NCBI GenBank assembly: GCA_035462005.1
Contig: DATHUT010000306.1
Location: 1 to 27,810 of the forward strand
Direction: 5' to 3'
Source: Gammaproteobacteria bacterium
Lineage (GTDB): Bacteria; Pseudomonadota; Gammaproteobacteria; DSM-19610
DNA length: 27,810 nucleotides
The translations under genes were made by a program, and so were the position numbers. Each line of letters begins with the position of its first letter. Position 1 is the first letter of the stretch. Under the pieces are notes generated by a model, which was given only the letters and a program-made list of their open reading frames with translations, was not told the DNA's origin and made no database searches. Positions 1-27,810 of the stretch are shown one piece after another.

Positions 1-486
1 AACGCCGAGTTGCACAGGCTGGCCGGGGAGGTGGGGGATGTGTTGCGCCGCCTGGAGGCCCGGGTGGTGACGGCGGAGTCCTGTACCGGCGGCTGGGTAG
101 CCAAAGAGCTTACCGCCATCCCCGGTTGTTCCACCTGGTTCGATATGGGTTTCGTCACCTACAGCAACCAGGCCAAGCAGGACCTGCTCGGGGTACGCGC
201 CGGGACCCTGGCGACACAGGGGGCGGTGAGCGAGGCCACGGTGGCGGAGATGGCTGCGGGGGCACTGGCGCGCAGCGGTGCCCATGTGGCCCTGGCCGTC
301 AGCGGCATCGCCGGTCCGGGCGGCGGCAGCCCGGACAAGCCCGTGGGCCTGGTATGTTTCGGCTGGATGACCCGCGCCGGCGACCGGCGCACCGCGAGTG
401 AGCATTTCGTGGGGGATCGGGACGCGGTACGTGCCCAGGCGGTGGCCTGCGCCCTGCGCGGGGTACTGGATGTCCTCGCCAACTGA
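1..486 (+). CDS. pncC: Nicotinamide-nucleotide amidohydrolase (CinA C-terminal domain / PncC), 5'-truncated by the window edge
   Basis: Frame is open from base 1 (NAELHRLAGEVG...). It has the CinA-C motifs TAESCTGG, GFVTYSN, GAVSEATV.EMA.GA and SGIAGPGGGSPDKPVGLV. It sits in the usual position upstream of recA. Confidence 0.9.
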   Translation, partial: NAELHRLAGEVGDVLRRLEARVVTAESCTGGWVAKELTAIPGCSTWFDMGFVTYSNQAKQDLLGVRAGTLATQGAVSEATVAEMAAGALARSGAHVALAVSGIAGPGGGSPDKPVGLVCFGWMTRAGDRRTASEHFVGDRDAVRAQAVACALRGVLDVLAN

Positions 487-1009
487 GGGCTCGCGCCAGC
501 GCCTGTTCTTCGCCCTCTGGCCACCGCCCGAACTGGAGCGGCCGCTGGCGGCGTTGGTGCATCAGCATACGCCCGCGCAGGCTCGCCAGGTACACACCGG
601 CAACCTGCATGTCACCCTGGCCTTCGTGGGCGCGGTGACGGCAGGTACCCGGGCCTGTCTGGAACAGGCCGCGGCGACGGTGCAGGGGGAAGCCTTCGAA
701 CTGATACTGGATCGCATCGGCACCTGGCCCGGCCCTGGCATCCTCTGGCTGGCCCCGGACCGCTGTCCGCCGGCCCTGCAGCGGCTGGCCATGGACCTGC
801 AACAGGCCCTGCAACCCTGCGGCTATGTACCCGAGCAACGCCCCTACCAGCCCCATGTCACCCTGGCCCGTAAACTGAAGGGTGTGGTTCCCGGTACGAC
901 CGTATCCCCGTTACATTGGCCGGTGCGGGATTTCGTCCTGGTGGACTCCGTCACCGGGTCGGCCGGACCCCGTTACCAGGTGCTCGCCCGCTGGCCCTTG
1001 GCGACCTAG
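470..1009 (+). CDS. thpR: RNA 2',3'-cyclic phosphodiesterase (2H phosphoesterase, 2'-5' RNA ligase family)
   Basis: N-terminal RLFFALWP and two HxT motifs (LHVTLAF, PHVTLAR). The ATG at 470 overlaps the end of pncC; the ORF-track start at 398 is an unlikely extension. Confidence 0.88.
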   Translation: MSSPTEGSRQRLFFALWPPPELERPLAALVHQHTPAQARQVHTGNLHVTLAFVGAVTAGTRACLEQAAATVQGEAFELILDRIGTWPGPGILWLAPDRCPPALQRLAMDLQQALQPCGYVPEQRPYQPHVTLARKLKGVVPGTTVSPLHWPVRDFVLVDSVTGSAGPRYQVLARWPLAT

Positions 1010-1041
1010 TTGGGTACCCCTTGTCAGGGCGTTGCCGACTA

Positions 1042-1057
1042 CTGTATATTTACCCAG
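1042..1057 (+). promoter_or_regulatory. LexA (SOS) box
   Basis: CTGTATATTTACCCAG fits the gammaproteobacterial CTG-N10-CAG pattern, with TA and T flanks (TACTG...CAGT). It lies ~200 bp upstream of recA and overlaps a possible TTGTCA(1021)-18 bp-TATATT(1045) promoter. Confidence 0.85.
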
Positions 1058-1158
1058 TCCATGATTCAGACACCTGGCGCCGTGGCTTGTGTGCCAGGTT
1101 CCAAAACTGAGTGTAACTGCAGGGTCGTAAAGCCTTTTAATTGCCTCATGGACAGGAC

Positions 1159-1187
1159 TTAGCAGGTGACCGGGGCTGTGTGATAAT
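1159..1187 (+). promoter_or_regulatory. Putative proximal sigma70 promoter of recA
   Basis: TTAGCA (1159-1164), 17 bp spacer, GATAAT (1182-1187), with a TG immediately upstream of the -10 (extended -10 like). Pattern match only. Confidence 0.45.
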
Positions 1188-1204
1188 CGCAGCCGTTTAC
1201 CACG

Positions 1205-1229
1205 CGCCGGGGCAGGGATGTCCCCGGCG
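1205..1229 (+). promoter_or_regulatory. Putative CsrA/RsmA-binding hairpin in the recA leader
   Basis: Stem CGCCGGGG (1205-1212) / CCCCGGCG (1222-1229) encloses CAGGGATGT, putting GGA in the loop. This matches the core of the CsrA SELEX consensus RUACARGGAUGU. Confidence 0.5.
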
Positions 1230-1255
1230 ACAATCGAACGATGGGGAGAATCAAG

Positions 1256-2296
1256 ATGGATGACAACAAACGCAAGGCGCTCGGCGCCGCCCTTGGCCAG
1301 ATCGAAAAGCAATTCGGCAAGGGTGCCGTGATGCGCATGGGCGACGTGGTCGCCCGCGATGTGGAAGTGGTGTCCAGTGGTTCCCTGGCGCTGGACGTGG
1401 CGCTCGGCGTGGGTGGTTATCCGCGCGGCCGCGTCATCGAGATCTATGGTCCGGAATCCTCCGGCAAGACCACCCTGACCCTGCAGGCCATCGCCGAGGT
1501 GCAGAAGCTCGGCGGCACCGCCGCCTTCGTGGACGCGGAACACGCCCTCGACCCCGGCTATGCCGAAAAGCTGGGTGTCAACGTGGACGATCTGCTGGTA
1601 TCCCAGCCCGACACCGGCGAGCAGGCCCTGGAGATCACCGACATGCTGGTGCGCTCCGGTGCCGTGGACATCGTGGTGGTGGACTCGGTGGCGGCCCTGA
1701 CGCCCAAGGCGGAGATCGAAGGGGAGATGGGTGATTCCCACATGGGTCTGCATGCCCGTCTCATGTCCCAGGCCCTGCGCAAGCTTACCGCCAACATCAA
1801 GCGCTCCAATACCATGGTGATCTTCATCAACCAGATCCGCATGAAGATCGGTGTCATGTTCGGCAGTCCCGAAACCACCACGGGCGGCAACGCCCTCAAG
1901 TTCTATGCCTCCGTGCGTCTCGATATCCGCCGCATCGGCGCCATCAAGAAGGGCGACGAAGTGGTGGGCAATGAGACCCGCGTCAAGGTGGTCAAGAACA
2001 AGGTGGCACCGCCCTTCCGCCAGGCCGAATTCGAGATCCTCTACGGTGAGGGCATCTCCCGTGAGGGTGAACTCATCGAACTGGGCGTGAAGCACGGCTT
2101 CATCGACAAGGCTGGCGCCTGGTACAGCTACCAGGGCGACCGCATCGGCCAGGGTAAGGAAAACGTGCGCCAGTTTCTCAAGGACAACCCGGACATCGCC
2201 AAGACCATCGATGGGCAGGTTCGCGCCGAATTGCTGGTGAAGCCGCGGTCTGCCCCGGCCGACAAGGAAGACCTGGCGGAACTGGAAGAGGCCTAG
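1256..2296 (+). CDS. recA: Recombinase RecA
   Basis: Unmistakable RecA sequence ([23 protein letters not shown], Walker [33 protein letters not shown]). GGAGA RBS at 1245-1249 favours the ATG at 1256 over 1241. Confidence 0.99.
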
Positions 2297-2309
2297 GCCC
2301 CGTCGGGGT

Positions 2310-2759
2310 ATGGACGCGGACCTCGAGTACAGTCCCGCGGACATCCGTGCCCGGGCCCTGAACCTGCTGGCACGGCGCGAGCACAGCCGCCTGGAGCTGG
2401 CACGCAAGCTGCGCCAGCGGGGCATGGCGGGCGCGGACCTGGAACAGGTGCTGGATGAGCTGGCGGCGGCCCGCCTGTTGAGTGACACCCGTTTCGCCGA
2501 AGAGTATGCCCGCAGCCGTGCCGGCCGCGGCTACGGACCCGTGCGCATCCGTGCCGAGCTGCGTGAGCGGGGTATCGATGACGCGGGCATCCAGACAGCC
2601 CTCGGGGAGCTGGACGAGGACTGGTGCCAGCAGGCCCGCGCGGCGCGGCAGCGGCGCTTTGGTGCGGAGCCCCCCGCTGACCTGAAGGAGCGGGCGCGCC
2701 AGAGCCGTTTTCTGCAACAGCGCGGCTTCAGTCCCGAGCAGATCCGCCAGGCCCTGTAG
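2310..2759 (+). CDS. recX: Regulatory protein RecX
   Basis: ALNLLARREHSRLEL, LLSDTRFAE, GYGPVRIRAELRERGI and RFLQQRGFS motifs; directly downstream of recA. Confidence 0.95.
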   Translation: MDADLEYSPADIRARALNLLARREHSRLELARKLRQRGMAGADLEQVLDELAAARLLSDTRFAEEYARSRAGRGYGPVRIRAELRERGIDDAGIQTALGELDEDWCQQARAARQRRFGAEPPADLKERARQSRFLQQRGFSPEQIRQAL

Positions 2760-2889
2760 ACCGGAAAATCCGCTCTCCTTACACGCAGCAGCGTGGTTCG
2801 AGGGGAAATCATCGGGTATACACCTGTTTATCTTCGTGCTCCCAATGGTAGGATTGGTCTTTGGCTGAACGAACCCGAACCTGACCATC

Positions 2890-5498
2890 ATGTCCACCAG
2901 CAAACAACTGCGGCAACAATTCCTGGATTTCTTCCGCGAGCGCGGCCACGAGGTGGTGCCCTCCAGCCCACTGGTGCCGGCGGACGATCCCACCCTGTTG
3001 TTCACCAACGCCGGCATGGTGCAGTTCAAGGACGTGTTCCTGGGCAAGGACCAGCGTGCCTATAGCCGCGCCGTCTCCAGCCAGCGCTGCGTGCGTGCCG
3101 GCGGCAAGCACAATGACCTGGAGAACGTCGGCTACACTGCCCGCCACCACACTTTCTTTGAAATGCTGGGTAATTTCAGCTTCGGCGACTATTTCAAGCG
3201 CGAGGCCATCCAGTACGCCTGGGAATTCCTCACCGTCACCTTGCAGCTACCGCCGGAAAAACTCTGGGTGACGGTGTTCGAGGAGGACGAGGAAGCAGCT
3301 GACATCTGGCTCAAGGAGATCGGGGTGGACCCGGCGCGTTTCAGCCGCATCGGCGCCAAGGACAATTTCTGGTCCATGGGCGATACCGGTCCCTGTGGCC
3401 CCTGCACCGAGATCTTCTACGATCACGGCCCGGACGTGGCCGGCGGCCCACCGGGCTCGCCCGAGGAAGACGGGGACCGCTACATCGAGATCTGGAACCT
3501 GGTGTTCATGCAATACGACCGTGACCGGGAGGGGAATCTCAACCCCTTGCCGCGACCCTCGGTGGATACCGGCATGGGCCTGGAGCGCCTGGCGGCCGTC
3601 ATGCAGGGCGTACACAGCAATTATGAAATCGACCTGTTCCAGCATCTCATCCAGGCCGCTGCCGCCCTGGCCGGTAGCGACGACCTGGAAGACAAATCCC
3701 TGCGTGTCATTGCCGATCACATCCGCGCCTGCGCCTTCCTGGTAGTGGACGGGGTCATGCCCTCCAACGAAGGTCGCGGTTATGTGTTGCGACGCATCAC
3801 CCGGCGCGCCATCCGCCACGGTCACAAGCTGGGCATCCAGGGCAGCTTCTTCCACAAGCTGGTGGAACCCCTGGTGGAGCAGATGGGTGAGGCCTACCCG
3901 GAACTGGTCAAGGCCCGCGAACAGGTGGAGCGGGTACTGCGCCAGGAAGAGGAGCGTTTTGCCGAGACCCTCGACAAGGGTATGCGCATCCTTGAGGAAA
4001 GCATTGCCGACCTGAATGGCAACCTGATCCCCGGTGAGACGGTATTCAAGCTCTACGATACCTACGGCTTCCCCCTCGACCTTACCGCGGACATCGCCCG
4101 GGAACGCAATCTCACTATCGACCTGCAGGGTTTCGAGGCCAGCATGGCGGCACAACGCGACCGTGCCCGGGCCGCCAGCCAGTTTGCCGCCGATTATGGC
4201 GCCGGGGTGGAACTGCAGGATTGCACCGAATTCACCGGTTATGGCCAGCTCACCGATACCAGCCGGGTGATTGGCCTCTACAAGGGCAGTCAGCCTGTGA
4301 CCCAGCTCGAGGCCGGTGAGCAGGGCATGGTGATCCTGGACCATACCGCTTTCTATGCGGAATCCGGTGGCCAGGTGGGTGACCAGGGCGTGCTGGTCAA
4401 CGGCAATGCCCGTTTCGAGGTGCGCGACACCCAGAAGCAGGGCAAGGCCTTCGCCCATCTGGGTATGTTGGGGGCGGGCAGTCTGCGGGTCGGCGACACG
4501 GTGCGTGGCGAAGTGGATGCCGCGCGCCGTCGAGCCACCATGCTCAATCATTCCGCCACTCACCTGCTGCATGCCGCTTTGCGCCAGGTGCTGGGTGAGC
4601 ATGTGCAGCAGAAGGGGTCGCTGGTGAACCCCGAGCGACTGCGCTTCGACTTTGCCCACTTCGAGCCGGTGAGCAGCGGGCAGATCGAAACCCTGGAACG
4701 TATCGTCAACGACCAGATCCGCAGCAATGCTGCCGTGGAAACCCGCCTCATGCCCATTGCCCAGGCCATGGAGTCGGGTGCCGTGGCCCTGTTCGGCGAG
4801 AAATACGGAGACGAAGTGCGGGTGCTGGCCATCGGTGATTTCTCCGTGGAACTCTGTGGCGGAACCCATGTGGAGCGGGCCGGCGATATCGGCCTGTTCA
4901 AGATCGTCAACGAGACCGGTATCGCTTCCGGTGTGCGCCGCATCGAGGCCGTGACCGGCGATGGGGCGCTGGCCTACATCGGTGAGACGGAGAAGAACCT
5001 GCAGCGTATCGCCCAGCTGGTGAAGGGTGGGCGCGAGGACGTCGAGACCCGCGTCGTCCAGTTGATGGATAAGACCCGCAAGCTGGAAAGGAACTGGAAC
5101 AGCTCAAATCAAAGCTGGCCAGCAGTCAGGGTTCCGATCTGGCAGCCCAGGTGGTGGAAGTGGCAGGCATCCAGGTGCTGGCCGCCCGCCTGGACGGGGT
5201 CGATGCCAAGGCCTTGCGCGAGACCGTGGACCAACTCAAGCAGAAACTGGGTTCCGCCGTGGTGCTACTGGCCGTGGTGGAGGAGGGCAAGGTGTCCCTG
5301 GCCGCCGGGGTCACCAAGGACCAGACCGGGCGTATCAAGGCCGGCGAGCTGGTCAATGCCGTGGCCCAACAGGTGGGCGGCAAGGGCGGCGGGCGGCCCG
5401 ACATGGCCATGGCCGGTGGCAGCCAGCCGGAACACCTCGACGCGGCCCTGGCCTCGGTGGCGGACTGGGTGCGCGCCCGCGTCACCGCCACGGCGTAG
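2890..5498 (+). CDS. alaS: Alanine--tRNA ligase, interrupted by a 1-nt deletion at ~5087-5089 (reconstructed join 2890..5088,5088..5498, about 869 aa)
   Basis: [34 protein letters not shown], editing motifs NHSATHLLH and ELCGGTH, and GVRRIEA are in frame up to KLE(5088). The C-Ala domain ([11 protein letters not shown]...[15 protein letters not shown], stop 5496-5498) continues in the -1 frame. Confidence 0.97.
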
Positions 5499-5617
5499 GC
5501 CACGGTTTAATCCCGCGCGGTTTTGTAGTTTAATCTGCGCCTTTGTTTGCGCGGCCTGCCGCGCAGGGTTTCCCAGGCAGTTCTCACTCCCGGCCACGCC
5601 CGGGCGAATGGATCATC

Positions 5618-6838
5618 ATGGCGCTGATTGTTCAGAAGTACGGTGGCACCTCCGTCGGCACGGTGGAGCGCATTGAGGCGGTGGCGGAAAAGGTCATCAA
5701 CTACCGCAATGGCGGAAACGAGGTGGTGGTCGTGGTGTCCGCCATGAGTGGCGAGACCAACCGGCTGGTGGACCTGGCCAAGGCCATCAGCCCGCGCCCC
5801 GCGCCCCGGGAGCTGGATGTGTTGCTGGCCACCGGCGAGCAGACCACCATTGCCCTGTTGAGCATGGCCCTGGAGAAGCGTGGCTGTGCGGCCCGCTCCT
5901 ACACCGGCGGCCAGGTGCATATCCGTACCGATAGCACCCATAACAAGGCCCGCATCCAGGATATTGATGGCACGGCCATCCGCCGCGATCTGCTCGCCGG
6001 ACGGGTGGTGGTGGTGGCGGGTTTCCAGGGCGTGGACGAGCAAGGCAACATCACCACCCTGGGGCGCGGTGGGTCCGATACCACCGCCGTGGCCCTGGCG
6101 GCGGCCCTCAAGGCCGACGAATGCCAGATATTTACCGACGTGGACGGAGTCTATACCACCGATCCACGGGTGGTGCCCGATGCACGCCGACTGGAGCGCA
6201 TCACCTTCGAGGAAATGCTGGAGATGGCCAGCCTGGGCTCCAAGGTGCTGCAGATCCGTTCGGTGGAATTCGCCGGCAAATACAATGTACCCCTGCGTGT
6301 CCTGTCCAGCTTCGAGGAAGGGCCGGGCACGCTGATCACCTATGAGGAAGAGGGAATGGAACAGGCCTTGATCTCCGGCATCGCCTTCAACCGTGACGAG
6401 GCGAAGCTCACCGTGCTGGGCGTGCCCGATCAGCCCGGCATCGCCCACAAGCTGCTGGGCCCCATAGCCGATGCCAATATCGAAGTGGACATGATCGTGC
6501 AGAACGTGAGCCCCGACCAGACGGCCACGGACTTCACCTTCACGGTCCATCGCAACGAGTACGATCGAGCGCTGGAAATTCTCGGCCAGGTGGCACGGGA
6601 ACTGGGTGCCCGCGAAGTGAGTGGGGATAACAAGATCGTCAAGATCTCCATCGTCGGGGTCGGCATGCGCTCCCATGCGGGCATTGCTGCGACCATGTTC
6701 GAGACGCTGGCCCGGGAAGGGATCAATATCCGCATGATTTCCACCTCGGAGATCAAGATTTCCGTCGTGGTGGACGAAAAGTATCTGGAATTGGGCGTGC
6801 GCGCCCTGCATGAGGCCTTTGATCTGGCGCGGGCCTGA
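5618..6838 (+). CDS. lysC: Aspartate kinase (two ACT domains)
   Basis: [46 protein letters not shown] and the C-terminal ACT repeat ([12 protein letters not shown]). An internal GAGGGAATG at MEQALISG would fit an alpha/beta-type internal start. Conserved alaS-lysC-csrA order. Confidence 0.96.
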
Positions 6839-7002
6839 TTTTCCCGAATCCCGGGAAATGGCAATTAAAATAAAAAGTTAAAATGTGAGCTATAGTTTCT
6901 GTCAGCGTGGCCGACACAGGGGGTGTCCGGTACGCGCCTGGTTCGTACCGATCGCGTAGTACGCGGGATTTGGTTTGCGAAAGCATGTAAGGAGACGTGG
7001 GA

Positions 7003-7203
7003 ATGTTGATACTGACACGCAGGGTGGGTGAAACCCTCATGATCGGTGATGAAGTCACGGTGACAGTTCTGGGTGTCAAGGGCAACCAGGTCCGCATTGG
7101 TGTGAACGCCCCCAAGGATGTTTCGGTCCATAGGGAAGAGATCTACGAGCGCATCAAGCGCGAACAGGACGAGGACAGTTCGCAGGAAGTTGCCGGAAAC
7201 TGA
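7003..7203 (+). CDS. csrA: Carbon storage regulator CsrA/RsmA
   Basis: [51 protein letters not shown]; AAGGAG RBS at 6989-6994. Confidence 0.99.
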
Positions 7204-7223
7204 CCAGGCCAATATATTCAGCC

Positions 7224-7252
7224 TTTACGAATGCACCGGGCACCGGTATCCT
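7224..7252 (+). promoter_or_regulatory. Putative sigma70 promoter of tRNA-Ser
   Basis: TTTACG (7224-7229), 17 bp, TATCCT (7247-7252), upstream of tRNA-Ser. Pattern match only. Confidence 0.45.
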
Positions 7253-7325
7253 ACGCACCTCTCGGGGTCGTAGTGAACCGGTGCCCGATGCGTTTGGTGG
7301 GTGCGTACTCTACCCCCGCAGTTTT

Positions 7326-7415
7326 GGAGAGATGGCCGAGAGGCTGAAGGCGCACCCCTGCTAAGGGTGTATAGGGGAAACTCTATCGAGGGTTCGAATC
7401 CCTCTCTCTCCGCCA
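7326..7415 (+). tRNA. tRNA-Ser (anticodon GCT), long variable arm, encoded CCA
   Basis: GGAGAGA acceptor stem; anticodon arm CACCC-CTGCTAA-GGGTG; variable arm ATAGGG-GAAA-CTCTAT; T arm GAGGG-TTCGAAT-CCCTC; ends TCTCTCCGCCA. Same position as E. coli serV after csrA. Confidence 0.98.
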
Positions 7416-7677
7416 TCCATATAAAAGCCCCGCAAGGGGCTTTTTTTATGGATGGCGGAGAGAGAGCCCGGTGAGAACCCTTCGGTTCGACGGAGCGGCC
7501 GTAGGCCGCGGAGAACGTCGCCGCTTGCGGCGACGGCCCCGAAGGGGTGAGGCCCGCCAGGGCCGAATAATCCCGTTCTGTCCGCAACCACCCAGCCTGC
7601 TGTTGCAGGGCTTTTTTTATGGATGGCGGAGAGAGAGCCCGGTGAGAACCCTTCGGTTCGACGGAGCGACCGTAGGC
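7398..7677. repeat. tRNA-Ser-linked tandem repeat: one full ~171 bp unit plus a truncated second unit
   Basis: 7437-7506 and 7608-7677 are a 70 bp direct repeat with one mismatch (offset 171). 7436-7466 is an inverted copy of 7402-7431 (tRNA 3' end plus trailer). 7570-7590 is a degenerate copy of the tRNA 3' end (ATCCCGTTCTGTCCGCAACCA). Confidence 0.9.
7423..7447 (+). terminator. Intrinsic (bidirectional-type) terminator after tRNA-Ser
   Basis: AAAA-GCCCC-GCAA-GGGGC-TTTTTTT. Confidence 0.85.
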
Positions 7678-7688
7678 ACTATCCACCC

Positions 7689-7717
7689 TTGCACTTTCCT
7701 CCTGGATTCCGGATAAT
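7689..7717 (+). promoter_or_regulatory. sigma70 promoter of tRNA-Arg with GC-rich discriminator
   Basis: TTGCAC (7689-7694), 17 bp, GATAAT (7712-7717), followed by GCCCCGC; 13 bp upstream of the tRNA. Confidence 0.7.
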
Positions 7718-7730
7718 GCCCCGCTCTTAC

Positions 7731-7807
7731 GCGCCCGTAGCTCAGCTGGATAGAGTACTCGGCTACGAACCGAGCGGTCGGGAGTTCGAATCTCTCCGGG
7801 CGCGCCA
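7731..7807 (+). tRNA. tRNA-Arg (anticodon ACG), encoded CCA
   Basis: GCGCCCG/CGGGCGC acceptor stem; D arm GCTC-AGCTGGATA-GAGT; anticodon arm CTCGG-CTACGAA-CCGAG; T arm GGGAG-TTCGAAT-CTCTC; 77 nt. Confidence 0.98.
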
Positions 7808-8037
7808 TACAAGCGAAGCCGCCACCCCTACAGGGTGGCTTTTTCGTTTCAGCGAAGTGCCTTCGGAGAGGTTCGAACTCCCGACGTTTCAATCGGGTCG
7901 AGTTTGACCAGCGGCGCAGCCGCGCAGAACGGCCGCAGGCCGGCCCGCAGGGCGAGGGGCACAGCCCCGAGTCATCTCTCCGGGCGCGCCATACAAGCGA
8001 AGCAGCCACCCCTACAGGGTGGCTTTTTCGTTTCAGC
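7790..8037. repeat. tRNA-Arg-linked repeat element bounded by 64 bp direct repeats
   Basis: 7790-7853 and 7974-8037 are identical except 7820/8004 (offset 184). Each contains the last 18 nt of tRNA-Arg plus a terminator. 7864-7885 is a 21/22 inverted match to tRNA bases 7777-7798. Confidence 0.92.
7821..7844 (+). terminator. Intrinsic terminator after tRNA-Arg (second copy at 8005-8028)
   Basis: GCCACCC-CTACA-GGGTGGC-TTTTT. Confidence 0.8.
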
Positions 8038-8117
8038 AGGCTCCCTTTTGCCCCTGGGGTTTTGTTTGCGAGACACATACGGGATCATGACCATTCCCAA
8101 TGGCCCGGAACCTGTGT

Positions 8118-8963
8118 ATGGAATCCAAGCGCAGCTATCTCCTGATCGATAACGGTTCGACCCGCGCCGAGGCCACCCTCAACCTGAGACGCCTGGCCCT
8201 GGTCCTGGGCGAGCGCTGTGGGGTCGATGTGGCAGCGGTATCCCTGCAGCATGCCGACCGCATCCCGGCCTCTGCCCTGGGCGGCCGCGCGGCTGATACC
8301 CTGCCGTCTTTCCTGCGCAGCAAAAGCGCGGAGGGTATCGAGGAGTTCGTGCTGGTTCCGCTGTTTTTCGGCAGCAGTCGCGCTTTGACCCGCTTCATCC
8401 CCGACACCGTTGCAGAGGTGGTTCAGGAAACGGGCGCTTTCCGTCTTGAGTTGGGGCGCTCCCTGTATCCCCTGCCGGGCGGTGAGCCACGCCTGGCGGA
8501 TCTGCTCTGTGACCAGGTGAGCCGGACGGCCGCGGACCACGGCGTGCAACTGGAGCAGGTGGTACTGGTGGATCACGGTTCGCCCATCCCGGAAGTGACG
8601 GCGGTGCGCCAGGGACTGGCCCAGCAGATGCGGGAGCGACTGGGTTCCGGTATCAGCCTCCAGGAAGCAGTGATGGAGCGACGTGCCGGCAGTGAATATG
8701 ATTTCAACGGCGCCTTGTTGGAAGAACGGCTGCAGGCCATGGCGCGGGAGCATCCACACCAGACGGTGATCCTGGCCATGCTGTTCTTCTCTCCGGGACG
8801 GCACGCGGGCGCAGGGGGCGACATCGAGGAAATCTGCCAGCGGGTGATGCAGGCGGCCCCCGGTTTCCGGGTCATTCCCACCGCCCTGGTGGGAGAACAC
8901 GAGGGTCTGGTGGACATCCTGGCGGATCGCTTGCGGGAGGCGGAGGGGCGTCTTGGCGGTTAA
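8118..8963 (+). CDS. Sirohydrochlorin chelatase-like protein (CbiX/SirB family, two-domain)
   Basis: Duplicated chelatase fold: LLIDNGS...VLVPLFFG in the first half, LVDHGSP...MLFFSPGRHAG...LVGEH..LVDILADR in the second. The ATG at 8118 is preferred over 8100. Confidence 0.65.
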   Translation: MESKRSYLLIDNGSTRAEATLNLRRLALVLGERCGVDVAAVSLQHADRIPASALGGRAADTLPSFLRSKSAEGIEEFVLVPLFFGSSRALTRFIPDTVAEVVQETGAFRLELGRSLYPLPGGEPRLADLLCDQVSRTAADHGVQLEQVVLVDHGSPIPEVTAVRQGLAQQMRERLGSGISLQEAVMERRAGSEYDFNGALLEERLQAMAREHPHQTVILAMLFFSPGRHAGAGGDIEEICQRVMQAAPGFRVIPTALVGEHEGLVDILADRLREAEGRLGG

Positions 8964-10894
8964 CCTGGTTTTTGAAACTTTTCTTCCGCCTCCAGCAACG
9001 GCAGCGGCATGTGCAGTGCCGCGCAGATGGCGCGCAGCAGTTCCTGCTCGGCCGTGACGGCCTGGCCATCGTGGTGAACGGTGGTCGCCAGGGCGCGTAG
9101 CAATAGTTCCTTGTCGGGCAGGCGCAACTCATCGAGTCTTGCCAACGCCGTGTCCAGCCGTTCGGGCCAGTCGTCGGCGCGGGTTTCGCTTTCAACCGCT
9201 TCCAGGTTCAGCACCTCCAGGCCCGCCACCAGGGCGGCCCGGGCGGCCGCTGGATCCTGCACGTGGCCATGGTATGCCAGGATGGCGAGCAGATTCCGGG
9301 CTTCATCCAGCAGATCTCCCAGGCCGCGACGGCCACTGGCACGTGCCTGGCTGGGATCGCGGGCATCCTCCAGTTGGCGGGCCAGCAGGCGCGCCAGGCT
9401 GTATTCGAACACGTCCACCCGCCTGTCGGCATGGATGAGGTCTTCCACCAGCACCAGCAGCTTCTGCAGTTCCTCCTCCGGCCGTCGACGCAAGGCGGGG
9501 AAGCTGATCTCCAACAGCGGTATGCGCAACTCCGCCGCCAGCCGCGGTTCAATGTCGAACAGGGTGCGCACCTGCCCCTCGCTCTCCGCGCCCAGGGTCT
9601 GGGCTACACGCAGTAATTGGGTCTCGCGGATAGCGGGATCGGGATCCATGAGCAGGTAGCAGATGAGTTCCGGCGCCCATTCCCCGGAGTGGGCGGCACG
9701 CTCCAGGGGCTTGGGGATGGCCGCTACCAGCAGCGTGGCAGCCAGGATCTGGCCCACGCCGGGTTGGCCCATCTGTTCGATGAGATGGTCGGGATCGAGG
9801 GGCAGTCCCCCGGGTCCGCGCGGGCGTTCTTCAGGAGTGACGATCTCTTCCTCGGAAGCCTGGCGTGCCTGGGCATGGCGCTGCATTTGCACGGCGATCG
9901 CGGTGAACTCGGAAGGATCGAAGCCGGGCTCGATGGCCTGGATGCGCTTGACCAGGGGCGGATGGGTGGAGAACAACGCGCTGGCCAGCCCCTTCGCGAA
10001 CAGCATATGCCCGACTTCCTCGCTATCGGTGACCAGCACCGAGCCGTTGCTGGCGGCACCGATCTTTTTCAGGGCACCGGCAATGCCCTCGGGCTGGCGG
10101 GTGAACTGTACTGCCGAGGCGTCGGCCAGGTATTCGCGCTGGCGAGATACCGAGGCCTGGATCCAGCGCCCGAAGAACAGCCCGATGTAACCCACCAGCA
10201 TCAGCGCCATACCCAGCACGACGATCCCGCCACCGTTGCGGCTGCTGCGCGAGTGGCGCATGGCGAACAGGACCCGCCGGCCGATCACCGTCAACACCAG
10301 AATGCCGAACAGGATGCCAATGAGGCGGATGTTCAGACGCATGTCGCCGTTGAGGATATGCCCGAATTCATGGGCGATCACTCCCTGCAATTCGTCGCGA
10401 TCGAGGCTTTCCAGGGCGCCACGAGTCACGGCCACGGCGGCATCGGCGGGGGTGTAGCCGGCGGCAAAGGCGTTGATGCCGGCCTCCTCATCCAGCACAT
10501 AGACTTCCGGTACGGGTACACCAGCGGCAATGGCGATCTCCTCCACCACGTTGCGCAGTCGCCGGTTCAGAGGATCGGTTGTATCAGGGGCAACCAGCGT
10601 GCCGCCCAGTTCGCGCGCGACCGTTCCGCCGCCGCTGCGCAGGCGCAGGGTGCGGTACAGGCTGGCGAAACCGATCAGGCCGCAGGTAAGCAGGGTGGTC
10701 CAGGCCAGCATGCCTGCATGCTGGCTGAGAAGGTCGCGCCAGCCCGGGGTTTCCTCCAGCCCCCCCGCCTGGTTGAACAGGGCCAGGACGATGAGGTTCA
10801 CCGCCGCGATGATGGCGAGCACGGCCAATGTGAAGAGGACGAGCAGGCCGCGGGTGCGGCGTTGCGCCCGGTCCTGGTGCTCGAAGAAATTCAC
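8960..10894 (-). CDS. M48 family (HtpX-like) membrane zinc metallopeptidase with long C-terminal extension
   Basis: N-terminal TM helices, INAFAAG, HExxH (AHEFGHILNGD), SRQREYLADASAVQFTR. The C-terminal ~250 aa has TerB-like repeats (HADRRVDVFEY; HHDGQAVTAEQELLRAI). Confidence 0.88.
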   Translation of the reverse strand: MNFFEHQDRAQRRTRGLLVLFTLAVLAIIAAVNLIVLALFNQAGGLEETPGWRDLLSQHAGMLAWTTLLTCGLIGFASLYRTLRLRSGGGTVARELGGTLVAPDTTDPLNRRLRNVVEEIAIAAGVPVPEVYVLDEEAGINAFAAGYTPADAAVAVTRGALESLDRDELQGVIAHEFGHILNGDMRLNIRLIGILFGILVLTVIGRRVLFAMRHSRSSRNGGGIVVLGMALMLVGYIGLFFGRWIQASVSRQREYLADASAVQFTRQPEGIAGALKKIGAASNGSVLVTDSEEVGHMLFAKGLASALFSTHPPLVKRIQAIEPGFDPSEFTAIAVQMQRHAQARQASEEEIVTPEERPRGPGGLPLDPDHLIEQMGQPGVGQILAATLLVAAIPKPLERAAHSGEWAPELICYLLMDPDPAIRETQLLRVAQTLGAESEGQVRTLFDIEPRLAAELRIPLLEISFPALRRRPEEELQKLLVLVEDLIHADRRVDVFEYSLARLLARQLEDARDPSQARASGRRGLGDLLDEARNLLAILAYHGHVQDPAAARAALVAGLEVLNLEAVESETRADDWPERLDTALARLDELRLPDKELLLRALATTVHHDGQAVTAEQELLRAICAALHMPLPLLEAEEKFQKPG

Positions 10895-10903
10895 GGGCGC
10901 GCC

Positions 10904-11488
10904 CTACTGGAAATCCACCTGCACGGGTGCGCGTTTTTCCGGTGCCTCGATGTCCAGTAACTGGGCCGGCTGGAAACCGAAATTGTTGGCGATGAGGTTG
11001 TTGGGAAACATTTCGCGCTGGTTGTTATAGTCCATGACGGCATCGTTGAAGCCCTGGCGCGCGAAGGCAACCCGGTTCTCGGTGCTCACCAGTTCCTCGG
11101 AGAGCTGCATCATGTTCTGGTTGGCCTTGAGGTCCGGATAGTTTTCCGACAGGGCGAACAGGCGGCCGAGGGCGCCGGCCAGGCCCTGTTCAGAACTGGA
11201 CAGGCGACGCATGGCCTCGGCGTTGCCGGGATCGGCAGCGGCTTCCTTCAGGTTGCCCATGGCCTGGTTGCGTGCCTGGATCACGGCTTCCAGCGTGTCG
11301 CGTTCATGACTCATGTAGCGTTCCGCCACCTTCACCAGGTTCGGAATCAGGTCGTAACGGCGTGTGAGCTGCACGTCGATCTGGGCAAAGGCGTTCTTGT
11401 AACGGTTACGGGCGGTGACCAGCCGGTTGTATATGACGACGGCGAAAACAACCACCAGCACGAGGATGCCAAGCAGGATCCATTCCAT
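10904..11488 (-). CDS. lemA: LemA family protein
   Basis: N-terminal TM anchor, then YNRLV..RN, IDVQLTRRYDLIPNLV, ENYPDLKANQN and ENRVAFARQGFNDAV. ATG at 11488 with a GGGGGA RBS; the ORF-track start at 11926 is a spurious extension. Confidence 0.93.
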   Translation of the reverse strand: MEWILLGILVLVVVFAVVIYNRLVTARNRYKNAFAQIDVQLTRRYDLIPNLVKVAERYMSHERDTLEAVIQARNQAMGNLKEAAADPGNAEAMRRLSSSEQGLAGALGRLFALSENYPDLKANQNMMQLSEELVSTENRVAFARQGFNDAVMDYNNQREMFPNNLIANNFGFQPAQLLDIEAPEKRAPVQVDFQ

Positions 11489-11599
11489 TTCAATTCCCCC
11501 AGAAAAGTGACTGTGGATCAGTCTACTCGACCTGGACGGCGAGGGCGAGCGGGTGCCCAAGGTTTCCCGAACCGGTGGCGGACAGGTATGCTGTCCGCC

Positions 11600-12493
11600 A
11601 TGAAGCACACGTCTGAAATCCTGCTGTGTTGCGACCTGGACCGCACAGTGCTGCCCAATGGTCACGAACCGGAAGACGTCCTGGCACGGCCCCTGTTTGC
11701 CCGTGTGGTCGCCCGTCCCGAAATCACCCTTGTCTACGTCAGTGGCCGCGATCGACAGTTGCTGCAACAGGCCATTCGTGAGTACGCCATTCCGGTGCCG
11801 GACTTTGCCATCGGTGACGTGGGTACCACCCTGTATTATATCGAGGCAGGTGAGTGGCGCGAGGAAGCCGCCTGGTCCGCTCACATCGCCCAGGACTGGC
11901 AGGGCGCACCGGCGCAAACCCTGCAAGGCTATCTGCGGGACCTGCCGGAGTTGCGGCTACAGGAGCCTGAAAAGCAGAACCGCCACAAGCTCAGCTACTA
12001 CGCCGCCGCCGACCTGGATGCGAAACGGCTCCGGCAGGTCGTGGGGCAACGTCTCGCGCGAGAGGGCATTACGGCCAATCTCATCTGGAGCATCGACGAA
12101 GTGGACCGGGTGGGTCTGCTGGATATCCTGCCGGCGCGCGCTTCCAAGCTCCATGCCATCGAGTTCTTCATGGAGTTGCAGGGGTTCGCAGCGGATAATA
12201 CGGTGTTTGCCGGCGACAGCGGCAACGACCTGCCAGTGCTCGCAAGCGGTATCCCATCCGTACTGGTCCGCAATGCCCAGGCGGAAGTGCGGGAAGAAGC
12301 ACTGGCACTGGCCCGGGAGCAGGGTACACTGTCCGCCCTCTACCTGGCGCAGGGTGATTTTCTCGACCTGAACGGTCACTATACCGCCGGCATCCTCGAG
12401 GGTCTGGCCCATTTCCAGCCGCGTACGCGGACTTGGGTCGAAACGGAACTGCACCGACTGCAGGGGACAGGCCATTCACCTGTCGTTACCTGA
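11600..12493 (+). CDS. HAD-IIB hydrolase, sucrose-phosphatase (SPP)-like
   Basis: Motif I CDLDRT, motif II YVSGR, PDFAIGDVGT, LLDILPARASK and motif IV FAGDSGND. Start at ATG 11600 (or 11588). Confidence 0.85.
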   Translation: MKHTSEILLCCDLDRTVLPNGHEPEDVLARPLFARVVARPEITLVYVSGRDRQLLQQAIREYAIPVPDFAIGDVGTTLYYIEAGEWREEAAWSAHIAQDWQGAPAQTLQGYLRDLPELRLQEPEKQNRHKLSYYAAADLDAKRLRQVVGQRLAREGITANLIWSIDEVDRVGLLDILPARASKLHAIEFFMELQGFAADNTVFAGDSGNDLPVLASGIPSVLVRNAQAEVREEALALAREQGTLSALYLAQGDFLDLNGHYTAGILEGLAHFQPRTRTWVETELHRLQGTGHSPVVT

Positions 12494-12501
12494 CCGATCA
12501 A

Positions 12502-12993
12502 ATGAGGTTCCTCCCCATGTTACGTCCGCTGATGTCCTTGTCGTGGCTGCTGCTCGCTCTGTCACTCACGGCCTGCGCATGGCTACCGCAAAAACCCCAA
12601 GCCCCCCGTGTCAGTCTGGTGAACGTGCAGCTCAGCTCCATGGAGTTACTGGAGCAACGTTATGGCCTGACGTTGCGGATACAGAATCCCAATGATTTTG
12701 CCCTGAACATCCAGGGCCTGGATTTCGAGGTGGAACTGAACCGCATGCCTTTCGCTTCCGGGGTTGCAGGTCAGCGTGTAGCGGTACCGGCCTTCAGTGA
12801 AGCACTGATGCAGGTGGAGGTATCATCGAGTGTCTGGTCACTGGCACGCCAGTTGCGCGAAATGGGCGAAGGCCGCCAGGAGGAATTCAACTATCGCATC
12901 CACGGGCGCATGTCCCTGGGAAATCGCCTGACCGCTATTCCCTTCGAGTCAGTCGGTACGATTCCTCTGGTCCTGACGGCACCGGCACGCTGA
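12502..12993 (+). CDS. LEA type 2 (WHy domain) lipoprotein
   Basis: Signal peptide with lipobox LTAC, then PRVSLVNVQL, LRIQNPNDFAL and FEVELNRMPFASG. The start may be 12517. Confidence 0.8.
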   Translation: MRFLPMLRPLMSLSWLLLALSLTACAWLPQKPQAPRVSLVNVQLSSMELLEQRYGLTLRIQNPNDFALNIQGLDFEVELNRMPFASGVAGQRVAVPAFSEALMQVEVSSSVWSLARQLREMGEGRQEEFNYRIHGRMSLGNRLTAIPFESVGTIPLVLTAPAR

Positions 12994-13008
12994 CTCACCG
13001 GTCTACTG

Positions 13009-13668
13009 TTACCCGTTCGTGTCCGCAAGGCTTGCCAGGCCCTCGGAGGCGATTTCCCGCACGTCCGCATCGGTGTCGCTCTCGAGGCGTTGCAGCTCCG
13101 GCAAAACCGTTGCATCCCCACTGAGGGCCAGGTAGTGGGCGGCGTCGCCACGGATACGGGCATCTTCGTGGTGCGTGAGGCGTATCAGGTCCGGCAGCAG
13201 CGTGGCCATGAAATCGGTTGAGACAAGCTCCTCCATCAGGGCGCTGGCTCCAATGCGCACCGACAACTCCGTGGCCGGGTCTCCCAGCAGTTCCACCAGG
13301 CCCTGGCGGTGGTGGGGGTTGCGACGCAGGAAGCTGGCAGCCTCGCCTAGTTGGCTGTGGGTGATCAATTCCGCCAGGTAATCCGCCTGGCCGCGCGGTG
13401 AGGCCGTCCGTTCCACCCATTGCGTCAGTTCCTGTTCCGAATACAGACCCGTGAGTTCGAAGGGACCGATGCGTATCCAGGGTACCGAACGGACACCATG
13501 GCGAGCGGCTTCCTCGGCTGCCTGTTCGATATTGAAGACCTGCAGCTGGCGAATCCGCCCGCTTTTGACCAGTTCGGCCATGGCGCGCAACACTGTCGGG
13601 CAATGGGGACACTGGCTGGCCACGAAAAGCAAGGCATCCGGGGCCGGGGTTTGCGGATCAGTGTTCAT
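13009..13668 (-). CDS. Thioredoxin/glutaredoxin-fold protein (CPHC) with C-terminal HEAT repeats
   Basis: CxxC (QCPHCP) and GVRSVPWIRIG in the N-terminal half. HEAT-like repeats follow (DPATELSVRIGA, HEDARIRGDAAHYLA, DTDADVREIASEGL). Confidence 0.75.
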   Translation of the reverse strand: MNTDPQTPAPDALLFVASQCPHCPTVLRAMAELVKSGRIRQLQVFNIEQAAEEAARHGVRSVPWIRIGPFELTGLYSEQELTQWVERTASPRGQADYLAELITHSQLGEAASFLRRNPHHRQGLVELLGDPATELSVRIGASALMEELVSTDFMATLLPDLIRLTHHEDARIRGDAAHYLALSGDATVLPELQRLESDTDADVREIASEGLASLADTNG

Positions 13669-13890
13669 GATGGAGCGTTCCTCATCAAGGACCTACGCTG
13701 CGGAGGTCGATCTGGAAACTGCTTGAAAACCAAGTGTGATGTGGCATGCTTGCCGTTCGATGCCGACATTTTCCCGCAGCTCCGTTTATACCAGCGCCCG
13801 GCAGTCCTGGCCAGCGGGATCGAGTACGGAAAGGCATTGGCGGCATGCACGGTCACGGTATGCCGGTGTTTACGAGGGCATGAGAATACT

Positions 13891-15705
13891 GTGCTGAAGT
13901 TGCGTACTTACAAACAGGATCTCGAACGCAAGCCGGCCATCGAGTTGCAGGCGGCCCGCCTGCGCAAGTGGGTCGAAAAACTGCCCCGGCTGAATTTCGA
14001 CGAATCCGTCGCGGCGCTGGGCCGTGTCCTGGACGATATCAACCGCACATCCCTCAGTCCTGCCCAGCGTTTTTCCGCCCTGGAAGTGGTTTCACCGGAA
14101 GTGGATCAGCTGATCGCCGGGCTGCCCAAACACTATGCCGCGCTTGCGTTCCCCATGTCCTATGGAAAGCGTGAACTGTACCGGCACACACAGGGCCTGC
14201 TGGAGGCCATGTCCATCGGGTACAACGCCGTGATCACGGAGCTCGTGCGTGGGGACGCGGAAGTGGATGCGTCCCATACACGTATGCGGGATGCCCTGCT
14301 GCAAGCCATCCAGTACACCGGACAACGCATCCTGCATGCCTATTCCGTATATGAGAATGCACCGGAAGGTTGCTGGGGGGAATTGCACCGCTTGTACCAG
14401 TACGCGGAGCAGAAGGGTATGGCGAGTGTCCGGGTGGAGCACTTGGCGGATTTTTCCATCCGCGATGCCTACCTGCGCGTCGTGACGCTGGGTTTGGCGA
14501 ATCCGTATCACCTCATGCAAGGGGAGGCGATCGAGGTATATGCCCATTTGCGCAAGTGGTGCCTGGCCGTACGCCTCGTATGCCCCGAGGAAGTACGGGT
14601 TGAGCCGGGTCAGTCCGTGCTCGGTAATACCTTTGTCGTGGATCTTGCCAGCGAGGATCCCCCCCGCTTCTGCCTGTCGGATGAGGAAGAGGAACATGAG
14701 CACATACGGGTGCTGCGCCTGGAGGAATTGGTCAGGATCGTAACTGCTGAGATCACCAGGATATCCAAGCGTGAACGGCTCGATATCACCGAACGCCTTT
14801 ACCGGGATTTTTTGCGCAGGTTGCGCAATGCCTGGGGCAGCCGGCAGCAACGCAAGCAATCACGGGATCCCTGTGACGGGGTAGCCGATATTGCTGCCGG
14901 TCTGGCCTCCAGCCATTACTTCATCGGCGGTGAAACCGACTTTACGCCCGAGGATGTTGAGATCGCCCTGCATGGCAATGCCTTTCAACGCGAGCAGGAG
15001 CTCAGCCTGGTGCCGCTGGAACATGAGGAATGGAAACATGGGGAAACCCAGGAAAAACTGGCCAAGGGTATTCTAAAACCCAGATCCTTTGGTTTCGATG
15101 TGGATGCCAAGGAAGATGATGTCTGGAAAAAGGCCAATACGACCGCTATACAGCTGAAAACCGGCCTCGAGTTGTCCGTCGAAGAACGGTTGCTGAAGAC
15201 ACTGTTCAGCCTGACGTATCGCAATTGCAGTCCGGGTGGTACCGGTCTGGAGTATAGCGGGGAAAAAGGCTTGCGCCTGCGGGTAGGGGAAATCGTTGCC
15301 TTGCGTCATCAGGAAAAGGATGGGCCCTGGAAATGGTCTCTGTCTGCTGTGCGTTGGCTCTACTGCGGAGAGGGGGAATCGGGAATTCAGGTGGGGCTGC
15401 ATCATGTGGGCGGGGGCGCCAGCGCGGTGGCTGTGCGTGGGATCGGCGGAGAGGGTGCAGGTAGTCACTATTTGCGTGCGCTGCTACTGGTGCAAGAAGA
15501 GCAACAAAGCCTGGTGGTGCCTACCGGGCGCTTTGATAGTGGAAGTCGCCTGTTATTGAACGACGGCACCGCCTTGTGGTACGCGGATCTTGGTCGATTG
15601 CTGCAGACCACCAAGACCTTCAGTCAGTTCCTGATCAGTATGCGTGCACCGGATGGAGACGAACGGAAACACATAGTCGAGTCACTCTACAAGGTCCTGC
15701 AATAG
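13891..15705 (+). CDS. FimW-like cyclic-di-GMP receptor (helical N-terminus plus C-terminal PilZ-type domain)
   Basis: KWVEKLPRLNFDESV...INRTSLSPAQRFSALEVV, LTLANPYHL-like and C-terminal RKQSR (RxxxR) and NCSPGG ((D/N)xSxxG) motifs resemble the P. aeruginosa FimW family as I recall it. The GTG start at 13891 is inferred; the 13420 start overlaps the opposite-strand gene. Confidence 0.6.
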   Translation: MLKLRTYKQDLERKPAIELQAARLRKWVEKLPRLNFDESVAALGRVLDDINRTSLSPAQRFSALEVVSPEVDQLIAGLPKHYAALAFPMSYGKRELYRHTQGLLEAMSIGYNAVITELVRGDAEVDASHTRMRDALLQAIQYTGQRILHAYSVYENAPEGCWGELHRLYQYAEQKGMASVRVEHLADFSIRDAYLRVVTLGLANPYHLMQGEAIEVYAHLRKWCLAVRLVCPEEVRVEPGQSVLGNTFVVDLASEDPPRFCLSDEEEEHEHIRVLRLEELVRIVTAEITRISKRERLDITERLYRDFLRRLRNAWGSRQQRKQSRDPCDGVADIAAGLASSHYFIGGETDFTPEDVEIALHGNAFQREQELSLVPLEHEEWKHGETQEKLAKGILKPRSFGFDVDAKEDDVWKKANTTAIQLKTGLELSVEERLLKTLFSLTYRNCSPGGTGLEYSGEKGLRLRVGEIVALRHQEKDGPWKWSLSAVRWLYCGEGESGIQVGLHHVGGGASAVAVRGIGGEGAGSHYLRALLLVQEEQQSLVVPTGRFDSGSRLLLNDGTALWYADLGRLLQTTKTFSQFLISMRAPDGDERKHIVESLYKVLQ

Positions 15706-15706
15706 T

Positions 15707-16654
15707 TCACCCGGTACCCTCCCCGAACCAGAAGTCCAGTTCCCTGGTCAGAAAATCCTTCACCGGCATGTAATGGGAACCATCGCAGGAAAAGGTGAGC
15801 CCCAGCATGCCGTTCATGATGTTGAGCGAAGCGGAGCGCAGGTAGATGGTGTCGTCGGCAAGGCGCAGGGCCTTGAGCTGCTGGAAAGTCGCGTGGATCT
15901 GTTCCGGCGTGACCTGGGCACGCTCGGGGTAGGGTCGCAGTGGATAGGCCAGGCAGAAATCGGGATTGATGATTTCATCGACGGAAATGACCTGATAGCT
16001 ATAGGGGTCGTCGAATAACCAGATGGAGCAGCGGCCGCTGGAGAAATGAATCTTGCAGTGGAACACGCCATGCTCACGGATCAGGGTTTCGAACATCTCC
16101 AGCACGGCGTCGATATGCTCTTCCAGCAGGCTGGGTGCCCGCTTTTGCATGAATACCGTGCTGCGCACCGCCGGATCGCCGCGAAACTGTTGCCACTGGA
16201 TTTCCGGCGGCCGCAATTGCGTGTCCTGCAGCAGGGCATTGACGGGGAAATCCGCCGCGATGAACCCCAGTAACTGCTCATCCTGGCGCACGGCCTGCAG
16301 GGCCGTGATGCACTGTTGCTGGTCATAGATACTGCGGTACACCGAGGACAACATGATGCCCTTGAACGGCAGGTTGTTGGTGAGATAGGGGCGACGGGAA
16401 AGGTCGGTACCGCGCCAGGCGCAGTCGATTTGTTCCTGGCGCACCATGGAAGAACGCTCGATGCCGTTCACGTCCCAGGCATAAAGCAGCACGCAGTGAG
16501 GAATGCCGGCAATGGCGTCGGCCAGCACCTGGTCCAGCCGATCCGGGTCCGCCCAAGCTCCGGCGCACTTTTGAGCCAGCTTCCCCAGTGGGTCTGATAC
16601 GGTTTCGGCCAAGGCGGCCTTCTTGGCCAGGATCTGTTCTTGCAAGCTGCTCAT
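15707..16654 (-). CDS. Conserved hypothetical protein with N-terminal Cache/PDC-like domain
   Basis: LLYAWDVNG...DLSRRPYL...LSSVYRS...CITALQAVRQDEQLLGFIAADF is Cache-like. No TM segment and no recognisable output domain. Confidence 0.6.
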   Translation of the reverse strand: MSSLQEQILAKKAALAETVSDPLGKLAQKCAGAWADPDRLDQVLADAIAGIPHCVLLYAWDVNGIERSSMVRQEQIDCAWRGTDLSRRPYLTNNLPFKGIMLSSVYRSIYDQQQCITALQAVRQDEQLLGFIAADFPVNALLQDTQLRPPEIQWQQFRGDPAVRSTVFMQKRAPSLLEEHIDAVLEMFETLIREHGVFHCKIHFSSGRCSIWLFDDPYSYQVISVDEIINPDFCLAYPLRPYPERAQVTPEQIHATFQQLKALRLADDTIYLRSASLNIMNGMLGLTFSCDGSHYMPVKDFLTRELDFWFGEGTG

Positions 16655-16783
16655 GGGTCAGGCGTAACTCTTCAGGCTGTGACAGGGTTGCAGTGTAGTG
16701 CATAGTGTATGGTGCAGGTAAGATATCGTCCCATGAAGCCTCTCCGGTCAAATTTTCGCGCTGCAGCTGCCTGATTCATTGCC

Positions 16784-17860
16784 ATGTCACGCCAGGTGGA
16801 TGTACTGATCATCGGCCAGGGCCTGGCCGGCACCCTGTTGGCCGCGGAGCTCGTGGCACGTGGTGTGCGGGTGCTGGTGGTGGATGATAATCATCGCAGT
16901 TCCTCCACGCGCATGGCGGCTGGACTGCTCAATCCCGTCACCGGTCTGCGGTTGACCAAGTCGCGCCAGGCGGAACGTTTCATTCCCGAGGCCCTGCGCA
17001 CCTATACGGATCTCGAGCAGAGATGGGGTGCGAGCTTTTACCATGCCACACCGCTGTTGCGCATCTTCCGTTCCGAGCGACAGCACGCCGATTGGATTAA
17101 ACGTCTGGGCTCCCCCGATTATTCTGCCTATCTGCAGGCACCACTGGCACCTGAAGCGCTGCCGGCAGGCCTGTACGCGCCCCATGGCGCAGGCCTCCAG
17201 CAACAGACCGGCTATCTCGATACCGTCAGCTTCCTCGATGCCGGCCGTCGCTGGCTGCGTCAGCAGAATGCCCTGCACGAAGGTCTGTTCGACTGGTCCG
17301 AGCTGCGTTTGTCGGGATCGGCGGCGTGCTGGCACGAGTGGACTGTGCAGCATGTGATCGCTTGCGAGGGGTACCGGGGCCAGGACAATCCCTGGTTCGG
17401 GTGGTTGCCCTTTCGGCCCTGCAAGGGACAGATCCTGACACTGGAGACCGGGGATCCGCTACCCGCATGGATCCTCAATCGCGGCACCTGGCTGGTACCG
17501 GTTGGAGCGGGTCGCGCCCGTATCGGCGCCACCTATGAACGGGACGCCATCGAATCGGGTCCCAGCGCGGCCGCACGCGAGATCCTGTTGCACGAAGCGC
17601 ATGCATTGTTCCCGGACCGCGTGCGCTGGACCCTGGTGGATGAAGCCGTGGGCGTGCGGCCCGGAACCCGTGACAAGATGCCCCTGGTGGGTTTGCATCC
17701 GGAGTACCCTCAGCTGGGCATGTGTAACGGCTTCGGTTCCAAGGGGGTGTTGATGGCGCCCTATTATTCCCACTGCCTGGCAGCGGCCCTGGTCGAGGGC
17801 ACGGCCTTGCCCCAGGAGGTCAGCCTGCAGCGCTGGTGGAATCCCCATGAAGCCGGGTGA
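16784..17860 (+). CDS. FAD-dependent oxidoreductase, DAO/glycine oxidase superfamily (MnmC C-terminal-domain-like)
   Basis: Rossmann motif IIGQGLAGTLLA, then SSTRMAAGLLNPVTG, PFRPCKGQIL, GATYE, GVRPGTRDKMPLVG and NGFGSKGVLMAP. Confidence 0.85.
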   Translation: MSRQVDVLIIGQGLAGTLLAAELVARGVRVLVVDDNHRSSSTRMAAGLLNPVTGLRLTKSRQAERFIPEALRTYTDLEQRWGASFYHATPLLRIFRSERQHADWIKRLGSPDYSAYLQAPLAPEALPAGLYAPHGAGLQQQTGYLDTVSFLDAGRRWLRQQNALHEGLFDWSELRLSGSAACWHEWTVQHVIACEGYRGQDNPWFGWLPFRPCKGQILTLETGDPLPAWILNRGTWLVPVGAGRARIGATYERDAIESGPSAAAREILLHEAHALFPDRVRWTLVDEAVGVRPGTRDKMPLVGLHPEYPQLGMCNGFGSKGVLMAPYYSHCLAAALVEGTALPQEVSLQRWWNPHEAG

Positions 17861-18473
17861 ATCGCAGCGGGCCTGGCATGGCGGGCAGGGGAGGTCATTG
17901 TCGGGTCTTACGGCCATGGCCCAGGCGGCCGTGGCCGAGCGGCTGGCACCGGGTATGCCTGCCATTGATGCCACGGTGGGCAACGGTCACGATACCCTGT
18001 TTCTGGCCCGCCAGGTGGGTACCACGGGGCAGGTGTATGGTTTCGACCTGCAGGCCAGTGCCCTGGCAGCCGCGTCCGCGCGGCTGCTGGCGGCGGGGGT
18101 TGCGGACCGGGTCAGCCTCATCCATGCCGGCCATGAGACCATGGCGGAACATCTGCCCGCGACGCTACAAGGAAGGGTACAGGCCATCATGTTCAATCTG
18201 GGCTACCTGCCGGGAAGCGACAGGCAGTGCATCACCCGGGCCGCCAGCACCCTCCCAGCCTTGCGGCAGGCCCTGAGCTGGCTGACGCCGGGAGGGCTGC
18301 TGACGGTGCTGGCGTACCGTGGCCATGCCGGAGGTGCTGAGGAGGCGGACGCCGTGGCCCATTGGTTGCAGGGCCTGGAATCGTCCGCTTACCAGGTGGC
18401 TCGCCAATTCAGCGAGGAACCAAGGGGTACTGGTCCGGAACTCGGGCTGGTGTACCGGCGTCTCAACCGGTAG
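17847..18473 (+). CDS. mnmM: Class I SAM methyltransferase of the YtqB/MnmM family (putative tRNA nm5U34 methyltransferase)
   Basis: IDATVGNGHDTLFLA, VYGFDLQ, HAGHE, MFNLGYLPGSD and LTVLAYRGHAGG.EE are diagnostic of YtqB-like proteins. The true start may be TTG 17898 (GGAGG just upstream) or ATG 17916. Confidence 0.75.
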   Translation: MKPGESQRAWHGGQGRSLSGLTAMAQAAVAERLAPGMPAIDATVGNGHDTLFLARQVGTTGQVYGFDLQASALAAASARLLAAGVADRVSLIHAGHETMAEHLPATLQGRVQAIMFNLGYLPGSDRQCITRAASTLPALRQALSWLTPGGLLTVLAYRGHAGGAEEADAVAHWLQGLESSAYQVARQFSEEPRGTGPELGLVYRRLNR

Positions 18474-18557
18474 CTACCCTGGCCTTGCTGGCGTTCGGCC
18501 TGATGATTCGTATCAGGCATACTATTCCCCATCAGGAGTATCGAACTACTCATCACC

Positions 18558-19271
18558 ATGACCAAGCCGGATTCGACACTGCCCCGCAAATCACCGCGTC
18601 AGGACATCGATGGCTTCCTGCGCCAGGTGGAGACCCTGCCCGGGGTGCGCGGCACAGGACAGCCTGGACGGCTGATCTTTGCCATGGACGCCACCGCCAG
18701 CCGTGAGCCGAGCTGGGACCAGGCGGCACAGATCCAGGGGCGCATGTTCGAAGAGACTGCGGCCCTGGGTGGGCTGGATGTACAGCTGTGTTACTACCGT
18801 GGCTATGGTGAGTTCGAGGCGAGCCCCTGGTACGCCTCGTCCCGCGACCTGCTGGCGCGCATGAGCGCTGTGCGCTGCCGTGCCGGGCAGACCCAGCTGG
18901 AACAGGTGCTGCGCCACGCCCTGGCCGAGACCCGGCGCCGACGGGTGCAGGCCCTGGTCTTCGTCGGTGACAGCATGGAAGAGGATCTCGACCGGCTGGG
19001 GAACCTCGCCGGTCAGCTGGGGGTGCTCGGGGTGCCCCTGTTCCTGTTCCATGAAGGGCGTGATGGGCGTGCCGGACGCGCCTTTGCCGAACTGGCGCGC
19101 CTGAGCGGCGGCGCGGTCTGTCCCTTCGATGTCGGCAGCGCCGATCAATTGCGCGAGCTGCTGGGCGCCGTGGCTGTCTATGCGGCGGGAGGCCGCCAGG
19201 CGCTGCGCGCCCTGGGTGAGCGGCGTGGTGGCCGTACCCTGCGACTGCTCCAGCAGCTGCAGGGCGACTAG
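18558..19271 (+). CDS. Stand-alone VWA (von Willebrand A) domain protein
   Basis: LIFAMDATASR (MIDAS-like D-x-T-x-S), VQLCYYRG, GQTQ and ALVFVGDSMEE. Confidence 0.8.
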   Translation: MTKPDSTLPRKSPRQDIDGFLRQVETLPGVRGTGQPGRLIFAMDATASREPSWDQAAQIQGRMFEETAALGGLDVQLCYYRGYGEFEASPWYASSRDLLARMSAVRCRAGQTQLEQVLRHALAETRRRRVQALVFVGDSMEEDLDRLGNLAGQLGVLGVPLFLFHEGRDGRAGRAFAELARLSGGAVCPFDVGSADQLRELLGAVAVYAAGGRQALRALGERRGGRTLRLLQQLQGD

Positions 19272-19274
19272 CCC

Positions 19275-20027
19275 ATGTTCATCCGTATCCTGTTTGGACT
19301 GGCGGCCGTGGCCGCCCTGCTGTGGCTGTTGCGCTGGTTCCTGCGCAACCCACCGGCCCAGGTGCGGCGCCAGCTGATCCGTGGCCTCTTGGTCGCTGGC
19401 ATCGGCGTGCTCATCCTGCTGGCGGTAACCGGCCGGCTGCACTGGCTCTTTGCCCTGGGTGCCTTCTTGCTGGCCAGCGCCGGACGCTTGCTGGCCCTGC
19501 TCAATATGCTGCCCCTGCTGCGGCGGGTGGGAGGGGCCTTCAAGTCCGGCGCGGCGCCCGCCGCAGGGGCGGCCGGCAGCCAGCGCTCCCAGGTGGAAAG
19601 CCGCTTCCTGCGCATGAGCCTGGACCACGACAGCGGCCACCTGGATGGCCAGGTACTGGAAGGACCCCATGCCGGGGCCCGGCTCAGTGAACTGTCCCTG
19701 GCGACGCTGCTGGATCTGTTGCGCACCTGCCGACAGGAGGACGAGGATTCCGCGCAGCTGCTGGAATCCTACCTGGATCGGGTGCAGGGTGCAGACTGGC
19801 GTGACGGATTCGCGTCGAATGGCCAGGAACAGAACGGTTCCGCTGGTGGTCCCATGACAGAGGAGGAAGCCTGGCGCATCCTGGGCCTGGAGCCGGGCGC
19901 CGATCGCGAGGTGATCATCGCCGCCCATCGCCGGCTCATGCAGAAGCTGCATCCCGACCGCGGCGGTTCCGACTACCTGGCCGCCCGCATCAACCAGGCC
20001 AAGGACCGCCTGCTGGGAGAGACCTGA
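19275..20027 (+). CDS. Membrane-anchored J-domain protein (short C-terminal J domain)
   Basis: Hydrophobic N-terminal helices; central LRMSLDHDSGHLDGQVLEG; C-terminal MTEEEAWRILGL...AHRRLMQKLHPDRGGSDYLAARINQAKDRLL with HPD motif. Confidence 0.88.
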   Translation: MFIRILFGLAAVAALLWLLRWFLRNPPAQVRRQLIRGLLVAGIGVLILLAVTGRLHWLFALGAFLLASAGRLLALLNMLPLLRRVGGAFKSGAAPAAGAAGSQRSQVESRFLRMSLDHDSGHLDGQVLEGPHAGARLSELSLATLLDLLRTCRQEDEDSAQLLESYLDRVQGADWRDGFASNGQEQNGSAGGPMTEEEAWRILGLEPGADREVIIAAHRRLMQKLHPDRGGSDYLAARINQAKDRLLGET

Positions 20028-20151
20028 TTCATGCCAGTTGCTACTCCCGAGGCACGACAGGAATCGGCGGAATTGATCCATGACCGCAACGCGGACGGCC
20101 AGGGTCGGCTGTTCGAGCCGTCCTGAGCGCAACGACAGGAGAACTTGACTC

Positions 20152-20796
20152 ATGTTTGGATTTGGCAAGCCAGTGGAAATGGTCCGTCCCGAACAGGCAT
20201 TGCCGGGTCGGGTGGAACAGATGCCGGTGCCGGAACGGCATTTCGTCAATGGCCATACCCTGACGCCACCCTTCCCGGAAGGCATGCAGACAGCCCTCTT
20301 TGGCCTGGGGTGCTTCTGGGGCGCGGAGCAGGGTTTCTGGAAGTTACCCGGTGTGTATACCACGGCAGTGGGCTATGCCGCGGGCTATACCCCCAATCCC
20401 GGCTATCGAGAAGTATGCACGGGCCTGACCGGCCACAATGAGGTGGTGCTGGTGGTGTTCGATCCCGAACAGGTTTCCTACCCGGCATTGCTGCGTCACT
20501 TCTGGGAGGCCCACGATCCCACCCAGGGCATGCGTCAGGGTAACGATGTGGGTAGCCAGTATCGTTCCGGCATCTACGTATACAGCGAGGAGCAGCGACA
20601 ACTGGCCGAGCGCTCGCGGGCGCAGTACCAACCCCTGCTGCACGCCGCCGGCAAGGGCGACATCACCACCGAGGTCCTGGACGCGCCGGAATTTTATTAC
20701 GCCGAGGAATATCACCAGCAATACCTGGCGAAGAATCCCAATGGCTATTGTGGGCACGGTGGTTGCGGTGTGCCCTTTGGAGATGTGCCGGCCTGA
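20152..20796 (+). CDS. msrA: Peptide-methionine (S)-S-oxide reductase
   Basis: GCFWGAE catalytic motif, [19 protein letters not shown] and [16 protein letters not shown]. Confidence 0.97.
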
Positions 20797-20835
20797 AGCG
20801 CGCTGGCAAGCACCGGCCGGATGCCGGATCGGGGA

Positions 20836-21564
20836 TCAGAATTTGCTGTGCTGGTGGCGGTAGTGATGGGGCGGCACGTTGAGCTGCAGCCAGTAGTCCT
20901 CGATGTGGCCGATCATCTCCTCGAAGTTTTCCTGGCTGGTGGGCTTGCGCAGGTAACTGTTGATGCCGAGGTCATAGCCGAGTTCCACGTCGCGGTGCTC
21001 CTGCGAGGAGGACAGCATGATGACGGGCAGCAGGCGGGTGGTGTTCCGGTTGCGGATTTCCCGCAATACGTCGAAGCCGTTCAGCTTGGGCAGCTTGATG
21101 TCCAGCAGGATCAGGCAGGGTAGTTTTTGGTCCAGCTGAGAGGATCCCGGTCCCTCGGCAAACAGGAAGTCCAGGGCTTCCTTGCCATCGCGTTTCACCA
21201 CGATGCGGTCTTCCAGGTTGCGCTTGCGGAAGGCGCGCAAGGTGAGCATGACATCATCATCGTTGTCTTCCACCAGCAGGATGCTGTCACAGGTCGGGCT
21301 GGGTGGTTCCGAGTGCCGTGGCGCGCCGGGTTCCAGCTTGAACAACACGGTCTTGATGCCGATTTCATGACACCAGGCGATGGCGGCATCGGAAGTCTTG
21401 AATACCCGGGCCCCGCCGCGCTTGGCGGACAAGGTATCGTGCCGGTCTTCCTGTGTATGGTTCTGTAACCGTACATTCCACCCGGAGCCGGCGGGGTCGG
21501 ATACCACCAGTGCCTTGTTGAAATGCCCCTTGCCCACGAGAAGGCGTACTTCACGCTCCTGCAT
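20836..21564 (-). CDS. Response regulator: unknown ~80 aa N-terminal domain plus Rcp1-like receiver domain
   Basis: REC motifs ILLVEDNDDD, LILLDIKLPKLNG, PVIMLSSS and NSYLRKP. ATG at 21564 with an AGGGA RBS. The N-terminal domain is paralogous to the gene at 21752-21982. Confidence 0.85.
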   Translation of the reverse strand: MQEREVRLLVGKGHFNKALVVSDPAGSGWNVRLQNHTQEDRHDTLSAKRGGARVFKTSDAAIAWCHEIGIKTVLFKLEPGAPRHSEPPSPTCDSILLVEDNDDDVMLTLRAFRKRNLEDRIVVKRDGKEALDFLFAEGPGSSQLDQKLPCLILLDIKLPKLNGFDVLREIRNRNTTRLLPVIMLSSSQEHRDVELGYDLGINSYLRKPTSQENFEEMIGHIEDYWLQLNVPPHHYRHQHSKF

Positions 21565-21751
21565 TGCTATTTTCCCTGCCGTCAAATGAGGATTCAGGTA
21601 TTTTTTATACCGCTTGTGGGCAGAATATAGCCCAAACTTGGGAAAATGGGTAATGGAATGAAAAATATTAGTTTATTCGTATTATCTTATGGTTGGCCCA
21701 GGGCCTGCAACGACACCGGCGCAGTAGGTCAGTCTCAAATCCGACAAGCTC

Positions 21752-21982
21752 CTAGAGATTGATGCGGATTTCCCGGAAGCCGATGCGCTGGCACCAGCGT
21801 AATGCCGCATCGCTGGTCTTGAACAGGCGGATGCAGCGCCCCCGTTTGTTTTCCAGGGGCACCCTTCCTCCATCCCGCATCAGGAAATACAGGGTCCAGC
21901 CTTCCCTCACCAGATCCTGTTCCAATACGGCTGCGCGGATATCCCCGCTGGCGAATTGTGCCGAAGCTTCCCGTTCTTGCAC
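21752..21982 (-). CDS. Small hypothetical protein (76 aa), paralog of the response regulator N-terminal domain
   Basis: GTG start with a GGGGA RBS. Shares MQERE...GW...KRG..R.FKTSDAA..WC..IG with the adjacent gene, which supports it being coding. Confidence 0.75.
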   Translation of the reverse strand: MQEREASAQFASGDIRAAVLEQDLVREGWTLYFLMRDGGRVPLENKRGRCIRLFKTSDAALRWCQRIGFREIRINL

Positions 21983-22054
21983 TTTTGGGTCCCCGATATT
22001 ATTGATTCGGGGTATTGTGCCTGCAACGCGGGCATGGGGTAAAGGCTTGCTGAA

Positions 22055-22981
22055 TCATCCGTTGCCCAGCAGGGCGTCGAGGTGAGCCACGACACAGCGT
22101 CCCAGTGCCGCGAGGGCATAACCGCCTTCCAGTGTGGAGACGATGCGCCCTTGGGCATGGCGTCGCGCGAGTACGAGCAGTTCTCGCGTGACCCAGCGAT
22201 AATCGGCTTCTCCAAAGGCCAGTCCGGCCATCTCATCCTCCGCGTGGGCATCGAAGCCGGCAGAGATCATGATCAACTGTGGGGCAAAGGCCTCCAGCCG
22301 TGGTAGCCATTGTTCCGCGACGGCCTGACGGAAAGCAGTGCCGTCGCTGCCGGCGCGCAGGGGCGTGTGCACCATATGTGCAGGGTCAGCTTTCGTGCCA
22401 CTGTAGGGATAGAAGGGGTGCTGGAAACTGGAGCAGAACAACACCCGGGAATCATCGGCAAAGATATCCTCGGTGCCATTGCCATGATGAACATCGAAGT
22501 CCACGATGGCCACGCGCTGCAGGCCATGCTGGCACAAGGCATGGGCGGCACCGACGGCCACGTTGTTGAAGATGCAAAAGCCCATGGCGCGGCGGCGTTC
22601 CGCATGGTGCCCGGGTGGCCGCACCGAGCAGAAGGCCTGGCGAGTCCTGCCTTCCATCACCGTGTCCACCCCCAGGATCACCGCGCCCGCCGCCCGCCGG
22701 GCCGCCGCCAGACTGTGCGGGTTCATGAGGGTATCGGAATCCAAACGTACATAGCCTTCCCGGGGAGCGCTGTGGAAGATGAGATCCACGTAATCGGGAT
22801 CATGCGCCCGGTACAGTTGATCACGGCTGGCCAGTGGAGCCTCCATGTGGCGGAGCGCCAGTTCCATGCTGCTGGCCAGCAGCTGATCCTCTATGGCGGC
22901 CAGTCGCTGCGGACATTCCGGGTGCCCCGCGCCCATTTCATGCAGGGCGCAGTCGGGGTGCGAGATAAAGGCAATGGTCAT
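22055..22981 (-). CDS. Zn-dependent histone deacetylase family protein (acetoin utilization AcuC/HDAH-like)
   Basis: HPECPQRL, VRPPGHHA, GFCIFNNVA, DFDVHHGNGT, SAGFDAH and LEGGY. Confidence 0.95.
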   Translation of the reverse strand: MTIAFISHPDCALHEMGAGHPECPQRLAAIEDQLLASSMELALRHMEAPLASRDQLYRAHDPDYVDLIFHSAPREGYVRLDSDTLMNPHSLAAARRAAGAVILGVDTVMEGRTRQAFCSVRPPGHHAERRRAMGFCIFNNVAVGAAHALCQHGLQRVAIVDFDVHHGNGTEDIFADDSRVLFCSSFQHPFYPYSGTKADPAHMVHTPLRAGSDGTAFRQAVAEQWLPRLEAFAPQLIMISAGFDAHAEDEMAGLAFGEADYRWVTRELLVLARRHAQGRIVSTLEGGYALAALGRCVVAHLDALLGNG

Positions 22982-23090
22982 GCCGGTGTTCCCTTGTTAC
23001 CCTTGAGCGGCGCTATTCTGTCACATCCCCGGTCAGGTGCGTGTGCCATACCTGGAAAATCCCCCAGCCTGAATATCTGGTCATCGTCAC

Positions 23091-25769
23091 ATGTCCCAAC
23101 ACTATCTCGACAAGCTGTTCGCACCCGGGGCCATTGCCGTGTTCGGCGCCAGTGAGCGCCCCGATTCAGTGGGCACACTCATCTATCGAAATCTGCGTGA
23201 CGGTGGATTCCAGGGCGTGCTGTATCCGGTCAATCCCAAGTATGCGTCATTGGATGGGCAGCCTTGCTATGCCTCCATGGCGGAGTTACCCGGCCCGGTG
23301 GACCTGGCTGTGATTGCCACCCCGGCCGCCACCGTATCGGATATCCTGGAGGCCTGCGGCGCCCGTGGCGTGCGCACCGCCATCCTGATCTCGGCTGGTT
23401 TCGGCAATGGTGACGAGTCCGGGCGGGAGCGCAAAGAGGCCGTGTTGCAGGTGGCCGCCCGTTACCGCATGCGACTGCTGGGCCCCAACTGCCTGGGATT
23501 GATCCGCCCGAGCCTCAACCTGAACGCCACCTTCAGCAAGAACAGCGCCCGGCCCGGCGGACTGGCCCTGGTGTCCCAGTCGGGCGCGCTCTGTACCGCC
23601 ATCCTGGACTGGGCCATCGCCCACGATGTGGGCTTTTCCACCCTGGTGTCCCTGGGGGATGCTGCGGACATCGATTTCGGAGACCTGCTCGATTACCTCG
23701 CCCAGGATAGCCAGACCCGCAGCATTCTCCTCTACATCGAGGGCATTCGTGATGCACGCCGCTTCATGAGCGGACTGCGCAGCGCGGCACGCATGAAGCC
23801 GGTGATCGTGCTCAAGTCCGGGCGGCACAGCGAGGGTTCGCGCGCGGCACTTACCCACACCGGCGCGTTGATCGGTGCCGACGATGTGTTCGATGCCGCT
23901 CTGCAGCGCGCTGGCGTGGTGCGAGCCATGTCCATCGAACAATGGTTTGCCGCCGCCCAGTTGCTGGCCAGTGAGGATCGGGTCAGCGGCAATCGCCTGG
24001 CCATTGTTACCAACGGTGGCGGTCCCGGCGTCATGGCCGTGGACCGGGCGATGGACCTGGGGGTGCAACTGGCGCAGCTGGCACCTGCCACCATCAAGGC
24101 CCTGGAAGCCGCACTGCCAGCTCACTGGTCCCATGCCAATCCCGTGGATCTGCTCGGGGATGCCGGCGCGGAGCGCTACGGCGCGGCGGTCCGTGCCTGC
24201 CTGGCGGATCCCGGTGTGGATGGATTGCTGGTGATGCTGACCCCGCAGGCCATGACCGATCCCAGCGCCTGTGCCGAGGCGGTGATCGCCGCGCGCCAGG
24301 GCAGTCACAAGCCGGTGCTGCTGTGCTGGATGGGTGAAGAACAGGTGCGCGTCGCGCACGAGCTCTTTGCCCGGCACCACATGCCCGCCTTCGGCAGTCC
24401 CGAGTCCTCCGTGGAGGCCTTCGCCTATCTCACCCGTTTTCAACAGAACCAGCAATGGCTCACCCAGGTACCGACCCCGCTGGGTCGCAGCAGCGAACCG
24501 GACATCGAGGGCGCGCGGCTGATCATCGAAAGTGTGCTGGCCGAGGGACGCACGGTGCTGGGTACGGCGGAATCCAAGGCGATTCTCCATGCCTTCGCCA
24601 TCCCGGTCACCCAGAGCATCGAATGTCACAGTGCCAACGATGCCCTGGTGGTGGCCGAATCCATCGGTTATCCCGTGGTGATGAAGATCAGTTCAGCGGA
24701 TATCACGCACAAATCCGACGTGGGTGGGGTGCGGTTGAATATCGGCTCGGCCCAGGCGGTGCGCATCACCTACAACGAAGTGCTGGAGGCGGTGCGCGCC
24801 AAATATCCCGAGGCGCGTATCACCGGAGTCACCCTGGAGCCCATGTACAGTTCGCGCCACGGGCGCGAACTGCTGGTGGGGGTGATCCGCGACCCCGTAT
24901 TCGGGCCCGTCATCAGCTTCGGTGCCGGCGGGGTAGAAGTGGAAATCCTGCGTGATCGGGCGGTGGCGCTGCCGCCACTCAATACTTTTTTGGCACGCAA
25001 GGCCATCGAACAGACTCGAATCGCCAGGCTGCTGGGCGAATTTCGCGACATGCCCGCCATCGACATGGAGGCGCTGGTGCAGGTGCTGCGCCGGGTTTCG
25101 GAAATGATCTGCGAGCTGCCCCATATCCGTGCCATGGACATCAATCCCCTTATCGCCGATGCCCAGGGCGTGATCGCCCTGGATGCCCGCATCGAGGTGC
25201 AACGGCCGCACCTGTCCCTGGATCGCTACAGCCACATGGCCATCCATCCCTACCCCAAGCACCTGGTTTCGAGCTGTCAGCTGGCCGACGGTACCGATAT
25301 CATCATCCGGCCCATCCGTCCCGAGGATGCCGGGATCGAACAGACCTTCGTCAAGGCGCTGTCGAGCCAGTCCCGGTATTTTCGCTTCATGCGCAGCCTG
25401 AACGAACTGACCCAGGAGATGCTGGTGCGCTTCACCCAGATCGATTATCACCGCGAACTGGCACTGATCGCGGTGCTGGAGCAGGATGGCCGGGAGACCG
25501 AGCTGGGTGTGGCGCGTTACATCATCAATCCCGATGGCCAGAGCTGCGAGTTCGCTCTGGTAGTGGCCGATGCCTGGCAGGGCAAGGGCATCGGCTCCCG
25601 TCTCATGCAGGCCCTGATGGAAGCGGCGCGACAGCGCGGCCTGGGTGAAATGGATGGCGAAATCCTCGCCAGCAACCACAATATGCTGCACCTCATGACC
25701 AGCCTGGGCTTCAGCCTGCATACCAGCGGCGAGGACCCTGGCGTCAAGCTGGCGAGCAAGGAACTGTGA
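23091..25769 (+). CDS. pat: Protein lysine acetyltransferase Pat/PatZ type (ADP-forming acyl-CoA synthetase-like domains plus C-terminal GNAT)
   Basis: CoA-binding domain (LLGPNCLG, SQSGAL), NPVDLLGDA, ATP-grasp (HKSDVGGV, DPVFGPVI, MDINPL) and a GNAT domain (IRPIRPED, QIDYHRELAL, WQGKGIG). Confidence 0.92.
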   Translation: MSQHYLDKLFAPGAIAVFGASERPDSVGTLIYRNLRDGGFQGVLYPVNPKYASLDGQPCYASMAELPGPVDLAVIATPAATVSDILEACGARGVRTAILISAGFGNGDESGRERKEAVLQVAARYRMRLLGPNCLGLIRPSLNLNATFSKNSARPGGLALVSQSGALCTAILDWAIAHDVGFSTLVSLGDAADIDFGDLLDYLAQDSQTRSILLYIEGIRDARRFMSGLRSAARMKPVIVLKSGRHSEGSRAALTHTGALIGADDVFDAALQRAGVVRAMSIEQWFAAAQLLASEDRVSGNRLAIVTNGGGPGVMAVDRAMDLGVQLAQLAPATIKALEAALPAHWSHANPVDLLGDAGAERYGAAVRACLADPGVDGLLVMLTPQAMTDPSACAEAVIAARQGSHKPVLLCWMGEEQVRVAHELFARHHMPAFGSPESSVEAFAYLTRFQQNQQWLTQVPTPLGRSSEPDIEGARLIIESVLAEGRTVLGTAESKAILHAFAIPVTQSIECHSANDALVVAESIGYPVVMKISSADITHKSDVGGVRLNIGSAQAVRITYNEVLEAVRAKYPEARITGVTLEPMYSSRHGRELLVGVIRDPVFGPVISFGAGGVEVEILRDRAVALPPLNTFLARKAIEQTRIARLLGEFRDMPAIDMEALVQVLRRVSEMICELPHIRAMDINPLIADAQGVIALDARIEVQRPHLSLDRYSHMAIHPYPKHLVSSCQLADGTDIIIRPIRPEDAGIEQTFVKALSSQSRYFRFMRSLNELTQEMLVRFTQIDYHRELALIAVLEQDGRETELGVARYIINPDGQSCEFALVVADAWQGKGIGSRLMQALMEAARQRGLGEMDGEILASNHNMLHLMTSLGFSLHTSGEDPGVKLASKEL

Positions 25770-25781
25770 GCGGAACCTGAC

Positions 25782-26897
25782 ATGGCCCAAGACGACGCCA
25801 GCGCCGAAGCTGATCCGGAAACTGGAAACATCCGTTGTGCGGGTCGCTGGACCGTCGGTGGCATTGTGGCCCTGGCGGCACGGCGGTCGCGCATCGCCGC
25901 ACCCGCCGGCCGGACGGTATGGCTGGAAGCGAGTGCGATCACCTCCCTGGATACCAGTGGAGCCTGGCTGCTGGAGCGCCTGCGCCTGCAGCTGGAGGCG
26001 GCAGGCAACCCGGTGGAGGTGCAGGGCCTGCAGCCTCACCATGCGGACCTCTACCAGCGGGTGCGCGAGCTGGGTGCCACCGAGCCGCCACGGGAGCCGC
26101 GTCTTGGCGGCTTGGCAGGCACCGGCCGCGGCACGCTGCGCGGGCTGGAGGAACTCTACAGTTTTCTATCCTTTTTCGGTGCCGTCGTGATGCGCGGCAG
26201 CTGGCTGTTGCTGCACCCGCGCCGCATGCGCTGGAAGGCCGTGTTCATCGACCTGTATGGCTCCGGGGTGACGGCACTGGGCATCGTCGGCCTGCTGTCT
26301 TTCCTGATGGGGGTGGTGATTGCCTACCAGGGTGCGGTGCAGCTGCGCGCCTTCGGTGCCGACATCTACATTGCCGACCTGGTCGGCCTGTCCATGGTCC
26401 GTGAGTTGGGACCGCTGCTGGCGGCTATCATCGTGGCCGGGCGTACCGGGTCCGCCTATGCCGCCCAGATCGGCACCATGCGCGTGACCGACGAGGTGGC
26501 GGCACTACGTACCATCGGTATCGAGCCCCTGGACCTGCTGGTCATTCCCAAAGTGCTTGCCCTGTGCCTGGCGCTGCCGCTGCTGGCGGTGTTCGCCGAT
26601 ATCATGGGGGTGCTCGGCGGCATGATCCTGGCCAAGCTGCAGCTGGGACTGAGTTTCGCGCCTTTCCTGGATCGTCTCCAGGAAGCCATCACCCTGCGTT
26701 CCTTCCTGATTGGCCTGGGCAAGGCGCCGGTGTTTGCCCTGGTGATTGCCCTTATCGGCTGCTTCCAGGGTTTTCGAGTGCGGGGCAGTGCCGCCAGTGT
26801 CGGCCAGCACACCACCCGGGCGGTGGTGCAGGCCATCTTCCTCATCATTGTCATCGATGCCCAGTTTTCGGTGATCTTCAGCTGGCTGGGAATCTGA
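25782..26897 (+). CDS. MlaE-family ABC permease with N-terminal STAS domain
   Basis: STAS-like ITSLDTSGAWLL, then VRELGPLLAAIIVAGRTGSAYAAQIGTMRVTDEVAALRTIG and VGQHTTRAVVQAI. Confidence 0.92.
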   Translation: MAQDDASAEADPETGNIRCAGRWTVGGIVALAARRSRIAAPAGRTVWLEASAITSLDTSGAWLLERLRLQLEAAGNPVEVQGLQPHHADLYQRVRELGATEPPREPRLGGLAGTGRGTLRGLEELYSFLSFFGAVVMRGSWLLLHPRRMRWKAVFIDLYGSGVTALGIVGLLSFLMGVVIAYQGAVQLRAFGADIYIADLVGLSMVRELGPLLAAIIVAGRTGSAYAAQIGTMRVTDEVAALRTIGIEPLDLLVIPKVLALCLALPLLAVFADIMGVLGGMILAKLQLGLSFAPFLDRLQEAITLRSFLIGLGKAPVFALVIALIGCFQGFRVRGSAASVGQHTTRAVVQAIFLIIVIDAQFSVIFSWLGI

Positions 26898-26898
26898 T

Positions 26899-27687
26899 AT
26901 GGCCCCAACAGCGGACCTGGTGCTGGAGTTGCGCGGGATCTGTACCCGTTTTGGCGCGGTAACGGTCCACGACGGGCTCGACCTCGAGGTGCGAGCTGGC
27001 GAGATTTTGGCCCTGGTGGGTGGGAGTGGCAGTGGCAAGACCACCTTGCTCCATGAAATGATCATGCTGCGCCGGCCCGACCGGGGTTCCATTCGCCTGT
27101 TCGGCGAGGAGGTCACTGGCGACGTCGGGCGGGAACGTCTGGAGCGCATGCGTCGGCGCTTTGGCGTATTGTTCCAGCATGGCGCGTTGTTCACCGGTCT
27201 CAATGTGTTGCAGAATGTGGGCGTGCCACTGCACGAGCATGGTGGGCTGGACGCCGCGCTCATCGATCAGATCGCCCTGCTCAAGATCCGCCAGGCCGGG
27301 CTGCCGGCCGAAGCAGCACTGAAGTATCCCGATGAGCTCAGTGGCGGCATGGTCAAGCGCGCCGCGCTGGCGCGTGCCATGGCCCTGGATCCGCAGTTGC
27401 TGTTTCTCGATGAGCCCACCTCGGGCCTGGACCCGGTCAGCGCGGGTGCCTTCGACGAACTCATCCTGGACCTGAAGCAATGGCTGGGAATGACGCTGGT
27501 CATGGTCACCCATGATCTGGACCTGCTCTGGAAGGTTGCGGATCGGGTGGCGGTGCTGGGCGAGGGGCGGGTGGTGGCTGTGGCGCCCATGGCCGAGCTG
27601 GAGGAGGTCGATCATCCCGCAGTGCGGGCCTATTTCGAGGGCGCGCGTGGGCGCGCTGCGCGGCCACAAAATTCCACGCAGGTGTGA
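26899..27687 (+). CDS. ABC transporter ATP-binding protein (MlaF/Ttg2A type)
   Basis: Walker A GGSGSGKT, signature LSGGM, Walker B LFLDEPTSGLDP and H-loop VTHD. Confidence 0.95.
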   Translation: MAPTADLVLELRGICTRFGAVTVHDGLDLEVRAGEILALVGGSGSGKTTLLHEMIMLRRPDRGSIRLFGEEVTGDVGRERLERMRRRFGVLFQHGALFTGLNVLQNVGVPLHEHGGLDAALIDQIALLKIRQAGLPAEAALKYPDELSGGMVKRAALARAMALDPQLLFLDEPTSGLDPVSAGAFDELILDLKQWLGMTLVMVTHDLDLLWKVADRVAVLGEGRVVAVAPMAELEEVDHPAVRAYFEGARGRAARPQNSTQV

Positions 27688-27740
27688 ATATGGATAGGGA
27701 ATTGCAGGTAATCAAACAGCCCTTGGTGGCTTATCGGTTA

Positions 27741-27810
27741 CGGGACCGTCGGCCGCAGGGATGCCGCCGTCGAGCGTACAGGGATGTATTCACCGCGAGT
27801 CCCGATACAG
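27741..27810 (+). ncRNA. Candidate CsrB/RsmY/RsmZ-like CsrA-titrating RNA or CsrA-controlled leader (partial, runs off the window)
   Basis: Two adjacent GGGA-loop hairpins: CGGCCGCA-GGGA-TGCCGCCG (27750-27769) and TACA-GGGA-TGTA. The second is within GTACAGGGATGT (27776-27787), an exact match to RUACARGGAUGU. Confidence 0.5.

Follow-up and report, generated by a model that had tools for sequence, protein, structure and literature searches.

The two structured elements that follow tRNA-Ser(GCU) and tRNA-Arg(ACG) in the window (a stretch of 27,810 nucleotides from a gammaproteobacterial contig) are very probably, at roughly 85%, diverged members of the RtT family—a structured module of tRNA-operon trailers and spacers. 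They make up no new class; RtT is an already known, poorly understood RNA family. The initial annotation had offered two readings, a tRNA-derived structured RNA and a miniature mobile element that targets T-loops, and given the homology to RtT the former is the better half of that proposal. It had also compared the elements to E. coli tyrT and its rtT RNA; this likeness goes beyond analogy and is one of homology, because the units align over their full length to Rfam RF00391, share its core motifs, and have an anatomy identical to that in E. coli. An existing Rfam family already describes the element, which by the initial annotation's own standard counts in part against its proposal.

Anatomy of the Ser and Arg units

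Both tRNA genes are followed by the order described in the initial annotation—tRNA, terminator, antisense copy of that same tRNA, GTTYGAC hairpin cassette, and sense copy—and a unit does read as the 3' part of a tRNA with a cassette in its T-loop. Four parts can be distinguished. First comes an antisense copy of the host tRNA's T-arm and acceptor 3' strand, then the 5' half of the T-arm in sense orientation, which ends in GGTTCGA. The cassette follows, with three or four GC-rich hairpins and the conserved linkers GAAC, CCC-GNA-GGG, YGAG, and CGARTAAT, and the unit closes with what is left of the tRNA 3' end, running from the T-loop AT to CCA. Pairing of the antisense with the sense arm gives an outer stem, P1, which clamps the cassette. 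At both loci of the window an intrinsic terminator stands between the tRNA (or tRNA-end copy) and the unit body. The positions of all features are collected in Table 1. We considered P1 as a general acceptor/T-stem minihelix with a free NCCA tail, that is, an RNase P substrate, and rejected it because the antisense arms of Gln and Ser units can pair through CCA and Tyr units leave 5-8 nt free.

Table 1. Features of the Ser and Arg loci, in positions of the window.
Feature	Positions	Strand	Basis
tRNA-Ser(GCU), host gene of the first element	7326-7415	+	ARAGORN; Rfam tRNA 57.8 bits
Long hairpin: tRNA-Ser 3' end and trailer against antisense arm	7402-7466	+	Inverted repeat I1, sequence
Terminator at the tip of the long hairpin: GCCCC, loop GCAA, GGGGC, T-run	7427-7431 (GCCCC); 7436-7440 (GGGGC); 7441-7447 (T-run)		
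Ser RtT unit	7450-7590	+	RF00391 alignment, fold
Ser antisense arm, TGGCGGAGAGAGAG	7453-7466		
Ser P2, GAACC/GGTTC	7475-7488		
Ser core	7485-7569		
Ser hairpins 1 to 4	7495-7509; 7516-7535; 7537-7547 (CCCC-GAA-GGGG); 7551-7564		
Ser linker GAATA	7565-7569		
Ser sense copy of tRNA 3' end, degenerate	7570-7590		
Second terminator-like hairpin and T-run, closing the first Ser unit	7596-7618	+	Terminator scan
Truncated second Ser unit: T-run, antisense arm, P2, first half of hairpin 1	7608-7677	+	Direct repeat D1
Putative tRNA-Arg promoter, TTGCAC, 17 nt, GATAAT	7689-7717	+	Read from sequence
tRNA-Arg(ACG), host gene of the second element	7731-7807	+	ARAGORN; Rfam tRNA 63.3 bits
64-nt repeat, copy 1: last 18 nt of tRNA-Arg (from T-loop ATCTC) and intrinsic terminator (7821-7839)	7790-7853	+	D2, terminator scan
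Arg RtT unit	7850-7991	+	RF00391 alignment, I3, fold
Arg antisense arm	7864-7885		
Arg sense T-arm 5' half, TCGGGTCGAGTTTGA	7893-7907		
Arg core	7902-7973		
Arg hairpins 1 to 4	7911-7923; 7930-7942; 7943-7953 (GCCC-GCA-GGGC); 7956-7968		
Arg linker GAGTC	7969-7973		
Arg sense copy of tRNA 3' end, exact	7974-7991		
64-nt repeat, copy 2: tRNA-Arg 3' end and terminator (8004-8024); array end	7974-8037	+	D2, terminator scan

The Ser unit begins 35 nt and the Arg unit 43 nt 3' of its tRNA, each on the + strand like the tRNA itself. Behind tRNA-Ser, inverted repeat I1 (7437-7466 antisense to 7402-7431; 30 nt, 90% complementary, 5-nt gap) has as its source strand the tRNA 3' end together with the left half of the terminator. 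Its counterpart at the second locus, I3, is antisense to the tRNA-Arg T-arm at 7777-7798 (22 nt, 95% complementary, 21/22), so that the Arg antisense arm covers the whole T-arm. The core limits given in the initial annotation hold—the Ser core starts with GTTCGA and ends immediately 5' of ATCCC, the Arg core starts with GTTTGA and ends immediately 5' of ATCTC—and the common scaffold read from them (hairpin, GAAC, hairpin, CCC-GNA-GGG, YGAG, hairpin, GARTM) is present. The renewed tRNA 3' end, in contrast, had been claimed for both units and is exact only at Arg (18/18), where the repeat extends 46 nt further; at Ser it is approximate, with 14 of 18 positions matching over 7570-7587, as counted from the sequence.

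The outer stem (5' antisense arm with 3' copy) is borne out by the inverted repeats I1 and I3 and appears in both minimum-free-energy folds, where it surrounds four hairpins; the folds reach -75.2 kcal/mol (z -3.6) for Ser and -69.6 kcal/mol (z -3.0) for Arg, each better than that of its own reverse complement. These z-scores, and the same plan at dozens of loci in related genomes, place the pattern beyond chance. Each locus is also a short tandem array. Direct repeat D1 brings back 7437-7506 at 7608-7677 (70 nt, 99%, period 171), giving about 1.4 copies of a 171-bp period, with the truncated second unit as the array end; D2 brings back 7790-7853 at 7974-8037 (64 nt, 98%, period 184), giving about 1.35 copies of a 184-bp period. 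Between the Arg repeats lie 120 bp of conserved cassette and nothing else. Upstream of tRNA-Arg, the putative promoter has a counterpart, CTTGAG...GGATAAT, that is kept in relatives; the motif was not among the output of a consensus promoter scan.

Direct repeats of a tRNA 3' end that begin in the T-loop resemble the attL/attR duplications that a tyrosine integrase would leave behind after island deletion. The T-loop is a classic crossover sublocation of tRNA-targeting integration, as Williams reportedly described in 2002, and an integrase-like ORF abuts the same tRNA-Arg in two relatives (G013 and G015). Such scars are nevertheless a very unlikely source of the units: the repeats flank a conserved, covarying RtT cassette that is common to unrelated tRNAs and to E. 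coli; the units include an antisense arm and form tandem arrays; the cassette interrupts the T-loop, where an att core would need unbroken identity; and the Arg repeat includes the 46-nt terminator trailer. Neither an integrase gene nor island cargo lies between or beside the repeats in the window.

Placement in the RtT family

A family search run with the existing RF00391 model aligns model positions 1-130 to 7450-7587 (Ser, 32.3 bits, E 2e-4) and 7850-7991 (Arg, 31.5 bits, E 3e-4), with E-values between 2e-4 and 5e-4 in all; these are the two best matches in the whole genome. Both scores fall under the gathering threshold of 45 bits. They belong to a continuum: the Ser-unit orthologue of one relative (G001) reaches 41.4 bits, and units linked to Tyr and Gln tRNAs within the same bacterial family reach 45-66 bits. 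In the alignment, the shortfall of the window units lies mostly within the model's Tyr-specific arms. Every core motif is present in the Ser unit: GAGAACC-loop-GGUUCGAC, GAAC, CCC-GNA-GGG, YGAG, and CGARUAAUCC. The Arg unit has GAGTTTGAC, GAAC, GCCC-GCA-GGGC, GAG, and CGAGTCATC; it is without GAUGAGAACC and carries the full antisense T-arm in its place. As expected of RtT, both units follow a tRNA gene immediately and share its strand. Their 3' ends, like that of the Gln unit, repeat the last 18-19 nt of the host tRNA from the T-loop onwards (degenerately for Ser), the E. coli counterpart being ATCCTTCCCCCACCACCA.

The reference system is RtT RNA or rttR, the 178-bp repeats of the E. coli tyrT-tyrV operon (Bosl & Kersten 1991, as cited in PMC4986893 and PMC7542023). 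In window units and rttR alike, the parts run from the tRNA 3' end through spacer, antisense T-arm copy, GGTTCGAC, hairpins, and CGARTAAT to the tRNA 3' end from the T-loop. The two also share near-identical linker motifs, a tandem period of about 170-185 bp (here 171 and 184 bp), location on the tRNA strand, and a full-length covariance-model alignment. They differ in their hosts, which are Ser(GCU), Arg(ACG), and Gln(UUG) here and Tyr there, and in the intrinsic terminator within the spacer, the scores under the curated cut-off, and the complete antisense T-arm of the Arg unit. The arrays are also shorter here, at about 1.4 units against the 3.14 units of the E. coli tyrT/tyrV array. In Pasteurellaceae and Enterobacterales, RtT copies are multiple and variable between strains (PMC4147364, PMC7542023); linkage to non-Tyr tRNAs and variation in copy number are common to those elements and ours. 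Those papers deal in Rfam matches and leave host-matched arms unanalysed, whereas the window comes from an uncultured soil gammaproteobacterium.

Within its own genome the module is rare and confined to tRNA genes. BLAST, a structural pattern search, and RF00391 together find three copies in the 2.3-Mb assembly, all tRNA-linked: the two of the window and a third, shortened copy on another contig, which follows tRNA-Gln(UUG), carries a 21-nt exact repeat of the tRNA 3' end, and ranks third against RF00391 (19.8 bits). BLAST of the Ser and Arg units against this genome returned only self-matches. This distribution bears on the idea that REP/BIME-type extragenic palindromes accumulated by chance 3' of tRNA terminators. 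The cassette does consist of GC-rich hairpins, a survey saw a likeness of some enterobacterial BIME clusters to rtT (PMC2965389), and the genome carries a REP-like family of its own. That family (GTAGGAGCGGCC...GCGAAT) is unlike the cassette in sequence; the two-hairpin cassette module with clean GC stems occurs at the three tRNA-linked sites only, with no dispersed copies in the assembly; and orientation and T-loop junction are fixed and the arms host-specific. We therefore hold a chance accumulation of palindromes to be highly improbable.

Relatives and the history of the arrays

Of 45 genomes from the same bacterial family, 24 have RtT matches (16 of them above the curated cut-off); when the class is sampled at one genome per family, 23 of 151 have them. 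We read hosts and arms at about 45 loci; in the same bacterial family the hosts are Tyr, Gln, Ser, Arg, and Pro tRNAs, the arms fit their own tRNA, and the unit always has the orientation of the tRNA. The elements thus form a family with host-specific arms, as the initial annotation had it. A crude numerical comparison separates host from non-host tRNAs weakly (antisense-arm match of 10.4 against 8.0 of 14), in part because the arm extraction was rough; the pair counts in P1 are used in its place.

The covarying stems that the initial annotation had named as support are also found. Pairing in P1, P2, P3, and the base of P4 stands at 94% in a 31-unit alignment, compared with 81% in shuffles (0/500 shuffles as high), and 14 pairs have changes on both sides, P1 contributing 6 of its 11 pairs; covariation is strong in the outer stem and the first hairpin. 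The full-unit alignment (A2) is usable for P1 to P3, and covariation in hairpins 2 to 4 was judged by eye only. A core-only MAFFT alignment gave just three consensus pairs, since it misaligned hairpins that differ in length. P1 contains G-U pairs, and folding is better for the sense than for the antisense strand; both observations favour an RNA on the tRNA strand.

How did one cassette come to sit at one T-loop junction in at least eight different tRNA species? On the mobile-element reading, a non-autonomous miniature element would insert into T-loops and copy host-tRNA sequence in both orientations, with an integrase, HUH enzyme, or reverse transcriptase acting in trans. The single cassette and junction in so many hosts suit this reading, as do the patchy distribution among relatives, the existence of orphan units without a tRNA and of tRNA copies carrying the cassette inside the T-loop, and the templated look of the Arg antisense arm. 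Against it, no clean empty site was seen in relatives: 'empty' Ser-Arg spacers hold ragged remnants of the antisense arm, and other loci differ by whole periods. Cores at the same tRNA in different genomes share an identity of 0.73, those at different tRNAs within one genome 0.61, and the background value is 0.55, so cores group by tRNA type across genomes and genera and not by genome. The three tRNA-linked copies of this genome likewise speak against mobility. The window holds a housekeeping cluster of recA, alaS, ask (aspartokinase), and csrA, along with a CbiX-like gene, an M48 peptidase, and others; a recombinase, reverse transcriptase, or HUH gene is absent from it, as the initial annotation had noted. 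We accordingly do not follow its mobile-element reading, which we judge quite unlikely.

A related reading makes RtT a self-retargeting class, in which a unit arriving at a new tRNA gene would rebuild both arms by templated copying of the T-arm and 3' end and so spread as a T-loop-specific, non-autonomous mobile element. The copying might go through a switch of strand or template, for which the quasi-palindromic GGTTCGAACC would be the seed, or through a step at the RNA level, and the 21/22 Arg arm and the 'long arm' architecture of Arg and Pro units would then record recent retargeting events. We consider this, too, unlikely.

The observations fit tRNA-operon modules that would be old and inherited vertically, with unequal crossover reshaping them and no active mobile element involved. 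The grouping by tRNA type, the lack of clean empty sites and of a recombinase, and the whole-period changes in copy number point this way. A genus-mate (G004) is without exactly one 171-bp Ser period, and so is a contig of DNA run X2, in which 7500 is joined to 7674; longer tandem arrays occur in four relatives (G003, G008, G013, and G054). Arrays would lengthen and shorten through unequal homologous crossover since each unit repeats the tRNA 3' end (here the terminator too), and the sense arm, being a direct repeat of the tRNA, would for that reason stay tRNA-like. The antisense arm may track the tRNA through selection for P1 pairing or, in Arg/Pro-type units, may be a fairly recent inverted copy of the T-arm. 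In one relative (G041), tRNA::cassette chimeras precede an intact tRNA, as unequal crossover predicts; we rejected the cassette-bearing tRNA-Ser(CGA) there as an intron-like sole gene, the intact copy following the array.

Expression and wider meaning

The units would be transcribed together with the tRNA or by read-through from it, and excised as an RNA of about 130-170 nt whose 3' end would be made in the manner of a tRNA 3' end. Tyr-linked units of relatives sit within a tRNA-Tyr/Gly/Thr cluster and are therefore very likely co-transcribed. In the window, terminators lie between tRNA and unit body, so expression here would need read-through, unlike in E. coli tyrT. Contigs of a soil RNA library cover 7445-7637 and 7824-8003 at a depth of 4-5, about that of the csrA flank; as evidence of expression this is weak, since the contigs may stem from DNA carry-over. 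The E. coli spacer RNA 3'ETS-leuZ, which Lalaouna and colleagues reportedly described in 2015 as a short, unstructured sponge sRNA from a tRNA operon, is alike in that it is no tRNA itself and yet is freed from a tRNA precursor by the machinery that processes tRNAs; in contrast to these units, it has no tRNA-end copies or repeats and no homology to them. RtT homologues adjoining Asn and Lys tRNAs in Actinobacillus were detected by northern blot (PMC4986893), and an effect of E. coli RtT on the amino-acid starvation response has been proposed (bioRxiv 10.1101/2024.07.17.603846, PMC4986893, PMC7542023).

Taken alone, the window is an ordinary outcome—a known family in a housekeeping tRNA cluster. 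Since 1991, RtT has been known as a by-product of the E. coli tRNA-Tyr transcript, without explanation; here, in an uncultured soil lineage of gammaproteobacteria, the module follows tRNAs for Ser, Arg, Gln, Tyr, and Pro. With the Rfam cut-off and a Tyr-flavoured model, members at Ser, Arg, and Gln tRNAs are missed, and as a result RtT is under-reported in standard annotation. Arms fitted to their own tRNA, together with covarying stems, argue for a conserved RNA-level role at tRNA 3' ends rather than an oddity of E. coli.

RtT-type units behind tRNA-Ser and tRNA-Arg

The window carries a housekeeping cluster—recA, alaS, aspartokinase, csrA, tRNA-Ser(GCU), and tRNA-Arg(ACG), with the recA-to-csrA block at 1241–7204 and both tRNAs following—whose order mirrors the E. 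coli alaS-csrA-serV-argV cluster. The initial annotation described a repeat behind each tRNA, and the repeat finder reproduced that architecture at both loci; the E. coli rttR locus is built alike. At the Ser locus, 7437–7506 recurs at 7608–7677 (70 nt, 99%, period 171), and 7437–7466 is an inverted copy of 7402–7431 (30 nt, 90% complementary), a segment that covers the tRNA 3' end and the terminator's left half. At the Arg locus, 7790–7853 recurs at 7974–8037 (64 nt, 98%, period 184), a repeat made up of the final 18 tRNA nucleotides, from the T-loop ATCTC onward, and an intrinsic terminator; the antisense arm at 7864–7885 is an inverted copy of the T-arm at 7777–7798 (22 nt, 95% complementary). 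That the tRNA 3' end then appears again in sense is true for Arg, where the 18 nt lie within the 98% repeat, and only approximately for Ser, where 14 of 18 positions of the second copy (7570–7587) match when counted on the sequence. The core limits stand as first drawn: the Ser core starts with GTTCGA at 7485 and ends just 5' of ATCCC (7570), and the Arg core starts with GTTTGA at 7902 and ends just 5' of ATCTC (7974).

Coordinates of genes, terminators, and RtT-type units
Feature	Position	Basis or match
alaS	2890–5676	
Aspartokinase	5543–6838	
csrA	6997–7203	
tRNA-Ser(GCU)	7326–7415	ARAGORN and Rfam
First Ser terminator	7427–7447	Plain by eye in sequence
Ser unit against RF00391	7450–7587	32.3 bits, E about 2e-4, model positions 1–130
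Terminator-like hairpin	7596–7609	Terminator scan
tRNA-Arg(ACG)	7731–7807	ARAGORN and Rfam
Terminator-like hairpin	7821–7839	Terminator scan
Arg unit against RF00391	7850–7991	31.5 bits, E about 3e-4, model positions 1–130
Terminator-like hairpin	8004–8024	Terminator scan
Shortened RtT copy, tRNA-Gln(UUG)	Same genome (G000), outside window, C136:6385–6519 (L081:186–320)	

RtT (Rfam RF00391) has been known since 1991. At gathering thresholds, Rfam returned only tRNA-Ser and tRNA-Arg matches on the window loci; with E-value reporting, RF00391 was the one family aligning end to end with both units, at scores below its curated cut-off of 45 bits. These are its top two matches in the whole 2.3-Mb assembly, the third (19.8 bits) being the Gln copy. 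In E. coli K-12, the 178-bp tyrT-tyrV-rttR units begin with ATCCTTCCCCCACCACCA, the tRNA-Tyr 3' end, followed by a spacer, GGGGAAGGATGAGAAGCTTCGA (antisense to the tRNA T-arm), CCAAGGTTCGAC, hairpins, and finally CTGAGTA before ATCC... again. The linkers GAGAACC...GGUUCGAC, GAAC, CCC-GNA-GGG, YGAG, and CGARUAAUCC are common to the window units and E. coli; because they are alike in sequence and the parts keep the same order, the likeness to E. coli tyrT/rtT that the initial annotation pointed out is homology. On this comparison, the window units are diverged members of RF00391. The initial annotation had allowed that an existing Rfam family of known function might already describe the core; one does as to identity, though not as to known function.

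The Gln copy, recovered also by a search 3' of all 25 tRNAs for their own 3'-end copies and with a structural pattern built on the two hairpins at the 3' side, runs from tRNA-Gln(UUG) through 10 nt, two hairpins (GCCCC-GCA-GGGGC, GAG, GGC-GCGA-GCCC), and GAGTA to an exact copy of the tRNA 3' end. It has lost internal sequence relative to the full-length unit that a related genome (G001) carries at this Gln position. A separate REP-like family, GTAGGAGCGGCC-loop-GGCCGCGAAT, often in inverted pairs and unlike the RtT cassette in sequence, lies outside the window on contigs C241:203, C310:254, C36, C62, C170, and C372.

Host-fitted arms and covarying stems

RF00391 matches occur in 24 of 45 same-family genomes at E <= 0.01 (16 of those above the cut-off) and, in a class-wide sample of one genome per family, in 23 of 151 at E <= 1e-4 (7 above). 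Hosts and arms were determined by reading about 45 loci. The hosts are tRNA-Tyr(GUA), embedded in a Tyr-Gly-Thr tRNA cluster, Gln(CUG), Gln(UUG), Ser(GCU, GGA, CGA), Arg(ACG), and Pro(UGG). All units keep the tRNA orientation; at the 5' side each has an arm antisense to its own host, and at the 3' side it closes with that host's 3' end, beginning in the T-loop—the tailoring claimed for two loci is general for the family. The arms of the Rfam model are Tyr-like, which is why its highest scores fall to Tyr-linked units; the lowest belong to units behind Ser, Arg, and Pro tRNAs. Arrays of at least two tandem units occur in G003, G008, G013, G027, and G054.

Orphan units with Gln- or Ser-type arms, the 150 nt upstream free of tRNA genes, lie at G001:C11:4313–4445 (L124) and, as identical copies on two contigs, at G019:C6:3925–4071 and C14:368671–368817 (L130, L131). 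At G052:C437:262–405 (L125), an incomplete tRNA-Arg(ACG), beginning at the anticodon stem, has the cassette within its T-loop; the tRNA 5' part is absent upstream. In G013 (L057) and G015 (L065), a reverse-strand ORF with the tyrosine-recombinase-like motif HDLKHT abuts tRNA-Arg(ACG) at the position of the window's RtT unit, which suggests an island integrated there. The E. coli K-12 tyrT-tyrV spacer (L099:1864–1994, minus strand) is a second RtT subtype, and the Ser-linked units of G016 and G017 match its 3' half (GGTGAGGAGCGAAGCGACGAATAATCC) almost exactly, so at least two cassette subtypes are old and common to distant Gammaproteobacteria.

Both window units are computed to fold as an outer arm-arm stem around four hairpins (Ser, -75.2 kcal/mol, z -3.6; Arg, -69.6 kcal/mol, z -3.0), and their reverse complements fold more poorly (z -2.6 and -2.2). 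In a MAFFT alignment of 31 units from seven tRNA species, E. coli included, the outer stem (P1), P2, P3 (the first cassette hairpin), and the P4 base are paired in 94% of cells, versus 81% in column shuffles (0 of 500 reach 94%) and 31–51% for slid partners. The covarying stems proposed as a check are present: P2 (GAACC/GGTTC) is invariant, and 14 of 26 pairs change on both sides (P1, 6/11; P3, 7/8; P4 base, 1/2), P1 covarying because the host tRNA end supplies its 3' strand. Hairpins 2 and 4 differ in stem sequence between members and align too poorly in MAFFT for pair counts. P1 tolerates G-U pairs (8 at one A-U position, for example), which are A-C mismatches on the opposite strand; these and the strand asymmetry of the fold favour an RNA on the tRNA strand. 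The middle loop base of CCC-GNA-GGG takes all four forms (GAA, GCA, GGA, GTA) and the upstream CCCTTCGG does not change in step; we therefore interpret this motif as a probable local hairpin and not as the long-range pairing of the Rfam consensus.

Inheritance, copy number, and rival origins

Core identity averages 0.73 for the same tRNA across genomes (n=119) and 0.61 for different tRNAs within one genome (n=7), against a background of 0.55; the modules appear mostly inherited along with their tRNA locus. No clean empty Ser-Arg spacer was found in relatives, the 'empty' ones often holding TGGCG-like remnants 3' of the terminator or units cut at GGTTCGAC or after hairpin 2. In the genus-mate G004 the Ser array is shorter by exactly one 171-bp period, and a contig of soil DNA run X2, joining 7500 to 7674 with 3 other letters between, likewise has one period fewer—losses that unequal crossover between direct repeats predicts.

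Tandem tRNA-Ser(CGA) copies with a cassette-interrupted T-loop occur in G041 (C209:40204–40515 and C128:1–129; L132, L143, L144), with junctions GGTTCGA / cassette / ATCCCAC. Downstream of the array lies a single intact tRNA-Ser(CGA), which rules out an intron-bearing sole gene; the copies look like the chimeras expected of crossover at the common GGTTCGA.

The inference first offered, a miniature mobile element or a tRNA-derived structured RNA, is better supported in its second half, the units being RtT-homologous and covarying. A mobile element targeting T-loops would fit the spread over multiple tRNA species, the orphan units, and the antisense arm at the Arg locus, an almost exact inverted copy of the T-arm; however, cores group by tRNA rather than by genome, 'empty' spacers are unclean, copy number changes by whole periods, the G041 chimeras fit crossover, and no enzyme was found (the window holds no recombinase gene, as the initial annotation had said of the element's enzyme), and we consider this origin improbable. 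Neither scars of integrase insertion nor REP/BIME palindromes account for a conserved cassette common with E. coli, and both leave the fixed orientation and junction and the restriction to tRNA ends unexplained, which makes either one highly improbable.

A probable structured RNA tied to tRNA 3' ends

The module is conserved, covarying, strand-specific, structured, and RtT-homologous; it is tied to tRNA 3' ends and tandemly repeated, varying by whole periods. Units would be cotranscribed with the tRNA, or reached by polymerase reading through the terminators present in each unit here, and might be released by tRNA-processing nucleases because the unit's 3' end is a tRNA 3' end. Soil RNA library contigs span both units at csrA-flank depth, which is also compatible with DNA carry-over. 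The antisense arm would have two exclusive partners: the genuine upstream tRNA end, which at the Ser locus would lengthen the terminator into a hairpin of 30 bp, or the downstream copy, forming P1. Through this choice of partner, module formation could be tied to tRNA 3' maturation or to termination. For E. coli RtT, an influence on the stringent response has been proposed (bioRxiv 10.1101/2024.07.17.603846, PMC4986893, PMC7542023).

Association of RtT with non-Tyr tRNAs is already published, including northern-detected Actinobacillus homologues adjoining Asn and Lys tRNAs (PMC4986893); in the open literature searched, we found no analysis of host-fitted RtT arms. The window's addition is modest—RtT members below threshold behind the Ser(GCU), Arg(ACG), and Gln(UUG) tRNAs of an uncultured soil lineage, along with a clear view of arms always fitted to the host tRNA.
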